Part shown: positions 1 to 53,056 of the stretch, one piece after another
Position numbering within the stretch: the first letter of the stretch is position 1
Layout of the letters: each line of letters starts with the position of its first letter
Assembly (NCBI GenBank): GCA_018883165.1
Contig: VEQN01000004.1
Location: forward strand, 1 to 53,056
Length of the DNA stretch: 53,056 nt
Direction: 5' to 3'
Source of the DNA: Candidatus Tayloriibacteriota bacterium
GTDB lineage: Bacteria > Patescibacteriota > Minisyncoccia > Phycocordibacterales > CAIZLB01
Notes under the pieces: model-generated
What the model saw: the letters and a program-made list of their open reading frames with translations, nothing else
What the model was told of the DNA's origin: nothing
The model's database searches: none
Made by a program: the position numbers and the translations under genes

Positions 1-705
1 ATTCATAACCGCTCTAATATCTCCTGACTCAAACACTGTAGATCCACTAACTAATCTTTCTGCCCCGGCGTCATATATCTCACCCGCATTATCAAGTGTT
101 ACTCCACCATCGACAGAAATTGGAAGTGTTGGATATTCTTTTTTGAATTCACGAATCATATCTAACACCTCTTCATTAAATGGACTATGCTGAAATCCAA
201 CCTCGGAAATCCCCATGCACTGTATACCTGATATTACATTTGATATATCTCCTTTCTCGGCTGTAATATACGTGAGATATTCTTTTGTCTTCTCACGAGT
301 TCGTAGTTCAACACCGATATATATTTCAACACCCTTGTCTCGCACGTTCGATGCAAGCTTTAACAAATTCTCTTTTGTAATTGATCTTGTGTGTACAATT
401 ACCCTGTTTGCCCCAGCTGCAATCCACTGATCTGCAACAAATGCAGGGTCTGAGACCATTAAATCTACTTCAAAATCAAATGTCTCCCAGTATGGTAGAC
501 CCTCCTCTTGTCCGACAATCTTTTTAAACATCCCATCATGATCTTGTATGTATGGCCACGTCTTATTATTTGTAAAAACACCATCGACAACATCGATCTG
601 CACAGAATGTGCAATTGAAGATATTCTCTCTAGGTGTTGTACCAAATCATCAAAACTCTTTGGCAGGATCGCAGGTGTAATGTGTGTATATTTTTTTGAT
701 TCCAT
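1..705 (-). CDS. rpe: Ribulose-phosphate 3-epimerase family protein (3' end runs off the window)
   Basis: Hand-translated from the ATG at 705: MESKKYTHITPAILPKSF...QIDVVDGVF...FEVDLMV...ISVDGGV...GAERLVSGSTVF. It matches the RPE barrel motifs and lies next to rpiB. Missing from the ORF track because no stop codon falls in the window. Confidence 0.85.
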   Translation of the reverse strand, partial: MESKKYTHITPAILPKSFDDLVQHLERISSIAHSVQIDVVDGVFTNNKTWPYIQDHDGMFKKIVGQEEGLPYWETFDFEVDLMVSDPAFVADQWIAAGANRVIVHTRSITKENLLKLASNVRDKGVEIYIGVELRTREKTKEYLTYITAEKGDISNVISGIQCMGISEVGFQHSPFNEEVLDMIREFKKEYPTLPISVDGGVTLDNAGEIYDAGAERLVSGSTVFESGDIRAVMN

Positions 706-714
706 ATATGTCAA

Positions 715-1263
715 TTATTCGTATAACGGGGTGTGTGATATTTCTTCTATCTCGCCAAGCCTTCGCACGTGCCTCTCATCGCCACCAAACGGAGTATTCA
801 GCCACAGAAGTACTAATTCAATTACCTTGTCAGAGGGTATAAATCGAGCACCTAACGATAATACGTTTGCGTTATTGTGCTCTCTCGAAAGAGTAACTAT
901 TACATCGGCATCTACACCACCATAGCACAGTGCAGCTCTTACATGTTTGTACTTATTCGCAACGATCGCTTCACCTTGACCGGATCCACCAATAACAATA
1001 CCCCGAGTCTCTTGAATTTCTCCAGAAACAGATATGTCTCGTGGAGTCGCTTCAAGGGTTGGAGAATCTTGTTCAATGCTTCTCAGTTCCTCTGCTTCTG
1101 ATACGGCTTTTGCCACCTTAGATATATATACCGGATAGTCATCTTTCTCATTGTATGTATAAGCACCACAATCAATAACTCGATGGCCAAGTTCCGCCAA
1201 TGTGTTTCTAAGGTATTCTTTAAGCTGATACCCTGCGTGATCAGATCCGATAAAAATATTCAT
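715..1263 (-). CDS. rpiB: Ribose-5-phosphate isomerase B (RpiB/LacA/LacB family)
   Basis: GSDHAG, DDYP, GIVIGGSGQGE, REHNNANVL and GGDERHVRRL motifs. Confidence 0.93.
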   Translation of the reverse strand: MNIFIGSDHAGYQLKEYLRNTLAELGHRVIDCGAYTYNEKDDYPVYISKVAKAVSEAEELRSIEQDSPTLEATPRDISVSGEIQETRGIVIGGSGQGEAIVANKYKHVRAALCYGGVDADVIVTLSREHNNANVLSLGARFIPSDKVIELVLLWLNTPFGGDERHVRRLGEIEEISHTPLYE

Positions 1264-1276
1264 GATTACATAATAC

Positions 1277-1302
1277 CACAGGAGGCATTACTGCCTCCTG
1301 TG
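1277..1302 (-). terminator. Perfect 11-bp hairpin after gap (terminator or mRNA-stabilising stem)
   Basis: cacaggaggca-ttac-tgcctcctgtg. The loop reads GUAA on the minus strand; the U-tract is weak. Confidence 0.55.
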
Positions 1303-1329
1303 AATTTCATCTACTATGTATTACGTGTA

Positions 1330-2355
1330 CTACAGCAATTTACTTGCTTCAACCACGTGTCGGACAAGGGCATGTGTATACCCACCTTCGTTGTCATACC
1401 ACGCAAGAACTTTCACAAGATTTCCATCAACAACTTTTGTCATCTTAAGATCTGCAATTGATGCATGTGGATTTCCTACAATATCTCGTGATACCAACTC
1501 CTCTTCAGTTACATCAAAGATGCCTTTCCAGTTTTCACTTTGTGCAGCTTCTTTAAGAACAGTATTTACTTCTTCCACTGTTGTAGGTCGCTTAGAGATG
1601 AATGTAACATCGGCAATTGAACCAGTCACCACAGGAACACGCACAGCGATACCATCAAATTTACCTTTGAGATCAGTAATTACTTTCGCTGTAGCAATTG
1701 CAGCACCCGTAGTTGAAGGTGCCATATTCATTGCTGCTGCTCGACCCTCTCTCCAGTCTTTCTTGTTTGGTGCATCTACGAGCGCCTGACTTGCGGTATA
1801 TGCATGTGTAGTGTTAAGAATTGCTTTTTCAATACCAATCTTTTCATTAAGAATTGAGATCACTGGGCTGATTGCATTTGTAGTACAAGATGCATTTGAT
1901 GATATCTCACATTTTGAAATATCATTAGGGTTCACACCCATGAGCACTGTTACCGCTTCTGGCTTCCCCGCATCATCTTTTGATGGAGCTGAAATTACAA
2001 CTCTCTTTGCCCCAGCTTTAATATGAGCACTTGATTTTTCATATGAAGTAAAGAGACCTGTTGATTCCAAGACAATATCGACACCGAGTTTAGCCCATGG
2101 AAGATTTACTGGATCTTTCTCAGAAAGATATTGGACTTCTTTTCCATTAATGATGAGTATGTTCTTCTCCTTATCAGCTTTAATGTCTAGATTTGATCTT
2201 CCATATGCACTGTCATATTTCATGAGATATGCAATATTACCAATATCTGCAAGGTCATTAATGGCAACAACTTCTAATTCTGGTTGTTCTGACGCTAGTT
2301 TTAAGAAAGCTCTACCAATTCTACCCGCTCCGTTAATTGCTACTTTTTTTGTCAT
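1330..2355 (-). CDS. gap: Type I glyceraldehyde-3-phosphate dehydrogenase
   Basis: AINGAGRIGR NAD-binding motif, catalytic SNASCTTN, and WYDNE. Confidence 0.97.
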   Translation of the reverse strand: MTKKVAINGAGRIGRAFLKLASEQPELEVVAINDLADIGNIAYLMKYDSAYGRSNLDIKADKEKNILIINGKEVQYLSEKDPVNLPWAKLGVDIVLESTGLFTSYEKSSAHIKAGAKRVVISAPSKDDAGKPEAVTVLMGVNPNDISKCEISSNASCTTNAISPVISILNEKIGIEKAILNTTHAYTASQALVDAPNKKDWREGRAAAMNMAPSTTGAAIATAKVITDLKGKFDGIAVRVPVVTGSIADVTFISKRPTTVEEVNTVLKEAAQSENWKGIFDVTEEELVSRDIVGNPHASIADLKMTKVVDGNLVKVLAWYDNEGGYTHALVRHVVEASKLL

Positions 2356-2409
2356 ATGTACTGTATTTTATTTCTTAATAATTTCTGAATTACGCTTTCT
2401 TACACACTA

Positions 2410-2904
2410 CTATCTCTTTGTGGTTGTGGCTGTATTCTTTGCTTCAACTTTAGGCATATTATCAACGTCCACAGAAGACTTATTCGTATTAGGTTCAGCT
2501 ATGATTGGTCCAACATTAATAATCTTGTGTCTTGACGGACTGTATACAATTGCCAACTCTTTATAAATCAAGACCGCATCATCATTCTGTACATCTCTAA
2601 AAAATGCCTGCTGTTCCTTCAACTTTTGTGCATCTTGTACATACAGAATCTGTTCTGGATTCTGAGCTGGAAGAACCATAAGCTTCGATACATTTTTTAG
2701 CACTGCACTGTTTTTATTCGCCATCAATTTTTGCTGATATGATGGATTCTTTATCTGATAGAGTTGATATTGTGAATACACAAAGCCGGCCAGGACAATG
2801 AGAAAAAGTAGCTTAAAAAAACCACCTCCCCGCTTTTTCTTTTTAATTTCCAATGGAGAATTTGGAACGTTTACATCAATTCTTTTTTTATCAATATCAA
2901 CCAT
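2410..2904 (-). CDS. Hypothetical single-pass membrane protein, paralog of 7881..8351
   Basis: Basic patch plus TM helix. The core VLKNVSKLM...QQAFFRDVQNDDAVLIY...AIVYSPSRHKIINVGPI aligns by eye with the 7881 ORF. Confidence 0.8.
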   Translation of the reverse strand: MVDIDKKRIDVNVPNSPLEIKKKKRGGGFFKLLFLIVLAGFVYSQYQLYQIKNPSYQQKLMANKNSAVLKNVSKLMVLPAQNPEQILYVQDAQKLKEQQAFFRDVQNDDAVLIYKELAIVYSPSRHKIINVGPIIAEPNTNKSSVDVDNMPKVEAKNTATTTKR

Positions 2905-2996
2905 TTTGTGTATATTTTTAGCTTATCTAATATGTATAATCATATAAAATTTAGAGAAATAACTCAACTTAACTCTCCCCAAATTCTATAGGTAAA

Positions 2997-5900
2997 CTAC
3001 TGTTCTGTAGTAACAGGTTCCGTATTACTAGATATAGCAGTGTTTGCGGTTGTCTCTGCAGGCGGAACTTCCTCCTGAGGCTGATCTGCAACTGGAGTAG
3101 CAGAATCTGAATCTGATGGAGCAGAGTCAGCCACCGGTTCGGAGTCAGAAGATGTCTCTACTGGTGGTGTATCAACAGATGAAGTCGCATTCTCAATTGG
3201 AGCTGTATATGGCGCCGCACCTGCATTGTGTATGAGCATTTGTTTAAATTGATCTTTTGTTACACACACGTCATCAACACAGATATCACCATTTACATTA
3301 AATTTTTGACCGCCATCCTTAAACCAAGCAACCATATTCTCGATTCCAGACTTTAAAGTATCCAATTGATTTTTCAACTCTTTTACCGCACCTACCATAA
3401 CAGCTGTTATCTGATTGTATGACAACTCTCTTTGATCACTGAAAAGATCTGTAGATATCTTTGATACTGCGTTTGGAATTGCTAATTCAACATCTTGTGC
3501 CAAGAAACCGAGTACCGGCTGACCTGTTGGATTATTCTTCCATGTAAACGAAACTGGCTGAAGTTTAGATATTGCATCTAGTGCAATTGTAGAATCAAGA
3601 TCGAACTGGACATCCTTTAGACGTGCATCTGAGACTGCATTGAACTCCGATGCCAATATTCTACCCTGTGCACGAATTGAATATGAATTAGTTCCCGCTG
3701 AGGTTCCTGTACCTCCAGATGAATTCAACCATCCATATGTTTGATATGAATCAACTGTTGAATACACATCGAGTGGGAATGCTGGTGTAGATGTCCCTAT
3801 ACCAATGTTTCCTGCAAGCAGTGTTCCTGCTGAACTTCCTTGAGCTCCTGTGCCAATTCCAAGGACACCACTTGATATACGTGAGATACTTGTATCAAGT
3901 GTACCAATGTTCGCAGTAGCATTTCCGAAAGCAAGTTTTCCTGTAGATCCGAGACGGAAGTCTGCTGGGCCACCAGAGCCTGTTGTATCTGTCACAATCT
4001 GCCATGTAGAACCGAGGGTGTTATGACTACCGGAAATTGTCTGATTTACACTTCCACCAATTGTGATATTAGCATTCACGCTAGCAGCCTGGCCAACGAT
4101 CAATTGACCACTGATATTACCCGCTTGACCGACCGTAAGAACACCAGCACTACTCATGTTAAGCAATCGTGCATTTGTAGATGATGCGATTGTAAGCAAA
4201 TCTGTTGTGGCACCTGATGCTCCAGTAACTGCAAATCGAGCAATTGGAGTACTCGTACCAACACCAATGTTTCCAGCTGCAATACTTGCACCAGAGACAG
4301 TGTTCATATTTGTACCCCACAACACTCCACCAATGTTTAATGTATAGTTTGAACTGCTTGAAGGTGTACTTACACCGTCACCGTTGTTACCAGATCCAAT
4401 AACAATATTACCTGTTCCACCAGTTAGGGTGTATCCAGCTTTCATACCCAGCGCCACGTTGTAATGACCACTCGTCAAACTGTTCAACGCGTATGAACCG
4501 ACAGCAGTGTTTGAAATACTTGTAGAAATAGCAGTGAGTGCATCATATCCAATCGCTACGTTGTCCGGCCCACTCGTTGAAGCATCAAGTGCATTCATAC
4601 CTACAGCAATATTTCTTTGTCCCGATGAGATTAACATACCTGCACCTCTACCAACAGCAACGTTGTTTGCACTTGATGAGTTTACGGATTGTAGCGCAGT
4701 GAAACCAATGGCAGTATTTGAGCTTCCCGACGCACCTGTATTACCCGCACCACCGACATATATGTTTGACTGGGTTGTTGAAGCAGCCAAGAGTAATGTT
4801 GTATCTCTTACCAAGAACGATCCTGCCGAACCTAATATATTTACACCTCCACTAATTGTACTAGTTCCAACTACCGCTAAAGTTGATACTGGGGAGGTTG
4901 TACCAATTCCAACATTACCAGATGTATCAATTGTCATTCTCGTGGTACTTGAGGTCATAAACGCCAATGACCTGCCCGATCCGGTACCTGAATTTTCAGT
5001 TCCAATTCTAAATACATTAGTATCCCAATTAAAGGCACCCCTTTCATAGTTAGTAGCAGAAGAATAGGTATTATACAATCTAAAATTTCCAGCGGTTGAA
5101 CCATTTCTAAGAGCAAGTGTCTGTGCAGCTTCTGAAACCATAACTGAAATATTCCCACCACCTTGATCGATTTGGAAACTTCCATACCCAGTACGAGAGA
5201 GATTATCTATGGCCACATTACCAGCCCCTCCAACAGTAATATTACCCCCTGATGCATACGCGCTTCGTAGACTTATAACGATACCTGAGCTAGATGACGA
5301 TGTCACAGAAAGGCCGTTCAATGAATTGATACTTGTGTCACCGTTTGCTGCAACCGTAAATACACCTGCGTTTGTCGATGAGGCTAATCTAAACAATTCC
5401 GTAGTAGCACCTGATGCACCTAGAACTGAGAGTCTTGCAACAGGGGTACTTGTTCCGACACCTACATTACCAATAGAATAAGAAATATCGTTTCCTGATG
5501 TCACCCATTGACTCGGGGTGACACCAAGTGACGAGGTTGCAACCCACTGTGCACCTGTACCTGTTGACTGAAGTACCATACCTGATGTTCCAGAATCCCC
5601 GTTTATCCTAAATCCTCCCGTAAGGTTGATATCACCTGCTACAGTTAATGCATATCCTGGAGTTGAGGTTCCAATCCCCACATCCCCCGCTTGTGTAATT
5701 CTAAACAAAGATGGTCCTGTTGATGATGCAAAGTCGACAACATCTTTTCCTGCTTGTGCTTGTACGAACAATGTAGTTGATGTTGAGGTTGTACCCATGG
5801 ATAGGTTTCGTACGATGAGGTCACGCCAGGTGCCAGTTGTGCCGCTATTTATTTCAAGTGCACCAGTAAATGCACGTGAAATTCCAGCATCATACGTCCC

Positions 5901-7730
5901 CGCTGTGGCATTATTCGTGTACTGTGTCCAACCTATTTGCCCATTTGCTGACAAAGCATGATGAGTGATATTTATGGCATGTTGAGCTCCAAGAGTAGTC
6001 AAACCCGACATTGGACCTATATGTATATTACCTGAGGTGGTTGTGATGCTTCCAGCCTGATTAATATTCAATGTCCCAACAGCGACGGTACCTGCGCTCG
6101 AAACAGAAAGTAATGCTGAGTTTGTTGAGGAGGCAACTGTAAATATCGGGTCTGTTGCACCAGATACACCAGTAACTGAAAGTCTCGCAGCCGGTGTAGA
6201 TGTACCTATTCCCAAACCACCATTAGCGGTAACAACACCAAGGATGGAATTATTTACATCGAGCCATTGTTGCAGATCAGCTGTTTGTCCGGTCCTCCCT
6301 TTTATAGCAACAGCAATTGTACTGGATGATCCAGAATCAAACATTGCAGTCTGCTTGACGGTCAACGCAGGACTCGAAGTACTGAATGTGCCATTAGATA
6401 CGTTCATGTATACCGCATATGATGGTGTGATATAGAATCTCTGTACATAACTTGAATCCAGAATCTCAAAAATATTTGATGATTGACCAGAAGCTGTCTG
6501 CAATATAAATCCACGAGATGTTGGGGATTGCATCTTAATAGCAAGATCTGCACTTGGTGAAGATGTCCCTATACCCACATTTCCACTGTAATAAATATTT
6601 GAACCAGATGTTACCCACTGACTTGAAGTTATTCCTAGAGAACTTGTAGACACATCCCCTGTAAGTCCTCCAATCGAAGTTACACCAGAGTTTGTGAGGG
6701 TGTTTCCACTCCAAGACAAACCGGTCCCTGCAGTAATTCTTGTGGAAGGTGTGTTCCAAAAAGCAGAAATATTTGTTGTTGATGCATATGCAAGTGCCCA
6801 TTCTGTTGTTGATGCAGTAAATGGAATAGCATATCCAGAAGTAAGCGAGGTGAGTCCTGTACTGTTATCATATGAAAGACCAGCAACACTTGTAGAGAAC
6901 ATTGACCTCACAGTTGAGGTAGAAACCATCGCTTGAATTGTTGAGGTTGCGGCATTGATCCGTGCATCAACGCGTGAGTCAGTAAAATACAAATTTGTAC
7001 CTTCCACTAAATCTGAGGTAGAGAGAGATGAGGTTGAAAAACTTAGAACACCAGATGATTGATCATACGTGAGTACACCACCAGATACAGAGACAGATGC
7101 TCTGGCGGACGATGTAGAGAATGACGTTGCCGGACTACTACTACCCAAAGCAGTAATCTGTTCCCGAAGTGGTGCAAGGGCCAATTCAATATCATTTACT
7201 ACCTGCCTTGAAGATGTAGTGTCAGATGATGGTATGGAGTATGTGCCACCCGATGTGGTATATGTGTTATATATATTCTGAGTTACGGGTTGCACGAGGA
7301 CACGCTCACCTCGTGCCAACTCCAAGTCACTTACTCTTTTTCTGAGCTGATTTAATTGAGTACTGAGTACTGTATCAACCTGTTTTGATGTTGGCGCTGT
7401 ATACGTAGGTAGAGACACACTTCTGCGAGCCACATTGTTAACTGGATTAGTTTCCTTTTCTTTTATAGTTTCAGTAACTCTGTCTCGAGTATAGATTGGT
7501 TCAATTGCTCCAGAGCCAAAATTCACCAACTTATCAAACACAGAACGAACAACTTCTGAAATCGAAGCGACTTGTGTCTTTGTGTCTGGATTGAATACTC
7601 TCTTTTTCTCGAGTTCAAATACCGGTTTTTTATATACCGCCTCGACAATTTTTTTTGAGTTAAGTGACTGATATACCCCTGAGATATCTATAGCTACAGC
7701 ATCTTTAGGTGTAGACAAAAAGATACACAT
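2997..7730 (-). CDS. Large secreted fibre/adhesin-like protein with C-terminal peptidase S74 intramolecular chaperone (true start probably upstream, see findings)
   Basis: Seven G[NDG]xG[IV]GT(S/T)(T/S)P repeats, an EGTNLYFTDSRVDARI fibre motif, N(T/V)A(I/V)G repeats, S74 motif SDARLK...GFLAQDVE...LSYNQIT, and an acidic Pro/Thr tail. Confidence 0.85.
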   Translation of the reverse strand: MCIFLSTPKDAVAIDISGVYQSLNSKKIVEAVYKKPVFELEKKRVFNPDTKTQVASISEVVRSVFDKLVNFGSGAIEPIYTRDRVTETIKEKETNPVNNVARRSVSLPTYTAPTSKQVDTVLSTQLNQLRKRVSDLELARGERVLVQPVTQNIYNTYTTSGGTYSIPSSDTTSSRQVVNDIELALAPLREQITALGSSSPATSFSTSSARASVSVSGGVLTYDQSSGVLSFSTSSLSTSDLVEGTNLYFTDSRVDARINAATSTIQAMVSTSTVRSMFSTSVAGLSYDNSTGLTSLTSGYAIPFTASTTEWALAYASTTNISAFWNTPSTRITAGTGLSWSGNTLTNSGVTSIGGLTGDVSTSSLGITSSQWVTSGSNIYYSGNVGIGTSSPSADLAIKMQSPTSRGFILQTASGQSSNIFEILDSSYVQRFYITPSYAVYMNVSNGTFSTSSPALTVKQTAMFDSGSSSTIAVAIKGRTGQTADLQQWLDVNNSILGVVTANGGLGIGTSTPAARLSVTGVSGATDPIFTVASSTNSALLSVSSAGTVAVGTLNINQAGSITTTSGNIHIGPMSGLTTLGAQHAINITHHALSANGQIGWTQYTNNATAGTYDAGISRAFTGALEINSGTTGTWRDLIVRNLSMGTTSTSTTLFVQAQAGKDVVDFASSTGPSLFRITQAGDVGIGTSTPGYALTVAGDINLTGGFRINGDSGTSGMVLQSTGTGAQWVATSSLGVTPSQWVTSGNDISYSIGNVGVGTSTPVARLSVLGASGATTELFRLASSTNAGVFTVAANGDTSINSLNGLSVTSSSSSGIVISLRSAYASGGNITVGGAGNVAIDNLSRTGYGSFQIDQGGGNISVMVSEAAQTLALRNGSTAGNFRLYNTYSSATNYERGAFNWDTNVFRIGTENSGTGSGRSLAFMTSSTTRMTIDTSGNVGIGTTSPVSTLAVVGTSTISGGVNILGSAGSFLVRDTTLLLAASTTQSNIYVGGAGNTGASGSSNTAIGFTALQSVNSSSANNVAVGRGAGMLISSGQRNIAVGMNALDASTSGPDNVAIGYDALTAISTSISNTAVGSYALNSLTSGHYNVALGMKAGYTLTGGTGNIVIGSGNNGDGVSTPSSSSNYTLNIGGVLWGTNMNTVSGASIAAGNIGVGTSTPIARFAVTGASGATTDLLTIASSTNARLLNMSSAGVLTVGQAGNISGQLIVGQAASVNANITIGGSVNQTISGSHNTLGSTWQIVTDTTGSGGPADFRLGSTGKLAFGNATANIGTLDTSISRISSGVLGIGTGAQGSSAGTLLAGNIGIGTSTPAFPLDVYSTVDSYQTYGWLNSSGGTGTSAGTNSYSIRAQGRILASEFNAVSDARLKDVQFDLDSTIALDAISKLQPVSFTWKNNPTGQPVLGFLAQDVELAIPNAVSKISTDLFSDQRELSYNQITAVMVGAVKELKNQLDTLKSGIENMVAWFKDGGQKFNVNGDICVDDVCVTKDQFKQMLIHNAGAAPYTAPIENATSSVDTPPVETSSDSEPVADSAPSDSDSATPVADQPQEEVPPAETTANTAISSNTEPVTTEQ

Positions 7731-7825
7731 GAGTGCAACAAAGATAAAACCGATTTTGGTTTTAAAAAAAATTCATTGGCCTTTGTGTGTAGTATATCAC
7801 TTCTAGCCTTATTTCATAAAGAAAA

Positions 7826-7855
7826 AATGTGGAAAAGATTTAACTTTTCCACATT
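7826..7855. terminator. 12-bp inverted repeat downstream of the 7881 gene; arms resemble DnaA boxes
   Basis: aatgtggaaaag-atttaa-cttttccacatt. Confidence 0.5.
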
Positions 7856-7880
7856 AATTTCTTTAGATACATCTGAGAAA

Positions 7881-8351
7881 TTATTTCTTAGATTTTGTTG
7901 TAGTAGCAGTAGTTGTTGCTTTGGTTGTACTTGCAGTCACAGTCTCCTTTTTCGCAGTTGTCTTTTGCGCAGTTACAGGAAGAATGTTCACGATAATATC
8001 TCGTGATGGGCTGTAGATAATTGCTCTACCTTCTTTCATAAATACAAGAATTTTGTCACCGTTAATTGCACCTTTAAAGACAGGTTGTTGTTCAATCATT
8101 GTCTTGGCATCGGTGATAGTGATCACATCTGGAGCTGATGGTTCCTGAATGAGGACCAGCTTGGCAACATTTTCCAATATCTTTTTATTTTCCTCAATAT
8201 TCGCTTTAGTGATTGAGCCTTGTGTATTGGCCATATTCTTTGGTGAATTACCTTTCATGTAGGACAAAGACCAGAAAATTCCAATCAATACAAGTATCAC
8301 TACAATGATTTTTACCTTCATACTATTTTTCTTTGGTTGATTTAATTCCAT
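7881..8351 (-). CDS. Hypothetical single-pass membrane protein, paralog of 2410..2904
   Basis: N-terminal TM helix; core ILENVAKLV...QQPVFKGAINGDKILVF...AIIYSPSRDIIVNILPV; Thr/Lys-rich tail. Confidence 0.8.
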   Translation of the reverse strand: MELNQPKKNSMKVKIIVVILVLIGIFWSLSYMKGNSPKNMANTQGSITKANIEENKKILENVAKLVLIQEPSAPDVITITDAKTMIEQQPVFKGAINGDKILVFMKEGRAIIYSPSRDIIVNILPVTAQKTTAKKETVTASTTKATTTATTTKSKK

Positions 8352-8433
8352 ATACGCGTACGTAAAAACTTTATATAAAGTATATCACCTATAGAAAGAG
8401 TACACTACCAAAAAGGTGATACCTGTGGAAATC

Positions 8434-10047
8434 TTATACCAACTTTATGAGCTCCAAAATGGTATCTTTAGCCACTTGAGGATTTACTGATCCTTTGGTG
8501 AGCTTCATAATCTGACCAACAAAGAATTGAATTGATGCTTCCTTCCCTGCTTTGTAGTCCGCGATAACGTTTGGGTTTGCAGCAAACAATTCCTCAATCA
8601 TTTTCTTCAGTGCTTCAGGATCGTTCTTTTGAATCATACCTCGTGCTTCTGCTATTTGTTTTGGAGTATTCTTTGAAACATCATCGATATCCACCTGCTC
8701 CACACTCCAATATAGTGCAATTAAATCTTTTGCACCTCGAGATGATAGTTCACCAGCAGAAATCATGTTAATGATTTCTGCGAATGCATCTTTTGATATT
8801 TGAATGAGATAAGATCCAGGTTCTCCCTTTTTATCTGTCACTGATTTCTTCACCAGACCAGCAATATCAGAAGTAATGTAGTTAATTGCTAACTTTATTT
8901 TCTCTGACTCGATTAATTTTTCAGCAACTTGTGTGAAAAAATTTCTAAACATTTCATTCTGCACAAACATCTCAGCATCTTCGTCTTTCATTGCGAAATC
9001 ATCTTTGTATGTCGCACGCATGTCCCAAGGAAGTTTTGGTAGTTGAATTGAATCTTTAGAGAACACTTCAGACACAATCAATTTTGGAAGATCTGGATCT
9101 GGGAAATATCGGTAATCGTGAGAATCTTCTTTTGCTCTCTGTGAAAATGTTTTACCAGTTGTCTCATCAAATCCCCTTGTTTCTTGGACTATTTTCAACC
9201 CTTTCTCTTTGAGAGTTGCGTCATCTGCACCCGAAGCACGAAGCTCCTCAGATCTTTCAAGAATATCAATATGTCTCTCTAGTTCATACTCAATTGCTCG
9301 TTCAACTGATTTGAATGAGTTCAGATTTTTAACTTCTACTTTTGTGCCGAAAGTTTTAAAGTCGTACGGTAACTCATGTGCTCTCGGGTTATCTGATACA
9401 GAAATATTTGCTTCAACTCGCATCTCTCCCTTTTCCATATTTGCTTCACCGGCTCCAAGTGTTCGAAGGAGTAGTTGTAATTCTTTTGCAAAATTCGCAG
9501 CAGTTTTTGCATCATGAATACAAGGCTCCGTTACAAGTTCCATGAGTGGAAGACCTGCTCGATTGAAATCAACCAAACTAAATGATCCTTTGTCATGACT
9601 TGAACTCGCTGTGTCTTCTTCAAGGTGAATTCTTGTCAGTCTTACAGTATGCATTCTAACTTGACCAGTCTCTGGATCGAGATCTTTAGGATCACCTTTT
9701 ACAACAAGTGATCCACCTTTTACAAGTGGATATGCATACTGACTGATCTGATACCCCTTTGGTATATCAGGATAGAAGTAGTTTTTTCGATCCCACTCAG
9801 TGTACTCTGCAATTTCAGATCCAAGCGATGTTCCAACCTTAATTACATGCTCGATAGCTTTTTTGTTCAATGTAGGCAGTGTCCCCGGATGACCCATACA
9901 AATGGCACAGATATTTGTATTCGGTTTTTCTTCATCGGGATTGTTTTTGCATGCACAAAACATTTTAGAGTTAGTCTTCAACTCGGCATGTATTTCAAGT
10001 CCAATTACTGGATAGTATTTTTTACCATTTGGTCGAGTGATGATCAT
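8434..10047 (-). CDS. gatB: Asp/Glu-tRNA amidotransferase subunit B
   Basis: IGLEIHAEL, RKNYFYPD, HLEED, DFNRAGLPLMELVT, EVKNLNSF and DYRYFPDPDL motifs. Confidence 0.97.
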   Translation of the reverse strand: MIITRPNGKKYYPVIGLEIHAELKTNSKMFCACKNNPDEEKPNTNICAICMGHPGTLPTLNKKAIEHVIKVGTSLGSEIAEYTEWDRKNYFYPDIPKGYQISQYAYPLVKGGSLVVKGDPKDLDPETGQVRMHTVRLTRIHLEEDTASSSHDKGSFSLVDFNRAGLPLMELVTEPCIHDAKTAANFAKELQLLLRTLGAGEANMEKGEMRVEANISVSDNPRAHELPYDFKTFGTKVEVKNLNSFKSVERAIEYELERHIDILERSEELRASGADDATLKEKGLKIVQETRGFDETTGKTFSQRAKEDSHDYRYFPDPDLPKLIVSEVFSKDSIQLPKLPWDMRATYKDDFAMKDEDAEMFVQNEMFRNFFTQVAEKLIESEKIKLAINYITSDIAGLVKKSVTDKKGEPGSYLIQISKDAFAEIINMISAGELSSRGAKDLIALYWSVEQVDIDDVSKNTPKQIAEARGMIQKNDPEALKKMIEELFAANPNVIADYKAGKEASIQFFVGQIMKLTKGSVNPQVAKDTILELIKLV

Positions 10048-11054
10048 ATATGCTGTGTTATATATTCGCTTAATCTTTTTAGTGAATCTATATCATATGC
10101 AGATACAGTGAGCATGTCTTTTGTTGATCCATCCTTGTTCTTCAGCACACCAGAGGATTCGAACAAGTCACGTATATCTGAAAGTAGACCATCGAGATCC
10201 TGCGGAGAGACAACATCAGTCTTTGTTATGACAATAACTTCTTTTTTATCTGCCATACCCTCATCGTACGATTCAAGTTCTGATCGAATCGTCTTGTATA
10301 CATCTAAAACATCTTTAGCAGTTCCATGCTCAAGTGAAATACAATGGAACAATGCTTTTGTTCTTCGTATGTGTCTTAAGAATTTATGACCAAGACCTTT
10401 ACCATCAGCAGCACCTTCTATGAGGCCTGGAATATCTGCAATTATCTTCCCGTACAGAGCACCGAGATTAGGTTCAAGTGTTGTGAATTCATACGCACCA
10501 ACTTTTACGTTTGCTTTTGTGAGAGCATTCAACAAAGAAGATTTGCCAGCATTTGGAAGGCCAACAAGTCCAACATCCGCAATGAGCTCTACTTCTATAT
10601 AGAAATCAGCTTCCTCACCATTTTTGCCCGGTGTCCACTCCTCAGGAGTTTGATTGGTCGGACCTTTAAATCTTTCGTTACCCATGCCACCATTACCCCC
10701 TTTAAGTATTAAAATCTCCTGACCCTCTTCGTCAATCCTAAACTCATCTCCGGTTGTTTTATTTTTAATAACAGATCCAACAGGAAGGTCAATGTACAGA
10801 CTCTCACCATTTGCTCCATGTTTACTACTATTACCTCCCGGCTGACCATTCTCTGCATTAAACTCACGTATATTCTTGTATCGAGCAAGGAGCATGGTAT
10901 CTCGTTTACCACGTACATATATATCCCCACCTCTACCACCATCACCTCCAGCGGGCCCACCGAACTCTTTAAATTTTTCATGCAACCATCGAACAACGCC
11001 GTTCCCACCTCGGCCTGCTCTCATATGCACCTCCATTTCGTCTATAAATGCCAT
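10044..11054 (-). CDS. obgE: GTPase ObgE/CgtA (start re-set to the ATG at 11054)
   Basis: MAFIDE...GRGGNG, GGDGGRGG, GLPNAGKSS, FTTLEP, DIPG and TKTD motifs. Stop overlaps the gatB start (ATGA). Confidence 0.96.
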   Translation of the reverse strand: MAFIDEMEVHMRAGRGGNGVVRWLHEKFKEFGGPAGGDGGRGGDIYVRGKRDTMLLARYKNIREFNAENGQPGGNSSKHGANGESLYIDLPVGSVIKNKTTGDEFRIDEEGQEILILKGGNGGMGNERFKGPTNQTPEEWTPGKNGEEADFYIEVELIADVGLVGLPNAGKSSLLNALTKANVKVGAYEFTTLEPNLGALYGKIIADIPGLIEGAADGKGLGHKFLRHIRRTKALFHCISLEHGTAKDVLDVYKTIRSELESYDEGMADKKEVIVITKTDVVSPQDLDGLLSDIRDLFESSGVLKNKDGSTKDMLTVSAYDIDSLKRLSEYITQHI

Positions 11055-11136
11055 AATATTACAAGAGACTATATCACGCGAAATCATTTTTCGCCATTTG
11101 CAGGGAAATCCCCTTTCTGCTACTATATTCCCATCG

Positions 11137-11364
11137 ATGGAAATTAAAACCATTCTACCTATTATTCAAATCGTCCTAGCCGTTTTAGTAACGGTGGCAA
11201 TTCTACTTCAGAAATCTGAAGCCGGTGCCGGAGGGGCGTTTGGTGGAAGTGACTCAGTATCTACCTGGAGAACACGACGAGGATTCGAGAAATTCCTCTT
11301 TGTATTCACTATTATCTTATCTGTACTATTTGTAGTAACAGCAGTAATAGCTCTCAATATCTAA
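11137..11364 (+). CDS. secG: Preprotein translocase subunit SecG
   Basis: 75 aa with two TM helices joined by LLQKSEAGAGGAFGGS...TRRGFEKFL. Confidence 0.92.
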   Translation: MEIKTILPIIQIVLAVLVTVAILLQKSEAGAGGAFGGSDSVSTWRTRRGFEKFLFVFTIILSVLFVVTAVIALNI

Positions 11365-11416
11365 GGTACTTTTCACAACATAATAATTAGGTAGAGGTTC
11401 ATTATTATTTACTTTA

Positions 11417-13138
11417 TTGAACGTGAAATCCCTAATCTCATCACTTAGACCTACCGAAAAACTTTTTTTCGGTATATGTGTTACCTTGATCGTACTAAGC
11501 GGTCTGTACATTCTTGACGCGCTTAACAAAAAATATTCTGTAGAGATGCCGATGTCTGGAGGAACATATACAGAAGGTATCGTCGGGTACGCAAGATTCA
11601 TAAACCCGGTACTCGCATTCTCAGATGCGGACAAAGACCTCATAACCCTCATATACTCAGGACTTCTTAAAGCTTCACCTGAAGGTAAGCTTGTGTCGGA
11701 TCTCGCTGAATCATGGAATGTCTCAGAAGATGGTCTAACATACACAGTTACACTGAAACCAAATCTTGTATTCCATGACAACTCACCCCTTACAACGGAT
11801 GATATTGAGTTCACAATCGAAAAGATGCGGGATCAAAACATCAAAAGTCCAAAAGCAGATATTTGGAATGGAGTAAAAGTGGAAAAAGTAAACGAACGAG
11901 AAATTAAATTCATACTTAAAAAATCATACGCACCTTTTCTTGAGAACCTAACATTTGGTGTACTTCCTAAACATGTCTGGAAAGATATTGAACCTCAAGC
12001 ATTCGATGTACATATACTTAACCGAGAACCAATTGGTTCAGGACCATACAAGATTAAAAAAGTTGATGTCGATACATCTGGCATATATCAATCATACAGA
12101 CTTGAATCATTTGAGAAATATGCGCTAAAAACTCCATATATTGATCAGGTAATTATCACATTCTTCAAGAATGAAGCCGATGCCCTCTCTGCATACAAGA
12201 GTGGTAATATTGATGCAATCGGAGGTATTTCTCCTGAAGCAGCTACGGAATTAAAAGAAGATGGTTACACAGTTACAGCAACTTCACTACCTCGTGTATT
12301 TGCACTCTTCTTGAATCAAAGTAGCGCACCAGTACTTACCAACAAGGAGGTACGAAAAGCATTGAATGAATCAGTCGATCGAAATCACCTCATTAATGAA
12401 GTCCTCAAAGGTTGGGGTTCACCGGAGCAAGGACCAATTCCAGAAGACCTTTACAATGAACCAATTCTAAGTGATGCGAGTGCGGCGACTGCTCAGCAGG
12501 CTCAGAGAATACAAGATACACAGAAGCAGCTGCTTGATAAAGGGTGGAAACTTGGAGCTGACAATGTACTTGTGAAAGAAACAAAGTCTGGTAAGAAAAC
12601 CGAAACAGTAAGACTCAGTTTCTCTATCTCAACTTCAAATATCCCAGAATTAAAGAAAACAGCTGAGATACTTAAAGACACATGGACAAAGCTTGGTGCA
12701 GATGTTACAGTACAAATATTCGAACCATCTGATTTGACCCAAAAGGTCATTCGCCCAAGAAAGTATGACTCTCTCCTCTTCGGAAATGTAATCGGACGAG
12801 ATCTTGATTTATACCCATTCTGGCACTCTTCTGAGAGAAATGATCCTGGCCTCAATATCGCCCTGTATACAAACATTAAGGCAGACAAAGCACTGGATAC
12901 ATTACGAACAGCCTCAGATGAATCGAAAAGAAAGGAAGCATTTGATGTGTTCAATGCGGAAGTGGCGAATGACATCCCTGCAATATTCCTTTACTCACCT
13001 GGATATATATATGCAACCAGTGATTCAGTAAAAAACATTCAACTGCAAAATATGACCTCAATATCAGAACGATTTATGAATATTGATAAGTGGTACATAC
13101 ACACAGAGAGAATTTGGAAAATTTTCGTACAAAATTAA
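11417..13138 (+). CDS. ABC transporter substrate-binding protein, family 5 (peptide/nickel), with N-terminal TM anchor
   Basis: IYSGLLK, DLAESW, FHDNSPLTTDDIEFT, PIGSGPY and VRKAL motifs; TTG start. Confidence 0.9.
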   Translation: MNVKSLISSLRPTEKLFFGICVTLIVLSGLYILDALNKKYSVEMPMSGGTYTEGIVGYARFINPVLAFSDADKDLITLIYSGLLKASPEGKLVSDLAESWNVSEDGLTYTVTLKPNLVFHDNSPLTTDDIEFTIEKMRDQNIKSPKADIWNGVKVEKVNEREIKFILKKSYAPFLENLTFGVLPKHVWKDIEPQAFDVHILNREPIGSGPYKIKKVDVDTSGIYQSYRLESFEKYALKTPYIDQVIITFFKNEADALSAYKSGNIDAIGGISPEAATELKEDGYTVTATSLPRVFALFLNQSSAPVLTNKEVRKALNESVDRNHLINEVLKGWGSPEQGPIPEDLYNEPILSDASAATAQQAQRIQDTQKQLLDKGWKLGADNVLVKETKSGKKTETVRLSFSISTSNIPELKKTAEILKDTWTKLGADVTVQIFEPSDLTQKVIRPRKYDSLLFGNVIGRDLDLYPFWHSSERNDPGLNIALYTNIKADKALDTLRTASDESKRKEAFDVFNAEVANDIPAIFLYSPGYIYATSDSVKNIQLQNMTSISERFMNIDKWYIHTERIWKIFVQN

Positions 13139-13159
13139 TTAACATATAACATTACACAC

Positions 13160-15172
13160 ATGAACAACAGAAGACCATTCCACGGCCGACCTAACACAAA
13201 CAGAAACGCTCAGCGTGGCGGATATGGAACGCCAAGACGAACAGATAACCGACCTCAGATTGAGGTACCGAGAGATACTCGACCTCCGATGACACAGGAA
13301 GATCAAGCTATTCAGCGGGCCGCTACCGGAGCACCACGTCCTATGGCACCGGCAAATACAGAGCCTAGACGACAAAGCAGCAACGGTGGAAATATGAGAA
13401 GAGGACGAATGATGAGACGACCAGAACCTCCACAAAAGAGACTCATCAACAATATGCCTAAGCCTGTTGAAACTGCACATATTCCAAATGTACAACCAGG
13501 AAACGTACGAATCATTCCACTTGGAGGTGTAGAGAAGATTGGAACAAACATGACTGCCATTGAAATGGGTGATGACATCATCGTCATCGATGCAGGATTC
13601 GGATTCAGCGATGAAGGAACTCCAGGTGTTGACTACATCCTCCCTAACACAAAATATCTCGAAGAGAGAAAATCAAAGGTTAAAGCAATCATCATCACAC
13701 ACGGTCACCTTGATCACATCGGAGGAATTCCATACATCATGGATCGAATTGGAAACCCACCAATGTATACTCGAAACCTTACATCACTCATGGTGAAGAA
13801 ACGACAGTCTGAATTCCCTCACCTTGATCCGATCGAATACAAGATTGTTGAAACAAACGACAGAATCAAGATTGGTGAAATGGTAGTTCAATTCTTCGGC
13901 GTAACACACAGTATCCCTGATTCAATCGGTGTTGCTGTTGAAACACCAGGTGGATACATCGTAAACCCAGGTGACTTCAAACTCGATCACGTCGATGGAG
14001 TTGTCACAAAAGAAGAAGAAGCTTTATATGATTTCTTCAAAGACAAGAAAGTACTCATGCTTCTTGGTGAATCAACAAACGTAGAAAACCCTGGCTTCTC
14101 TACCCCAGAAAGACTTGTGCACGAAAGTCTTGATCAAATTGTACGAGACATCAAAGGAAGACTCATTGTTGGAATGTTCGCATCACACTTCCATCGAATC
14201 GCAAAGATTGTTGAGTCATCTGAGAAGTATGGAAAGAAAGTTATCGTCGAGGGACGAAGTATGAAAAACAACATTGATATTGCAATCCAAGCAGGAGTAC
14301 TCAATGTAAAGAAAGGTACAATCATCGGGCCACATGAAGTAGACAACTACCCACCTGACAAGATTGTTATCCTCGCAACAGGTGCGCAAGGAGACGAATT
14401 CGCTGCACTTATGCGAATGTCACAAGGTACATACAAACACTTTAAGCTTAATGATCGAGACACAGTACTTCTCTCAGCATCTATTGTACCTGGAAATGAA
14501 CGAGCAGTGGATAAACTTAAAGACAATCTTGCTCGAATCGGTGTACATATTGTGCATTACCGAACATCTGAAATGTTCATCCACTCAACAGGTCACGCAA
14601 ACAGAGGTGAAATTGAATGGCTACATCGAAAATTGAAGCCAAAGTATTTAGTACCAATTCACGGCAACCATTACAAACTCAAGCTTCATGCTGAGCTTGC
14701 AATGCAGCTTGGTATGCCTGTACAGAATATTGTCATCCCAGACAACGGTACCATTATTGAGGTACAAGACTCTGGAGAAAAGCTTGTTCGACTAGCTGAA
14801 AAAGCCCCTGGAAACGTACTCATGGTGGATGGTTTTGCCATTAGTGACGTTCAGGATGTTGTAATTCGAGATCGACAACTTCTCTCACAAGATGGAATCT
14901 TCGTTGTGATTGGCCTCATCAACGCAGCCACAGGAAAACTTAAGAAATCTCCAGATATTATTTCTCGAGGATCGGTATATCTCCGAGAATCACAAGATCT
15001 CCTTCGAGAAACACGACATCTTGTGAAGCATGTAGTTGAAATGAACACTCAGAACATGCACCCTATCAATATCGATTACATTAAAGATGTAGTATCAGAA
15101 TCTCTTGCAAAGTTCCTGTTCCAACACACTGCAAAAAGACCAATCATTATTCCAGTAATGATTTGTATCTAA
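13160..15172 (+). CDS. rnj: Ribonuclease J with disordered N-terminal extension
   Basis: IIPLGGVEKIG, THGHLDHIGG, GDFK, ESTN, HSTGHA and PIHG motifs. Confidence 0.95.
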   Translation: MNNRRPFHGRPNTNRNAQRGGYGTPRRTDNRPQIEVPRDTRPPMTQEDQAIQRAATGAPRPMAPANTEPRRQSSNGGNMRRGRMMRRPEPPQKRLINNMPKPVETAHIPNVQPGNVRIIPLGGVEKIGTNMTAIEMGDDIIVIDAGFGFSDEGTPGVDYILPNTKYLEERKSKVKAIIITHGHLDHIGGIPYIMDRIGNPPMYTRNLTSLMVKKRQSEFPHLDPIEYKIVETNDRIKIGEMVVQFFGVTHSIPDSIGVAVETPGGYIVNPGDFKLDHVDGVVTKEEEALYDFFKDKKVLMLLGESTNVENPGFSTPERLVHESLDQIVRDIKGRLIVGMFASHFHRIAKIVESSEKYGKKVIVEGRSMKNNIDIAIQAGVLNVKKGTIIGPHEVDNYPPDKIVILATGAQGDEFAALMRMSQGTYKHFKLNDRDTVLLSASIVPGNERAVDKLKDNLARIGVHIVHYRTSEMFIHSTGHANRGEIEWLHRKLKPKYLVPIHGNHYKLKLHAELAMQLGMPVQNIVIPDNGTIIEVQDSGEKLVRLAEKAPGNVLMVDGFAISDVQDVVIRDRQLLSQDGIFVVIGLINAATGKLKKSPDIISRGSVYLRESQDLLRETRHLVKHVVEMNTQNMHPINIDYIKDVVSESLAKFLFQHTAKRPIIIPVMICI

Positions 15173-15188
15173 AGCTCAGGACACACAC

Positions 15189-15218
15189 AAAACAGGATAC
15201 CTCTCGGTATCCTGTTTT
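15189..15218 (+). terminator. Intrinsic terminator after rnj
   Basis: aaaacaggatacc-tctc-ggtatcctgtttt followed by T-rich sequence. Confidence 0.85.
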
Positions 15219-15259
15219 GTTTTGTACATAAATATGTAAATTATAGTAAAATACAACGT

Positions 15260-16456
15260 ATGGATAATATAATACGTGGATTTAAAAACATGAGAGAGAT
15301 ACTTCTCATTTTTGTATCTGTACTCATAGTTTCTTTTCATTTTTCTTCAGTATATTTCATCAACTCTTCATACCTCACGGGTATATTGAATGAAAAATTT
15401 GTTGGGTATTTATACACAGCCGGAGCATTCATAAATATCCTACTCTACTTAGGCCTCCCATACTTCCTTCGGAAGCAAGGGAATTTTAGATTAAGTATGT
15501 TGCTATTAATTCTTGAGGCAATTGCACTACTAGGTATTGCATTCGCTACGAGCCCAACACTGATTGTATTGTTATTCATACTACACTCAGCAGTAGGACC
15601 ACTACTTTTCTACACCCTCGATATCTTTCTAGAGCGTTTTGCTAGACCAGAGGATATGGGTAGCATGCGCGGAATATATCTTACGATGCAAAACATTCCA
15701 CCAATCATTACACCCTTCATTGCAGGCCTCATACTTACTCGCCCATCAAACTATTGGATCATTTACCTCATCGCGGCCGCATTCCTTGTCCCTTTAGCCA
15801 TAATACTTTTTTCATACTTCCGAAGTTTCAGAGACCAGGCGTATTACATCCTAGATTTGAAGGAGGCGGCAGCGCGTTTCTACAACAAGAAGAATGTATT
15901 TGATGTGTTCATCGATCATTGCCTCTTGCATCTCTTCTACGGTGTTACAGTTATATATCTACCAATATATCTCGCAGACCATATCGGTTTTAGTTGGAGC
16001 AGTATTGGTATCATTTTTAGTGTGATGCTTCTCCCTTTTGTCTTATTTCAAATTCCGATTGGAAACCTAGAGGACAAGTATCATGACGAAAAGCACGTAC
16101 TTGTTATTGGTTTCTACATCATGGCCGCAACATTTATGGTCATTCCTTTCGTTAAAGAAGCAAGTATTGTGGTATGGGCAACACTCTTGTTTACCAGCAG
16201 AATTGGTGCAAGTCTTGTGGAAGTCTCAAGCGAAAGCTACTTCTTCAAACATATTCACTCAGACAATGCAGGGTTTATCGGTTTCTTCCGAATGACAAGA
16301 TCTCTCCCTTTTTTCATTAGCCCCATTCTCATGACAATCGCTGTAACTTTCTTTGAATTCAAATACATCTTCCTGATTACAGGGTTACTAATGCTTCTGG
16401 GAGTACGATACACTCTCATGATCACTGACGATATGAAGAAACCTACTCAGCAGTAA
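15260..16456 (+). CDS. Major facilitator superfamily transporter
   Basis: About 12 hydrophobic segments in a 6+6 arrangement; GNLEDKY loop motif. Confidence 0.8.
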   Translation: MDNIIRGFKNMREILLIFVSVLIVSFHFSSVYFINSSYLTGILNEKFVGYLYTAGAFINILLYLGLPYFLRKQGNFRLSMLLLILEAIALLGIAFATSPTLIVLLFILHSAVGPLLFYTLDIFLERFARPEDMGSMRGIYLTMQNIPPIITPFIAGLILTRPSNYWIIYLIAAAFLVPLAIILFSYFRSFRDQAYYILDLKEAAARFYNKKNVFDVFIDHCLLHLFYGVTVIYLPIYLADHIGFSWSSIGIIFSVMLLPFVLFQIPIGNLEDKYHDEKHVLVIGFYIMAATFMVIPFVKEASIVVWATLLFTSRIGASLVEVSSESYFFKHIHSDNAGFIGFFRMTRSLPFFISPILMTIAVTFFEFKYIFLITGLLMLLGVRYTLMITDDMKKPTQQ

Positions 16457-17444
16457 TTCCAGCACAGGTATTAAATACCCTTGCCGTAACATTGTATTCA
16501 TCAATACTTTTCTTCAGGATAGCCAACTGTGAGTTATATTCAGCTACAATGGTATTGTACTCTGTTGCCTTGGCGGTATATGCATCACCTGTAAGCTGAT
16601 CTATTTCAGCTTTAAGTGCAGTGAGTCTCGCTTCTGTATATCCCAATGTCGTTTTCTCTGATTCTATTCGTTTCTTCAAATCATCATTAGGGAGTGCACA
16701 CGCAGAGAGCGGTTTACCGAAATGTTGTACGATGAGCCACTGTCTTTTTCCTTGATACATACCTTGTCCCACAGCAACTCCAATATCTCGGTACCTTGTA
16801 TCTAGAATATTCTTTTTGTGACCTGGGCTTGCCATCCACGCTGCGACAACCTGATCATCTCCTCCGAATATTCCGAGTGCTAAATTTTCACCCACAACGA
16901 TATATTCATACCCTGCCTTCTTTGCTACATCAGATACACTTTCACCTGATGGTGAGACGTGTTGAAAATATTGATTCTGAAACATGTCCTGCAATTTTGA
17001 TTCAGCGGCTTTAGAAAGTTTTGTATCGAGTGCAAGATATGGCAAACCGAGCTTCACTCGCTCTTTGTTTGTAAACGAGACGATACCAGATACAGAGAGT
17101 CTAACATCTGATGTTATTTGATTTGATACAACAGGAAGAAGATCATTTTTTGGTTGTACCCCTTGTGTATCACCCAACACGTTACTTGTTGTTGAGTTTG
17201 CATTAGTCACCGGACTACTAGTACCTGGAGTTGTAGTTCCTGTAGTAGGTATGTAGTTCTGGAGATCATTCAAGACTGTGGTTGAAGAAGCATTCAGAAT
17301 ACCTTTAAACTTTTCTTTGAAACTTGCAGCATATGGAGAATGTAGTGCATCAAATTTCTCAGGTAATTGTTTTAGCGGTTCTTGGAAATAGAACAAAGTG
17401 CCAAAGACAACGAGCAATATGAGGGCGGGACGGATAATAAACAT
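16443..17444 (-). CDS. CAP/SCP-domain protein with N-terminal TM and C-terminal coiled coil
   Basis: TNKER...LSKAAESK...YFQH...GENLA...WMASPGHKKNIL...DIGVAV. Confidence 0.88.
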   Translation of the reverse strand: MFIIRPALILLVVFGTLFYFQEPLKQLPEKFDALHSPYAASFKEKFKGILNASSTTVLNDLQNYIPTTGTTTPGTSSPVTNANSTTSNVLGDTQGVQPKNDLLPVVSNQITSDVRLSVSGIVSFTNKERVKLGLPYLALDTKLSKAAESKLQDMFQNQYFQHVSPSGESVSDVAKKAGYEYIVVGENLALGIFGGDDQVVAAWMASPGHKKNILDTRYRDIGVAVGQGMYQGKRQWLIVQHFGKPLSACALPNDDLKKRIESEKTTLGYTEARLTALKAEIDQLTGDAYTAKATEYNTIVAEYNSQLAILKKSIDEYNVTARVFNTCAGITAE

Positions 17445-17523
17445 AGTGGATATATTCTAGGCTAAATACCATTGTTTTTCCAGTACCTACAAAATAGAAT
17501 ACGAAGTCTGTAAATGTCTATAC

Positions 17524-18531
17524 CTATACCTGCTTAATCTGCGCAATCCGAAGTAGTGCAAACAAGACACTAAGTACAAGTGGACCGATAAGGAAGCCTT
17601 CTGGGCCAAAGAACTGGAGACCTCCAAGGATTGAGAACAGAATCAATAGCGGATGGACATTCACACCCTTGTTGATGATAAATGGGGACAGGAAGTTATC
17701 AATAAGCCCAACGAGTAGTACTGACCAGACCAGTTGTCCAATCCACATCCCTGCGCCACCATAGAAATACAGATAGATTACTGCAGGAATCCACACGAGC
17801 GCAGTACCAACACCTGGGACTAATGCAGCTACTGCGGCAATACTTCCCCATAATGCAAAGTTAGGCACACCGAATATTATAAATCCAATACCAGTTAGTA
17901 AACCCTGTGCGAGTGCAACAACTAAAGATCCGAACAATACTGAATTGATTGCAGATTTTACAGAATCAATCAATAGTTTGTCTTTGTCATCTGCAAGTGG
18001 GCTTAGTACTAATAATTTTTCTTTAAAGTATGCACCATCTCTGAGGAAATAGAATAGTGCAATGAGTGACAACAATGCTTTCACTACAAGATCTAATGTT
18101 CCTGAAAATATCCCTCCTAGTTTATCTACTACAAATGAACTAAACCCTGTAAGGTATTCTCTTATGTTCAACTTAAAATCAGGTACATATCGCTGAATAT
18201 AGTGTTCAGCAGTATTTGTAATCGTATCTACAGATACCGTTCCACCTGTAGTTAACTTTGTATACATACCCTGTGCTTCAGAGAATATCTGGTTACCCAA
18301 AAATACCACCGGAAGACCAATCAACACAACAAGAAGCAGAACCATTGTTCCTGCAGTAACACTTGGAGATTTGAGGAGGTTTAGTAGACGTACATACACG
18401 GGATACAAGATGACTGCAACCATACCTGATATTGCAAGTGCAATTAGGAATGGCCAAAAGATAAGTACAGACACCACAAGTGTAAGCACTAGTACTGTGG
18501 TAAAAAAGATGATTTGAAATTTAGTGTTCAT
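17524..18531 (-). CDS. AI-2E (PerM/UPF0118) family transporter
   Basis: LFYFLRDG, IPGVGTALVW-like, DNFLSP and HPLLILFSILGG...FG..G..IGP motifs. Confidence 0.9.
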   Translation of the reverse strand: MNTKFQIIFFTTVLVLTLVVSVLIFWPFLIALAISGMVAVILYPVYVRLLNLLKSPSVTAGTMVLLLVVLIGLPVVFLGNQIFSEAQGMYTKLTTGGTVSVDTITNTAEHYIQRYVPDFKLNIREYLTGFSSFVVDKLGGIFSGTLDLVVKALLSLIALFYFLRDGAYFKEKLLVLSPLADDKDKLLIDSVKSAINSVLFGSLVVALAQGLLTGIGFIIFGVPNFALWGSIAAVAALVPGVGTALVWIPAVIYLYFYGGAGMWIGQLVWSVLLVGLIDNFLSPFIINKGVNVHPLLILFSILGGLQFFGPEGFLIGPLVLSVLFALLRIAQIKQV

Positions 18532-18532
18532 A

Positions 18533-19093
18533 TTATTTCTTTGCGATTAATTTAAGAAACTCTTTCTCAGTAATGATATCCTTCCCTGTTATTCTATCAA
18601 GATATACGATTCCGTCTAAGTGATCATACTCATGCTGAAACACTCGTGCAAGAAAATTACTGAATTTAGTTTTAACCTTCTTTCCCTCAAGGTTTGTATA
18701 CTCCACTTCAATATGTACATGCCTTGGAGTATTACCCATGATTCCAGGGATTGAGAGGCACCCTTCATAGCCCTTTTTCATCTGTGTAGACGCCTTCACG
18801 ATCTTTGGATTTATAATCGCTTCAGGACCAAAGATGGGCATATCAGGTCTTCTTTGTGTTGGTCTCTGCCAGATAACAAACATTCGTTTCGATATACCAA
18901 CCTGCGGAGCTGCGAGCCCTACACCCTTTTCCTTCTCGCATGTAGAAATCATACCCTTAACCAACTTCTTCATAACTGGACCCACTAACTCCTTCGTACT
19001 CACTGGTTTTGCTTTTTTTCTGAGGATATCCTGACCAAGAAGTAGTACCGGTAGAGGCTTTACCTTTTGTGATTTCGTTTTCGTACGACTCAT
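18533..19093 (-). CDS. def: Peptide deformylase (start re-set to 19093)
   Basis: All three signature motifs are present: GVGLAAPQVG, EGCLS, QHEYDHLDG. Confidence 0.95.
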   Translation of the reverse strand: MSRTKTKSQKVKPLPVLLLGQDILRKKAKPVSTKELVGPVMKKLVKGMISTCEKEKGVGLAAPQVGISKRMFVIWQRPTQRRPDMPIFGPEAIINPKIVKASTQMKKGYEGCLSIPGIMGNTPRHVHIEVEYTNLEGKKVKTKFSNFLARVFQHEYDHLDGIVYLDRITGKDIITEKEFLKLIAKK

Positions 19094-19197
19094 ATGTATC
19101 CTAAGTGTACAGACATGTATCATAATTGCAATATTCCAAAATATGATATATATTCCGTCCAAGTACGCTGTTTGAAAACCCAAAACCAATTCAATGT

Positions 19198-19716
19198 ATG
19201 ACGCCGCAACCCTTACCTAAACTGAAAATCCTCTGTGCATTTAATGCACGGCATGAGAGTTACGCCTTCGATGACGATACGCTAGGCCTTCGCAATGCCG
19301 GCCATGAGGTAGTCAAAGTTCGATCACTCGAGATGATGCACAAAAAACTCAGCCAAGCAACATCGGCACAGAAACCTTTCGATGTCCTGCTCGCCGACTA
19401 TTACCTCCCACATAAAAAAGGAGGTTCCACGGTATATTACACAAGGCAGAACCTTGACTCAGCTATCAGTGCAAAAATAAAATGTGTCGGACTGTTTTCT
19501 CCGGAGAATGAAAATATTTGCCAATTTGAAATCTTACGGAAACACAAACTCCTCATTATGACCGACTCCACGTGTCGAACCGTGACTCAACAGAGAGATA
19601 CCCTGAAGATACTCAACATGGTTTGGGACAACTACGAAGCGTCGTTGATCTCAGACGGTATTGATATCCTCAGGGCGATTGAGGAATCATGGATGGCACG
19701 CGATGAGCCTCTTTGA
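19198..19716 (+). CDS. Hypothetical protein with a degenerate CheY-like receiver fold
   Basis: KILC...AGHEV...PFDVLLADYYLP resembles receiver beta1-beta3; remainder divergent. Confidence 0.5.
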   Translation: MTPQPLPKLKILCAFNARHESYAFDDDTLGLRNAGHEVVKVRSLEMMHKKLSQATSAQKPFDVLLADYYLPHKKGGSTVYYTRQNLDSAISAKIKCVGLFSPENENICQFEILRKHKLLIMTDSTCRTVTQQRDTLKILNMVWDNYEASLISDGIDILRAIEESWMARDEPL

Positions 19717-19720
19717 ATTG

Positions 19721-19749
19721 AAAACACCACCTGATGAAGGCGGTGTTTT
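19721..19749. terminator. Bidirectional terminator between convergent 19198 ORF and secA
   Basis: aaaacaccacc-tgatgaa-ggcggtgtttt, with A/T tracts on both sides. Confidence 0.7.
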
Positions 19750-19776
19750 TAATATGCGCGCAATCCTGCCCTGCCA

Positions 19777-22353
19777 TTACGCACCGTGACACTTTTTATA
19801 TTTCTTTCCGCTTCCACAAGGACATGGATCATTTCTACCAACCTTTGGGTCACTAGATATCTGTACGGGTTTTTCCCCTTCACCTAATTGCTTACCTGTG
19901 TCTCCAGAAATATATGCATCCGCATCAGGTTTTAGTTCAATCACTGGTACATTTTGTCCCCCGCCTACCTCACCCTGAACTTGTGCAAGTATTCGGATAA
20001 TTTCTGCATCTACTGAAACTTCCATATCTCTAAAGAGTCGAAGACCTTCTCTCTTGTATTCAACCAACGGATCTCTTTGTCCATATGCTCGAAGATTCAC
20101 ACTTGATCTCATGTAGTCCATAAACTCAAGATGATCAATCCAGTACAAATCAATTGTCTGCAGCATGACACCTCTTGCAGTTCTAAGGAATGCAAGCGTA
20201 TCTCCTGAAAGCTCTTCAATTTTCTTCCTGTTTTCAGCTATCGCTCGTTTTTCAACTTCAGAAGCCTTTAGGAGAATAGTATTAAGTACCACTTCCACCT
20301 GTTCTGGGTTACCAAGAAGTATCTCTTTTCTTCGCTTGTACACCTTAAGTCTCTGCTGATTTAGAACATCATCATATTCAAGTACGTGTCTTCGAGAATC
20401 AAAATGGAATCCTTCGATCTTTGTTTGCGCAGATTCGAGCGATCTACTGATGAGTGAGTGACCGATTGGTTCATCCTCAGGAATATTTAATCTACCCATC
20501 ATTTTTTTGATGGTATCGCTCGCAAAGATTCTCATCAGATCATCTTCCATAGATACATAGAATTGTGTCTCTCCTGGATCCCCTTGTCGTCCTGATCGTC
20601 CTCGTAGCTGATTGTCGATTCTTCTCGCCTCATGTCTTTCTGTTCCAATTACATACAAGCCACCAAGAGATTTAATCTCCTCATATCTCTTTTGCTGCTC
20701 TTCTTTACTTACTGATATTGACGGTGCGCCACCCAGTTTAATATCAACACCTCGTCCCGCCATGTTTGTCGCAATAGTTACTGCACCCCTCTTACCAGCC
20801 TCTGCAACAATCTCACCTTCTCGTTCAGCAAACTCAGGCTTTGCATTAAGAAGTGTATGTGGAACACCTGCTTTCTTTAGATATTCTGACAGAAGTTGGT
20901 TTTTCTCAATTGAAACTGTTCCAACAAGAACTGGCTGACCTTTTTGATTTAGCTCTTTAATCTTCTTGGTAATTGCCATGAACTTACCTTTCTCAGTTCT
21001 AAAGATTAAATCATTTCGATCAATTCTCTGTACCGGTCTATGTGTAGGCACTTCAATTACATCAAGACCGTATACTTTCAAAAACTCTTCGGAGCTTGTA
21101 ACACCGGTACCTGTCATACCTGCAAGCTTCGGATACATTCGGAAATAGTTCTGGAAGGTGATGGATGCATATGTTCGTGATTCTTTTTGAACTTTCACAC
21201 CTTCCTTTGCTTCAATTGCTTGATGTAGACCTTCTGACCATCGTCTGCCAGGTTGGAGTCTTCCCGTTGATGGATCAACAATCATTACCTCCCCACCTTT
21301 TACAATATATTCAACATCGTTGTTGTACAACGCTTTTGCTCGTACGGCAGTTTCGAGATGATGTACATATTTAATACCACCTTCTGTATATATATTAGAA
21401 ACACCGAGAAGCTTCTCAGCAAGATCAATACCCTCGCTAGTCATAGCGATAGTCTTAAACTTCTCATCTATCGTAAAGTGTTTGTCTTTCTCTAATTGTT
21501 TCGCAATATCAGCAAACGTATGATAGAGATTCTCAGAATCTGATGTTGGAGCAGAGATGATGAGTGGAGTTCTTGCTTCATCAATGAGGATTGAGTCCAC
21601 CTCATCCACGATTGCGTAGTAAAATGCTCGCTGACTAAGATTAATCTCGTTGTGTTCAATATTGTCTCGTAGATAATCAAATCCAAACTGATTGTTTGTA
21701 CCATATGTAATATCTGCATGATACGCTTCTCTTTTTGTAGATGGTTTCAAAAATTCATACCCCACTTTGAATGACCCCATCACATCCTCTTTCTCATCTG
21801 CCTCTTTTTCTTTTTTCGCTAATTCTTCAGGAGCAATATCTTTGGCACCAATATGTGAGATATCAAATATATATGACGCGTTGTCATTGATGACACCAAC
21901 TGAAAGACCCAGTGCATTGTAAATTTGTCCCATCCATGTTGCATCTCGACGTGCGAGATAATCATTCACGGTGATGACGTGTACACCTTTTTGCGCAAGT
22001 GCATTTAAGTAACACGCAAGCGTTGCCATCAACGTTTTTCCTTCACCCGTCTTCATTTCTGCAATCTTACCTTCATGCAAAATCATTCCACCAATGAGCT
22101 GAACATCATAGTGCCTTTGTCCAAGTGTTCTTCGCGAAGCCTCTCGAACAACAGCAAAAGCCTCTGGAAGAATTGTATCAAGACTCTCTCCTGCAACAAT
22201 TCGATCCTGAAACTCCTTTGTCTTTGATCGAAGCTCAGCATCTGAGAGTTTCTGAATTGAAGCCTCCAGTTCATTAATCTTTAAAACTGTCTTTTTGTAC
22301 CTCTTAATCTGCCTTGCAGAATATGAAGGAAATATTGTTTTTAGGATTCCCAT
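19777..22353 (-). CDS. secA: Preprotein translocase ATPase SecA
   Basis: MKTGEGKT, VDEVDSILIDEA, ATNMAGRGVDI, QLRGRSGRQGDPG, and C-terminal SEC-C motif RNDPCPCGSGKKYKKCHG. Confidence 0.98.
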   Translation of the reverse strand: MGILKTIFPSYSARQIKRYKKTVLKINELEASIQKLSDAELRSKTKEFQDRIVAGESLDTILPEAFAVVREASRRTLGQRHYDVQLIGGMILHEGKIAEMKTGEGKTLMATLACYLNALAQKGVHVITVNDYLARRDATWMGQIYNALGLSVGVINDNASYIFDISHIGAKDIAPEELAKKEKEADEKEDVMGSFKVGYEFLKPSTKREAYHADITYGTNNQFGFDYLRDNIEHNEINLSQRAFYYAIVDEVDSILIDEARTPLIISAPTSDSENLYHTFADIAKQLEKDKHFTIDEKFKTIAMTSEGIDLAEKLLGVSNIYTEGGIKYVHHLETAVRAKALYNNDVEYIVKGGEVMIVDPSTGRLQPGRRWSEGLHQAIEAKEGVKVQKESRTYASITFQNYFRMYPKLAGMTGTGVTSSEEFLKVYGLDVIEVPTHRPVQRIDRNDLIFRTEKGKFMAITKKIKELNQKGQPVLVGTVSIEKNQLLSEYLKKAGVPHTLLNAKPEFAEREGEIVAEAGKRGAVTIATNMAGRGVDIKLGGAPSISVSKEEQQKRYEEIKSLGGLYVIGTERHEARRIDNQLRGRSGRQGDPGETQFYVSMEDDLMRIFASDTIKKMMGRLNIPEDEPIGHSLISRSLESAQTKIEGFHFDSRRHVLEYDDVLNQQRLKVYKRRKEILLGNPEQVEVVLNTILLKASEVEKRAIAENRKKIEELSGDTLAFLRTARGVMLQTIDLYWIDHLEFMDYMRSSVNLRAYGQRDPLVEYKREGLRLFRDMEVSVDAEIIRILAQVQGEVGGGQNVPVIELKPDADAYISGDTGKQLGEGEKPVQISSDPKVGRNDPCPCGSGKKYKKCHGA

Positions 22354-22395
22354 AGTTCCCCCACTCTATCATATTTACCCCCCATTTGCACGAAA

Positions 22396-22425
22396 CAAAA
22401 ACACCCACTTTCGTGGGTGTTTTTG
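22396..22425 (-). terminator. Strong intrinsic terminator for the small Lys/Ala peptide gene
   Basis: Minus strand caaaaacacccac-gaaa-gtgggtgtttttg-tttc: 13-bp perfect stem, GAAA loop, U-tract. Confidence 0.88.
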
Positions 22426-22453
22426 CGATAACTGATTTAGTTATCTTGCGAAA

Positions 22454-22525
22454 TTACTTTCGCTTCTTAGCTGCTTTCTTTGCTTTCTTCTTAGCAACCT
22501 TCTTTGCCTTCTTTTTTGCTGCCAT
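22454..22525 (-). CDS. Tiny Lys/Ala-rich basic peptide, 23 aa (MAAKKKAKKVAKKKAKKAAKKRK)
   Basis: Hand translation from ATG (22525) to TAA (22454). Composition is almost only K and A; a dedicated terminator lies 28 nt downstream. Below the ORF-track length cutoff. Confidence 0.8.
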   Translation of the reverse strand: MAAKKKAKKVAKKKAKKAAKKRK

Positions 22526-22562
22526 GGTAGTGGTTGAAGTTAAGGAACTATTATTTGTAAGT

Positions 22563-22590
22563 GTTCATTATGCTGACCTCGCATATGAAC
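22563..22590 (-). promoter_or_regulatory. Hairpin in the probable 5' leader of the small peptide gene
   Basis: Minus strand GTTCAT-ATGC-gaggtca-GCAT-a-ATGAAC: 10 bp with one bulge. Confidence 0.45.
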
Positions 22591-22646
22591 CATGACTTAA
22601 TTATCATACACAATTGATATACTCTCAATATTTTTTTCAAAAAAAA

Positions 22647-22655
22647 TGTGGATAA
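22647..22655 (-). promoter_or_regulatory. Single perfect DnaA box
   Basis: TGTGGATAA on the plus strand equals TTATCCACA on the minus strand; intergenic. Confidence 0.4.
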
Positions 22656-22669
22656 CTTTTTATTCAACA

Positions 22670-22700
22670 AAAAAACTTTTGCATTACACAAAAGTTTTTT
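22670..22700 (-). terminator. AT-rich hairpin after the O-antigen-ligase-TPR gene
   Basis: aaaaaacttttg-cattaca-caaaagtttttt. Confidence 0.5.
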
Positions 22701-22723
22701 CATAAATTATTTTATTTATTTTT

Positions 22724-24967
22724 TTATTGTGTCGGTGTTTTTCCTTCTTGAATTAATTTAATGTACGTCTCACCTTGTTCTTTGAATGCTGGTTCAATTT
22801 CAATTGCTTTTCTAATTTCTTCAATTGCTAATTGTCTCTGTCCGTTATTCAAGTATGCTGCTGCGAGTGATACATGATATTGAGGATTGTTAGGTTCTGC
22901 AGCAATCTTTTTCTTTGCGATCTCAATTACAAAATCATGTAGACCGAGTGAATCAGCACTTTGAATCACTTTAGGATCAGACAAAATTTCTAGATCATCA
23001 CCAAACACTTTCTTTGCTTCGTTAAGTTTCTTGTCATACATGTATGCGATACCAAGATATACTTTCGCATCTTTATTCTGTGGAGCAAGTGCCAGTGCTT
23101 GCTTATACACCTCAACTGCTTCTGCAGTTTTTCCCATCATAATGAGTGTTAATCCCTTTTGGTAAAGCAATGACTGCTTCTTTGGTGCAACTTTTTCAGC
23201 TTGATTAATATATTCCAGTGACTGATTCAAGAGTCCGACCTTCTGGAGGAATACACCGTAAAGTAGTGGAGCTCGATGATCCCCTGCTGTATCTGCAATT
23301 ATCTGTCGATAGTTTTCATCAACCACCGTTACATACTGCTCGATGACGTTCTTGTCCTTCACACCTGCAATTAACTGCGGAGTTACATCTGCGAGTCGTT
23401 CAATGATTTCTGTCTTTGCAAACGTGTTGTATGAAAGTGCATCTTTGAAGTATGAGAGTCTTCCTTCATATGTTGTTGCTCGTTTACCAAGCATACTTTC
23501 TGCACCAGGCTGAAATGATATTAAACCATCGATGAGTATACGACTCACTCGATATGGCTTGTATGCTGTGTGATATGTGGCAAAACCTACAATGATTGCA
23601 ATAAACAGCACTGCGATACCAGTAACGAGATCATCACGTACAATTGATGGTTCGGATTTTCGATCATCATCTACATTTTCATGTGTCACATACGCAAGCA
23701 GGAAGAAGAATATGATGTAACTTGTTAAGTTATCGAACACAAATATATTGTGCACAAAGTACGCAACAAGTAGCGCAGTGACAAGACTTTTTTCAAACAC
23801 ACTCCAATCTGAATCTTTTTTTCTTTTCCAGATGAGTACAAGAGCACTTACAAACAACAGTAGGTATCCTAATAGTCCTAAGATTCCACCTGATATCATC
23901 CAATCAAGAAATACATTGTGTGTTCGATCAAACCATTGCTCTTGATCATATATATTTGGATTGTAATATTTTCCGAAAACATAACTGAAGTTTTCTTGAC
24001 CCCATCCCAAGAGAGGTTTTTCAGCTACACCCTCTTTCGCAATATCCCAGAGTAATGTTCGTGATCGTCCCTGATTCTCAAGTACTGATGAGATATCAGT
24101 TGTGATCAAAGATGCAAATCGATACAACAATGGGCTATTTTTAACGAATTCTGTATTTTTAGTAAATCCAAGAATGCCAATTACTACTACAAAAAACACG
24201 AGAAGTCCCAATGCACTCTTTCTGAGCGCCTGGTTATTCTTTTCATATATTGCAATTAGTGCGGAACCGATGAGTACAGCAACACCAAGACCTACCACAG
24301 ATCCTCGAGTACCTGTGTTGTACATAACTACAAGATTGAAGAGAGATACTGCACCGAGAACCACATACAAGATTATTTGATCTTTGAATTTTGAATACGA
24401 TAATTTTGATATGAGGAAGATAGCTAAGAATGCGTGAAGGAGTGCATATATACCTAAGTATGTTGAATTACCAAGCCAGCCAGCAATACGAACAACTGAT
24501 GCCTCAGAGTTATTGTAGTCAGCAAAACCACTAAGACCAACGGCGACACTTGCAGCAAGTGAGATTGATAGTAGTGCATACCATGCCTGCTTAGTCTTAA
24601 CCACGGACGATGTAATGATGAAAAACGCAAATAGGTAGAGTATTGTTACATACCCTTCCATTCGTTCGAAGTTACTCCAGAAACTTCGATATGGATTTAC
24701 AGAATTAAGGGTTGCTATACCGAGTATTATGGTGAAGATAACTGTAGACCACAATACAATGTTTTTCTTTGGTAGGTATGATTTGTCTCGAAGAATCAAC
24801 CCAAGGTAAGAAATGAGACCAATACCAACAAAAGTTCTAAATGCTATTGCCTTACCTGTGATAAACGGGAAAAACAGTAAATCGTATTTCACGAAAGGTA
24901 CCAATAGGACACCTACGATAGCTCCCAGAGTGACATACTTTAATATCGAATCAAAAATCTTATTCAT
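22724..24967 (-). CDS. O-antigen ligase (Wzy_C/WaaL-like) family protein with C-terminal TPR repeats
   Basis: Multi-TM N-terminus, TGTRG, KPLLGWGQENF, THNVFLD and GGILG motifs; TPR-like helices (AVEVYKQALALAPQNKDA, PNNPQYHVSLA). Confidence 0.88.
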   Translation of the reverse strand: MNKIFDSILKYVTLGAIVGVLLVPFVKYDLLFFPFITGKAIAFRTFVGIGLISYLGLILRDKSYLPKKNIVLWSTVIFTIILGIATLNSVNPYRSFWSNFERMEGYVTILYLFAFFIITSSVVKTKQAWYALLSISLAASVAVGLSGFADYNNSEASVVRIAGWLGNSTYLGIYALLHAFLAIFLISKLSYSKFKDQIILYVVLGAVSLFNLVVMYNTGTRGSVVGLGVAVLIGSALIAIYEKNNQALRKSALGLLVFFVVVIGILGFTKNTEFVKNSPLLYRFASLITTDISSVLENQGRSRTLLWDIAKEGVAEKPLLGWGQENFSYVFGKYYNPNIYDQEQWFDRTHNVFLDWMISGGILGLLGYLLLFVSALVLIWKRKKDSDWSVFEKSLVTALLVAYFVHNIFVFDNLTSYIIFFFLLAYVTHENVDDDRKSEPSIVRDDLVTGIAVLFIAIIVGFATYHTAYKPYRVSRILIDGLISFQPGAESMLGKRATTYEGRLSYFKDALSYNTFAKTEIIERLADVTPQLIAGVKDKNVIEQYVTVVDENYRQIIADTAGDHRAPLLYGVFLQKVGLLNQSLEYINQAEKVAPKKQSLLYQKGLTLIMMGKTAEAVEVYKQALALAPQNKDAKVYLGIAYMYDKKLNEAKKVFGDDLEILSDPKVIQSADSLGLHDFVIEIAKKKIAAEPNNPQYHVSLAAAYLNNGQRQLAIEEIRKAIEIEPAFKEQGETYIKLIQEGKTPTQ

Positions 24968-25035
24968 GGTTACATTCTTATTTATATATATTGTATGAGT
25001 ATATCACGCCTATTATATGCTACAATTTGGCCCAT

Positions 25036-26586
25036 ATGATGAAAGATAGCCCTACATATAGAGCCCTATCTAACGCGCTTTTTAGCATGATTAGCTTCGG
25101 GTGGCCAATAATAATAGCCATTTTTGTTACCCCGTATGTTGTAAACAGCCTTGGGGTGAAAGAGTATGGTGTATACCTATTTATCAGCACACTCATCAGT
25201 CTTGCAGGTTTGTTAGACGTCGGTATTGCATCAGCACTGGGTAAGTTCATAGCTGAAGAGAATGGTAGACGTAATGAAAATGAAATAAAGAAAATTTTTA
25301 GTATCGGAAACAGTATTTTTCTCTTGATTGGAATATTAGGATCTCTTGGCATACTAAGCACCATATTTATTGGTAAAGTATTCTTTGCAGAAAAGATGAT
25401 TGAGTATTTCAAATATATCCCTGCATTCATAGCAGCTGCAGGCATGTTTTTTCTAACTTCCACCATGTCATTATTTTCAATGCTTCCAAATGCACTTCAG
25501 AGAATTGATGCTGGTGTAAAGGTGGGTCTATCATTCTTCACCACGCAACAATTAGTCATTGTCCTAATAATTGCTCTTGGATATGGAGTTAATGGTATTT
25601 TCTTCGGACTACTTGGTATCTATGTGATTTTCCATTTTTGGTATGCACACATGGCAAAGAGTATACTTCCCGATTCCCTCAAGAAAGCTCTTCGGGTATA
25701 CAGTTGGGATAAAGAGGCGGTATTGAAGTATTATTCTTTTGGTATCAAAGTGTTTGTAAACAATATTGCAAACTCATCACTTACTTTCTTAGACAAAGCC
25801 ATTATGCCAATCTTTGTAGGTCCAGCAAACTTAAGTTACTACGGTATCGCTGGAAGTATCTCGAACAAAACACCGGCAGTATCAAATACATTTGCAAATG
25901 TCATCTTCCCCATGACTGCTTCATTTGAAGGAGTTGGCGACAGAGAGCGAACGAAAATGCTCTACATCAGATCAATGAGATTGATCACAATTTTATCCGT
26001 ATCAATTACCGTGACAATCCTATCTTTCCCGTACAAGATGCTCGCCTACTGGATTAATGAGGAGGTTGCAATCTTCGCAACAGCCACACTCATACCCCTT
26101 ACTTGGACAAACCTCATTCTCTCGCTCACCGGCCCTCTTACAAACTTCCTAGTTGGTATGGGAAGACTACGGGCTCTTACAACAGCTTCAGTGACTGCGG
26201 CAATATTAAATGCGATCTTCCTTTTCCTTCTACTACCTCATTACGGTATCTACGGAGCAGCACTCGCATACCTATTTGCACTCACACCGTACCTCTTCTT
26301 GTTCTATTGGACTGAACACAATCTACTTGCTCTTAACTCAAGAATTAAATTTTATATCATATTTGTGTGTAAGCTCTTCTTCACTGGATATATCACCTAC
26401 ATGCTCAATCAATATGTAATTAGTCCATATATATACAACCTTACAACAGTACTTGTTGGATCAGCCATATCTGTACTGTCATATATCTTCATATACTATA
26501 TATGTGGCCTATTTGAAAAAGATGATGTGCGTGACCTTAAACTATTCGCTCGTAGCGTATATACCAGTATTCAGAAGAGGTTTTAA
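25036..26586 (+). CDS. Oligosaccharide flippase (Wzx/MOP family)
   Basis: About 12-14 TM segments, PYVVNSLGVKEYG and LLPHYGIYGAALA motifs; first gene of the glycosyltransferase run. Confidence 0.88.
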   Translation: MMKDSPTYRALSNALFSMISFGWPIIIAIFVTPYVVNSLGVKEYGVYLFISTLISLAGLLDVGIASALGKFIAEENGRRNENEIKKIFSIGNSIFLLIGILGSLGILSTIFIGKVFFAEKMIEYFKYIPAFIAAAGMFFLTSTMSLFSMLPNALQRIDAGVKVGLSFFTTQQLVIVLIIALGYGVNGIFFGLLGIYVIFHFWYAHMAKSILPDSLKKALRVYSWDKEAVLKYYSFGIKVFVNNIANSSLTFLDKAIMPIFVGPANLSYYGIAGSISNKTPAVSNTFANVIFPMTASFEGVGDRERTKMLYIRSMRLITILSVSITVTILSFPYKMLAYWINEEVAIFATATLIPLTWTNLILSLTGPLTNFLVGMGRLRALTTASVTAAILNAIFLFLLLPHYGIYGAALAYLFALTPYLFLFYWTEHNLLALNSRIKFYIIFVCKLFFTGYITYMLNQYVISPYIYNLTTVLVGSAISVLSYIFIYYICGLFEKDDVRDLKLFARSVYTSIQKRF

Positions 26587-26638
26587 AAGACTTCTTCACA
26601 AATGCGTAGTATAATCTAGTGGCAATAAATACATCACC

Positions 26639-27568
26639 ATGGACTTCGAAGATATAGCTTGGGCTCTAGAAAGAAAGATAAAGAAGGTATTCATTCATCG
26701 CTCTTCAAACAAGCGACCTTCAAGCTACCCATTCATCTCTGGTGATACATTTAGATCAATCGCCAATCATATATATGAAAGACCTTCACGTATGCTTGTA
26801 CCAGAGCATGTGCATGAGAAAGATATAGTGTTTGTAGAATCACATCTTCTAGAAGATTTCTTTAAAGAAATACATCCAAAGATTTCTCACCCATACATCC
26901 TCATCACACATAACGGAGACTTAAACATTACGGAAGAACACACTCAATACGTAAATGATAAAATCATTCATTGGTTTGCCCAGAATGTATTAATTGATCA
27001 TCCAAAGATTACACCAATCCCCATTGGTCTTGAGAATGCACATCATGCCAATGCAGGAATGCTCCGTCTATATCAAGAATTCTCATCTGATCTTGCAGCA
27101 ATAAAAGAAGGTAAGATTGATGATATCAGAGAGACTCGAAAATCGAGAATCCTCTATACTTTTAATGCCGCAACTAACCCCAAAGAAAGGAGCGAGGCAC
27201 TCAAAGCACTTAAAGAAAGTGACACTGCTGACAAGCTAAACAGGGGTATTTTCATATCGCAACCAGCATATATACGAGTATTACGATCATATACCTTTGT
27301 GGCTTCCCCACCCGGTGGTGGTGAAGACTGCCACAGAACATGGGAAGCTCTATATATTGGCACGATTCCAATTGTAAAAGACAGTGTTATGGCAAGAAAA
27401 TTTTACGAACTTGGTGTGCCACTGTATATTGTCAAAGACTGGAGTGAAGTATGCAATTTAAGTAAGTATGAACTCATTGCAAAATATGACATACTCTGGA
27501 AACACTCAAATACAGATACCTTGTATTTTGATTTTTGGAAGAATTTGATACTGAGTCACAAACAATAA
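26639..27568 (+). CDS. Putative glycosyltransferase with exostosin/GT47-like C-terminal motif
   Basis: FVASPPGGGEDCHRTWEALYIGTIPIV; located in the glycan locus. Confidence 0.55.
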   Translation: MDFEDIAWALERKIKKVFIHRSSNKRPSSYPFISGDTFRSIANHIYERPSRMLVPEHVHEKDIVFVESHLLEDFFKEIHPKISHPYILITHNGDLNITEEHTQYVNDKIIHWFAQNVLIDHPKITPIPIGLENAHHANAGMLRLYQEFSSDLAAIKEGKIDDIRETRKSRILYTFNAATNPKERSEALKALKESDTADKLNRGIFISQPAYIRVLRSYTFVASPPGGGEDCHRTWEALYIGTIPIVKDSVMARKFYELGVPLYIVKDWSEVCNLSKYELIAKYDILWKHSNTDTLYFDFWKNLILSHKQ

Positions 27569-27570
27569 AT

Positions 27571-28377
27571 ATGTATACAAAAAACAACATCTTTGGTACA
27601 TACCTAAAGAACTTACACGAGAAGGATTTCTCATCAGACATACCTGATATAACCAAGAAAAGAACTCTTGAACTCATCAATGTGGCGATTAATTGCTGCG
27701 AAGATTGGAATACTGCGGTTGATGTTGGTGGCGGTAACGGTCACTACAGCCTCTCACTCACCGATAAATTCAAGAACATATTTTTAATTGAACCAACGCT
27801 TCATGAAGAACATGAGCGCATCCAAAAGAAACATCAAAATTACACCGTAATACACAAACTTGTAGAAGAAACAGAGCTCGATTCAAAAGTAGACTTTATT
27901 ATGCTCTGTGACCTATTTGAGCATATTCTACACATTGAAGAATTTGCACAGAAAATATCAGACCTGCAAGACAAAGGTGGTGTCGTATATATCCTCACAC
28001 CAAACCCATTATTCTGTGGACCAGCAATACAGTCTGAAATTCATAATTCAAAAATAGGTATATATGGTCACGAACGTCACTATTTCCCTCATGAGATATT
28101 GAATATTATGAATCCTTTAGGATACACATTGATATACAAAGCCTACGAAGAATTACCTTTACGAGACACTGTGCGCAGAGTACTAAGAGGTATATCAAGA
28201 AGGCATAAAAAGTATTCAATGCATTATTTATATAGAAAATTTGTTGGTCCGATTTTCGCTTTAATATTTAGAATCCTTAGTCCTGTAATCCAAGGACTCG
28301 TATATCAATCTGAATACAGAAACAGAGATAACCAAGAACACGCAAAAAGTGTGGTATACATATTTAAAAAACAATGA
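27571..28377 (+). CDS. Class I SAM-dependent methyltransferase
   Basis: AVDVGGGNG motif I, DLFEHI, and GGVVYILTPN. Confidence 0.85.
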   Translation: MYTKNNIFGTYLKNLHEKDFSSDIPDITKKRTLELINVAINCCEDWNTAVDVGGGNGHYSLSLTDKFKNIFLIEPTLHEEHERIQKKHQNYTVIHKLVEETELDSKVDFIMLCDLFEHILHIEEFAQKISDLQDKGGVVYILTPNPLFCGPAIQSEIHNSKIGIYGHERHYFPHEILNIMNPLGYTLIYKAYEELPLRDTVRRVLRGISRRHKKYSMHYLYRKFVGPIFALIFRILSPVIQGLVYQSEYRNRDNQEHAKSVVYIFKKQ

Positions 28378-30341
28378 ATCCAGAACTTACAATCATAATC
28401 CCCTGCTATAACTGTGAGAAGACTCTTAAAGAAGCAGTTGATTCTTGTTTTGAGCAAGGATTGCAGTCATTTGAAATTGTAATGGTTGATGACGGATCAA
28501 CAGATGGCACATACGCGCTCATGCAATCTATCCAGAAGACACATCCAGATATTGTCAGGATATTTAAAAATGATCAAAACCTTGGTGGTGGCGCAACAAG
28601 AAACAGAGCAGTGCAAGAATCAAAAGCTGAGGCGATATTCTGTCTTGATAGTGACGATATATTACCGGAAGGTACTCTTTCGTCGATGTTTGCATATATG
28701 AAGCAAGGAAACTATGACGGAGTTGGCATCCATAAATCAATTAAATTCAAAGGTGCAAATAAGTCAGACGTCATCCGAATAGATTCATTTGGATATACAG
28801 ATGAGATAATTCCCATAAACGCTTTAATTGAAACAAAAAAGACTGCGCTTAATCCACTCTACTCTACATTCATGCACACCAAAAATTCTTTCCTTAAGAT
28901 TGGTGGATACACAGAATTTCACGGATTCGACACCCAGTCTCTTGCGTGGAGATTCCTAACCCATGGCTTCAAAGCATCAACCTGTAAAAACTCTTCGTAC
29001 TTACATCGGCAACAATTTAATAAGTCATACTATGTTCGGGAATACGAGAGTGGGAAAATAAACTACAACTGGTTTGATATATATGACGAATTCCTCATAT
29101 TCTTTCATGAGGATATACAAAAACAAATACTTTCTTTCGATTTTACAGATAGATTTGCAGATATCACTCAAGTCGTACTTACACATCCAAATCCATTGGT
29201 GCAAGAAATAATACAAACCCCTGTATACACTGAAACATTCCTAGACGAATGCCTTCATTCTGAAAATATTATTTATAGATATTGGGCAGCGTCAGAATTG
29301 CTTAGAAAAGGGAGGGTCAAAGAAGCGCTTGAACACTTGCACACTATAGATCCCGTACAGTTTCCGTACAAGGCACTACAAGAAAAAATTACCATGTGTG
29401 AACACATCCTACATGGTATGAGCCTAAGAGAGGCATATCGAGAAATGTGTAAGAGTCGTACATATATCAAGAGAGGCAGTCAAGAGTTTATTACCAAGAG
29501 AGTCTTGAGAAAAGTGAAAAAAGAGCTAAAGAGGATTCCGCATATTGCAAAATATACCTTTATGGCAATATCTTTTTTTCACAACATTAGAGAATTACTC
29601 ACCGGCAGCGAAGAATATACAACATATTACAATCAGATTGATGATATAAAAAGAAAAAAGAAGATTGTGCTTGATATAGCTTTTGGTGGACTTGGAGATT
29701 GGCTAGCATTTACTGGCCTACCCCGACTACTCCATGACAAATACGGGATTGAATTCTATATCTCGCAACAAAGTCTTACAAGAATACGAAACAAAGATAT
29801 TTTCAAACTCTGTTTTGAAATGAATCCATACTTCAAAGGTATCGTCGACACAGATGACATATTCTCATTTAAAATATTCGCACGTGACTACACAATCAAG
29901 AATTTTATCACTGATCAAAGTGGCGTTTCAGTCACCGAGATATTAGAGAAACAATTTAATGTCGACGGAAAAGGTGTACCAGAAATATATTATGCACCGA
30001 AAACACTTGATGCATACAAGAATATAATTCTCGTTGATAAAAACTATATTAGTGGAATTAAACTTGGGTGGATATATGACGAGAAGACCTTTGATAAAGA
30101 AATAGCAGCATGTACATCACAAGGTCTGCGTGTGGAATATGTAGATCCAAAAAAACAAGATCTCTTCACATATATCGATATGATCTATTCATCACACAAC
30201 TTCATTACAGTACTCTCTGGCGGAGCTGCACTCTGTGCATGCTTAGATAAGCCATTTGTAGCCATACTTCCAAAAAATATTTTTGGTGGTAGTGTTAATA
30301 TATTCACATTCAAAAAATCAAAGGCTCGATATGTGAGATAA
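28374..30341 (+). CDS. Multidomain glycosyltransferase: N-terminal GT2 plus C-terminal GT-B-like domain
   Basis: IIIPCYN, VDDGSTD and LDSDD at the N-terminus; helical middle region; second domain starts IVLDIAFGGLGDWL. Confidence 0.8.
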   Translation: MNPELTIIIPCYNCEKTLKEAVDSCFEQGLQSFEIVMVDDGSTDGTYALMQSIQKTHPDIVRIFKNDQNLGGGATRNRAVQESKAEAIFCLDSDDILPEGTLSSMFAYMKQGNYDGVGIHKSIKFKGANKSDVIRIDSFGYTDEIIPINALIETKKTALNPLYSTFMHTKNSFLKIGGYTEFHGFDTQSLAWRFLTHGFKASTCKNSSYLHRQQFNKSYYVREYESGKINYNWFDIYDEFLIFFHEDIQKQILSFDFTDRFADITQVVLTHPNPLVQEIIQTPVYTETFLDECLHSENIIYRYWAASELLRKGRVKEALEHLHTIDPVQFPYKALQEKITMCEHILHGMSLREAYREMCKSRTYIKRGSQEFITKRVLRKVKKELKRIPHIAKYTFMAISFFHNIRELLTGSEEYTTYYNQIDDIKRKKKIVLDIAFGGLGDWLAFTGLPRLLHDKYGIEFYISQQSLTRIRNKDIFKLCFEMNPYFKGIVDTDDIFSFKIFARDYTIKNFITDQSGVSVTEILEKQFNVDGKGVPEIYYAPKTLDAYKNIILVDKNYISGIKLGWIYDEKTFDKEIAACTSQGLRVEYVDPKKQDLFTYIDMIYSSHNFITVLSGGAALCACLDKPFVAILPKNIFGGSVNIFTFKKSKARYVR

Positions 30342-30342
30342 C

Positions 30343-31251
30343 ATGAAATCCCCTATCCTCTTCATCACTTTCAATAGACCTGAAAAGACTGAACAAGTCT
30401 TTTCAGTCATTCGTGTATATCAACCAGAAAAAATATATATCGCTTCTGATGGTCCACGAGATAATAAACCAGGTGAAGCCGAATTGGTTGCGAGAACAAG
30501 AAAGATATTTGACACCATCGACTGGCCTTGTACAGTAATTCGAATCTTCAGAGAGACCAATCTCGGATGTAAACGCGCTGTATCAGAATCAATCACAGAG
30601 TTTTTCAAACATGAAGAAATGGGAATCATTTTAGAAGACGATTGCATGCCCAATCCAAGCTTTTTTGAGTACTGTACTGAAATGCTTTTGAAGTATAAAG
30701 AAAATGAGAGCATATTCCATGTCAACGGAACCAACCTCCTCCCTGCTTCCGATTTGCAAAATGTTCCTACCTCATACTATTTCACCAAGAATATTCACAT
30801 CTGGGGATGGGCATCATGGAGACGCGCATGGAATCAATATGATATTGATATGAAAGATATTGAGTCACAAGAACAGCATATCATTAGTCAATTTGAAAAC
30901 AAAAAAACAGGATATTTCTGGATCTCACTGTTTAAACACATTCGTGACAAGAATATAAACACATGGGACGCACAGTGGGTCTACAGTATATTAAAGAACA
31001 ATGGTATAGGAATTGCACCCTGCGTAAACCTCATCAAAAACATTGGATTTGATGCATCCGCAACACACACCACCGCAGTTGAAAAAGACAGTCCATACAT
31101 TAAAGAAACTGAATCAATGGACACCACTCATATTATCCACCCTGAAACAATACAGGTGCGAAGTGATCTCGACACAAAAATAGTACGTCGGCTATATATC
31201 CAGACAATTACACAAAAGATCTTATATCGAATTAAAAAAATATTTGTATGA
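30343..31251 (+). CDS. GT-A fold nucleotide-diphospho-sugar transferase (GT2-like)
   Basis: ILFITFNRP, SDGPR, IILEDDC, IWGWASWRRAW and NLIKNIGFD motifs. Confidence 0.8.
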   Translation: MKSPILFITFNRPEKTEQVFSVIRVYQPEKIYIASDGPRDNKPGEAELVARTRKIFDTIDWPCTVIRIFRETNLGCKRAVSESITEFFKHEEMGIILEDDCMPNPSFFEYCTEMLLKYKENESIFHVNGTNLLPASDLQNVPTSYYFTKNIHIWGWASWRRAWNQYDIDMKDIESQEQHIISQFENKKTGYFWISLFKHIRDKNINTWDAQWVYSILKNNGIGIAPCVNLIKNIGFDASATHTTAVEKDSPYIKETESMDTTHIIHPETIQVRSDLDTKIVRRLYIQTITQKILYRIKKIFV

Positions 31252-32408
31252 AATCAGCCCTACGAACCATCGTAAAAAACATCATGGATACATACATTAG
31301 CTTTGAGTGTATGTTTGTAGCTTTGTTTCAAAAACCAAAAACTAATAGACGTAAGGTCCTTTTACTTCGTAAAGATGTCATCGGGGATTTCATTTTGTTC
31401 ATACCAACCATCAAGCATTTCCGAAGATTCTACAAAGATGCAGAATTGTACCTTGTCGTGAACACTGTTGCGCTCGATTTACAATCTCAATTCCCTGAAG
31501 TTGACCACGTAATCCCATATGATGGAAAACAGTTTAGATCAAACTTCTTTTACCGAAGAAAGTTCTTCCACAACCTAGCCAAGGAAGGGTTTGATATTGT
31601 TGTCCATGCCGTATATTCAAGAGAATATATATGCGATCGAATGGTGCGAGTAACTGGAGCAAAAGAGCGGATTGCATTTTGTGCAGAAGGAGGAAAAATG
31701 ACTACTGATGCACAGTACACAAGGCTCATTGATACACCAAAGGAACTAAATGAACCAGACAGAAACATGTATTTCCTTTCTGCGGTCATTGGTGAAGAAA
31801 CGAACATACAATTCCCTACTTTAGATATTTCTAAGTTTGATTGCAAGAACGCAAAAACATTACTAGAGTCTCTACATATAGAGGAGAAGAAATATATCGT
31901 ACTTCTACCTGGAGCAGGCGCACCATATCGCACCTGGCAACTTGAGAAGTTTGCAGAGGTTGCAGACCATATCGCGTCTACACACAATCTCAAAATTCTC
32001 ATCTCAGGTAGCCATGGAGACCTCAATCTATGCAACAAAATCTACGAACTAATGTCTAAGAAGGACATGGCATTTGTCATAGCTGGACAATTAGATATTC
32101 CAAACTTTGCTCACATCCTCCACTCATCCCTCTTCTACTTTGGTAGCGAGACCGGACCACTCCACCTAGCTACAGCAATTCAAACACCTGTAGTTTGTAT
32201 ACTAGGTGCAGGCCACAGAGACCGATTCTTCCCATATGGTGACGCACGCATCAATAGATACGTAGCAGACGATGCGGCACCCTGCAGAGGTGACGGATGG
32301 AAATGCTCACAAAACCTACGTCCTGGTGAAATTGCACCTTGTATCAGAAACATCACCACTGATGCCGCAAAGCGTGAAATTAAAGAACTTCTTGATATAC
32401 TTAGATAA
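31248..32408 (+). CDS. Glycosyltransferase family 9 (heptosyltransferase-like)
   Basis: RKDVIGDF, LLPGAG...RTW..EKF, and GSETGPLHLATA motifs. Confidence 0.87.
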   Translation: MKSALRTIVKNIMDTYISFECMFVALFQKPKTNRRKVLLLRKDVIGDFILFIPTIKHFRRFYKDAELYLVVNTVALDLQSQFPEVDHVIPYDGKQFRSNFFYRRKFFHNLAKEGFDIVVHAVYSREYICDRMVRVTGAKERIAFCAEGGKMTTDAQYTRLIDTPKELNEPDRNMYFLSAVIGEETNIQFPTLDISKFDCKNAKTLLESLHIEEKKYIVLLPGAGAPYRTWQLEKFAEVADHIASTHNLKILISGSHGDLNLCNKIYELMSKKDMAFVIAGQLDIPNFAHILHSSLFYFGSETGPLHLATAIQTPVVCILGAGHRDRFFPYGDARINRYVADDAAPCRGDGWKCSQNLRPGEIAPCIRNITTDAAKREIKELLDILR

Positions 32409-33145
32409 TGCAGAAGATAAAGACATACATAAAGCAGGCCATTCGTCTTGCTACCATCCCCTTCATACTCAAGGACTACTTTTTGTTTAAAAAAGCATCT
32501 GTACACACAAAACGATTCTCTCTAAAACTCTCTGATGCATATCCTTGCATTAAAGACAAAACGGTCACGACTGGATTTGATAGACACTACGTATATCACA
32601 CCTCATGGGCTGCCAGAAAGGTTAAAGAAATTAATCCAACATTTCATGTGGATATTTCTTCAAGTCTCTACTTTTCAGGAATTGTCTCAGCATTTGTACC
32701 TGTGCACTTCTATGACTATCGACCCGCACAACTACACCTTTCTAATCTAGAATCAAAGCCTGGAGATCTAATGAATCTTCCATTTGAATCAAACAGTATC
32801 GATTCCATCTCCTGTATGCATACCATTGAGCATATCGGACTAGGAAGATATGGTGACCCGATCGATGCCGATGGGGACAGCAAAGCAATTAAAGAACTCA
32901 TTCGTGTAACAAAGCCAGGAGGATCAATTCTTTTTGTTACTCCAATGGGAGAACACGCAATCATTGAATACAACGCGCACCGCATATATACATATGAATA
33001 TATTATGGAATATTTTAGGGATCTTGAGCTAGTTGAATTCTCCCTCATCCCCGAACGAGAAGGTGGCATCATACTTAACGCTAAGAAAGAAGATCTCATT
33101 GGGGAGAAATATGCATGTGGATGCTTCTGGTTTAAAAAGAGATAA
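32408..33145 (+). CDS. SAM-dependent methyltransferase-like protein (DUF268-type)
   Basis: FDRHYVYHTSWAAR, HVDISS, SCMHTIEHIGLGRYGD and YNAHRIY motifs. Confidence 0.72.
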   Translation: MQKIKTYIKQAIRLATIPFILKDYFLFKKASVHTKRFSLKLSDAYPCIKDKTVTTGFDRHYVYHTSWAARKVKEINPTFHVDISSSLYFSGIVSAFVPVHFYDYRPAQLHLSNLESKPGDLMNLPFESNSIDSISCMHTIEHIGLGRYGDPIDADGDSKAIKELIRVTKPGGSILFVTPMGEHAIIEYNAHRIYTYEYIMEYFRDLELVEFSLIPEREGGIILNAKKEDLIGEKYACGCFWFKKR

Positions 33146-33146
33146 C

Positions 33147-34046
33147 ATGGAACACAAACCTTTCTTCATAGTACGATTTCGTGGTGGCCTCGGTAATCAA
33201 CTGTTTCAATACGCTGCAGCTGTGGTATACGGAAAGATACACGGACGAACGTTTAAAGCTGACATTACTGGATACAAAAATCCAGACAAACAGAAGGTTC
33301 CTCGTGGATACAAACTTGAAAACTTCAACATAAACGTACCAATAGCTACAGAAGAAGAAATTCGCACCTACAAATACCCACTGGGAATATTAAGTAAGAT
33401 ATGGAGAGGTATTAAAACAAAAATATTTAAACTAGATTATCTCGACTTCCACCCATTGTATTTTAGAAGAACAATCAATTACCTTGATGGGTATTTCCAA
33501 TCTCCTTTGTATTACAAAAACCACGAAGAAGAGATTCGGAATGCTTTTACCCTAAAGCCTGAGAAAGTGTCAGAATGTGCTAAGCATATACTTGAAGATA
33601 TACACAATTCAGTGAGTGTATCCGTACATATACGAAGAGGTGATCTTGTGACTGAAATTGACGCATCAAACGCTCAAGGACTCTGCTCACTCGATTATTA
33701 CGAACAAGCGATTGGTCGCATGAATGGTGAAATATCTTTGATGAAGAATAGCATCCCTGGTACCAAGCCAACATATTTTGTGTTTTCTGATGACATCTAC
33801 TGGGTTGAAGATCATATACAGTTCCCGCCCGGAACTCGATTCGTATCAAAAGAGAAACTAGAAGACTACGAAGAGCTATACCTTATGTCAGAGTGCAAGC
33901 ACAATATCATTGGTAACAGTACATTTAGCTGGTGGGCTGCCTGGCTTAATCGTAACCCTACAAAAATGGTGTATGTACCCAAGCAATGGACAGTCAAAAA
34001 CACAGAACACCCCACCATTATTCCCAAGGGCTGGATTAGGATATAA
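33147..34046 (+). CDS. Alpha-1,2-fucosyltransferase family (GT11), copy 1
   Basis: GGLGNQLFQYA, GYFQS, VHIRRGD, FSDD and NSTFSWWAAWL motifs. Confidence 0.92.
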   Translation: MEHKPFFIVRFRGGLGNQLFQYAAAVVYGKIHGRTFKADITGYKNPDKQKVPRGYKLENFNINVPIATEEEIRTYKYPLGILSKIWRGIKTKIFKLDYLDFHPLYFRRTINYLDGYFQSPLYYKNHEEEIRNAFTLKPEKVSECAKHILEDIHNSVSVSVHIRRGDLVTEIDASNAQGLCSLDYYEQAIGRMNGEISLMKNSIPGTKPTYFVFSDDIYWVEDHIQFPPGTRFVSKEKLEDYEELYLMSECKHNIIGNSTFSWWAAWLNRNPTKMVYVPKQWTVKNTEHPTIIPKGWIRI

Positions 34047-34056
34047 TTAGGGAGTT

Positions 34057-34971
34057 ATGTTAATACTCAAGATTAAAGCCGGCCTAGGCAATCAACTGTT
34101 TCAATACGCATACGGTAGAGCCAGGGCACTTCGAAGCAATACTAATTTAGTCATTGATACAAGTTGGTACAATGAAATACCTGAGGTGGACACAAAGAGG
34201 ACTTTCGATTTACATCGATACAATATTGTATGTGACGTACTTAGTGCATCTGAGTCCAAATCACTCCAGAAACCAATACAAAAGTTTTTACGAAAAGTCA
34301 TTGGAAAGATCAAAAGAGATATATTTGGTGAAAACGATTATACATACTATCCAAAATATTCTAAGAAAATATCTCCTTTTTCTAAAGAATATATCGAAGG
34401 GTATTTTAATTCTGAAAAATATTTCTTGGACTTCGCTGATCAGATCAGAAAAGAACTAACCCTTAAAGAGAACCTTGGAGATATTGCATGGAAAGCCGAG
34501 ACTGAAATCAGGCAATGTGCACATGAGAACATGGTACCCATTCTCATACACGTAAGACGTGGAGACTATGTGACCAACGTACATGCATCATCATTTCACG
34601 GAACCAAAGACAACTCATACTACATATCATCAATTGAACGTATGAACACAGAGCTAGAAAGACAGGGTGACACAAGAAAAAAGATGTATATTCTTGTATC
34701 TGATGATGTGAATGCATTGAAAACCGAAATTGTTCCCCTACTTGGCAATGATGCCTATATAATACTTTCCCGACCAGGTATACAAAACTACGAGGAGATA
34801 TATCTGATGTCATTGTGCTCACACTTCATAATTGCGAACAGTTCATTCAGTTGGTGGGGCGCTTGGCTTTCAACACACAAAAACAAGATTGTAATTGCCC
34901 CTAAAGTGTGGGTGAACAACCCTAAAATTAAAACTCCAGATGTACTACCTGAAGGATGGATAGCTGTATAA
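34057..34971 (+). CDS. Alpha-1,2-fucosyltransferase family (GT11), copy 2
   Basis: AGLGNQLFQYA, IHVRRGDY, VSDD and NSSFSWWGAWL motifs. Confidence 0.92.
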   Translation: MLILKIKAGLGNQLFQYAYGRARALRSNTNLVIDTSWYNEIPEVDTKRTFDLHRYNIVCDVLSASESKSLQKPIQKFLRKVIGKIKRDIFGENDYTYYPKYSKKISPFSKEYIEGYFNSEKYFLDFADQIRKELTLKENLGDIAWKAETEIRQCAHENMVPILIHVRRGDYVTNVHASSFHGTKDNSYYISSIERMNTELERQGDTRKKMYILVSDDVNALKTEIVPLLGNDAYIILSRPGIQNYEEIYLMSLCSHFIIANSSFSWWGAWLSTHKNKIVIAPKVWVNNPKIKTPDVLPEGWIAV

Positions 34972-34975
34972 CAAC

Positions 34976-35746
34976 ATGATAACAACAATAATCGCTACAA
35001 AAAATGGAGAGAAATATATTGGTAAGGCTCTTGATTCTGTGTTCAAGCAGAGTGTGAGTAGTCACCCTAACTTTGAAGTCATCGTCATATCTGATGGATC
35101 AACTGATAATACGATCTCTTTTGTGAAAAACAATTTTCCGAAAGTAATCATCATTGAAAACAAAGAAAGCGTAGGCCCTGGTACCGCAAGAAATATCGGA
35201 ATTTCACATGCAAAAAATGAATACATTGCAATACTAGATGATGATGACTGGTGGATCAACTCGGATAAATTAAAGAATCAAATTGAATTTCTAGAAACAC
35301 ACAAAAACTGTCTCGTAGTCGGTGCAGAGAAAACGGAATTTGTATCAGAGAATGGCACACACCTATGGTGGTATACACATCAAACGGATACGAGAGTGAT
35401 TCATGACAACATGCTAGTGCGATGCCCTATCATTAATTCTTCTGTAGTATTTAGAAAAAGCGCATACGACTCCGTAGGTGGATATTCTGATTTACGACTT
35501 GCAGAAGATTACGATCTCTGGCTACGACTTGGTAAGATTGGTGATATTGCAAATATACCAAACACTGAAACTGCATATACACTGCGAAAAAACAGTGCAT
35601 CTGGGTCAAACGGAAAACACAGCACGAGACTTGCCAGAATAGTGCTTGGCTTAGTTAAAAAATATAGACAAGATTACCCTAATTACACCAAGGCATTGCT
35701 AAAGGGATACCTTAGAATAATTAAAAACTTTACGATAGGATTCTAG
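34976..35746 (+). CDS. Glycosyltransferase family 2
   Basis: SDGSTD, GPGTARN, ILDDDD and AEDYDLWLR motifs. Confidence 0.9.
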   Translation: MITTIIATKNGEKYIGKALDSVFKQSVSSHPNFEVIVISDGSTDNTISFVKNNFPKVIIIENKESVGPGTARNIGISHAKNEYIAILDDDDWWINSDKLKNQIEFLETHKNCLVVGAEKTEFVSENGTHLWWYTHQTDTRVIHDNMLVRCPIINSSVVFRKSAYDSVGGYSDLRLAEDYDLWLRLGKIGDIANIPNTETAYTLRKNSASGSNGKHSTRLARIVLGLVKKYRQDYPNYTKALLKGYLRIIKNFTIGF

Positions 35747-37563
35747 TCGTTGAAAATACTTCTTAGAACATCCTCGGCAACTTCTTCCTTCTTAGATACA
35801 TGCACATGTTTTGACGCATGATGCTCTTGCTGTTTGATGACATGATCCGACTTCTTGTGTTCAACTACAGGATCCGGCTTTGATGCTTCAACAGTCTTTA
35901 CTTCCTCTTGTTGTTGAGAAGCAGGTGCACTCTTCATTACACTAAGTAATGCATCTCGAAGTGCAGAAAGATTCTCGGGTTTTGGTGCCTTTTTATCTTC
36001 CTCCACTTCAGGCTTCAAGTAGCTCAAAGACATAGCCTCACGAAGCTTGTTTTCTCTAGCATTTGCTCTTTCAGTGTTATCCTTGCTATTCCTCTGCTGT
36101 TGAGGAGGTCGTTGTTGTGGCTGTTGTTGAGGACCACGAGCTTCCCTACTGCCCTGAAATTGCGGTTTTTGCCCTTCTGGACGCCTGTTTTGACCTTGTG
36201 ACGACGACTGATTCTGCCTTGATTGTTGATTATTGTTACCCCCTCCACCTCCCTGTGGCTGAGACTTACCGAATTGTGTCTGAATCCAACTTAACAATTC
36301 CTCTTCGACTTGCTGTCTCGGTCTAGCATATAGTGAGCGTGAAGAATCAATTATTTCTTTTACAAATGTTTTTTCAGGTTTTGGAATCGGTGGCATACCC
36401 GCTGCAGAGAACGGTGGTGATGTTACACCATCAATCATCAACTTAAGATACATCTGATATTTCTGTAGATTTACTATATCTTCAGCAGTGAACTGTGGCG
36501 CAAACTCTTTTTCTAAAACCTCAGCATCGTATGCACCGACTCTAAAGATACACATAGTACCTACGTTTCCGAATACCGCAGCACGAACCTCTTCCGTCAT
36601 TTGTTCAATGTATTGATGTGCAATATGTAAGTTCAACTTATATTTTCTTGCCTCAGAAAGAATATCTGCAAAAGATTCATTCGCAAATGACTGAAACTCG
36701 TCTACATAAAGGTAAAAGTTTGGAGCTTCAGCGAGTTGTTTTTCATTTAGATCTGCACGACTCATGGCACCGAGATATATTTTCGTAATGAGCATACTAC
36801 CCAAAAGGTTAGCGTTTGCTTCACCCACTCTACCCTTTGAAAGGTTGATGATGAGTATCTTTTTGTTATCCATCACATCTCGAATATCAAAAGATGATTT
36901 AGCCTGTCCGATGATATTTCGGATCAAAGGGTTTGCGACGAACTGACCTACTTTATTTTGAATCGCTGGTGCCGCTTCAGCAGCAAACTTGTCGGTATAG
37001 TTTGCATACTCATTTACCCAAAAAGATTTTACAGATGGATCTGAAATATGATTCACCACTTCTTTTCTAAACTCTTTGTCAGTAAGCATTCTGTTTACTC
37101 CTACAAGCGTAGATCCTGGATACTCCAAGAGTGCAAGCATAATGTTACCCAGAATGTATTCCATTCTTGCTGACCACGCATCAACCCAAATCTTCTTGAA
37201 GGCAGACATCATTCCACTGGCAACAAGATATCGTTGCTCAGGACCTACGTCTTCCATGACATTGAATGAGATTGGGTACTCCATATCGAAAGGAGCAAAA
37301 TATATTACATCCTTTATTCGATGTTCTGGAACATATTCAAGAAGCAGATCTGCAGACTTGCCGTGAGGATCCATAAAGCACACACCATCACCGTTTTGAA
37401 TATCTTGTATCGCCAAACTTTCAAGAAGTGTAGACTTACCCATACCTGTCTTTCCAATGGCATACAAATGTCTTGATCTATCTTTTTTCTTAATACCAAA
37501 ACGCACTCGCCTGTTACGAGCATCAGTCTCACCGAAATACACTACTTTTTCATCGTCATTCAT
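35743..37563 (-). CDS. VirD4/TraG/HerA-like P-loop ATPase (type IV coupling protein-like) with Gln-rich tail
   Basis: Walker A GKTGMGKS, DPHG, Walker B YVDEFQ, SEARKY, and AHQY..Q. Confidence 0.85.
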   Translation of the reverse strand: MNDDEKVVYFGETDARNRRVRFGIKKKDRSRHLYAIGKTGMGKSTLLESLAIQDIQNGDGVCFMDPHGKSADLLLEYVPEHRIKDVIYFAPFDMEYPISFNVMEDVGPEQRYLVASGMMSAFKKIWVDAWSARMEYILGNIMLALLEYPGSTLVGVNRMLTDKEFRKEVVNHISDPSVKSFWVNEYANYTDKFAAEAAPAIQNKVGQFVANPLIRNIIGQAKSSFDIRDVMDNKKILIINLSKGRVGEANANLLGSMLITKIYLGAMSRADLNEKQLAEAPNFYLYVDEFQSFANESFADILSEARKYKLNLHIAHQYIEQMTEEVRAAVFGNVGTMCIFRVGAYDAEVLEKEFAPQFTAEDIVNLQKYQMYLKLMIDGVTSPPFSAAGMPPIPKPEKTFVKEIIDSSRSLYARPRQQVEEELLSWIQTQFGKSQPQGGGGGNNNQQSRQNQSSSQGQNRRPEGQKPQFQGSREARGPQQQPQQRPPQQQRNSKDNTERANARENKLREAMSLSYLKPEVEEDKKAPKPENLSALRDALLSVMKSAPASQQQEEVKTVEASKPDPVVEHKKSDHVIKQQEHHASKHVHVSKKEEVAEDVLRSIFND

Positions 37564-37611
37564 AGAGCTGTATGTGTGTATTATATACCAAGAAACAAAA
37601 GTGGTGTATGG

Positions 37612-38991
37612 CTATTCAGATTTCAATGCCGCCTTTGTATATTTGTTCGAAGCATTCCAGATGAGCCAACCATCTAAATTATTGTCGTACGCAGCTTTAA
37701 ACTGCGTACGTACCATATCTGCCGTATATTCGGCACCAAGATCAAAATCTTGAATCCAAGGCATGAGTTTCTTACGTGACAGACCAATTGCTTCCGCCCT
37801 TTCAGCTGCTTGTTTCATTGATATATGTACCACTTCATACGGATACGCAGCAGGGTTCTTAAATCCATTCCAATTTGCTGGGTAGTGAGATGGATATACC
37901 ATTGGATATATATAATCTACAAAAGGTAACGCATACTCTAATATCTGACCTATACCTAAATCATCTGGTTGAGTAGTTACCATACCAAACAAATCTGCTG
38001 ATGTGATTAACCTACCTGCACCTCGTTTGCTTTCAATCGCTTCTTCTCTTTTGTTCACCCAACTAGAACTTGTACTATGTACCAAACTCCAATACTCATC
38101 AAACACAGGATCTTTTGCGGTACCCTTGAGGTGCTTTGCAATTGTCATTGTCATACCACTATTCATCTTCTTTTCTTCAAAAGCTGGTGTCGAGGTGCCA
38201 ACTTCAACCAATGGTGTAAACTCACCCTTACCACCTCTCAATTCGGTATCTAGATATGTAAAAAACTTCTTGAAGACTTGTGGTTTTGGAGTATCACCTG
38301 ACAAATATTTAATATTCTTCATATCACCATCTGAAGGAAATCTCACGTAGTCAAAGTTTATTTCATCAAAACCCAATTCATATGATGTTTTTGCAATATC
38401 AACGACATATTTCCAAGCCACCTCAGAACTCATATCAACCCATGACAAACCCTTCTTATCTTTCCATACACCCCCATCACTCATCCGCTTCACTGCAACC
38501 TCTGGATGTTTTTCAACAAAGCAAGGATCTTGGAATACAGATACACGACCAATGACATATATATTTTTATCATGTAGTGTTTTTATCAAACTCTTAATAT
38601 CTTTGATTCTCTCCTCTACACATGATCCGTTATCGATATTTGGATTACCAGTCTTAAATGATACTTTACCTGTATAGTCTTTGATATCTAAGACGACAGC
38701 GTTTGCCTCTGTTGTATCGAGTAGTTGTATGAGGCCATCTCGAAGAGATGGAGTTCCAGCTACCCAACTAGTCATATATATTGCTTTAAGGTTTTTAGGC
38801 GGGAGGACATGCTCAACAAGCGGTTTTTCGATTTCAGCAATTTTAACTGTAGATGTCCCCTTAACCGCCGAAGCAACCGTAGCAAGAATACTTTCTTTGG
38901 GTTCCTTACCCTCCATGTATGTTTGAACAAAAATGAATCCAGAGATTGCAGCTGCACAGGAAATACATCCGACTAAGATATTCTTAACCAT
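37612..38991 (-). CDS. Putative glycoside hydrolase (DUF4015-like TIM barrel) with N-terminal TM
   Basis: KAIYMT, NAVVLDIKD, GRVSVFQD, GFDEINFDYVRFP, PMVYPSHY and PWIQDF motifs. Confidence 0.78.
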   Translation of the reverse strand: MVKNILVGCISCAAAISGFIFVQTYMEGKEPKESILATVASAVKGTSTVKIAEIEKPLVEHVLPPKNLKAIYMTSWVAGTPSLRDGLIQLLDTTEANAVVLDIKDYTGKVSFKTGNPNIDNGSCVEERIKDIKSLIKTLHDKNIYVIGRVSVFQDPCFVEKHPEVAVKRMSDGGVWKDKKGLSWVDMSSEVAWKYVVDIAKTSYELGFDEINFDYVRFPSDGDMKNIKYLSGDTPKPQVFKKFFTYLDTELRGGKGEFTPLVEVGTSTPAFEEKKMNSGMTMTIAKHLKGTAKDPVFDEYWSLVHSTSSSWVNKREEAIESKRGAGRLITSADLFGMVTTQPDDLGIGQILEYALPFVDYIYPMVYPSHYPANWNGFKNPAAYPYEVVHISMKQAAERAEAIGLSRKKLMPWIQDFDLGAEYTADMVRTQFKAAYDNNLDGWLIWNASNKYTKAALKSE

Positions 38992-39193
38992 GCAATTTTT
39001 CTGTATTCTCTACACCATCCTGATTGTCTACAGATGGCTCTTGAATAATGACGTACTTCTTCTTCAAAGCAATTACAGTTATCGCGAGTCCTGAGATGAC
39101 AATGACCCATTGTTTCCATTGATTGGGCAATCCCAGTGACGGAATGATTGCAACCCAAATTCCCATGATAGCGATAAGTGTTCTTTTTTTCAT
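38984..39193 (-). CDS. Small two-TM hypothetical membrane protein
   Basis: MKKRTLIAIMGIWVAIIPSLGLPNQWKQWVIVISGL; its stop overlaps the next gene's start. Confidence 0.7.
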   Translation of the reverse strand: MKKRTLIAIMGIWVAIIPSLGLPNQWKQWVIVISGLAITVIALKKKYVIIQEPSVDNQDGVENTEKLHG

Positions 39194-39245
39194 ATACACA
39201 TATTATATTTAATAATATCTATATGCGCACCTTACGCTGGGGATA

Positions 39246-39992
39246 TTAATATTCTGCTTGTATACTCACAAACCCCGTCTTTCCGATTACCAAATGATCC
39301 ATTAAATGAATTCCCACTACTCTACCTGCTTGTATTAATTGCTTTGTAACCTCTACATCAGCTGTACTAGGTTCCAGAACACCAGAGGGATGATTGTGTG
39401 CTAATACAACAGAGGCGGCACCGTACTCAAGTGCTGGTTTGAATACTTCTCGAGGATGTACCAAATTGGAATTCAATGTACCAATTGATATTATCTCTTG
39501 GTGAATTATTCTATTGTGAGTGTCCAAATACAGACCACATAGCTGCTCTTTTTGTAGAGTTCTCATTTCTATTAGATAGTCGTAGACGTCTCGAGCGTTT
39601 CGTATGACGGTTAGTCCCATATCATTTTTCTTAAACAACCTCCTCCCTATCTCCACACAAGCCACAATCTGACAAGCCTTAACGTGTGGAATCTGTAAAT
39701 CCTTAGCTATACTTTCCGGGTCTGCCTGATTAGACACTGCACTGTTCCCGTATTCTCGTATAATCCGATATGACATATCAAGTACTCCCTCTTTTTTTGT
39801 GCCAGTCTGTAAGACCACCGCAAAAAGTTCGACCAATGAGAGTGATGCCACACCGTTATTGAGCATCTTCTCTCTTGGTCGATCTTCTGTTGGTAAATCT
39901 CGTATTTTACACGAGTAATCTTTCTGATTCGTATCGAGGCCTTCATATGAAGTCGATGTGAGTAAATCAGTATCGGAAAGTGTATATGTCAT
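39246..39992 (-). CDS. radC: RadC family JAB-domain protein
   Basis: PREK, E...LYLD, GTLNSNLVHPREVF, HNHPSG and DHLVIG motifs. Confidence 0.93.
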   Translation of the reverse strand: MTYTLSDTDLLTSTSYEGLDTNQKDYSCKIRDLPTEDRPREKMLNNGVASLSLVELFAVVLQTGTKKEGVLDMSYRIIREYGNSAVSNQADPESIAKDLQIPHVKACQIVACVEIGRRLFKKNDMGLTVIRNARDVYDYLIEMRTLQKEQLCGLYLDTHNRIIHQEIISIGTLNSNLVHPREVFKPALEYGAASVVLAHNHPSGVLEPSTADVEVTKQLIQAGRVVGIHLMDHLVIGKTGFVSIQAEY

Positions 39993-40036
39993 GAACACAA
40001 CATACCACTAAGACATTAAGAAAATATGAACAAAAA

Positions 40037-40780
40037 CTATTCTGCAATGTCCGTAAACAAGACTACATCTTTCATGTGTGACATAACTGTTGCAGGGATT
40101 TTGTGATATGGAAGATTTCCATCAATTGCTTTATCGAGTGCTTCTTTCTTTGATGTGCCAGTAACATAAAACAGTGCATGATCAACCTGATTTTTCATAA
40201 ATGGAATGGTAGTTGAAAATCTTTGTGAATATTCAATCTTGTCTCCTGCATCCATAGATGAAACCCATACATCATCTGTGTTATATCTCTGATTAAACTC
40301 AGCTTCACCAAGAACACCTGGGATCATGCCTCCTGTATGCCCATCCTTACCCATGCCATACACAGCAAGAACTACACCTTTAGGAAAATCTCTTTTCCAT
40401 TCTTTCAAGTTTCTTTCAAAACGACGAGCACAGTCTTCCATTGTCTCACCTGCATTTGGTTGTGTATTGATACAAAATGCGTCAACTTGAATTAATTCGT
40501 TATAGAAATCAGTTGCTTGAAGTATTGCAAAGTTGTTTATATCTACTTCATTAGAAAATCTTTCATCAGTAACCGTCACGGTTAGATCCATACTCAAGTA
40601 CTCAGGATTAATACCATCGTATAATGTAACTGATGATCCACCAGCAAGCAGAAGAAGCACTGGTCTATCTACATACTGTGCAAGCAAATCATTAAGGTAT
40701 GAAATAGCAGCTCTGTTTGTTTCTTCTACCGACTGAAATCTCTCGATTTTCAAGGAGTTTTTTGTTGGATTTGTATTCAT
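40037..40780 (-). CDS. 6-phosphogluconolactonase / glucosamine-6-phosphate isomerase-like protein
   Basis: LLLAGGSS, TDERF, GMGKDGHTGG, and VTGTSKKEAL motifs. Confidence 0.72.
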   Translation of the reverse strand: MNTNPTKNSLKIERFQSVEETNRAAISYLNDLLAQYVDRPVLLLLAGGSSVTLYDGINPEYLSMDLTVTVTDERFSNEVDINNFAILQATDFYNELIQVDAFCINTQPNAGETMEDCARRFERNLKEWKRDFPKGVVLAVYGMGKDGHTGGMIPGVLGEAEFNQRYNTDDVWVSSMDAGDKIEYSQRFSTTIPFMKNQVDHALFYVTGTSKKEALDKAIDGNLPYHKIPATVMSHMKDVVLFTDIAE

Positions 40781-40807
40781 AAAGATATTGTACATATTAT
40801 TACAAAA

Positions 40808-40840
40808 TAACAAAACCGCCTCAAAAAGGCGGTTTTGTTA
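40808..40840. terminator. Intrinsic terminator after pyk
   Basis: taacaaaaccgcct-caaaa-aggcggttttgtta, 14-bp perfect stem. Confidence 0.88.
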
Positions 40841-40853
40841 TCGTTTACTCGAT

Positions 40854-42242
40854 TTACTTAATGTCTTTAAATGCCACAACCTTATGTGTCACATTTCCAC
40901 CCTCTTCTGAAACGACAACAACAGTATCAGAATCCAATAGATCAATCTCAATATTCTTTACAAGATTCTGAACTGAAACCTCAGGAAGATACAATGGTCG
41001 TATTGCATAGTAGAGCATAAGCTTTTTAGCTTCAATTTCTTCTTTGCAACCAGCAACAACTACCACTGAAGGTCTCTGTGCTGCAAGTGCATAGTACAAA
41101 CTTGAATCTGAAACAGCAGCGATAATCGCTTTCGCACCTGATGCTTTTGCTTCATCAGCAATACTCTTTGCAAGAGTATATGTATCATTCTTCACTTCTG
41201 GACCAAAGTTATAGTGAAGAAGATCATCAATCTTACTTTCAGTGTACATCATTATCTTACTCATGAGTGTTGTAGCTTCTACTGGGAAATCACCGTATGC
41301 AGTCTCTCCACTCATCGAAACAGCACCACTTCCTTCAAGCACCGCGTTTGCAACATCAAGAACCTCAGCTCGAGTAGGTCGAGGGTTCTTGATCATACTA
41401 TCCAATACCTGTGTAGCTACAACACATGCTTTACCTCTTTTCACACACATCTCAATCATTTTCTTTTGCATGTATGGCATTTCTTCAAACGGCACTTCTG
41501 CACCAAGATCACCTCGTGCAACCATCGCACCATCAGAATAATCCAAGATCTCACTTAGATTATCAAAACCTTCTCTGTTCTCAATCTTTGAAATAATCTG
41601 AGGATTGTATCCAGGGAATTCATCTGTAATTTGCTTAATATCCAAGATATCTTGTTTACTTCGCACAAAAGAATGGATGATAAATTCGATGTTGTGCTTT
41701 CCACAGAATCGAATAAAGCTTTTGTCCTTTTCTGTAAGTGACGGAAGCTCAATATGAACACCAGGAGTATTAATGCTCTTTTTGTTCTTAATGGTTCCAT
41801 TACTCTGGATTCGACACTTTAATGCATCACCTTCTTTAGCTTCAACTACGAATCCAATTGTTGCATCATCATACAATACAACAGTTCCAACTGGGACTTC
41901 ATTATGGAAATTAGGATAATCTACATGAACAACGTGCGCACCATCATTTCTGTGTTCAAGATTACCACTGATGTAGATGATATCATCTCTTTTAACAGCA
42001 AAAGGTTCTTCTACGTTTTTTGTTCTAACCTCAGGACCTTTTGTATCAATCATGATTGCAACATGTGGAGATACAGATTTAATTCGTCCGATAAGGTGCT
42101 CAGCATCTTCAACCCCCTGGTGAGCAGTGTTTAGCCATGCAATATCGAGACCAGCATCAAATACCAGCTTGAGGAAATCGACATCTGATTTATTATCAGC
42201 AATCTTACCGAGGATCTTTGTTTTTCTAAAGTTTATCTTCAT
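40854..42242 (-). CDS. pyk: Pyruvate kinase
   Basis: DTKGPEVR, KIENREG, MVARGDLGAE, ATQVLDSM, PTRAE and SGETA motifs. Confidence 0.95.
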   Translation of the reverse strand: MKINFRKTKILGKIADNKSDVDFLKLVFDAGLDIAWLNTAHQGVEDAEHLIGRIKSVSPHVAIMIDTKGPEVRTKNVEEPFAVKRDDIIYISGNLEHRNDGAHVVHVDYPNFHNEVPVGTVVLYDDATIGFVVEAKEGDALKCRIQSNGTIKNKKSINTPGVHIELPSLTEKDKSFIRFCGKHNIEFIIHSFVRSKQDILDIKQITDEFPGYNPQIISKIENREGFDNLSEILDYSDGAMVARGDLGAEVPFEEMPYMQKKMIEMCVKRGKACVVATQVLDSMIKNPRPTRAEVLDVANAVLEGSGAVSMSGETAYGDFPVEATTLMSKIMMYTESKIDDLLHYNFGPEVKNDTYTLAKSIADEAKASGAKAIIAAVSDSSLYYALAAQRPSVVVVAGCKEEIEAKKLMLYYAIRPLYLPEVSVQNLVKNIEIDLLDSDTVVVVSEEGGNVTHKVVAFKDIK

Positions 42243-42333
42243 AACTTGGGTACGTCGTTAGTTCTTAAAATTTTAAAATGACAAGAGCCATTCTAGCAGT
42301 ATTTACTCCCTTATTCAAGCTTATTTTAAGAAT

Positions 42334-42939
42334 TTAATACTGAGTGAAAACAGGGTCATCTATCGATGTACCAAGTGTAAAACATGGAGCAAATTTAGTT
42401 GCAAGACCTTGTTCATAATCTCCGTTACCATTCACCTTAAGAGACTTTCTGGTCTCGGCGTCAAAGTAAATTGACATAAGATCTCCTGGTTCCCCATAAA
42501 GATATCCCGCCTTTCCATTCACACCGTAGCCAGCACCAGTTGTTGGAAAGTAGCCACTTACGTACATATATTTCTTTCTACCATTTGTAGCATTACATAC
42601 TATTCCATTAGGCCAACCTGGGAAAATTTTATCTCCTTGACTCAAAGATGTGGAAGTTCCAACACCACCAGCTGCATACCCCCAACTCGCCTTCCCTTGT
42701 GCATCAGATACCAGTACTTTACCTGCTCCTTGTGTACCATCAATGAGTTGGAATTTACCAAATACAGCAAGACCACCAAGACCTAGTTTACCGAGTTTGT
42801 TTTGATCATCTTTAGATACCGTTACTGGTGGTAAAGTATTGTCCTTTGGTGGATTCTTTGGAGCTGCAGTCCATGCAAATGCTACTGGAACTGATGCGAA
42901 GAGTATGAGAGATGTGATGAGTGAGGTGAGGTTTTTCAT
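42334..42939 (-). CDS. Secreted hypothetical protein, W-x7-PP-x2-N family paralog A
   Basis: Signal peptide, then WTAAPKNPPKDNTLPPV...QNKLGKLGLGGLAVFG and GTQGAGKVLVSDAQGKASW. Confidence 0.8.
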   Translation of the reverse strand: MKNLTSLITSLILFASVPVAFAWTAAPKNPPKDNTLPPVTVSKDDQNKLGKLGLGGLAVFGKFQLIDGTQGAGKVLVSDAQGKASWGYAAGGVGTSTSLSQGDKIFPGWPNGIVCNATNGRKKYMYVSGYFPTTGAGYGVNGKAGYLYGEPGDLMSIYFDAETRKSLKVNGNGDYEQGLATKFAPCFTLGTSIDDPVFTQY

Positions 42940-42982
42940 GTGGGTATAAATATCAAAATTAATTTATTCCATAATAACACAA

Positions 42983-43007
42983 AACCTTCACATCGATTGT
43001 GAAGGTT
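42983..43007 (-). terminator. Probable terminator of the stand-alone 16S transcript
   Basis: aaccttcaca-5 nt-tgtgaaggtt followed by ttgtgtt on the minus strand. Confidence 0.7.
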
Positions 43008-43020
43008 GTGTATAGTATTA

Positions 43021-44794
<1,774 letters not shown>

Positions 44795-44925
44795 CAAACT
44801 GAGACATCGTCTCGCATGTTGCATTGGTTTTCTGGATGGGTTAGTCGCATCTTGTCGTCGTTGACCTTAGCTACCCAGAAGACGTACGTTGTACCTAAAA
44901 ACGCCCCTTACAGAGCGTGCCTAGC

Positions 44926-44953
44926 ATTATACGCACATGAGTATCTTTGTCAA
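44926..44953 (-). promoter_or_regulatory. Consensus sigma70 promoter of the 16S gene
   Basis: TTGACA-N16-TATAAT, perfect match, about 215 nt upstream of the 16S 5' end. Confidence 0.9.
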
Positions 44954-45017
44954 ATGCTTATTTATGCAGATTCCGTGGCATAATAACCCTTATATATAGC
45001 CATATATTTATGAAATG

Positions 45018-45043
45018 AAATGACCCGCTTTCGCGGGCCATTT
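45018..45043 (-). terminator. Terminator after paralog B
   Basis: Minus strand aaatggcccgc-gaaa-gcgggtcattt. Confidence 0.75.
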
Positions 45044-45117
45044 TTTGGAGTACGATTTAATTCTATGACGAGTCAGAAAGCCAGTTTGTAGAACTTTCAA
45101 AACATGAATTCGTTAGC

Positions 45118-45774
45118 CTATTTCGCAGTACATCCTGATCTCCATGTCCATGTTGAAGGCTCGATACAAGCATCTGAGTTTCCTGCTTTCATATCAGGTT
45201 TTAATATAGCTCCAACATCAGTCGGGCAACATACTGCAAAAGCTTCTGTATACGTACCAGTAGACCCTGACGCACATCCCTGACCATCTTCCCCTACCGG
45301 ATATACATGAGCTTGATATGCACCACCATGGCTTCTACACCCTCCACCAGTTCTCACCTCCCCAGCACTACAGTGTACTTCTGACCAATGACCTGTGATC
45401 GGAGAAACCACAGTTCGACATCCATTAATATATCCAGAACTTCCACCACCTAACCCTACACAGTTCTCACCATTCTCATTACAATATCTCGCAGCACCGA
45501 CATCTCCATTTACACCCAATTTCATGGTGTCTGGTAATTTGTACTGCAAATAACTTTTATCATTCGTAACAACGGTCGAACCAAAAACGCCCAGTGAGTT
45601 AACTCCTAGTACACCTGTTTTGACTTGATTTACAGTCGATGTAGTTATCGGCGCCGCAACGTTAAACTTTGGTGGAACACCTGACGGAGATTTCCATTTA
45701 CGTGAAGCAGCATAAAGTGTGTCTGCTCCGTATATAAAACCAACAAGAATTATGAATGGAATTATTTTTTTCAT
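45118..45774 (-). CDS. Secreted hypothetical protein, paralog B, with Cys-rich C-terminal domain
   Basis: Signal peptide, WKSPSGVPPKFNVAAPI...QVKTGVLG; C-terminus CSAGEVRTGGGCRSHGGAY...FAVCC...ACIEPSTWTWRSGC. Confidence 0.82.
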   Translation of the reverse strand: MKKIIPFIILVGFIYGADTLYAASRKWKSPSGVPPKFNVAAPITTSTVNQVKTGVLGVNSLGVFGSTVVTNDKSYLQYKLPDTMKLGVNGDVGAARYCNENGENCVGLGGGSSGYINGCRTVVSPITGHWSEVHCSAGEVRTGGGCRSHGGAYQAHVYPVGEDGQGCASGSTGTYTEAFAVCCPTDVGAILKPDMKAGNSDACIEPSTWTWRSGCTAK

Positions 45775-45833
45775 ATCTTCTATTTTGCTTTACATCCTGA
45801 TCTCCATGTCCATGTTGAAGGCTCGATACAAGC
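45129..45833 (+). repeat. Perfect 43-bp direct repeat (45129-45171 and 45791-45833) at the 3' ends of paralogs B and C
   Basis: tacatcctgatctccatgtccatgttgaaggctcgatacaagc occurs twice; flanking bases differ. Confidence 0.95.
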
Positions 45834-46460
45834 GGCCGTATCTGCAGGAGTACCTGAAGGAAGAGTATTCGCTTCTACTGTACAACAAACCGCAAATGGC
45901 TCAGTGTACGTACCAGTAGAGCCAGAACTACATGACCACCCACCCTTAGAACCATCTTTTGAAGTTATTGGATAGTTGTGGTAACTATATGCACCACCGT
46001 GACTTCTACACCCGCCGCCGGTTCTTAACTCATTCGCATTGCAGAATACCTCAGCCGCTTCACTTACTACACTACCAATAACTGTTCTGCAACTCTGCAA
46101 ATTCTTAATTATAACTTTCGGACCAGTAAGTGATTCTACACAATTTCCACCATATTGATCACAATACCTCTTTGCTCCAACATCACCATTTACTCCAACC
46201 ATAAACGTAGGATGTGTAGTCTTTGCAGGTAATGTATATGTTTTACTACCACTAAACAGAGCTCTACCAAATACTGCAAGACCACCAAGACCTAATGTAC
46301 CGTCCTTCGCTTGGGTATCAGAACCCACATTTATTGGTGCTGGTGCATTGTTACTTGGTGGATTACTTGGTGCAGGTTTCCAGGAAGAGGCCTGGGCTGC
46401 AACATGACTAGCCGTTATTAATACAAGCAACACAATTATTGAAAATGATATGTTTTTCAT
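45780..46460 (-). CDS. Secreted hypothetical protein, paralog C (start re-set to 46460)
   Basis: MKNISFSIIVLL signal peptide, WKPAPSNPPSNNAPAPINVGSDTQAKDGTLG; Cys-rich C-terminus shared with paralog B. Confidence 0.82.
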   Translation of the reverse strand: MKNISFSIIVLLVLITASHVAAQASSWKPAPSNPPSNNAPAPINVGSDTQAKDGTLGLGGLAVFGRALFSGSKTYTLPAKTTHPTFMVGVNGDVGAKRYCDQYGGNCVESLTGPKVIIKNLQSCRTVIGSVVSEAAEVFCNANELRTGGGCRSHGGAYSYHNYPITSKDGSKGGWSCSSGSTGTYTEPFAVCCTVEANTLPSGTPADTAACIEPSTWTWRSGCKAK

Positions 46461-46488
46461 AGTATCAGTACATATTGTATCATAAGAA

Positions 46489-46517
46489 AAAAACCGTACG
46501 AGGCGCGTACGGTTTTT
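46489..46517 (-). terminator. Terminator after secF
   Basis: aaaaaccgtacg-aggcg-cgtacggttttt. Confidence 0.8.
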
Positions 46518-46533
46518 CCTTCCCTTCTTTACT

Positions 46534-47430
46534 TTACTTTTTCTTACTCTGCCATTTCTCCAAAGTAACCAAAAGTGGAGAACCAACAAAGATTGATGAA
46601 TATGTTCCAACCGCAATACCCAATATGAGTACGAGTGAGAAATTCTTTGTAGTCTCAGGACCAAAGAAATACAACGCCAACAAAGAAAGCATCGTTGTAA
46701 GTGATGTATTGATTGATCTTGAGAGTGTTTGTGTAATCGACTCCCCCACAATCTGTGAGAATGTCTTTTTGTTTGAATTGATTCGGAGATTCTCTCGTGT
46801 TCGGTCGAATACTACGATTGTGTCATGTACAGAGAATCCAAGAATTACAAGGAGTGCAGTCACAAAGAGCGCATCGATCTCATATCCACCGTTTCTACCC
46901 ATGAAGGCAAATATACCAGTCGGAATAAGTACATCATGAAGAAGTGCGATAATAGCAACAGCACCATACTTCCAAGAAGCAATTGGTCTTGATACATGTC
47001 TAAACACGTATGTAATGAATAGTACGATTGCGAGGATAACAAGGATAATTGACCATACGGCTTTACCTTTAAGCTCGTCGCCCAAGACCGGACCCACTGA
47101 ATCAAATCGCTTAACCTCTCCACCCAAAGTTGCAACAACCGCTTTTCGTTCAATCTCACTCAAAGCTTTTGTTCGTATAATATATCCGTTCTCACCAGCC
47201 TGCCGTACGATCACTTCACCAAGATTTTGTGATTGAAGAGCGGTTCTAATCTGCTCATTAGACATCATGTCTGTACTTGATGCATTTTGAGTATAGTGAA
47301 CTTCGATAATTGTTCCACCTTTAAAGTCGATACCATAATTCAATCCGAATTTGGCAATTGAGAATATTGAGAATCCGACCAGGAGTATCGCGATTGCGTA
47401 GAATACCTTTCTGTAGTGTATGATAAACAT
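46534..47430 (-). CDS. secF: Protein translocase subunit SecF
   Basis: GIDFKGG, DSVGPVLG, LHD, LGFSVHDTIVVFDRTRE and QTLSRSINTS motifs. Confidence 0.96.
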   Translation of the reverse strand: MFIIHYRKVFYAIAILLVGFSIFSIAKFGLNYGIDFKGGTIIEVHYTQNASSTDMMSNEQIRTALQSQNLGEVIVRQAGENGYIIRTKALSEIERKAVVATLGGEVKRFDSVGPVLGDELKGKAVWSIILVILAIVLFITYVFRHVSRPIASWKYGAVAIIALLHDVLIPTGIFAFMGRNGGYEIDALFVTALLVILGFSVHDTIVVFDRTRENLRINSNKKTFSQIVGESITQTLSRSINTSLTTMLSLLALYFFGPETTKNFSLVLILGIAVGTYSSIFVGSPLLVTLEKWQSKKK

Positions 47431-47448
47431 AGTAGTGATATTAAGTGA

Positions 47449-48795
47449 TTAATTTCTAAGTCCGTGACCGAATAAGAATCGCATTACACCTTCGAATCGT
47501 TTTGCACCGAGCGCAAGAAGCAATGTTCTTGATACAGTGATTGATGTAAACATTGATACAAACACACCGAGAATAAACACAAGTGCAAATCCTTTGATAA
47601 GCGGTGAGGTTGCAGTGAAGAACAAGATGAGACCCGTGATAATACTTGAGGTATTACTATCTCGGATTGAAAGCCAAGCTCGCTTGAACCCTTCTCGTGT
47701 TCCCTCTTCGATTGAATACCCCTTAAGGAATTCTTCTTTCATTCGCTCAAAGATAAGGATATTTCCATCGACGGCCATACCCATCGAAATAATAAATCCT
47801 GCAAGGCCCGCAGATGTGAGTACAATGCCAAATATCTTAAAGAGTGCAAGTGTAATGATGACATACATTGCAAGTGAGATTACTGCGAGAAGACCAGGAA
47901 GTCGGTACCAGAACAAGAGGAATAGTCCTACAATGATGAATCCCCAAATACCAGCGTTTACACTTGCCTTAAGCGCATCTACTCCAAGAGACGCACCAAT
48001 TGATTGTGTGCCCACAAGGTCAATCGGAACAGGAAGTGCACCATATCGAAGATCTTGTGCTAGAGTCTTCGCTTCAGCAGGAGTAAATCTTCCACTAATT
48101 ACTGCCTTGCCATCTCGAATAGGTTCTCGTACCACAGGTGTAGAGATTGCTCGCCCATCAAGGAAGATTGCGATTGTCTTCCCAACATTTTGAGCAGTAA
48201 GATCAGCAAAGAGCTTCTTACCCTCCTCGTTAAATGTAAGACTTACAATTGGCTGATTTGTATTTGGATCAAACTGAAGCTGTGCTTTCTCAAGATATCT
48301 ACCCGTAAGTTGTGTTGGTACATATTGTACCGCCCCAGCTTGAATATCCGCTGTTACATTAGTTGTTGCATCTTTTTGTACCACCGGGATTGAAGACCCT
48401 TCAATTTTAAATTCAAGAATCGGCGTCTTACCAATAAGTTCAACTGCCTGATTAACATCAGTTACACCAGGGAGCTCAACAATGAGCTTATGGAGTGTTT
48501 GACCGTTACTTGTACTTTTTTCTGTCTGAACAATCGGTTCAGCAACACCAAATGCATTGATTCGTGATTCAATAACCGCCTTCAAACTATTCATTGCACC
48601 ATCAACCTCTTCAGTAGCAAGTTTTGATGTATCAGCTTGGTACACAAGATGTGAACCTCCACTTAGATCAAGACCAAGCTTGAATGGAAACTTTGAAATA
48701 AACCCACTATCCTTTGATTCAGAGTAATGCACAAACCCTCCAAGGAGTGCCCCGACAAGGAGTAGCAATACTGCGTAAATTCGTATCTTTGTCAT
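47449..48795 (-). CDS. secD: Protein translocase subunit SecD
   Basis: LGLDLSGG, RINAFGVAEP, VELPG, GALP, IGASLG and MAVDGNILIFER motifs. Confidence 0.96.
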   Translation of the reverse strand: MTKIRIYAVLLLLVGALLGGFVHYSESKDSGFISKFPFKLGLDLSGGSHLVYQADTSKLATEEVDGAMNSLKAVIESRINAFGVAEPIVQTEKSTSNGQTLHKLIVELPGVTDVNQAVELIGKTPILEFKIEGSSIPVVQKDATTNVTADIQAGAVQYVPTQLTGRYLEKAQLQFDPNTNQPIVSLTFNEEGKKLFADLTAQNVGKTIAIFLDGRAISTPVVREPIRDGKAVISGRFTPAEAKTLAQDLRYGALPVPIDLVGTQSIGASLGVDALKASVNAGIWGFIIVGLFLLFWYRLPGLLAVISLAMYVIITLALFKIFGIVLTSAGLAGFIISMGMAVDGNILIFERMKEEFLKGYSIEEGTREGFKRAWLSIRDSNTSSIITGLILFFTATSPLIKGFALVFILGVFVSMFTSITVSRTLLLALGAKRFEGVMRFLFGHGLRN

Positions 48796-48872
48796 ATTGT
48801 AAGACTATAAACCTGAATATTTTTAATAACAGGGTCAATTATACAGAGAAAATGGAGCTAGGCAATGAAAAA

Positions 48873-50222
48873 TTAAGCTCCAACACGAGAAAGTAATGTC
48901 TTTATTGTCTGAAGTGCAATTTTCAAATCAAGAAATACAGACTTGTTCTTAATATAATACAAGTCATATGCAAGCTTTTCCATGGTTTCTTCAATAGTGT
49001 GAGGTGGTTTCTCATGATGAATCTGGGCCCATCCTGACAATCCAGGCTTTATTAAATGTCGCACGTTATAGTGAGGAATTTCCTTGTTGTAAAGGTCTAC
49101 GAGATTAGGAAACTCCGGCCTTGGACCAATAAGTGACAGATCACCCTTAAGGATATTCCACAACTGAGGTAGCTCATCAATTCGTGTCACTCGCATAAAC
49201 TTTCCAAGTTTTGTAATCTTATCTTTGTTCTGTCCAAGTTGATTTCCAGCATCCATGACAGTCATAGTTCTGAATTTATACATCTGTATCTGCTTTCCTC
49301 CTTGACCTACACGGATTGGTGTATAAAACATAGGACCACCATCTTCAAGTTTCATTCCAATCCATACAAACGGATACACAAACAAAGATACGATAAAGAG
49401 TGGTATTGATATACACAAATCCATAACCCTCTTGATTACATCATAAATGAAATTTGGCTCTATTGAAGCATGCTCCAAGAACCATGTTTCATTAATTAGA
49501 CTTAGTGGAACCCTATCAGTCACATTCTCATACAAATCTTGAATATTCACAAACTGGATACCCTCAAAAATGAGAGTATACAAAGCTGGGACATGTTTTT
49601 GTATTACTGGATTTAAGAGATCAATAGCAACTACTGAGATATTCTCTTTCTCCACCCTCTCTTTAATCTTCTTTGATACGTCAACATCGGACATATGTGC
49701 AATATCCTCGGGAGTACACACCCCTACAATATGCAAGAATTCGCCTTCTGATTGACTGACTCTGTGTTCAAGATATGAAACATCTACACCACCCCCAAGA
49801 ACAAGTACTTTAAGTGCCGATCTCTTTGTAATACTTGGATATATCAAAAATCTCCAAGTGCCAAGGAGTACAAGTGACACTAAGAGATACAATGCCAATA
49901 TTACTTTTGGAGTTACTGCAAAGAATGGAACAACATAGAAGAATAAAGTTGCGAGTAACACATTGAAGATATGTGCTGTAATCACCTTCTGGGACACTCT
50001 TGATTTCACCAAAAGCGTGTAGGTGTCATAAAGACCTGCAATGAAAAACACCAACATCCAGACCACAAACAGAAGACTGAATGGAATCAAGTGATCAAGG
50101 AAATACTGAGCAGATGGTGCATTAAAGTTTCTGAATAAAAGTGCCAACCACAAAGAAGCGACAAATACCACTATGTCGCCCACCAATAACCATGCCGATT
50201 CACTTTTGCGTACTACTGCCAT
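48873..50222 (-). CDS. Priming polyprenyl glycosylphosphotransferase (WcaJ/WbaP-like sugar transferase)
   Basis: N-terminal TM bundle; C-terminal KRVMD...KFRTM...RIDELPQL.N...GDLSLIGPRPE...KPGLSGWAQ. Confidence 0.92.
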   Translation of the reverse strand: MAVVRKSESAWLLVGDIVVFVASLWLALLFRNFNAPSAQYFLDHLIPFSLLFVVWMLVFFIAGLYDTYTLLVKSRVSQKVITAHIFNVLLATLFFYVVPFFAVTPKVILALYLLVSLVLLGTWRFLIYPSITKRSALKVLVLGGGVDVSYLEHRVSQSEGEFLHIVGVCTPEDIAHMSDVDVSKKIKERVEKENISVVAIDLLNPVIQKHVPALYTLIFEGIQFVNIQDLYENVTDRVPLSLINETWFLEHASIEPNFIYDVIKRVMDLCISIPLFIVSLFVYPFVWIGMKLEDGGPMFYTPIRVGQGGKQIQMYKFRTMTVMDAGNQLGQNKDKITKLGKFMRVTRIDELPQLWNILKGDLSLIGPRPEFPNLVDLYNKEIPHYNVRHLIKPGLSGWAQIHHEKPPHTIEETMEKLAYDLYYIKNKSVFLDLKIALQTIKTLLSRVGA

Positions 50223-50232
50223 ACTGTGCGAT

Positions 50233-50240
50233 ACTATACT
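50233..50240. promoter_or_regulatory. Overlapping divergent -10-like hexamers (TATAGT minus, TATACT plus)
   Basis: Only 27 nt separate the two divergent ATGs; the hexamers sit 10 and 9 nt from their respective start codons. Confidence 0.5.
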
Positions 50241-50249
50241 ACATACACC

Positions 50250-51389
50250 ATGAAAGAAAAGACCAGTAAAAACAAAGTCCTCTATGTCATTACAAAATCG
50301 AATTTCGGAGGAGCTCAAAGATATGTCTACGAATTAGCAAAACGTTCACACGAAGAAGGTATCGAAACCGCAGTTGCGCTTGGCGGAAACGGTATTTTAG
50401 TAGACAAGCTTAAGGAAATTGGGATCACCATCTTTCCTCTGGAATCCGCCGTCAGAGATATACATCTTACCAAGGAATTTAAACTGCTCTTAAGACTGTA
50501 TTCAGTAGTTAAATCGTTTCAACCTACAGTACTCCATTTGAATAGTCCGAAAATTGGTGGAATTGGTGCTGTGGTCGGTAGGATACTTCGAATACCGAAA
50601 ATCATATATACAAATCATGGATGGCCATTCAAAGAAGAGCGCCCAGAATGGCAACTCATGCTCATACGATTCTTTTCATGGCTCACCATATTTTTTAACA
50701 AGAAAATAATTGTACTCTCAGAAACAGAAAAAGATTTTGTGAAGAGATGGCCAACCGCATCGAAGAAAATTGAGGTGATACCAAATGGACTCTCTCCTTT
50801 TGATGCATATCCAAAAGAAGTAGCACAGAAAAAACTTGGTATTGAAACATCACCTAATACCCTAGTCATTGGAACCATCGCAGAGTTACATAAGAACAAA
50901 GGACTTACATATGCAATTGAGGGTATTCGGATGTACCTGGACCACAATCCTGCACAAAAGACCTTGTTTGCAATCATCGGTGAAGGTGAACGAAGACATG
51001 AGCTTGAAAGCCAAATTAAGGCTTCAAATATGGGTAAAAACGTAATCCTTTGTGGTCATATTGATAATGCAAGATTGTATCTCAATGCTTTTGATATATT
51101 CTTGCTCAGTTCAATCAAAGAAGGATTGCCATACGCGATTCTTGAGGCAGGATATACAGGTGTTCCTGTCATCTCAACATCTGTCGGTGGAATTCCTGAA
51201 GTAATTAAGAATTTTGAGACAGGACTCCTCATTCCACCGAGAAGACCTCAGGAAATTAAAAATGCCCTCATATACATAGAGGAGCATCCGGAGATTATAC
51301 AGAAAATTTCAACAGGTCTCTCTAAAAAAGTTAAAGACGTATATGATTTTGATATTGTGTACAAAAAGACTCACGAACTGTACAACTAA
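50250..51389 (+). CDS. Glycosyltransferase family 4 (GT-B)
   Basis: GGAQRYV, IAELHKNKG, and FLLSSIKEGLPYAILEAG...VGGIPE motifs. Confidence 0.92.
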   Translation: MKEKTSKNKVLYVITKSNFGGAQRYVYELAKRSHEEGIETAVALGGNGILVDKLKEIGITIFPLESAVRDIHLTKEFKLLLRLYSVVKSFQPTVLHLNSPKIGGIGAVVGRILRIPKIIYTNHGWPFKEERPEWQLMLIRFFSWLTIFFNKKIIVLSETEKDFVKRWPTASKKIEVIPNGLSPFDAYPKEVAQKKLGIETSPNTLVIGTIAELHKNKGLTYAIEGIRMYLDHNPAQKTLFAIIGEGERRHELESQIKASNMGKNVILCGHIDNARLYLNAFDIFLLSSIKEGLPYAILEAGYTGVPVISTSVGGIPEVIKNFETGLLIPPRRPQEIKNALIYIEEHPEIIQKISTGLSKKVKDVYDFDIVYKKTHELYN

Positions 51390-52507
51390 GCTCCGTGGAA
51401 TTCATTTCGCATCACATCTCGATGAGTGGCTCTTGAATATTTCATCATACCCATCAATATCCCAAGACCTACAAACTCAGTGAGCAAATGAGATCCTCCA
51501 TAGCTCATAAACGGTACAGGAATACCCGTTACAGGCATAATGCCAATATTCATACCGATATTAATAATTAAGTGTGTCATTAGGAATATGGTATACCCTA
51601 CTGCATACAAGGTTTCAAAGTTGGTTTCCCCTTTCATTGCCCACATTAATATTCTACCGATAATGATGGTGTATAGCACGAAGAGCATGATCACACCGAT
51701 AAAACCCCATTCTTCAGAGAATGCTGCGAATATAAAGTCTGTTTGATACTCAGGTAGAAACTTCAATCTTGATTGCGTACCGTACCCAATTCCCTTTCCA
51801 AAAACTTCACCAGATCCTACAGTAATCATTGCCTGGTACGCATTGTATCCAGTACCACGAATATCGGCTAGCGGGTGTATGAAATTCATGATTCTAGCTT
51901 TCTGATATTCTTTAAATCCATAGTTCCACAAGCCTGCGAACGATATCGCTCCAATACAAAACACGATAGCAAGGTGTTTCTTTGAGATACCCGATATTAA
52001 TACCATACCAAACCATATCGAGCAGATTGTGATAGCAGATCCAAAGTCAGGTTGAAGGGCAACCAACAGAGCAACAATCCCAGCATATACGGCAGATACA
52101 ACAATGTGCCGTATATGTGCAATTTGAATATGTCTTCTAGAGAAATATTTAGCCAAAAGAAGTATCATCACAAGTTTTACAGGGTCTGAAGGTTGGATAG
52201 AAAACAAACCTAGATTTACCCAACTTTTCGCACCCTTAGCAACATGACCTATACCAAACAAAACCAGCAGTGCGAGTATTGCAACTGCATACAAACTTAC
52301 AATCACTGAAGTCCTTCGTAAGAATCTAAAATCAACAAAGCTCAATGAAAACAGTGCCACGAAAGATATACCAATCCATATCAGTTGTCTCTCAGCAAAA
52401 TTAGTTACACCTGTGAAAGAATTCATGGTTAACAAACTCATCACAAGTATTGGAATGAGCGCACCTACGATGTACCAATCGATTGAGAATTTTCGTAAAA
52501 CTGACAT
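51386..52507 (-). CDS. rodA: SEDS family peptidoglycan polymerase RodA/FtsW
   Basis: GAKSW, QPSDPVKL, QPDFG, YQKARI, LPEYQTDFIF and PFMSYGGS motifs. Confidence 0.9.
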   Translation of the reverse strand: MSVLRKFSIDWYIVGALIPILVMSLLTMNSFTGVTNFAERQLIWIGISFVALFSLSFVDFRFLRRTSVIVSLYAVAILALLVLFGIGHVAKGAKSWVNLGLFSIQPSDPVKLVMILLLAKYFSRRHIQIAHIRHIVVSAVYAGIVALLVALQPDFGSAITICSIWFGMVLISGISKKHLAIVFCIGAISFAGLWNYGFKEYQKARIMNFIHPLADIRGTGYNAYQAMITVGSGEVFGKGIGYGTQSRLKFLPEYQTDFIFAAFSEEWGFIGVIMLFVLYTIIIGRILMWAMKGETNFETLYAVGYTIFLMTHLIINIGMNIGIMPVTGIPVPFMSYGGSHLLTEFVGLGILMGMMKYSRATHRDVMRNEFHGA

Positions 52508-52512
52508 GGAAC

Positions 52513-53056
52513 CTATATCTTAATTGGAAGCTTTGGAATAATTTCTATTCTACTTACAGCAAAATCAAACGGTCGTGGCCACGTGAATATTATAGGAACC
52601 TGATCTTCTGCTGGTAATACATCTACCATAGTCTTTGATGCTGCCTTTGCGTTACCATTCTCATCATATACAATCGCAACAACCTCAATATCCTTATACT
52701 TATTAATCGTCTCGTTTACAAGTACAGCCTGTAGTACCGGGGTTGTTGTTGCATTCCTCAAATTCTCGTCTGCAATACTTAGTTCAGGTTTTTTGCTTTG
52801 AAACCGTTTCCAAACCGCAGGAGCCGTGAACTCGAATACTGCTTTTGCAGGCTGCCTCTCCCCAGCATTAAATGCTGGCTCAAAAATTGGAAATGTTTTT
52901 GTAGGTGGAACTAAAGCATACCCCTCTCTTGTGCCGATAAGTACATTGTCTTTGTCATATACCAAGAAAATATATTCTATCGGTTCTGCAACATACTCAA
53001 CATTTGGATTCTGTGCGTATGCAACGAGATTATGGAGTCCCTTAGCTACACTAAAT
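52513..53056 (-). CDS. Conserved hypothetical protein with Ig-like/FxLYD-like C-terminal domain (5' end outside the window)
   Basis: The frame stays open to the window edge (FSVAKGLHNLVAYAQNPN...); C-terminal VVAIVYDENGNAKAASKT. Confidence 0.65.
   Translation of the reverse strand, partial: FSVAKGLHNLVAYAQNPNVEYVAEPIEYIFLVYDKDNVLIGTREGYALVPPTKTFPIFEPAFNAGERQPAKAVFEFTAPAVWKRFQSKKPELSIADENLRNATTTPVLQAVLVNETINKYKDIEVVAIVYDENGNAKAASKTMVDVLPAEDQVPIIFTWPRPFDFAVSRIEIIPKLPIKI

Follow-up and report, generated by a model that had tools for sequence, protein, structure and literature searches.

A phage-tail-fibre-like S74 protein gene and its small membrane-protein neighbours in the gatB–gap interval of a Patescibacterium

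The gatB–gap interval and its three genes

The window analysed here comprises 53,056 nucleotides of a Candidatus Tayloriibacteriota bacterium contig (VEQN01000004.1). Between gatB and gap it carries three co-oriented genes on the minus strand (ORF calls at 2410..2904, 2997..7730 and 7881..8351; Table 1), an arrangement that an earlier sequence-only reading had described correctly. A giant gene for a fibre-like protein with a Peptidase_S74 domain lies between the genes of two small membrane proteins, A downstream and B upstream. One flank is formed by rpe, rpiB and gap, and the other by gatB, obg, secG, SBP_5 and RNase J. None of these flanking genes is a phage gene, as had also been noted, and the structural, packaging and integration genes that would adjoin the fibre in a prophage tail module are not found at the locus. 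No notable tandem DNA repeats were found in the region.

The gene orders obg–gatB–fibre and fibre–...–gap recur in other Patescibacteria genomes, and the position of a fibre gene between gatB and gap is common to distant members of the group. The content of the interval differs by genome, with varying sets of fibre, LamG protein, small gene and other transmembrane (TM) proteins. The best reading of the gatB–gap interval is that of a variable surface-protein island.

Table 1. Features of the fibre locus, in window coordinates
Feature	Position	Strand	Description
Small paralog A	2410..2904	-	164 aa; ORF; directly downstream of the S74 fibre gene
Conserved ectodomain of A	2500..2676	-	about aa 77-135; alignments A1, A2; fold from AF2 model of B
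TM helix of A	2773..2829	-	aa 26-44, GGGFFKLLFLIVLAGFVYS; preceded by KKKKR; hydropathy scan
Fibre ORF as it stands	2997..7730	-	1577 aa; phage-tail-fibre-like; ORF call
Acidic Ser/Thr/Pro-rich C-terminal tail	3000..3218	-	about aa 1505-1577; read from sequence; homologs similar
Post-S74 motif CVDDVCVT	3258..3281	-	within W.FxxGGxxFNVxGxxCVDDVCVTKDQFKQ
Peptidase_S74 domain	3465..3632	-	intramolecular chaperone/autoprotease; aa 1367-1422; Pfam PF13884, 44.5 bits (cut-off 22)
Repeat-rich segment	4017..4670	-	aa 1021-1238; phage tail-spike/tail-fibre families phrog_4636, phrog_1980
MAT-tip-like segment	4707..4988	-	aa 915-1008; resembles trimeric beta-helix tip of Bdellovibrio Bd3182
Probable true fibre 5' end	7731..7776	-	ATG 7776 and signal-peptide codons
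8-base homopolymer	7764..7771	-	T8 on coding strand; start codon out of frame
Extended -10-like element	7791..7800	-	GTGATATACT; upstream of fibre gene
Terminator-like hairpin	7826..7855	-	12 pairs, then T run; between B and fibre gene
Small paralog B	7881..8351	-	156 aa; ORF; A-like architecture, other subfamily, gatB-linked

The fibre had been called secreted, which does not hold for the ORF as it stands, since translation from ATG 7730 yields no signal peptide; it is the frame-restored 5' end that supplies one. The 15 codons upstream of ATG 7730, in the same frame, encode IFFKTKIGFIFVAL, which joined to MCIFLSTPKDAVA forms a typical signal peptide. The sole upstream ATG (7776) lies one base out of frame because of the T8 run. 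In near-identical strains from two other metagenome runs (X1 and X4), the contigs are one base shorter at 7764, and this 7-base run restores the frame. With seven bases the N-terminus of the fibre would probably read MNFFKTKIGFIFVAL-MCIFLSTPKDAVA/IDISG. Homopolymer length was read from contigs, and the difference between eight and seven bases may reflect sequencing error or phase variation. Runs of at least 8 bases occur only three times in 53 kb, two of them within the 5' end of the fibre gene. Fibre homologs have a signal peptide or a TM anchor at the N-terminus, and secretion of the fibre is most likely.

The 10-mer GTGATATACT occurs exactly three times in the window, each time upstream of a minus-strand gene; besides the copy that precedes the fibre gene, one stands upstream of B at 8379..8388. 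With this element and the hairpin on the other side of its gene, B is probably a transcription unit apart from the fibre gene. The stretch between the fibre gene and A showed no terminator-like site, and the locus was present in no RNA run.

The fibre protein and related systems

The fibre is laid out as seven GxxGxGT modules (G-x-[VIL]-G-[IV]-G-[TS]), a beta-helix segment, the S74 domain and an acidic tail. The catalytic Ser-Lys dyad motif of S74 domains, SDxxxK (PMC10769870), is present as SDARLK (aa 1367-1372), and cleavage before Ser1367 is predicted by analogy. In a PDB sequence search, the S74 region matched 6f45, a long tail fibre distal subunit (E 1e-4), while aa 915-1008 matched 8ojn (E 4e-7) and 8ond (E 2e-3), which are the mosaic adhesive trimeric (MAT) fibres Bd3182 and Bd2133 (PMC10769870).

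For the repeat-rich segment, weak tblastn matches were obtained with tail-fibre and virion structural proteins of cyanophages and roseophages. The motif W.FxxGGxxFNVxGxxCVDDVCVTKDQFKQ that follows the S74 domain is conserved in Patescibacterial fibres, and no relative of this C-terminal module was found in viral contigs (IMG/VR). The 245 fibre homologs are mostly 1000-2700 aa long with PF13884, and those carrying a source name belong mostly to Patescibacteria lineages. Some of them bear the source label 'trimeric autotransporter adhesin' or PF05658.

The S74 domain is known originally from phage tail spikes and fibres. Together with the matches to PHROG tail-fibre families, it supports a phage derivation of this fibre, and the housekeeping flanks and the C-terminal module that viral contigs lack support its being chromosomal, host-encoded and not part of a prophage, in line with the sequence-only reading.

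The MAT fibres of Bdellovibrio bacteriovorus, with an S74 subgroup that includes Bd3182, have been described by Caulton et al. (2024, PMC10769870). Both they and the present fibre are chromosomal phage-tail-fibre-like proteins, and the MAT host lives on other bacteria. They share a signal peptide (if the homopolymer has 7 bases), a long repetitive shaft and a C-terminal S74 domain with SDxxxK, and the fibre is directly similar in sequence to the Bd3182 tip. The two differ in that Bdellovibrio is a diderm predator, whereas the fibre host is probably a monoderm Patescibacterium, and in that the Patescibacterial fibre has the additional CVDDVCVTK motif and acidic tail after the S74 domain. Fibre aa 1-360 gave no PDB or Pfam match that could be set against the conserved, beta-rich N-terminal domain of about 130 aa that follows the signal peptide in MAT fibres, a domain for which the PDB holds no structure (PMC10769870). 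The paper leaves open how MAT fibres attach to the cell (PMC10769870). Patescibacterial fibre genes frequently precede a gene for a small bitopic membrane protein.

S74 phage spikes and fibres, such as the K1F endosialidase and the T5 L-shaped tail fibre pb1, likewise combine a C-terminal S74 domain with a repeat-rich shaft, and the fibre matches tail-fibre PHROGs. Unlike them, the Patescibacterial fibre occurs outside a phage, has a Sec signal peptide and no baseplate to attach to, and exceeds most of them three- to fivefold in length; phage records gave only weak, partial matches to it. With YadA-type trimeric autotransporter adhesins the fibre shares the logic of a long, repetitive trimeric adhesin. 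However, no Pfam match to a YadA-type beta-barrel anchor was found, the C-terminus consisting of the S74 domain and the acidic tail, and the fibre host probably has no outer membrane.

An unnamed family of small envelope proteins

A and B are paralogous, as had been recognised, with 31% identity over 139 columns (BLASTP E 1e-15), and each scores about 155 bits (E about 1e-47) against a family HMM whose alignment (A2) includes both. At this level of identity, and with their membership of different subfamilies, they are not the product of a local duplication but paralogs of ancient origin within one family. The nearest relatives of A, at 47-55% identity, form a subfamily distinct from that of B. 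An ortholog of B (55% identity) follows gatB in another genome (L036), where the contig ends right after the small gene.

The N-terminal TM segment that had been ascribed to the small proteins was recovered in both, and the Thr/Lys tail in B. A hydropathy scan gives one hydrophobic helix in each, and the AF2 model of B (60 homologs, pLDDT 80.5) shows a TM helix (11-32), a second helix (48-65), a beta-alpha-beta-beta-beta domain (75-125) and, after this ectodomain, a disordered Thr/Lys tail. The ectodomain of A carries the motif LP..P....D....QQ.FF....N.D..L.Y....AI.YSPSR..I.NVGP. A is a bitopic N-in/C-out envelope protein, with basic residues on the N-terminal side of its TM helix.

An exhaustive profile search matched 6,220 representative clusters, while a word-indexed search had given 2 homologs of B. 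All small-family source names that include a lineage are Patescibacteria, the remainder being unclassified 'bacterium' labels. The family thus appears to be very large, unnamed and Patescibacteria-wide. Its members consist of a TM helix, a juxtamembrane helix and an alpha/beta ectodomain of ~55 aa, followed by a Ser/Thr-rich tail or by a cell-wall-associated LytR_C domain (PF13399), the latter in 52 of 252 members (~20%). A Pfam scan found no LytR_C domain in A or B; both have the N-terminal TM helix and the LP..P....D....QQPFF.G..NGD..L.Y....AIIYSPSR..IVNVGP domain by which the family is provisionally defined.

No model in Pfam, NCBIfam or PHROG covers A, B or the small family. The matches to DUF6715, LIC_11904 and TPR_21 were weak and confined to the TM region, and the JGI label 'negative regulator of RcsB-dependent stress response' would stem from the TPR_21 matches. 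A profile search of PDB sequences returned TM-plus-helix look-alikes (ATP synthase b, FliL) at E > 0.04; an identity as ATP synthase b subunit is disfavoured by the N-in topology and the LytR_C fusions. The small proteins were also rejected as prepilins, their sequences having no G/F...E motif. In fold searches of PDB and BFVD with the small-protein model, no match had an E below 0.06, nor did the ectodomain show any structural match that hints at function.

LytR_C 'solo' envelope proteins are found in Actinobacteria (M. tuberculosis VirR is an example), and LytR_C also occurs in LCP ligases. They share with the small family a bitopic layout with an extracytoplasmic domain and, in the ~20% of members mentioned, a LytR_C end. 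Unlike them, A and B have no LytR_C, and in the fused members LytR_C is preceded by the family domain, which matches no known family.

Soluble cytoplasmic chaperones of the lambda Tfa and T4 gp38 type assemble phage fibres. Like their genes, that of A is small, co-oriented and immediately 3' of a fibre gene. In contrast, the small proteins are membrane-anchored with a domain outside the cell, and are mostly encoded away from fibres. The phage homology expected of assembly chaperones was found for neither A nor B in PHROG, viral contigs or BFVD, and a scan of viral contigs revealed no relative of the small family.

Fibre genes as neighbours of small-family genes

Small-family loci were collected by a genome scan with a 10-sequence alignment as query. 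An S74 fibre gene occupies the directly upstream slot of the small gene in 15 of 47 cases, against 2 of 528 other genes (Fisher p 6e-16), where the 47 upstream neighbours are dereplicated, the loci were sampled with the YSPSR-type motif and represent one part of the family, and the related genomes in the sample are not independent. Directly adjoining small-family genes, S74 fibres are enriched about 120-fold. Every fibre gene in the sampled loci (17 of 17) lies within two genes of a small gene, 15 immediately upstream and co-oriented and both others two genes away. The gaps in seven cases are 1, 3, 23, 27, 33, 38 and 45 nt, and the order fibre–small gene–gap seen for A is also present in L011, L013 and L014. 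The fibre-linked members fall into at least eight subclades, interleaved with members in other contexts.

The neighbourhood enrichment that the sequence-only reading had proposed as a check is seen when it is approached from the small family and is not seen in the opposite direction: among nine loci chosen by fibre homology, none has a small-family member within 4 kb. One of the nine is that of the closest fibre homolog (L090), where the order is gatB–fibre–gap, with neither small gene present. About two thirds of small-family members have no adjoining fibre, and their contexts include ComEC-MBL, RsmI-DedA, PPDK and gyrA. Fibres next to a small-family member have N-terminal regions unrelated to one another, a finding that speaks against a single conserved interface for binding at the base of the fibre. 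Fibres with and without a small-gene neighbour cannot be told apart by the post-S74 Cys motif or the acidic tail. Where no small-family member is close by, the fibre often has another membrane tether, either as part of itself or encoded next to it (an N-terminal HTH+TM region, a separate HTH-TM gene or a different TM protein of 194 aa), hinting at alternative partners.

The best explanation overall is that of a host-encoded fibre in a variable island, with A as a facultative envelope-side partner and B incidental. Its chances as a whole are about even; its descriptive part is held with high confidence, and the part that makes A a facultative partner of the fibre is tentative. According to this explanation, the fibre would be exported by Sec, count about 1,590 aa and have the build of a phage tail fibre. 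Judging from the S74 proteins that have been characterised, it would trimerise with the aid of its C-terminal S74 domain, which would then be cut off at Ser1367 of SDARLK, leaving a long fibre with its C-terminal tip outward and its N-terminus near the cell. The small-family members would be resident genes for membrane-anchored N-in/C-out envelope proteins; S74 fibre genes occupy the adjoining 5' position, in the same orientation and often with hardly a gap, much more often than expected by chance. A would be made from the fibre transcript at the export site and may help the base of the fibre to dock or assemble at the membrane–wall interface. B would be a separately transcribed, gatB-linked paralog whose place upstream of the fibre is probably incidental.

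The association could also be one of position only, a possibility to be taken seriously, although on balance we doubt it. The small family would then be a housekeeping envelope protein unrelated to fibres, for instance a scaffold linked to the attachment of glycopolymers to the wall, a role suggested by the LytR_C fusions. Fibres would accumulate in a few variable islands that border resident small genes or, alternatively, would be kept there since read-through into a constitutively needed gene is harmless. The size of the family and its LytR_C fusions point to such a general envelope role. The variable content of the gatB..gap interval, the nine fibre-centred loci devoid of the family and the unrelated fibre N-termini are in keeping with it, as are loci in which the downstream context is kept while the upstream gene switches between fibre and ComEC-MBL (L042/L048 versus L049/L050). 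However, a mere island effect would scatter the fibres, and their concentration in one co-oriented upstream slot argues against it. Furthermore, intergenic distances of 1-45 nt in seven lineages are suggestive of operons, and the pairing recurs in at least eight subclades with differing surrounding genes.

In the three-gene cassette envisaged by the sequence-only reading, both bracketing paralogs would jointly anchor, export or assemble the fibre. The two do flank it here in the same orientation, and small-family members stand downstream of fibres in 15 loci and directly upstream in one more (L091). This proposal is nevertheless very unlikely. The bracket is absent from every other locus examined, the nine fibre-centred loci and the closest homolog among them included, and the ortholog of B that follows gatB has no fibre visible before the contig end. 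Moreover, the terminator-like hairpin and a separate promoter-like element set B apart from the fibre, the divergence of A and B speaks against local duplication, and an ordinary Sec signal peptide accounts for fibre export. Finally, a remnant prophage tail module, in which the fibre would be accompanied by accessory genes (fibre assembly chaperone, holin, spanin), is suggested by the S74 domain and the PHROG tail-fibre matches but is highly improbable given flanks without phage genes, a GC content equal to that of the surroundings, a gatB–gap position common to distant Patescibacteria, a fibre C-terminal module absent from viral contigs, and small proteins with no PHROG match, viral-contig relative or BFVD fold match.

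A broader version of the docking proposal, which we consider unlikely, is that the small family docks or assembles host-encoded, phage-derived fibres throughout Patescibacteria, with replaceable tethers and homopolymer-switched expression. The family would then be the counterpart of a surface partner of Bdellovibrio MAT fibres, in other fibres its place would be taken by tethers such as HTH-TM modules and C-terminal TM helices, and expression of the present fibre would be switched by 8/7-base homopolymer slippage at the gene start. If true, this would amount to a modular, phase-variable host-attachment system of episymbiotic bacteria.

All Patescibacteria cultivated so far live attached to other microbes (PMC11623550), and their attachment to hosts has so far been ascribed chiefly to type IV pili and unnamed adhesins (PMC11623550 among others). 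Patescibacteria genomes commonly encode giant S74 'tail fiber domain-containing' proteins, and a search of the accessible literature library found no paper on these giant fibre proteins of the group. The small family beside fibre genes is a concrete candidate for the missing fibre-docking link, and a test of docking is feasible because Saccharibacteria are now genetically tractable. Should the link be only positional, the small family would still be a large Patescibacteria-specific envelope family with LytR_C fusions that deserves a name, and the gatB–gap island would be a useful marker of surface-protein turnover.

The fibre protein and its gene

The protein encoded between the small membrane proteins A and B scores 44.5 bits with Pfam Peptidase_S74 (cut-off 22) over residues 1367-1422, and the catalytic motif of this domain reads SDARLK. 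It matches PHROG tail-fibre families, contains seven GxxGxGT modules and resembles in sequence the solved Bdellovibrio tips Bd3182 (8ojn, E 4e-7) and Bd2133 (8ond), as well as the long tail fibre distal subunit 6f45. Its relatives are already labelled 'tail fiber domain-containing protein' in databases; a literature search found no paper on the Patescibacterial proteins of this name. The best reading is that the host encodes this relative of phage S74 fibres, which adds a further member to the already known S74 fibres encoded by cells rather than by phages.

The three genes had been described as co-oriented and outside a phage context, and both points held. Minus-strand ORFs were found at exactly the expected positions (Table), flanked on one side by rpe, rpiB and gap and on the other by gatB, obg, secG, an SBP_5 protein and RNase J. 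Because of these housekeeping flanks, the 16S rRNA gene in the window and the even GC content, the locus is chromosomal, and its origin as a prophage remnant is poorly supported.

The fibre had also been called secreted. The listed ORF begins MCIFLSTPKD and lacks a signal peptide. In the same frame, a TGA and then 15 codons reading IFFKTKIGFIFVAL precede this start. The sole ATG (7776) reads MNFF followed by a stop, and the two frames are split by eight consecutive T of the coding strand. With seven T, the predicted start becomes MNFFKTKIGFIFVALMCIFLSTPKDAVA followed by IDISG, a textbook Sec signal peptide, so that the description fails for the listed ORF and stands if the run has seven bases. 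In a comparison made on contigs, two other metagenome runs (97-98% identical over the stretch) had one base fewer exactly at the T run, and fibre homologs start with signal peptides, such as ...LCPYSVRA followed by EDISITP at locus L018. Homopolymers of at least eight bases occur just three times in 53 kb, two of them no more than 130 nt into the fibre gene. The out-of-frame run could be an assembly error, a phase-OFF state of a phase-variable switch, or the site of a +1 slip at UUU UAA A.

A terminator-like hairpin follows B; no terminator-like site was found in the interval between the fibre and A. The 10-mer GTGATATACT (TGnTATACT), resembling an extended -10 element, lies upstream of both B and the fibre. 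Each of its three exact copies in the window is located just upstream of a minus-strand gene, and it is probably a promoter -10 element of the source organism.

By analogy, the fibre would be exported by Sec, the S74 domain would assist its trimerisation, with cleavage before Ser1367, and the variable C-terminal end would be distal from the cell. Homologs at L085 and L088 are anchored by an N-terminal HTH+TM segment, which favours an orientation with the N-terminus next to the cell. The tether varies among homologs: some have a helix-turn-helix domain and TM helix fused N-terminally to the fibre, in others a small HTH-TM protein is encoded by its own gene immediately upstream, and in others again the acidic tail is followed by a TM helix at the C-terminus. 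That a surface fibre should carry a cytoplasmic DNA-binding-like domain is unexpected. Patescibacterial fibres also share a post-S74 element, W.FxxDGDRFNVxGxVCVDDVCVTK[DE]QFKQ, with an acidic Ser/Thr/Pro tail behind it. This element would belong to the fragment that autocleavage releases; a search of IMG/VR gave no relative.

Features of the window and of the compared loci (L numbers; P numbers are homologous proteins)
Feature	Location	Coordinates	Strand	Remark
Small protein A	window	2410..2904	-	ORF, 164 aa
Fibre	window	2997..7730	-	ORF, 1577 aa
Small protein B	window	7881..8351	-	ORF, 156 aa
Terminator-like hairpin	window	7855..7826		12 pairs
8-base homopolymer (T run), fibre gene 5' end	window	7764..7771		
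8-base homopolymer, fibre gene 5' end	window	7649..7656		
GTGATATACT	window	7791..7800	-	fibre
GTGATATACT	window	8379..8388	-	B
GTGATATACT	window	24998..25007	-	747-aa membrane protein 22724..24967
Post-S74 element	window	3258..3281		also P0152, P0156, P0158, P0160, P0162-P0164 and others
Secreted CAP/SCP-domain protein	window	16443..17444		
16S rRNA gene	window	43225..44705		complete
Tether variant	L085	4001..		
Tether variant	L088	4001.. and 2647..3378		
Tether variant	L087	3580..3999		
Tether variant	L042, L048			fibre C-termini
Laminin_G_3 protein	L001	2777..4852		
Laminin_G_3 protein	L083	10889..13141		
Laminin_G_3 proteins	L087	206..1609 and 9911..12025		
Gene order	L083			gatB-fibre-(different 194-aa TM protein)-LamG-gap
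Gene order	L084			gatB-fibre-fibre
Gene order	L088			gatB-(HTH-TM protein)-fibre
Gene order	L001			fibre-LamG-small-gap
Gene order	L011, L013, L014			fibre-small-gap
Gene order	L036			gatB-small (ortholog of B)

The family of small membrane proteins

The paralogy claimed for A and B was confirmed (31% identity, BLASTP E 1e-15), each protein having a basic N-terminus, then a single hydrophobic helix, and a Thr/Lys-rich tail. The AF2 model of B, built with 60 homologs, is confident (pLDDT 80.5); in it, residues 11-32 form a TM helix, residues 48-65 another helix and residues 75-125 a small beta-alpha-beta-beta-beta domain. The nearest relatives of A are 47-55% identical to it, and those of B form a separate set (50-55%). 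Since they belong to different subfamilies with separate nearest relatives, A and B are old paralogs and not the product of local duplication.

Almost no relatives of the small family were recovered by a word-indexed search; its size comes from an exhaustive profile search, which at E <= 1e-3 gave 6,220 representative clusters, of which 4,042 remained at E <= 1e-10. All records and source names with a lineage are Patescibacteria (Yonath-, Sacchari-, Magasanik-, Berkel-, Falkow- and Woesebacteria and Paceibacterota are named), the rest being labelled unclassified 'bacterium'. The domain has no model in Pfam, NCBIfam or PHROG, its structure no match in PDB or BFVD, and the family no relative among viral contigs. 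A Pfam LytR_C domain lies C-terminal to the family domain in about a fifth of the members (52/252), so that the family's place is in the cell envelope, outside the cytoplasm. Its size, its architecture, the LytR_C fusions and the statistical link to fibre genes all appear to be new.

Small genes beside fibre genes

Enrichment of small-family homologs next to fibre genes, a check set by the sequence-only reading, was found when starting from the small genes. The sample comprised 29 genome and 46 metagenome loci, retrieved via a conserved motif and thus representing the part of the family that keeps the YSPSR-type motif. ORFs were called by a simple procedure of our own, family members were marked with an HMM and dereplicated at 80% identity into 58 clusters, and fibres were marked as homologs of the window fibre and of its S74 region, with a jackhmmer profile detecting S74 in partial genes. 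Co-oriented S74/fibre genes occupied 15 of the 47 observable slots immediately upstream of small genes, against 2 of 528 other genes at the same loci, both two genes away (Fisher p 6e-16), with genome relatedness handled crudely, through this dereplication and the spread over subclades. Fibre-linked members occur in at least eight subclades and are mixed among members preceded by ComEC-MBL, RsmI, gatB, PPDK or another gene. In one tight clade with constant downstream genes (L28, M50 peptidase), the upstream position holds either a fibre (L042, L048) or ComEC-MBL (L049, L050). Intergenic gaps measure 1-45 nt in seven cases, and P0011, an A-type member, lies directly upstream of an S74 fibre at L091.

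The association was not recovered when starting from fibres, with a family member within 4 kb at none of nine loci (L082-L090), each holding a fibre homolog and selected for homology and for the length of the contig. P0152, the closest homolog, shows 71% identity across the aligned part, about a third of the protein, and stands in the order gatB-fibre-gap, with no small gene. Such varied orders (Table) indicate that the gatB..gap interval is a variable surface-protein island.

Since the window fibre lacks an anchor and its predicted signal peptide looks cleavable, another component has to hold it. For this, the small family is the obvious candidate, because its members are membrane-anchored, exposed outside, sometimes fused to a wall-associated domain and adjacent to fibres far above chance. 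The partner holding the fibre at the cell would here be A, which occupies the conserved small-gene position beside it. This role is possible and is put forward tentatively, because the reverse test was negative, many members have no fibre beside them, and the N-termini of fibres adjacent to small genes are unrelated to each other. The main rival, in which the small family is a general envelope protein with fibre genes simply gathering next to small genes, is only slightly less likely. The three-gene cassette originally suggested, with both paralogs serving the fibre, is poorly supported: B is followed by the hairpin, and the A-fibre-B bracket proved to be one combination among many in the gatB..gap interval.

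Bdellovibrio MAT fibres decorate the predator surface and bind prey, and their cell-side partner was explicitly left open (PMC10769870). The window fibre is most plausibly similar to them in function. The link between the small family and fibres is a testable lead of some value, since the MAT partner is still open and Saccharibacteria are now genetically manipulable.

Other neighbours of fibre and small genes

Fibre genes, both in the gatB..gap island and elsewhere, are repeatedly adjoined by genes for secreted proteins (467-750 aa) in which the Laminin_G_3 domain is repeated; these proteins may form a further component of the surface-protein island.

A second recurrent setting of small genes, found in many genomes, is after the competence channel gene ComEC and the gene of its split metallo-beta-lactamase domain (L009, L017, L019, L023, L050, L059 and the Woesebacteria contig of P0284). 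Two small-family copies also lie within a few kb of each other at L025 (around one gene), L026 (in tandem, after a 2382-aa protein and a beta-lactamase-like gene) and L028; local paralog pairs thus recur, none of them arranged around a fibre as in the window.

Homologs of the CAP/SCP-domain protein of the window are found one or two genes downstream of a small gene in an RsmI-small-DedA-CAP context (L022, L029, L034, L070). Finally, 23S, 5S and tRNA genes are absent from the 53 kb that hold the 16S rRNA gene, and the rRNA genes are therefore unlinked here.

Follow-up and report, generated by a model that had tools for sequence, protein, structure and literature searches.

The closest documented analogue of the locus described here is the 5' poly(A) tract of inlA in Listeria monocytogenes, in which a one-base change reduces the product to 8 amino acids and abolishes the protein (Orsi, Bowen and Wiedmann 2010, PMC2831843). 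Reversion of this lesion occurs at about 1000 times the rate of point mutation and independent origins have been shown, while poly(A) and poly(T) runs of up to 7 nt are generally over-represented in prokaryotic genes and biased towards their 5' ends (PMC2831843). Genic homopolymers constitute contingency loci in Campylobacter, Neisseria, Bordetella, M. tuberculosis and Mycoplasma (e.g. PMC8355987, PMC5084427, PMC1891110). In the lineage of interest, a hypervariable in-frame repeat in a surface protein of Gracilibacteria, for which slipped-strand mispairing has been discussed, comes nearest (PMC6851277). Homopolymer phase variation as such was not found reported for Patescibacteria or Saccharibacteria in the literature searched.

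Among the homopolymeric contingency loci of Mycoplasma is vaa of M. hominis. In insect endosymbionts, Tamas and colleagues reportedly described in 2008, from RNA data, that transcriptional slippage rescues frameshifted genes at poly(A) tracts of about 10 nt or more; in general, efficient transcriptional slippage usually needs runs of 9 or more. A programmed +1 frameshift of the ribosome is known from prfB, the gene of RF2, where it takes place at CUU UGA C. With respect to initiation, AUU start codons are known in bacteria from infC, and initiation on leaderless or short-leader mRNAs depends on AUG.

The gene considered here belongs to a Candidatus Tayloriibacteriota bacterium, and the stretch of DNA analysed, referred to as the window, is a whole contig of 53,056 nt from a metagenome-assembled genome (MAG) that comprises 749 kb in 30 contigs and is 99.7% complete. 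As callable, the ORF spans positions 2997 to 7730 on the minus strand and encodes 1577 amino acids, rich in Gly, Ser and Thr and featuring a recurring GIGTSTP-type motif. As in S74 tail fibres and endosialidase-like proteins, its C-terminal part carries a Peptidase_S74 domain that exceeds the Pfam threshold (PF13884, residues 1367-1422, positions 3465 to 3632, minus strand; E=1.9e-11, 44.5 bits vs a cut-off of 22), a domain that acts as intramolecular chaperone of endosialidases and tail fibres. From the composition, the motif and the domain, the product is predicted to be a secreted, phage-tail-fibre-like fibre of the cell surface. The gene lies between genes for proteins of 156 and 164 amino acids, with gatB upstream and the gene gap downstream. 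Upstream, the membrane-protein gene of 156 aa is closed off by a strong intrinsic terminator at 7826 to 7855 on the minus strand (12-bp stem, 6-nt loop and T-run; 0.0 expected in shuffles), which implies that the fibre gene constitutes its own transcription unit with its own promoter. The 156-aa gene itself (7881-8351), together with its terminator, separates gatB from the fibre gene in the window; in four congeneric genomes, gatB is followed directly by the fibre gene.

Read on the minus strand, an extended -10 element, TGATATACT, occupies positions 7799-7791 and is followed by a 14-nt spacer, ACACACAAAGGCCA, and the ATG at 7776. This first ATG past the promoter opens a mini-ORF (7762 to 7776, minus strand) of the sequence ATG (7776-7774) AAT TTT TTT TAA (7764-7762), which encodes MNFF and a stop and is followed by AAC C..., exactly as stated in a preliminary description of the sequence; the TGA which that description had placed upstream in the fibre ORF's own frame is likewise seen, at 7775-7773. 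The T8 homopolymer (7764 to 7771, minus strand), with A4 directly on its 3' side, occupies codons 2-5 of the 5' coding region and belongs to a length class, runs of at least 8 nt, that is depleted in the genome. It leaves the mini-ORF out of the fibre frame, which lies at +1 relative to ATG 7776 and comprises 1591 open codons beginning 4 nt past that ATG: after the TGA there follow ATT (7772), TTT TTT AAA ACC AAA ATC GGT TTT ATC TTT GTT GCA CTC and finally ATG 7730, the first canonical start of this frame, which yields the 1577-aa product. In silico, tract length toggles the frame between full and truncated products, as T7 gives a 1592-aa ORF from ATG 7776 and T8 an ORF of 4 aa; T7 and T10 join ATG 7776 to the fibre frame and T8 and T9 do not. 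With T7, the predicted product would begin MNFFKTKIGFIFVALMCIFLSTPKDAVA/IDI. A second 8-mer, A8 in the sense direction (TCA AAA AAA ATT = S K K I; 7649 to 7656, minus strand), lies in frame 74 nt past ATG 7730, and a one-base slip there would likewise inactivate the fibre gene. Recoding of TGA (code 4 or 25) was considered and rejected, since reading TGA 7775 as sense exposes no start before the TAG at 7805-7803; the genome is 92% coding under table 11.

The way in which this genome starts its genes was deduced from its 16S rRNA and from confident start codons. The 3' end of the 16S rRNA, GGAATCATTCAATTT, is devoid of the CCUCC anti-Shine-Dalgarno (anti-SD) sequence (16S gene, window 43225-43260, minus strand), and no purine-rich signal was detected genome-wide upstream of 265 confident ATG starts. 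The sole signal upstream of these 265 starts consists of T/G at -15/-14 and T-A...T at -12 to -7 (TG-n-TAnnnT, -15 to -7), which can be read as an extended -10 element so placed that transcription would begin at or just before the ATG. Genome-wide, TGnTAnnnT peaks 6-10 nt before ATG, and at this spacing the in-frame, ORF-opening codon is ATG in 108 cases, GTG in 3 and TTG in 2, while the frequency of ATT only roughly equals that of ATA or ATC, and some of these codons stand immediately before an ATG. At a spacing of 12-16 nt after the box, 18 further ATG starts were recorded. The more specific 9-mer TGATATA[AC]T is present 79 times in the genome, 47 of them with an ORF-opening ATG 6-10 nt downstream; hence the TGATATACT of the fibre gene, a member of this class, represents a bona fide promoter element and not a chance match. 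By this sequence grammar, the standard start of the genome is leaderless or short-leader, of the form TGATATACT-N6-9-ATG, and almost always ATG. As the first ATG past the box is the start codon in this genome, the intended start of the fibre gene is ATG 7776. Among the release-factor genes, prfB (RF2, SPF motif; contig C23, about 8200-9200, minus strand) is a single ORF without the programmed +1 frameshift site, which fits the missing anti-SD, and RF1 (PAT motif; contig C25, about 11800-12315) is present as well.

Relatives of the fibre gene point to the same start. Upstream regions were examined in five relatives (G007, G006, G005, G002 and G004) and N-termini in seven, with the addition of G001 and G008. 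In G007, G006, G005 and G002, which belong to the same genus, the fibre gene is syntenic, following gatB directly, and its ATG is located 15, 12, 16 and 9 nt, respectively, past an extended -10-like box (counted by hand); in G004, the ATG stands about 8 nt past a TATAAT, and the fibres of G001 and G008 feature plain ATG starts and signal peptides. All seven relatives thus possess an ATG start and an intact signal peptide of 27-30 aa, which in the syntenic cases comprises K/R, a hydrophobic core, an (A/T)P... motif and a small-x-small cleavage site. No out-of-frame start exists among the seven, and T5-T7 runs in the 5' ends read stay in frame. The orthologue comparison that had been proposed therefore bears out the in-frame ATG and signal peptide in every relative checked and supplies no tract-based out-of-frame start in any. 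The position of ATG 7776, 14 nt past its box, fits the geometry of the relatives, and from this spacing and the start grammar ATG 7776 is the intended start that T8 puts out of frame. As a separate observation, the fibre orthologue of G002 (G002:C1:36925-38331, locus L008; 1564 codons in total) contains a single in-frame TGA after 660 aa, past which the frame stays open; the TGA could be a nonsense allele, a site of readthrough or an error.

The predicted signal peptide leads to the same N-terminus. The 14 open in-frame codons IFFKTKIGFIFVAL (7731 to 7772, minus strand) would provide the n-region and most of the h-region, in an architecture shared by the signal peptides of the relatives, and the remainder, MCIFLSTPKDAVA, with its A-x-A cleavage motif (7692 to 7730, minus strand), contains ATG 7730 as sole canonical in-frame start. 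The upstream codons add two Lys and a 16-residue uncharged hydrophobic stretch, both absent from the ATG 7730 product. From ATG 7730, only 8 uncharged residues without K/R precede the cleavage motif, and the hydrophobic core left is MCIFLSTP, with a maximum KD(10) of 1.5 vs 2.1-3.5 in the relatives, so that the earlier judgement of this core as too short holds. Because the upstream codons complete the signal peptide and the relatives share its architecture, the N-terminus is placed upstream of 7730; we infer that the gene in its ancestral form almost certainly started at ATG 7776, followed by T7 (M N F F K...). The preliminary description had arrived at a proper signal peptide from this ATG with T7, and promoter geometry, start rules and the seven relatives now agree with it.

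The T8 allele itself was encountered in two assemblies. Contig metazooDRAFT_1372298 of the JGI metagenome 3300002470 matches the window at 100% identity across 3088 nt that include the T8, and a sister contig of the same metagenome carries one SNP at window position 2788 (G vs A), the only difference in 5.7 kb of JGI contigs. This SNP is synonymous, lies in the 164-aa gene downstream of the fibre gene and indicates that the 3300002470 consensus is separate and not a copy of the MAG. Both assemblies nevertheless come out of one project, and only this SNP sets them apart in 5.7 kb, so that they do not confirm the base call fully independently. The organism is present in at least three samples of this project (3300002470, 3300002476 and 3300002206). 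A T7 or any other length variant was not found, both assemblies that cover the site being T8: exact look-ups returned one JGI contig across the site (T8) and zero for GatB, protein searches with the N-terminus and a 308-aa fragment returned only the window's own protein or distant motif matches, scans of genome and metagenome contigs yielded only distant relatives with a VEGTNLYF motif and no conspecific contig, and viral contigs gave no match to a pattern permitting T5-T11. The JGI 3300002470 contigs at the locus stop at window positions 4173 and 6849, both within the fibre gene, whose central part with most copies of the GIGTSTP-type motif is evidently unassembled there, perhaps owing to internal repeats or strain variation.

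In general, the genome offers many sites at which such a lesion may arise. No MutS_V or MutL (DNA_mis_repair) domain was detected in the 99.7%-complete genome, in a search that recovered such domains from 11 of 14 control genomes. For an A/T run, the probability of extension by one base amounts to about 0.31-0.36 up to a length of about 6 and then falls to 0.22, 0.09-0.13 and 0-0.06 (about lengths 6-8). Accordingly, runs of 6-7 nt are common (246 seven-mers, 121 T7 and 125 A7), and 30 runs of at least 8 nt are observed vs about 60 expected from the 6-to-7 extension rate. The falling extension probability implies that runs of at least 8 nt are selected against, and T7 runs in Phe/Lys-rich N-termini are abundant mutational targets that lie one slip from a disfavoured length.

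The account that fits these observations best, and which we hold with evenly balanced confidence, is that a real slipped-strand T7-to-T8 allele uncouples the sole effective start from the signal peptide and the fibre frame, the gene being OFF or leaky and the event incidental. The fibre gene would be transcribed from its own TGATATACT promoter into a short-leader mRNA with a leader of about 6-8 nt, and initiation would be intended at the first AUG, 7776. The ancestral 5' coding sequence would have been ATG AAT TTT TTT AAA (M N F F K, T7), to which one T was added in the sequenced population, most likely by slipped-strand mispairing in the absence of mismatch repair. Ribosomes starting at AUG 7776 would then synthesize MNFF and stop, leaving the frame of 1591 codons uncoupled and the gene translationally OFF. 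At most, a leak may arise from rare +1 slippage of RNA polymerase or ribosome on U8-UAA, from weak initiation at AUU or from re-initiation at AUG 7730, the last of which would yield a non-exportable protein; a reversal from T8 to T7 would be possible in principle. Directly seen in the data are the sequence, the promoter and start grammar, the N-termini of the relatives, the recurrence of T8, the lack of MutS and MutL and a second lesion of identical type in this genome; where transcription starts (predicted near 7784), that the gene is OFF, that it descends from T7 and how the mutation arose we infer, and the T7 ancestry rests on frame logic and the relatives, given that no T7 allele was seen and that the relatives' N-termini do not align at the sequence level. 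Two features sit less easily with this account: a majority-OFF state is odd for an otherwise intact 4.7-kb gene, except where the lesion arose very recently, leaks or can revert, and the 14-nt spacing of ATG 7776 lies outside the main 6-10-nt leaderless class. Moreover, as an in-frame ATT exists, no frameshift is strictly required.

A second locus resembles the first. A stringent genome screen, which required a promoter box with a first ATG, a homopolymer and a one-base change that completes a signal peptide, returned only two convincing matches, namely the window locus and one on contig C2; more generic screens for homopolymer-split genes were swamped by normal gene junctions or internal sites. 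In the C2 lesion (locus L048, minus strand; ATG at + coordinate 840, T7 at 798-804), the ATG frame, MKKIYILLIATSFF (a 23-aa ORF), is parted by one extra T in T7 from a frame that reads VPSVSHGVTKNTSDW... (VPSVSHG/VTKNTSDW...) and continues for at least 271 aa until it runs off the contig end. Judged by eye, the protein bears a resemblance to peptidoglycan-binding proteins in one segment, and in its homologues from G003 and G007 the signal peptide is intact. At C2, there is neither an in-frame near-cognate codon able to supply the signal peptide nor a stop after the run. C2-locus contigs from other samples (L049 and L050) end before the tract. Poly-C tracts (C8 on C2 and C7 on C24) were tried as further switches and discarded, being arms of intergenic G/C hairpins.

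These features might suggest a contingency locus, that is, a selected and reversible switch with T7 and T10 ON and T8 and T9 OFF, which hedges the display of an attachment fibre and was caught in the OFF state by the assemblies. The position of the tract at codons 2-5 of a surface protein recalls classical switches such as inlA of L. monocytogenes (PMC2831843), the genome is devoid of mismatch repair, the rest of the 1577-codon ORF is intact, and the C2 gene for a second secreted protein is broken likewise in the same genome. In addition, all runs of at least 6 nt in the fibre gene (T8, A8 and A6) fall within its first 151 nt. Nevertheless, we consider such a switch unlikely. No length variant has come to light, T8 being present in both assemblies and nothing else in the collections searched; the starts of the relatives are in frame and unbroken by the T5-T7 runs in the 5' ends read; and T7 runs are so common that occasional hits are expected without selection. 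The 5' clustering of long runs was rejected as a sign of design by resampling of synonymous codons according to genome codon usage, in which at least two runs of at least 7 nt in the first 150 nt occurred with P = 0.14 and a gene body free of runs of at least 6 nt with P = 0.31; the clustering thus stems from the K/F-rich N-terminus and the G/S/T-rich body. With all seven relatives in frame and the clustering unexceptional, maintenance of the tract by selection finds no support. The further-reaching proposal that in this ultra-small CPR bacterium T-runs in signal-peptide Phe codons serve as reversible switches for at least two secreted proteins (the S74 fibre and the peptidoglycan-binding-like protein of C2), forming a small 'phasome' that controls which surface and attachment proteins are displayed, likewise appears improbable. 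Phase variation, the first option of the preliminary description, therefore survives as an OFF allele produced by slippage, which is the best fit, and not as an evolved switch, against which the missing variant, the in-frame relatives and the composition speak; an incidental hazard of T-runs in Phe codons of signal peptides fits better than a selected switch.

Another reading holds that T8 is a sequencing or assembly artefact and that the organism truly carries T7 and an intact gene. It would be the simplest restoration of an otherwise perfect 4.7-kb ORF, homopolymers are the classic site of indel errors, and this one MAG contains two single-T excesses (T8 in the window and T7 on C2). On the other hand, T8 recurs in the 3300002470 assembly, whose consensus differs by a nearby SNP. 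A/T runs of at least 8 nt number only 30 in the 749-kb genome, only one of them reaching at least 9 nt, and the frame stays open across the other 27 runs of 8-9 nt in called ORFs. Among runs of at least 7 nt, 237 of 276 are located within intact ORFs, and the 15 largest candidate junctions read, as well as the positions neighbouring the 39 runs outside, resemble ordinary junctions, promoters or terminators, with no split gene at the junctions inspected. Random errors should mostly strike the roughly 270 other long runs, essential genes included. Serial numbers in the millions in the contig names suggest short-read sequencing, for which consensus errors at a T8 are uncommon. As T8 is found in a second assembly and the long in-ORF runs remain open, systematic homopolymer miscalling is unlikely, with a small probability left for a single error; the assembly error contemplated at the outset is weakened on the same grounds, and we regard an artefact as quite unlikely.

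If T8 is the normal state, translation may alternatively start at the in-frame ATT 7772, giving (M)FFKTKIGF... with no need for a frameshift. The frame is open from this codon, the signal peptide would be as good as in the T7 version, and an AUU start has bacterial precedent in infC. Within this genome, AUU initiation has neither precedent nor signal in the initiation context, as the codon counts and the missing SD system indicate: an AAAGG located 7 nt upstream of the ATT cannot serve as SD, because the 16S rRNA is without CCUCC and the genome has no SD signal, and the starts that follow the promoter class comprise 108 ATG vs 5 GTG and TTG, with ATT only about as frequent as ATA or ATC. In addition, the AUG that stands 4 nt upstream of the ATT, behind a leader of about 7 nt, should capture the ribosomes, an AUU start conflicts with the AUG dependence of leaderless and short-leader initiation, and all seven relatives use ATG. 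The parallel case on C2 is beyond near-cognate rescue and by analogy weakens both the ATT start and a 'shifty stop' reading of the window site. The rare ATT start once entertained has accordingly lost ground to the missing SD and anti-SD, to the near-exclusive use of ATG and to C2, and is distinctly improbable.

T8 may also be normal if the frame is restored by recoding, either by a slip of RNA polymerase to U7 or by a ribosomal +1 shift at UUU UAA A, which would set a low level of fibre. U8 followed immediately by a stop corresponds to a classical slippery run with a shifty stop, and tRNA-Phe could re-pair perfectly on UUU after a +1 shift while UAA occupies the A site. However, since no relative is out of frame, the arrangement is not a conserved recoding device, and no conserved shift site or stop, SD-like stimulator or anti-SD pairing of the prfB type was found; prfB in this very genome lacks a frameshift, UAA can be decoded by RF1 as well as by RF2, both of which are encoded, and the run on C2 is not followed by a stop. 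With respect to transcription, the run of 8 nt is shorter than the usual slippage threshold of 9 or more, and runs of 8-9 nt in frame in 27 other ORFs argue against efficient slippage, which, given in-frame runs of 7-9 nt in more than 200 genes, could not operate without harming them. Programmed slippage, as put forward earlier, is unlikely in an efficient form given the lack of conservation and the many like runs in frame, and we deem recoding highly improbable, although a few per cent of leak may occur.

Finally, a start at ATG 7730, in line with the gene call and with the open codons upstream due to chance, is scarcely credible: this ATG is the first canonical in-frame start, was picked by gene callers in the JGI contig and follows 14 open codons that by themselves are not significant (about 0.5 by chance), but it has no promoter box at the proper distance, the n- and h-regions missing from its K/R-free, weakly hydrophobic core are supplied exactly by the codons upstream, and the relatives all bear full signal peptides vs the curtailed one that it would produce.

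The proposed incidental T7-to-T8 allele, to which we return, would be a lesion of a familiar kind among slippage mutations; the gene is probably OFF, and there is no evidence for an evolved on/off switch. Although the event is ordinary in kind, no published report of it was found in this phylum. A real T8 would mean that the principal fibre-like protein of the surface, whose gene lies beside gatB, is not exported in the sampled population, which bears on the host attachment of episymbiont-like cells. For MAG annotation, the locus illustrates that gene callers silently start at ATG 7730 and that the signal peptide is lost thereby. The loss of the anti-SD, the TGATATACT-N6-9-ATG grammar and the depletion of runs of at least 8 nt may prove more useful for the annotation of this lineage than the frameshift itself. 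Furthermore, the question is raised whether the frameshifts that T/A runs cause in signal peptides of surface proteins from CPR are polymorphic, as switches would be, or fixed, as expected of decay in the absence of mismatch repair. Should the 'phasome' be true after all, phase variation by simple sequences would be documented for the first time in Patescibacteria, coupled to a leaderless or short-leader, SD-independent mode of initiation that offers ribosomes one AUG and no other point of entry.

Compared with the systems introduced above, the fibre gene shares single traits with each. As in prfB, the P-site tRNA can re-pair in the +1 frame while a stop codon occupies the A site; unlike prfB, the site is devoid of an SD-like stimulator, an anti-SD and conservation, both release factors recognize its UAA, and prfB of this organism is itself free of such a device. 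With the endosymbiont genes rescued by transcriptional slippage, it has in common an AT-rich reduced genome, frameshifts at A/T runs in otherwise intact genes and a possible partial rescue at the RNA level, although the run here measures 8 nt. Contingency loci likewise rely on slipped-strand ON/OFF changes in the 5' coding region of surface structures, often in genomes deficient in mismatch repair; their tracts, however, are usually longer (G8-G13, A8 or more), kept across strains and polymorphic within cultures, whereas the T8 described here has no equivalent out-of-frame start in the relatives examined and is monomorphic in two assemblies. The case of inlA differs in that reversion was measured there, while the fibre gene, with no length variant seen, belongs to an uncultured CPR bacterium without mismatch repair or SD-led initiation. 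Nevertheless, the two coincide in the essential layout, an A/T homopolymer in the first codons of the gene for a secreted surface protein, where a one-base change cuts the product down to 8 aa there and to 4 aa here, and, in keeping with the wider pattern described alongside inlA, 6-7-mers are common in the present genome and runs of at least 8 nt are depleted.

What the first reader, a model, noticed from the sequence alone, without database searches (positions are those of the whole stretch)
22396..22628. Unannotated 23-aa Lys/Ala peptide gene with its own expression signals
Seen: MAAKKKAKKVAKKKAKKAAKKRK (13 Lys, 1 Arg, 7 Ala), a 13-bp GAAA-loop terminator right downstream, and a candidate TTGAGA-N17-GATAAT promoter (22600-22628). 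Established: K/A repeats resemble histone H1 C-terminal tails and chlamydial Hc1/Hc2 DNA-condensing proteins; tiny basic peptides also occur as ribosomal proteins. Inference: a minimal nucleoid-compacting protein for an ultra-small cell, or a ribosome-associated peptide, possibly relevant to the unusual 16S 3' end.
Basis: partly seen in the sequence, partly recalled or inferred. Interest (0 to 1): 0.7.

Follow-up and report, generated by a model that had tools for sequence, protein, structure and literature searches.

The report
Tiny DnaA-box-controlled polylysine-like protein gene
A 23-residue lysine/alanine peptide gene upstream of secA is real: it belongs to a conserved, so far unannotated family in ultra-small Patescibacteria, has its own promoter preceded by a perfect DnaA box and its own terminator, and most likely makes a free-standing histone-H1-tail-like polycation that coats nucleic acid.

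Summary
ORF 22454-22525 (minus strand) encodes MAAKKKAKKVAKKKAKKAAKKRK. It is followed by a 14-bp GAAA-loop terminator and preceded by TTGAGA-17-GATAAT. I found the same unit in 25 other Patescibacteria loci: 13-114 aa, 60% K+R, no acidic or aromatic residue, about 5-residue periodicity. It usually lies 79-149 nt upstream of secA within a Wzy/TPR-murB-[ORF]-(hpf)-secA block.

Translation is supported by the conserved M-[AP]-[AK]-K-K start, AAG enrichment (260/422 against 165 expected) and avoidance of slippery A-runs (9 against 34 simulated).

- A perfect DnaA box (TTATCCACA) in 14/23 loci (18/23 with one mismatch), ending 17-18 nt upstream of the -35 in 13 of them. It is the only perfect box in the 53-kb window.
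- A GGTCGR motif about 45 nt before the ATG (16/23 leaders against 0.28 expected).
- secA appears to have its own extended -10.

The unit is therefore not a secA leader. None of 17 family peptides is in a 15-billion-protein collection. It fails the score cut-offs of the Hc2 and H1-like families.

Best reading: a DnaA-controlled stand-alone H1/HU-tail-like DNA-binding polycation (inferred). A ribosome-associated role is the main rival. No link to the 16S 3' end was found.

The parts
22647..22655 (-). Perfect DnaA box TTATCCACA (preceded by AG), ending 18 nt upstream of the -35 hexamer
   Evidence: It is the only perfect box in the 53-kb window. The same box on the same strand occurs in 14/23 family loci (18/23 with one mismatch), against a background of 0.019 per 260 nt. 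14 of the 16 perfect boxes in 218 kb of family loci lie at this site. The gap to the -35 is 17-18 nt in 13 loci.
22629..22646 (-). T-run then A-run spacer between the DnaA box and the -35 (possibly UP-element-like)
   Evidence: A similar T-rich then A-rich 17-18 nt spacer is seen in most loci when aligned on the box. Its function is inferred.
22623..22628 (-). -35 hexamer TTGAGA
   Evidence: TTGnnn is conserved at this position across loci.
22600..22605 (-). -10 hexamer GATAAT (17-nt spacer)
   Evidence: GATAAT is found at the equivalent position in 12 loci.
22526..22593 (-). 5' leader, about 67 nt (transcription start inferred about 7 nt after the -10); G-poor and with no Shine-Dalgarno sequence before the ATG
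   Evidence: Between the close pair L005/L089 the leader is about 90% identical while the middle of the ORF has diverged. There are no substitutions here in near-identical strains.
22563..22590 (-). Local hairpin at the 5' end of the leader (GUUCAUAUGC...GCAUAAUGAAC) with the motif in its loop
   Evidence: Predicted. It is not conserved as a structure across the family: the helix control gave 6.05 against 5.29 +/- 0.72 bp, and RNAalifold predicted 0 pairs.
22573..22578 (-). GGTCAG, the window's version of the conserved leader motif GGTCG[AG], 53 nt before the ATG
   Evidence: GGTCG[AG] occurs in 16/23 leaders against 0.28 expected (maximum 3 in 2000 shuffles) and lies 38-54 nt from the ATG in 16 of 20 anchored loci. 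In intergenic DNA it is essentially confined to this leader. No covarying partner was found. Its role is unknown.
22454..22525 (-). Coding sequence for MAAKKKAKKVAKKKAKKAAKKRK (23 aa, net charge +14), stop codon TAA
   Evidence: Orthologues were found in 25 other loci. There is AAG bias and avoidance of A-runs. No variants were seen in near-identical strains.
22448..22463 (-). 6-bp hairpin GCGAAA-GUAA-UUUCGC with the stop codon in its loop
   Evidence: Predicted in the 216-nt fold. Its conservation was not tested.
22427..22445 (-). 3'-UTR hairpin GAUAACU-AAAUC-AGUUAUC
   Evidence: The strain variant at 22441 changes an A-U pair to G-U, so pairing is kept.
22393..22426 (-). Intrinsic terminator: 14-bp stem with an A-tract 5' arm and U-tract 3' arm, GAAA loop, trailing U-tract
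   Evidence: z = -7.4. An equivalent hairpin of -13 to -31 kcal/mol follows the stop codon in all 23 loci examined, 1-57 nt downstream. Its pairing is maintained through changes on both arms in L005 against L089.
22368..22377 (-). Neighbouring feature, not part of the unit: -10-like TAAATATGAT 15-24 nt before the secA ATG (22353)
   Evidence: It aligns with TGnTAAAAT or TGCTAnAAT extended -10-like boxes at the same place in most family loci. It is inferred to be secA's own promoter.

Best explanation
This is a self-contained, monocistronic gene for a tiny, intrinsically disordered polycation. The polycation is in effect a free-standing histone-H1 or HU C-terminal tail with no folded domain attached. 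Shown: the unit (DnaA box, sigma-70-type promoter, leader of about 65-120 nt carrying a GGUCGR motif, K/A/R-rich ORF, strong terminator) is conserved across Paceibacteria-type Patescibacteria, and the ORF is under selection as a coding sequence. Inferred: DnaA bound at about -58 tunes transcription, so peptide supply follows replication-initiation status. The peptide carries a net charge of about +0.6 per residue, has no acidic or aromatic residues, and is built from 5-residue AKKA/PAKRK-type repeats. It would bind the DNA backbone without sequence preference, neutralising charge and helping to compact the chromosome in a very small cell. Selection acts on composition and charge rather than on sequence, which would explain why length drifts from 13 to 114 residues through repeat gain and loss. 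The leader motif is probably a gene-specific post-transcriptional control site, because it keeps a fixed distance from the ATG rather than from the promoter.
For: The gene is real and translated. The ORF was found in 26 loci with a conserved M-[AP]-[AK]-K-K start and an in-frame stop. Among the 160 fetched secA loci, ORFs of this type in this position were found only in Patescibacteria-type loci; the few other hits were Arg-rich ORFs in other loci, not placed just upstream of secA. AAG accounts for 260 of 422 Lys codons against 165 expected from secA in the same genomes, and A-runs of 7 or more number 9 against a simulated mean of 34 and minimum of 22 in 2000 resamplings. There are no acidic or aromatic residues in more than 1000 pooled positions. 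Differences between close pairs are mostly synonymous changes or in-frame indels. Near-identical strains carry 9 substitutions in the flanks and none across 22442-22682; by my own arithmetic on that table, P is about 0.002 if they were spread uniformly. The unit is independent: a terminator follows the ORF in every locus, and an extended -10-like box then precedes secA. hpf lies between the ORF and secA in L017, L099 and L101, and the unit is displaced but intact in L008 and L037. DnaA control is supported, and oriC is unlikely because GC skew is monotonic. DNA binding is plausible: periodicity is 5.0 rather than 3.6; the only family-level similarities, all below threshold, are to H1-like and Hc2 DNA-binding proteins; and the 39-residue Lys/Pro/Ala tail of HbhA with AKKA repeats is reported as necessary and sufficient for sequence-independent DNA binding, as are HupB PAKKA tails (PMC10665949; PMC5683647).
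Against: There is no transcript, proteomic or binding data, and no RNA run holds the locus. A polycation would bind RNA, ribosomes or polyphosphate as readily as DNA. The DnaA box is identified by sequence only, and DnaA binding and its direction of effect are untested. The box is absent or not detected in 5 of 23 loci (L001, L017, L081 with truncated flank, L099, L101). hpf, a ribosome factor, is a frequent neighbour, and a conserved leader motif is reminiscent of the autoregulatory operators of ribosomal-protein genes. Homology to known H1-like families cannot be established for low-complexity sequence, and the curated score cut-offs are not met.
Confidence: 0.5

Rival explanations
1. It is a ribosome- or rRNA-associated mini-protein, comparable to the tiny basic ribosomal proteins (bL36, bL34, Thx, bS22, bL37, archaeal/eukaryotic eL41) or to a hibernation accessory. 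It would fill an rRNA groove in the reduced Patescibacteria ribosome, and the GGUCGR leader motif would act as an autoregulatory operator.
For: The peptide is very small and extremely basic, like the known mini ribosomal proteins (my own knowledge). In the fuller form of the gene block it lies directly upstream of hpf (Ribosomal_S30AE). It has a gene-specific conserved leader motif at a fixed distance from the ATG. Its promoter and terminator suggest a highly expressed monocistronic unit.
Against: Length ranges from 13 to 114 aa and no positions are conserved beyond the first five residues, which is unlike a protein that fits a defined rRNA pocket. There is no match to any ribosomal-protein model in NCBIfam or Pfam. 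To my knowledge a DnaA box at the promoter is not a feature of ribosomal-protein genes. The leader motif has no supported structure. The only complementary 16S sites lie inside the rRNA, not at the 3' tail.
Confidence: 0.2
2. It is a generic intracellular polycation rather than a DNA-specific protein: a genetically encoded substitute for polyamines or a counter-ion for RNA, polyphosphate or condensates in organisms with minimal biosynthesis.
For: Selection appears to act on composition alone, and length and sequence drift freely. Patescibacteria have very reduced metabolism (my own knowledge).
Against: It does not explain the conserved DnaA box. The absence of polyamine synthesis or uptake was not examined here. 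This reading overlaps heavily with the best explanation and differs mainly in the target.
Confidence: 0.15
3. It is a regulatory upstream ORF or leader peptide for secA (SecM-like arrest peptide or Lys-sensing attenuator), in which translation of the poly-Lys ORF controls read-through of the terminator into secA.
For: The position immediately upstream of secA is conserved, at 79-149 nt in 17 of the 22 related loci. A terminator lies between the ORF and secA. Poly-basic nascent chains can slow ribosomes (my own knowledge).
Against: secA has its own extended -10-like box downstream of the terminator in most loci. hpf intervenes in L017, L099 and L101. The unit is intact but unlinked from secA, or on the other strand, in L008 and L037. 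The peptide has no signal or transmembrane segment with which to sense secretion. Codon choice avoids stall- and slip-prone A-runs instead of using them. No alternative antiterminator pairing is conserved.
Confidence: 0.04
4. It is not a protein gene: either a chance ORF in a purine-rich spacer or a small non-coding RNA.
For: The sequence is of low complexity, all three forward frames of an AAG-rich stretch tend to be open, and gene callers do not report it.
Against: The ATG, reading frame and stop are conserved in 26 loci despite extensive nucleotide divergence and in-frame indels. A-run avoidance and AAG bias are specific to the Lys frame. No acidic residue occurs. There is no Rfam match and no conserved RNA structure.
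Confidence: 0.04

Closest known systems
C-terminal Lys/Ala/Pro repeat tails of bacterial nucleoid proteins (mycobacterial HupB/Hlp PAKKA tail; HbhA residues 161-199)
   Same: They share AKKA/AAKK/PAKK-type repeats, almost no acidic residues and variable length. The isolated 39-residue HbhA tail is reported as necessary and sufficient for sequence-independent DNA binding (PMC10665949). HU tails average 111 residues with 29 Lys (PMC5683647). The window peptide contains AAKK twice and AKKA once.
   Different: In those proteins the tail is appended to a folded HU or coiled-coil domain. Here the tail is the whole protein (13-114 aa). The organisms differ (Actinobacteria against Patescibacteria). 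To my knowledge no DnaA-box promoter or GGUCGR leader has been described for those genes.
Chlamydial Hc2 (HctB; Pfam PF07382, NCBIfam NF038052) and Hc1, and Burkholderiales histone H1-like protein (NF038053)
   Same: They are stand-alone bacterial Lys/Ala-rich DNA-condensing proteins with repeat-length polymorphism. They give the only profile hits, all weak, for the longest family members.
   Different: Scores are far below the curated cut-offs (15-21 bits against 40-135). Those proteins are 125-200 aa, whereas most members here are 13-60 aa. Their expression is developmental in Chlamydia and has not been linked to a DnaA box.
[quoted passage not shown]
   Same: It has the same K/A/P composition, is disordered, and neutralises the charge of DNA. 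Its supply is coupled to replication (S-phase histone expression), which is conceptually parallel to a DnaA-controlled promoter.
   Different: There is no winged-helix globular domain here (no Pfam hit), and the gene is bacterial and about ten times smaller. The parallel in regulation is my inference.
Tiny basic ribosomal proteins (bL36, bL34, Thx, bS22, bL37, eL41)
   Same: They are 24-46 aa and very basic, and several were missed by annotation for years.
   Different: Each of those has a fixed length and conserved sequence. The present family has neither, and it matches no ribosomal-protein model.
SecM-secA and other arrest-peptide leaders of sec genes
   Same: A small ORF lies directly upstream of secA.
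   Different: There is no signal sequence or arrest motif, a strong terminator and a separate secA promoter lie in between, and the linkage to secA is dispensable.

Membership tests
Histone H1-like nucleoprotein Hc2 (Pfam PF07382 / NCBIfam NF038052) | Profile score at or above the curated cut-off (40 bits Pfam; 135 bits NCBIfam) | tested here: not met
   The best member (114 aa, L001) scores 20.9 bits in Pfam and 15.1 bits in NCBIfam. The window peptide has no hit at E<=10.
Burkholderiales histone H1-like DNA-binding protein (NF038053) | Profile score at or above 80 bits | tested here: not met
   The three longest members score 12.8-18.8 bits.
Linker histone H1/H5 | Winged-helix globular domain (PF00538) flanked by basic tails | tested here: not met
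   No Pfam domain was found in any member, and the peptides are too short to hold one.
HU/IHF proteins with a basic C-terminal extension | HU fold (PF00216) N-terminal to the Lys/Ala/Pro repeats | tested here: not met
   The ORF starts directly with M-A-A-K-K, there is no upstream in-frame coding, and no HU domain was hit.
Lys/Ala/Pro-repeat DNA-binding polycations (functional class, not a homology family) | AKKA/AAKK/PAKK repeats, near-absence of acidic residues, high net positive charge | tested here: met
   The window peptide has AAKK twice and AKKA once. The family is 60% K+R with 0 D/E and a 5-residue periodicity.
Lys/Ala/Pro-repeat DNA-binding polycations (functional class) | Demonstrated sequence-independent DNA binding or condensation | not testable with these tools
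   This needs EMSA or condensation assays with synthetic peptide.
Known mini ribosomal proteins (bL36, bL34, bS22, bL37, Thx) | Match to the curated family model; fixed length and conserved residues | tested here: not met
   There are no NCBIfam or Pfam hits, and length ranges from 13 to 114 aa. Caveat: profile searches have little power on 23 low-complexity residues.
SecM-type secretion-monitoring arrest peptides | N-terminal signal or transmembrane segment plus a C-terminal arrest motif, co-transcribed with and controlling the downstream sec gene | tested here: not met
   There is no hydrophobic segment (only 2 I and no L or internal M residues in the whole family). A terminator and a separate -10 lie before secA. 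The unit is unlinked from secA in L008 and L037.
DnaA-regulated promoter | Consensus 9-mer DnaA box TTATCCACA at a fixed position relative to the promoter | tested here: met
   A perfect box occurs in 14/23 loci and a box with one mismatch or none in 18/23. It ends 17-18 nt upstream of the -35 in 13 loci.
DnaA-regulated promoter | DnaA binding and DnaA-dependent transcription | not testable with these tools
   This needs EMSA or footprinting with Patescibacteria DnaA and a reporter assay.
Rho-independent (intrinsic) terminator | GC-rich hairpin followed by a U-tract, just downstream of the stop codon | tested here: met
   The window 3' region folds at -29.1 kcal/mol, z = -7.4. An equivalent hairpin is present in all 23 loci.

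The most novel reading that the evidence does not exclude
Paceibacteria-type Patescibacteria encode a replication-coupled 'minimal histone'. This is a free-standing H1-tail-like polycation of only 13-114 residues whose promoter is driven by the replication initiator DnaA, so that supply of the DNA counter-ion tracks DNA synthesis. That would be a bacterial analogue of S-phase histone expression and a key to how a chromosome is packed into some of the smallest known cells. A second, gene-specific control layer would act through the GGUCGR leader motif.
Probability: 0.3. Interest if true: 0.8.

Novelty: new variant of a known kind. Interest (0 to 1): 0.62.

Why it matters
Three points make this worth attention.

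1. It exposes a conserved gene family that standard pipelines do not report. It falls below gene-caller length cut-offs, is of low complexity, and none of the 17 members looked up appears in a 15-billion-protein collection. The affected lineage is one whose genomes are already thought to be largely 'dark'.

2. If the peptide is a nucleoid polycation under DnaA control, it offers a concrete and testable handle on two open questions. One is how ultra-small Patescibacteria compact and manage their DNA. The other is whether bacteria can couple the supply of chromatin protein to replication.

3. The module has an unusually clean conserved anatomy (DnaA box, promoter, GGUCGR leader, ORF, terminator). 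That makes it a good model for promoter and leader function in organisms that lack Shine-Dalgarno-based initiation and cannot yet be cultured alone.

Tried and rejected
- **Profile searches with the 23-aa peptide** (NCBIfam, Pfam, E<=10) gave no hits.
- **Sequence search of 5.8 billion proteins** with a 40-aa member gave one marginal hit, a mis-started call of the same gene. Homology search is uninformative for this composition.
- **Simple terminator scanner** found nothing. Direct folding shows the terminator.
- **Known RNA families:** nothing at Rfam gathering thresholds across the window except 16S. A permissive scan of the unit returned only terminator look-alikes far below threshold.
- **Conserved hairpin around the GGUCGR motif:** rejected. 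Enclosing helices are no better than at random leader positions (6.05 against 5.29 +/- 0.72 bp), there is no covarying long-range partner, and RNAalifold predicts 0 pairs.
- **Motif pairing with the 16S 3' tail:** no complementarity. The only complementary 16S sites are internal.
- **oriC at the DnaA box:** rejected. There is a single box and the cumulative GC skew is monotonic.
- **Amphipathic-helix or antimicrobial peptide reading:** rejected. Periodicity is 5.0 rather than 3.6, hydrophobic residues are almost absent, and there is no signal peptide.
- **RNA-seq evidence:** no RNA run holds the locus.
- **Literature searches** for Patescibacteria Lys-rich, H1-like or nucleoid proteins, CPR ribosome structures, and DnaA box combined with H1-like found nothing relevant.
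- **Not done:** structure prediction, because the peptide is below the 30-aa minimum and is expected to be disordered.

Full report

Yes. On the minus strand, ATG at 22525 to TAA at 22454 encodes MAAKKKAKKVAKKKAKKAAKKRK (13 K, 1 R, 7 A, 1 V). It is the most K/R-rich 22-residue stretch in all six reading frames of the window.

Twenty-seven nt after the stop codon, a 14-bp stem with a GAAA loop and a trailing U-tract (22395-22426) dominates the fold. The 3' region folds at -29.1 kcal/mol, z = -7.4, and none of 200 shuffles is as stable. A pattern scanner missed it because the U-tract pairs with a 5' A-tract.

TTGAGA-17-GATAAT lies at 22628-22600, with 10 of 12 matches. That alone is not above chance, since shuffles give about 4 such sites in 1.4 kb. 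Conservation validates it (section 4).

**2. What organism, and is the ORF conserved?**

SecA from the adjacent gene (19777-22353) retrieves Patescibacteria (CPR) genomes and metagenome contigs. The closest have only 60-66% SecA identity.

Scanning these loci for short K/R-rich ORFs gave a clear result. A short ORF starting M-[AP]-[AK]-K-K lies on the secA strand in 22 of them, usually 79-149 nt upstream of secA. Three more members turned up on closer reading: a GTG-start copy in L084, and displaced copies in L008 and L037. ORFs of this type in this position were found only in Patescibacteria-type loci. The few hits elsewhere among the 160 loci were Arg-rich ORFs that are not placed just upstream of secA.

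The 26 members range from 13 to 114 aa. Pooled composition is K 46%, A 23%, R 14%, P 5%, T 5% and V 4%, with no acidic and no aromatic residue in more than 1000 positions. The spacing of non-basic residues peaks at 5.0 residues rather than 3.6. The family is therefore built from (A/P)AKRK-type pentapeptide repeats and is not an amphipathic helix.

**3. Is it translated?**

No expression data could be obtained, so the evidence is evolutionary.

- **Conserved frame.** The ATG, the Lys reading frame and the stop are preserved despite strong nucleotide divergence. Between close pairs the differences in the alignable ends are mostly synonymous (AAG/AAA, CGC/CGA, ACC/ACT, TAA/TAG), and the indels are multiples of three.
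- **Codon choice.** AAG makes up 260 of 422 Lys codons, against 165 expected from secA codon usage in the same genomes. A-runs of 7 or more number 9, against a mean of 34 and a minimum of 22 in 2000 synonymous resamplings. Avoiding slippery A-runs only matters if the reading frame matters.
- **Population variants.** In near-identical strains from four freshwater or aquaculture metagenomes, the one diverged haplotype carries nine substitutions in the flanks and none between 22442 and 22682. That interval holds the promoter, leader, ORF and the first 3' hairpin. By my own arithmetic on the table, P is about 0.002 under a uniform spread.
- **No Shine-Dalgarno sequence.** This is not an argument against translation. 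Most long genes in the window lack one, and the 16S 3' end reads ...GGAAUCAUUCAAUU instead of carrying CCUCC.

**4. Anatomy of the unit**

Every member is followed by a strong A-tract/GC-stem/U-tract hairpin, 1-57 nt after the stop and within about 40 nt in all but one locus. In the L005/L089 pair the hairpin keeps its pairing through changes on both arms.

Downstream of that terminator, most loci show an extended -10-like box (TGnTAAAAT or TGCTAnAAT) 10-25 nt before the secA ATG. secA therefore appears to have its own promoter.

- **A DnaA box.** A perfect TTATCCACA, on the same strand and usually preceded by AG, occurs in 14 of 23 loci (18 of 23 with one mismatch). The background is 0.019 per 260 nt. 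Fourteen of the 16 perfect boxes in 218 kb of family loci are at this spot. In the window it lies at 22647-22655 and is the only perfect box in 53 kb. The box ends 17-18 nt before a TTGnnn -35 hexamer in 13 loci, and the -10 is GATAAT in 12. This places the box at about -58. Cumulative GC skew is monotonic across the window, so this is not oriC.
- **A leader motif.** GGTCG[AG] (GGTCAG in the window, 22573-22578) occurs in 16 of 23 leaders, against 0.28 expected and a maximum of 3 in 2000 shuffles. It lies 38-54 nt before the ATG in 16 of 20 anchored loci, while its distance from the -10 varies from about 20 to 80 nt. In intergenic DNA it is essentially confined to this leader. I could not support a structure for it. 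Enclosing helices are no better than at random positions, there is no covarying partner, and RNAalifold predicts no pairs. No Rfam family matches.

In the L005/L089 pair the promoter and leader are about 90% identical while the middle of the ORF has diverged with indels.

**5. Relationship to secA**

The recurring gene order is Wzy_C/TPR membrane protein, MurB, K/A ORF, (HPF, PF02482), SecA. Different lineages have lost murB and/or hpf from the block, and the window has lost both. hpf lies between the ORF and secA in L017, L099 and L101.

In L008 the unit lies 1.6 kb from secA. In L037 it is on the opposite strand, 2.4 kb away. Both still have a DnaA box and a GGTCGA-like motif. In L015 and L012 murB abuts secA, and in L007 and L014 hpf does, with no unit present.

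Together with the terminator and secA's own -10, this rules out a SecM-like leader or attenuator. The proximity to secA reflects inherited gene order.

**6. What it most likely does**

Shown: a conserved, independently transcribed, translated gene for a disordered polycation, with a DnaA box built into its promoter.

Inferred: the product binds nucleic acid non-specifically through charge.

I favour DNA (nucleoid) as the main target, at about 0.5, for three reasons:
- The DnaA box links expression to the replication initiator.
- The free drift in length and sequence fits a charge-based coating function rather than a fixed binding pocket.
- Equivalent Lys/Ala/Pro repeats are established DNA-binding modules. 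The 39-residue HbhA tail with AKKA repeats is reported as necessary and sufficient for sequence-independent DNA binding, and HupB PAKKA tails behave likewise (PMC10665949; PMC5683647).

A ribosome- or rRNA-associated role (about 0.2) remains possible, given the hpf neighbour and the operator-like leader motif. A generic counter-ion role (about 0.15) overlaps with the main reading. The secA-leader and non-coding readings are each about 0.04.

**7. Comparison with known families**

Functionally the peptide resembles H1/HU-tail and Hc2-type polycations. It is not a demonstrable member of any of them.
- The best profile scores are 13-21 bits, against cut-offs of 40-135.
- There is no globular H1 domain and no HU fold.
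- No ribosomal-protein model matches.

None of the 17 family peptides looked up is present as an exact sequence among about 15 billion predicted proteins. The one database hit is a mis-started call of the same gene. Literature searches found no description of it.

I rate it a new variant of a known kind: a tail-only, DnaA-box-controlled version of the bacterial H1-like polycation.

**8. Verdict**

Its nucleoid hypothesis is the better supported of its two ideas. The suggested link to the 16S 3' end is unsupported. The DnaA box and the GGUCGR leader motif are new observations that raise the interest. All functional statements remain inferences until the experiments listed under next steps are done.

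Noticed in passing
window 43225-43260 (16S rRNA 3' end, minus strand), and the start regions of the long ORFs across the window: The 16S rRNA ends ...GUGGAAUCAUUCAAUU and lacks the CCUCC anti-Shine-Dalgarno core. Consistently, 23 of 25 long ORFs show no Shine-Dalgarno-like motif in the 25 nt before the start. secA is a partial exception, with GGGGG 6 nt upstream.
   Followed up: partly
window 42940-44705 and the whole window: The 16S gene (43225-44705, minus strand) has no 23S or 5S gene and no tRNA next to it. Rfam finds only SSU rRNA, and ARAGORN finds no tRNA in 53 kb. The rRNA genes therefore appear to be unlinked.
   Followed up: no
window 22368-22377; equivalent positions in L002, L003, L081, L083, L085-L088, L090, L092: secA is preceded by an extended -10-like box (TGnTAAAAT or TGCTAnAAT) only 10-25 nt before its ATG. 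This implies very short or nearly leaderless secA mRNAs in these SD-less organisms.
   Followed up: partly
L017 3486-3845, L099 1965-2297, L101 2082-2456, L007 3557-3922, L014 upstream of secA: hpf (Ribosomal_S30AE) lies immediately upstream of secA in several Patescibacteria, as I recall it does in Firmicutes. The window's lineage has lost hpf and murB from this block.
   Followed up: partly
runs X1-X4, contigs partly overlapping window 22453-22534 (sections 7-8): Other contigs in the same metagenomes, some at 10-40x depth, align only over the Lys/Ala-coding stretch and continue into unrelated sequence. One loose end reads, in reverse complement, ATGGCAAAAAAACCCGCTAAGAAAGCAGCC, which translates to MAKKPAKKAA. 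This suggests further family members from co-occurring organisms.
   Followed up: no
window 2997-7730 (minus strand): A 1577-aa ORF has a C-terminal Peptidase_S74 (endosialidase chaperone) domain, a feature typical of phage tail-fibre or large surface proteins.
   Followed up: no
window 35743-37563 (minus strand): A 606-aa ORF shows weak but significant similarity to the TrwB-type type IV secretion coupling protein DNA-binding domain.
   Followed up: no
window 22656 and 22669: Near-identical strains differ by 1-2 nt indels in the homopolymer runs flanking the DnaA box: a T or TT insertion behind 22656 and a 1-nt deletion at 22669. The box itself is untouched.
   Followed up: no
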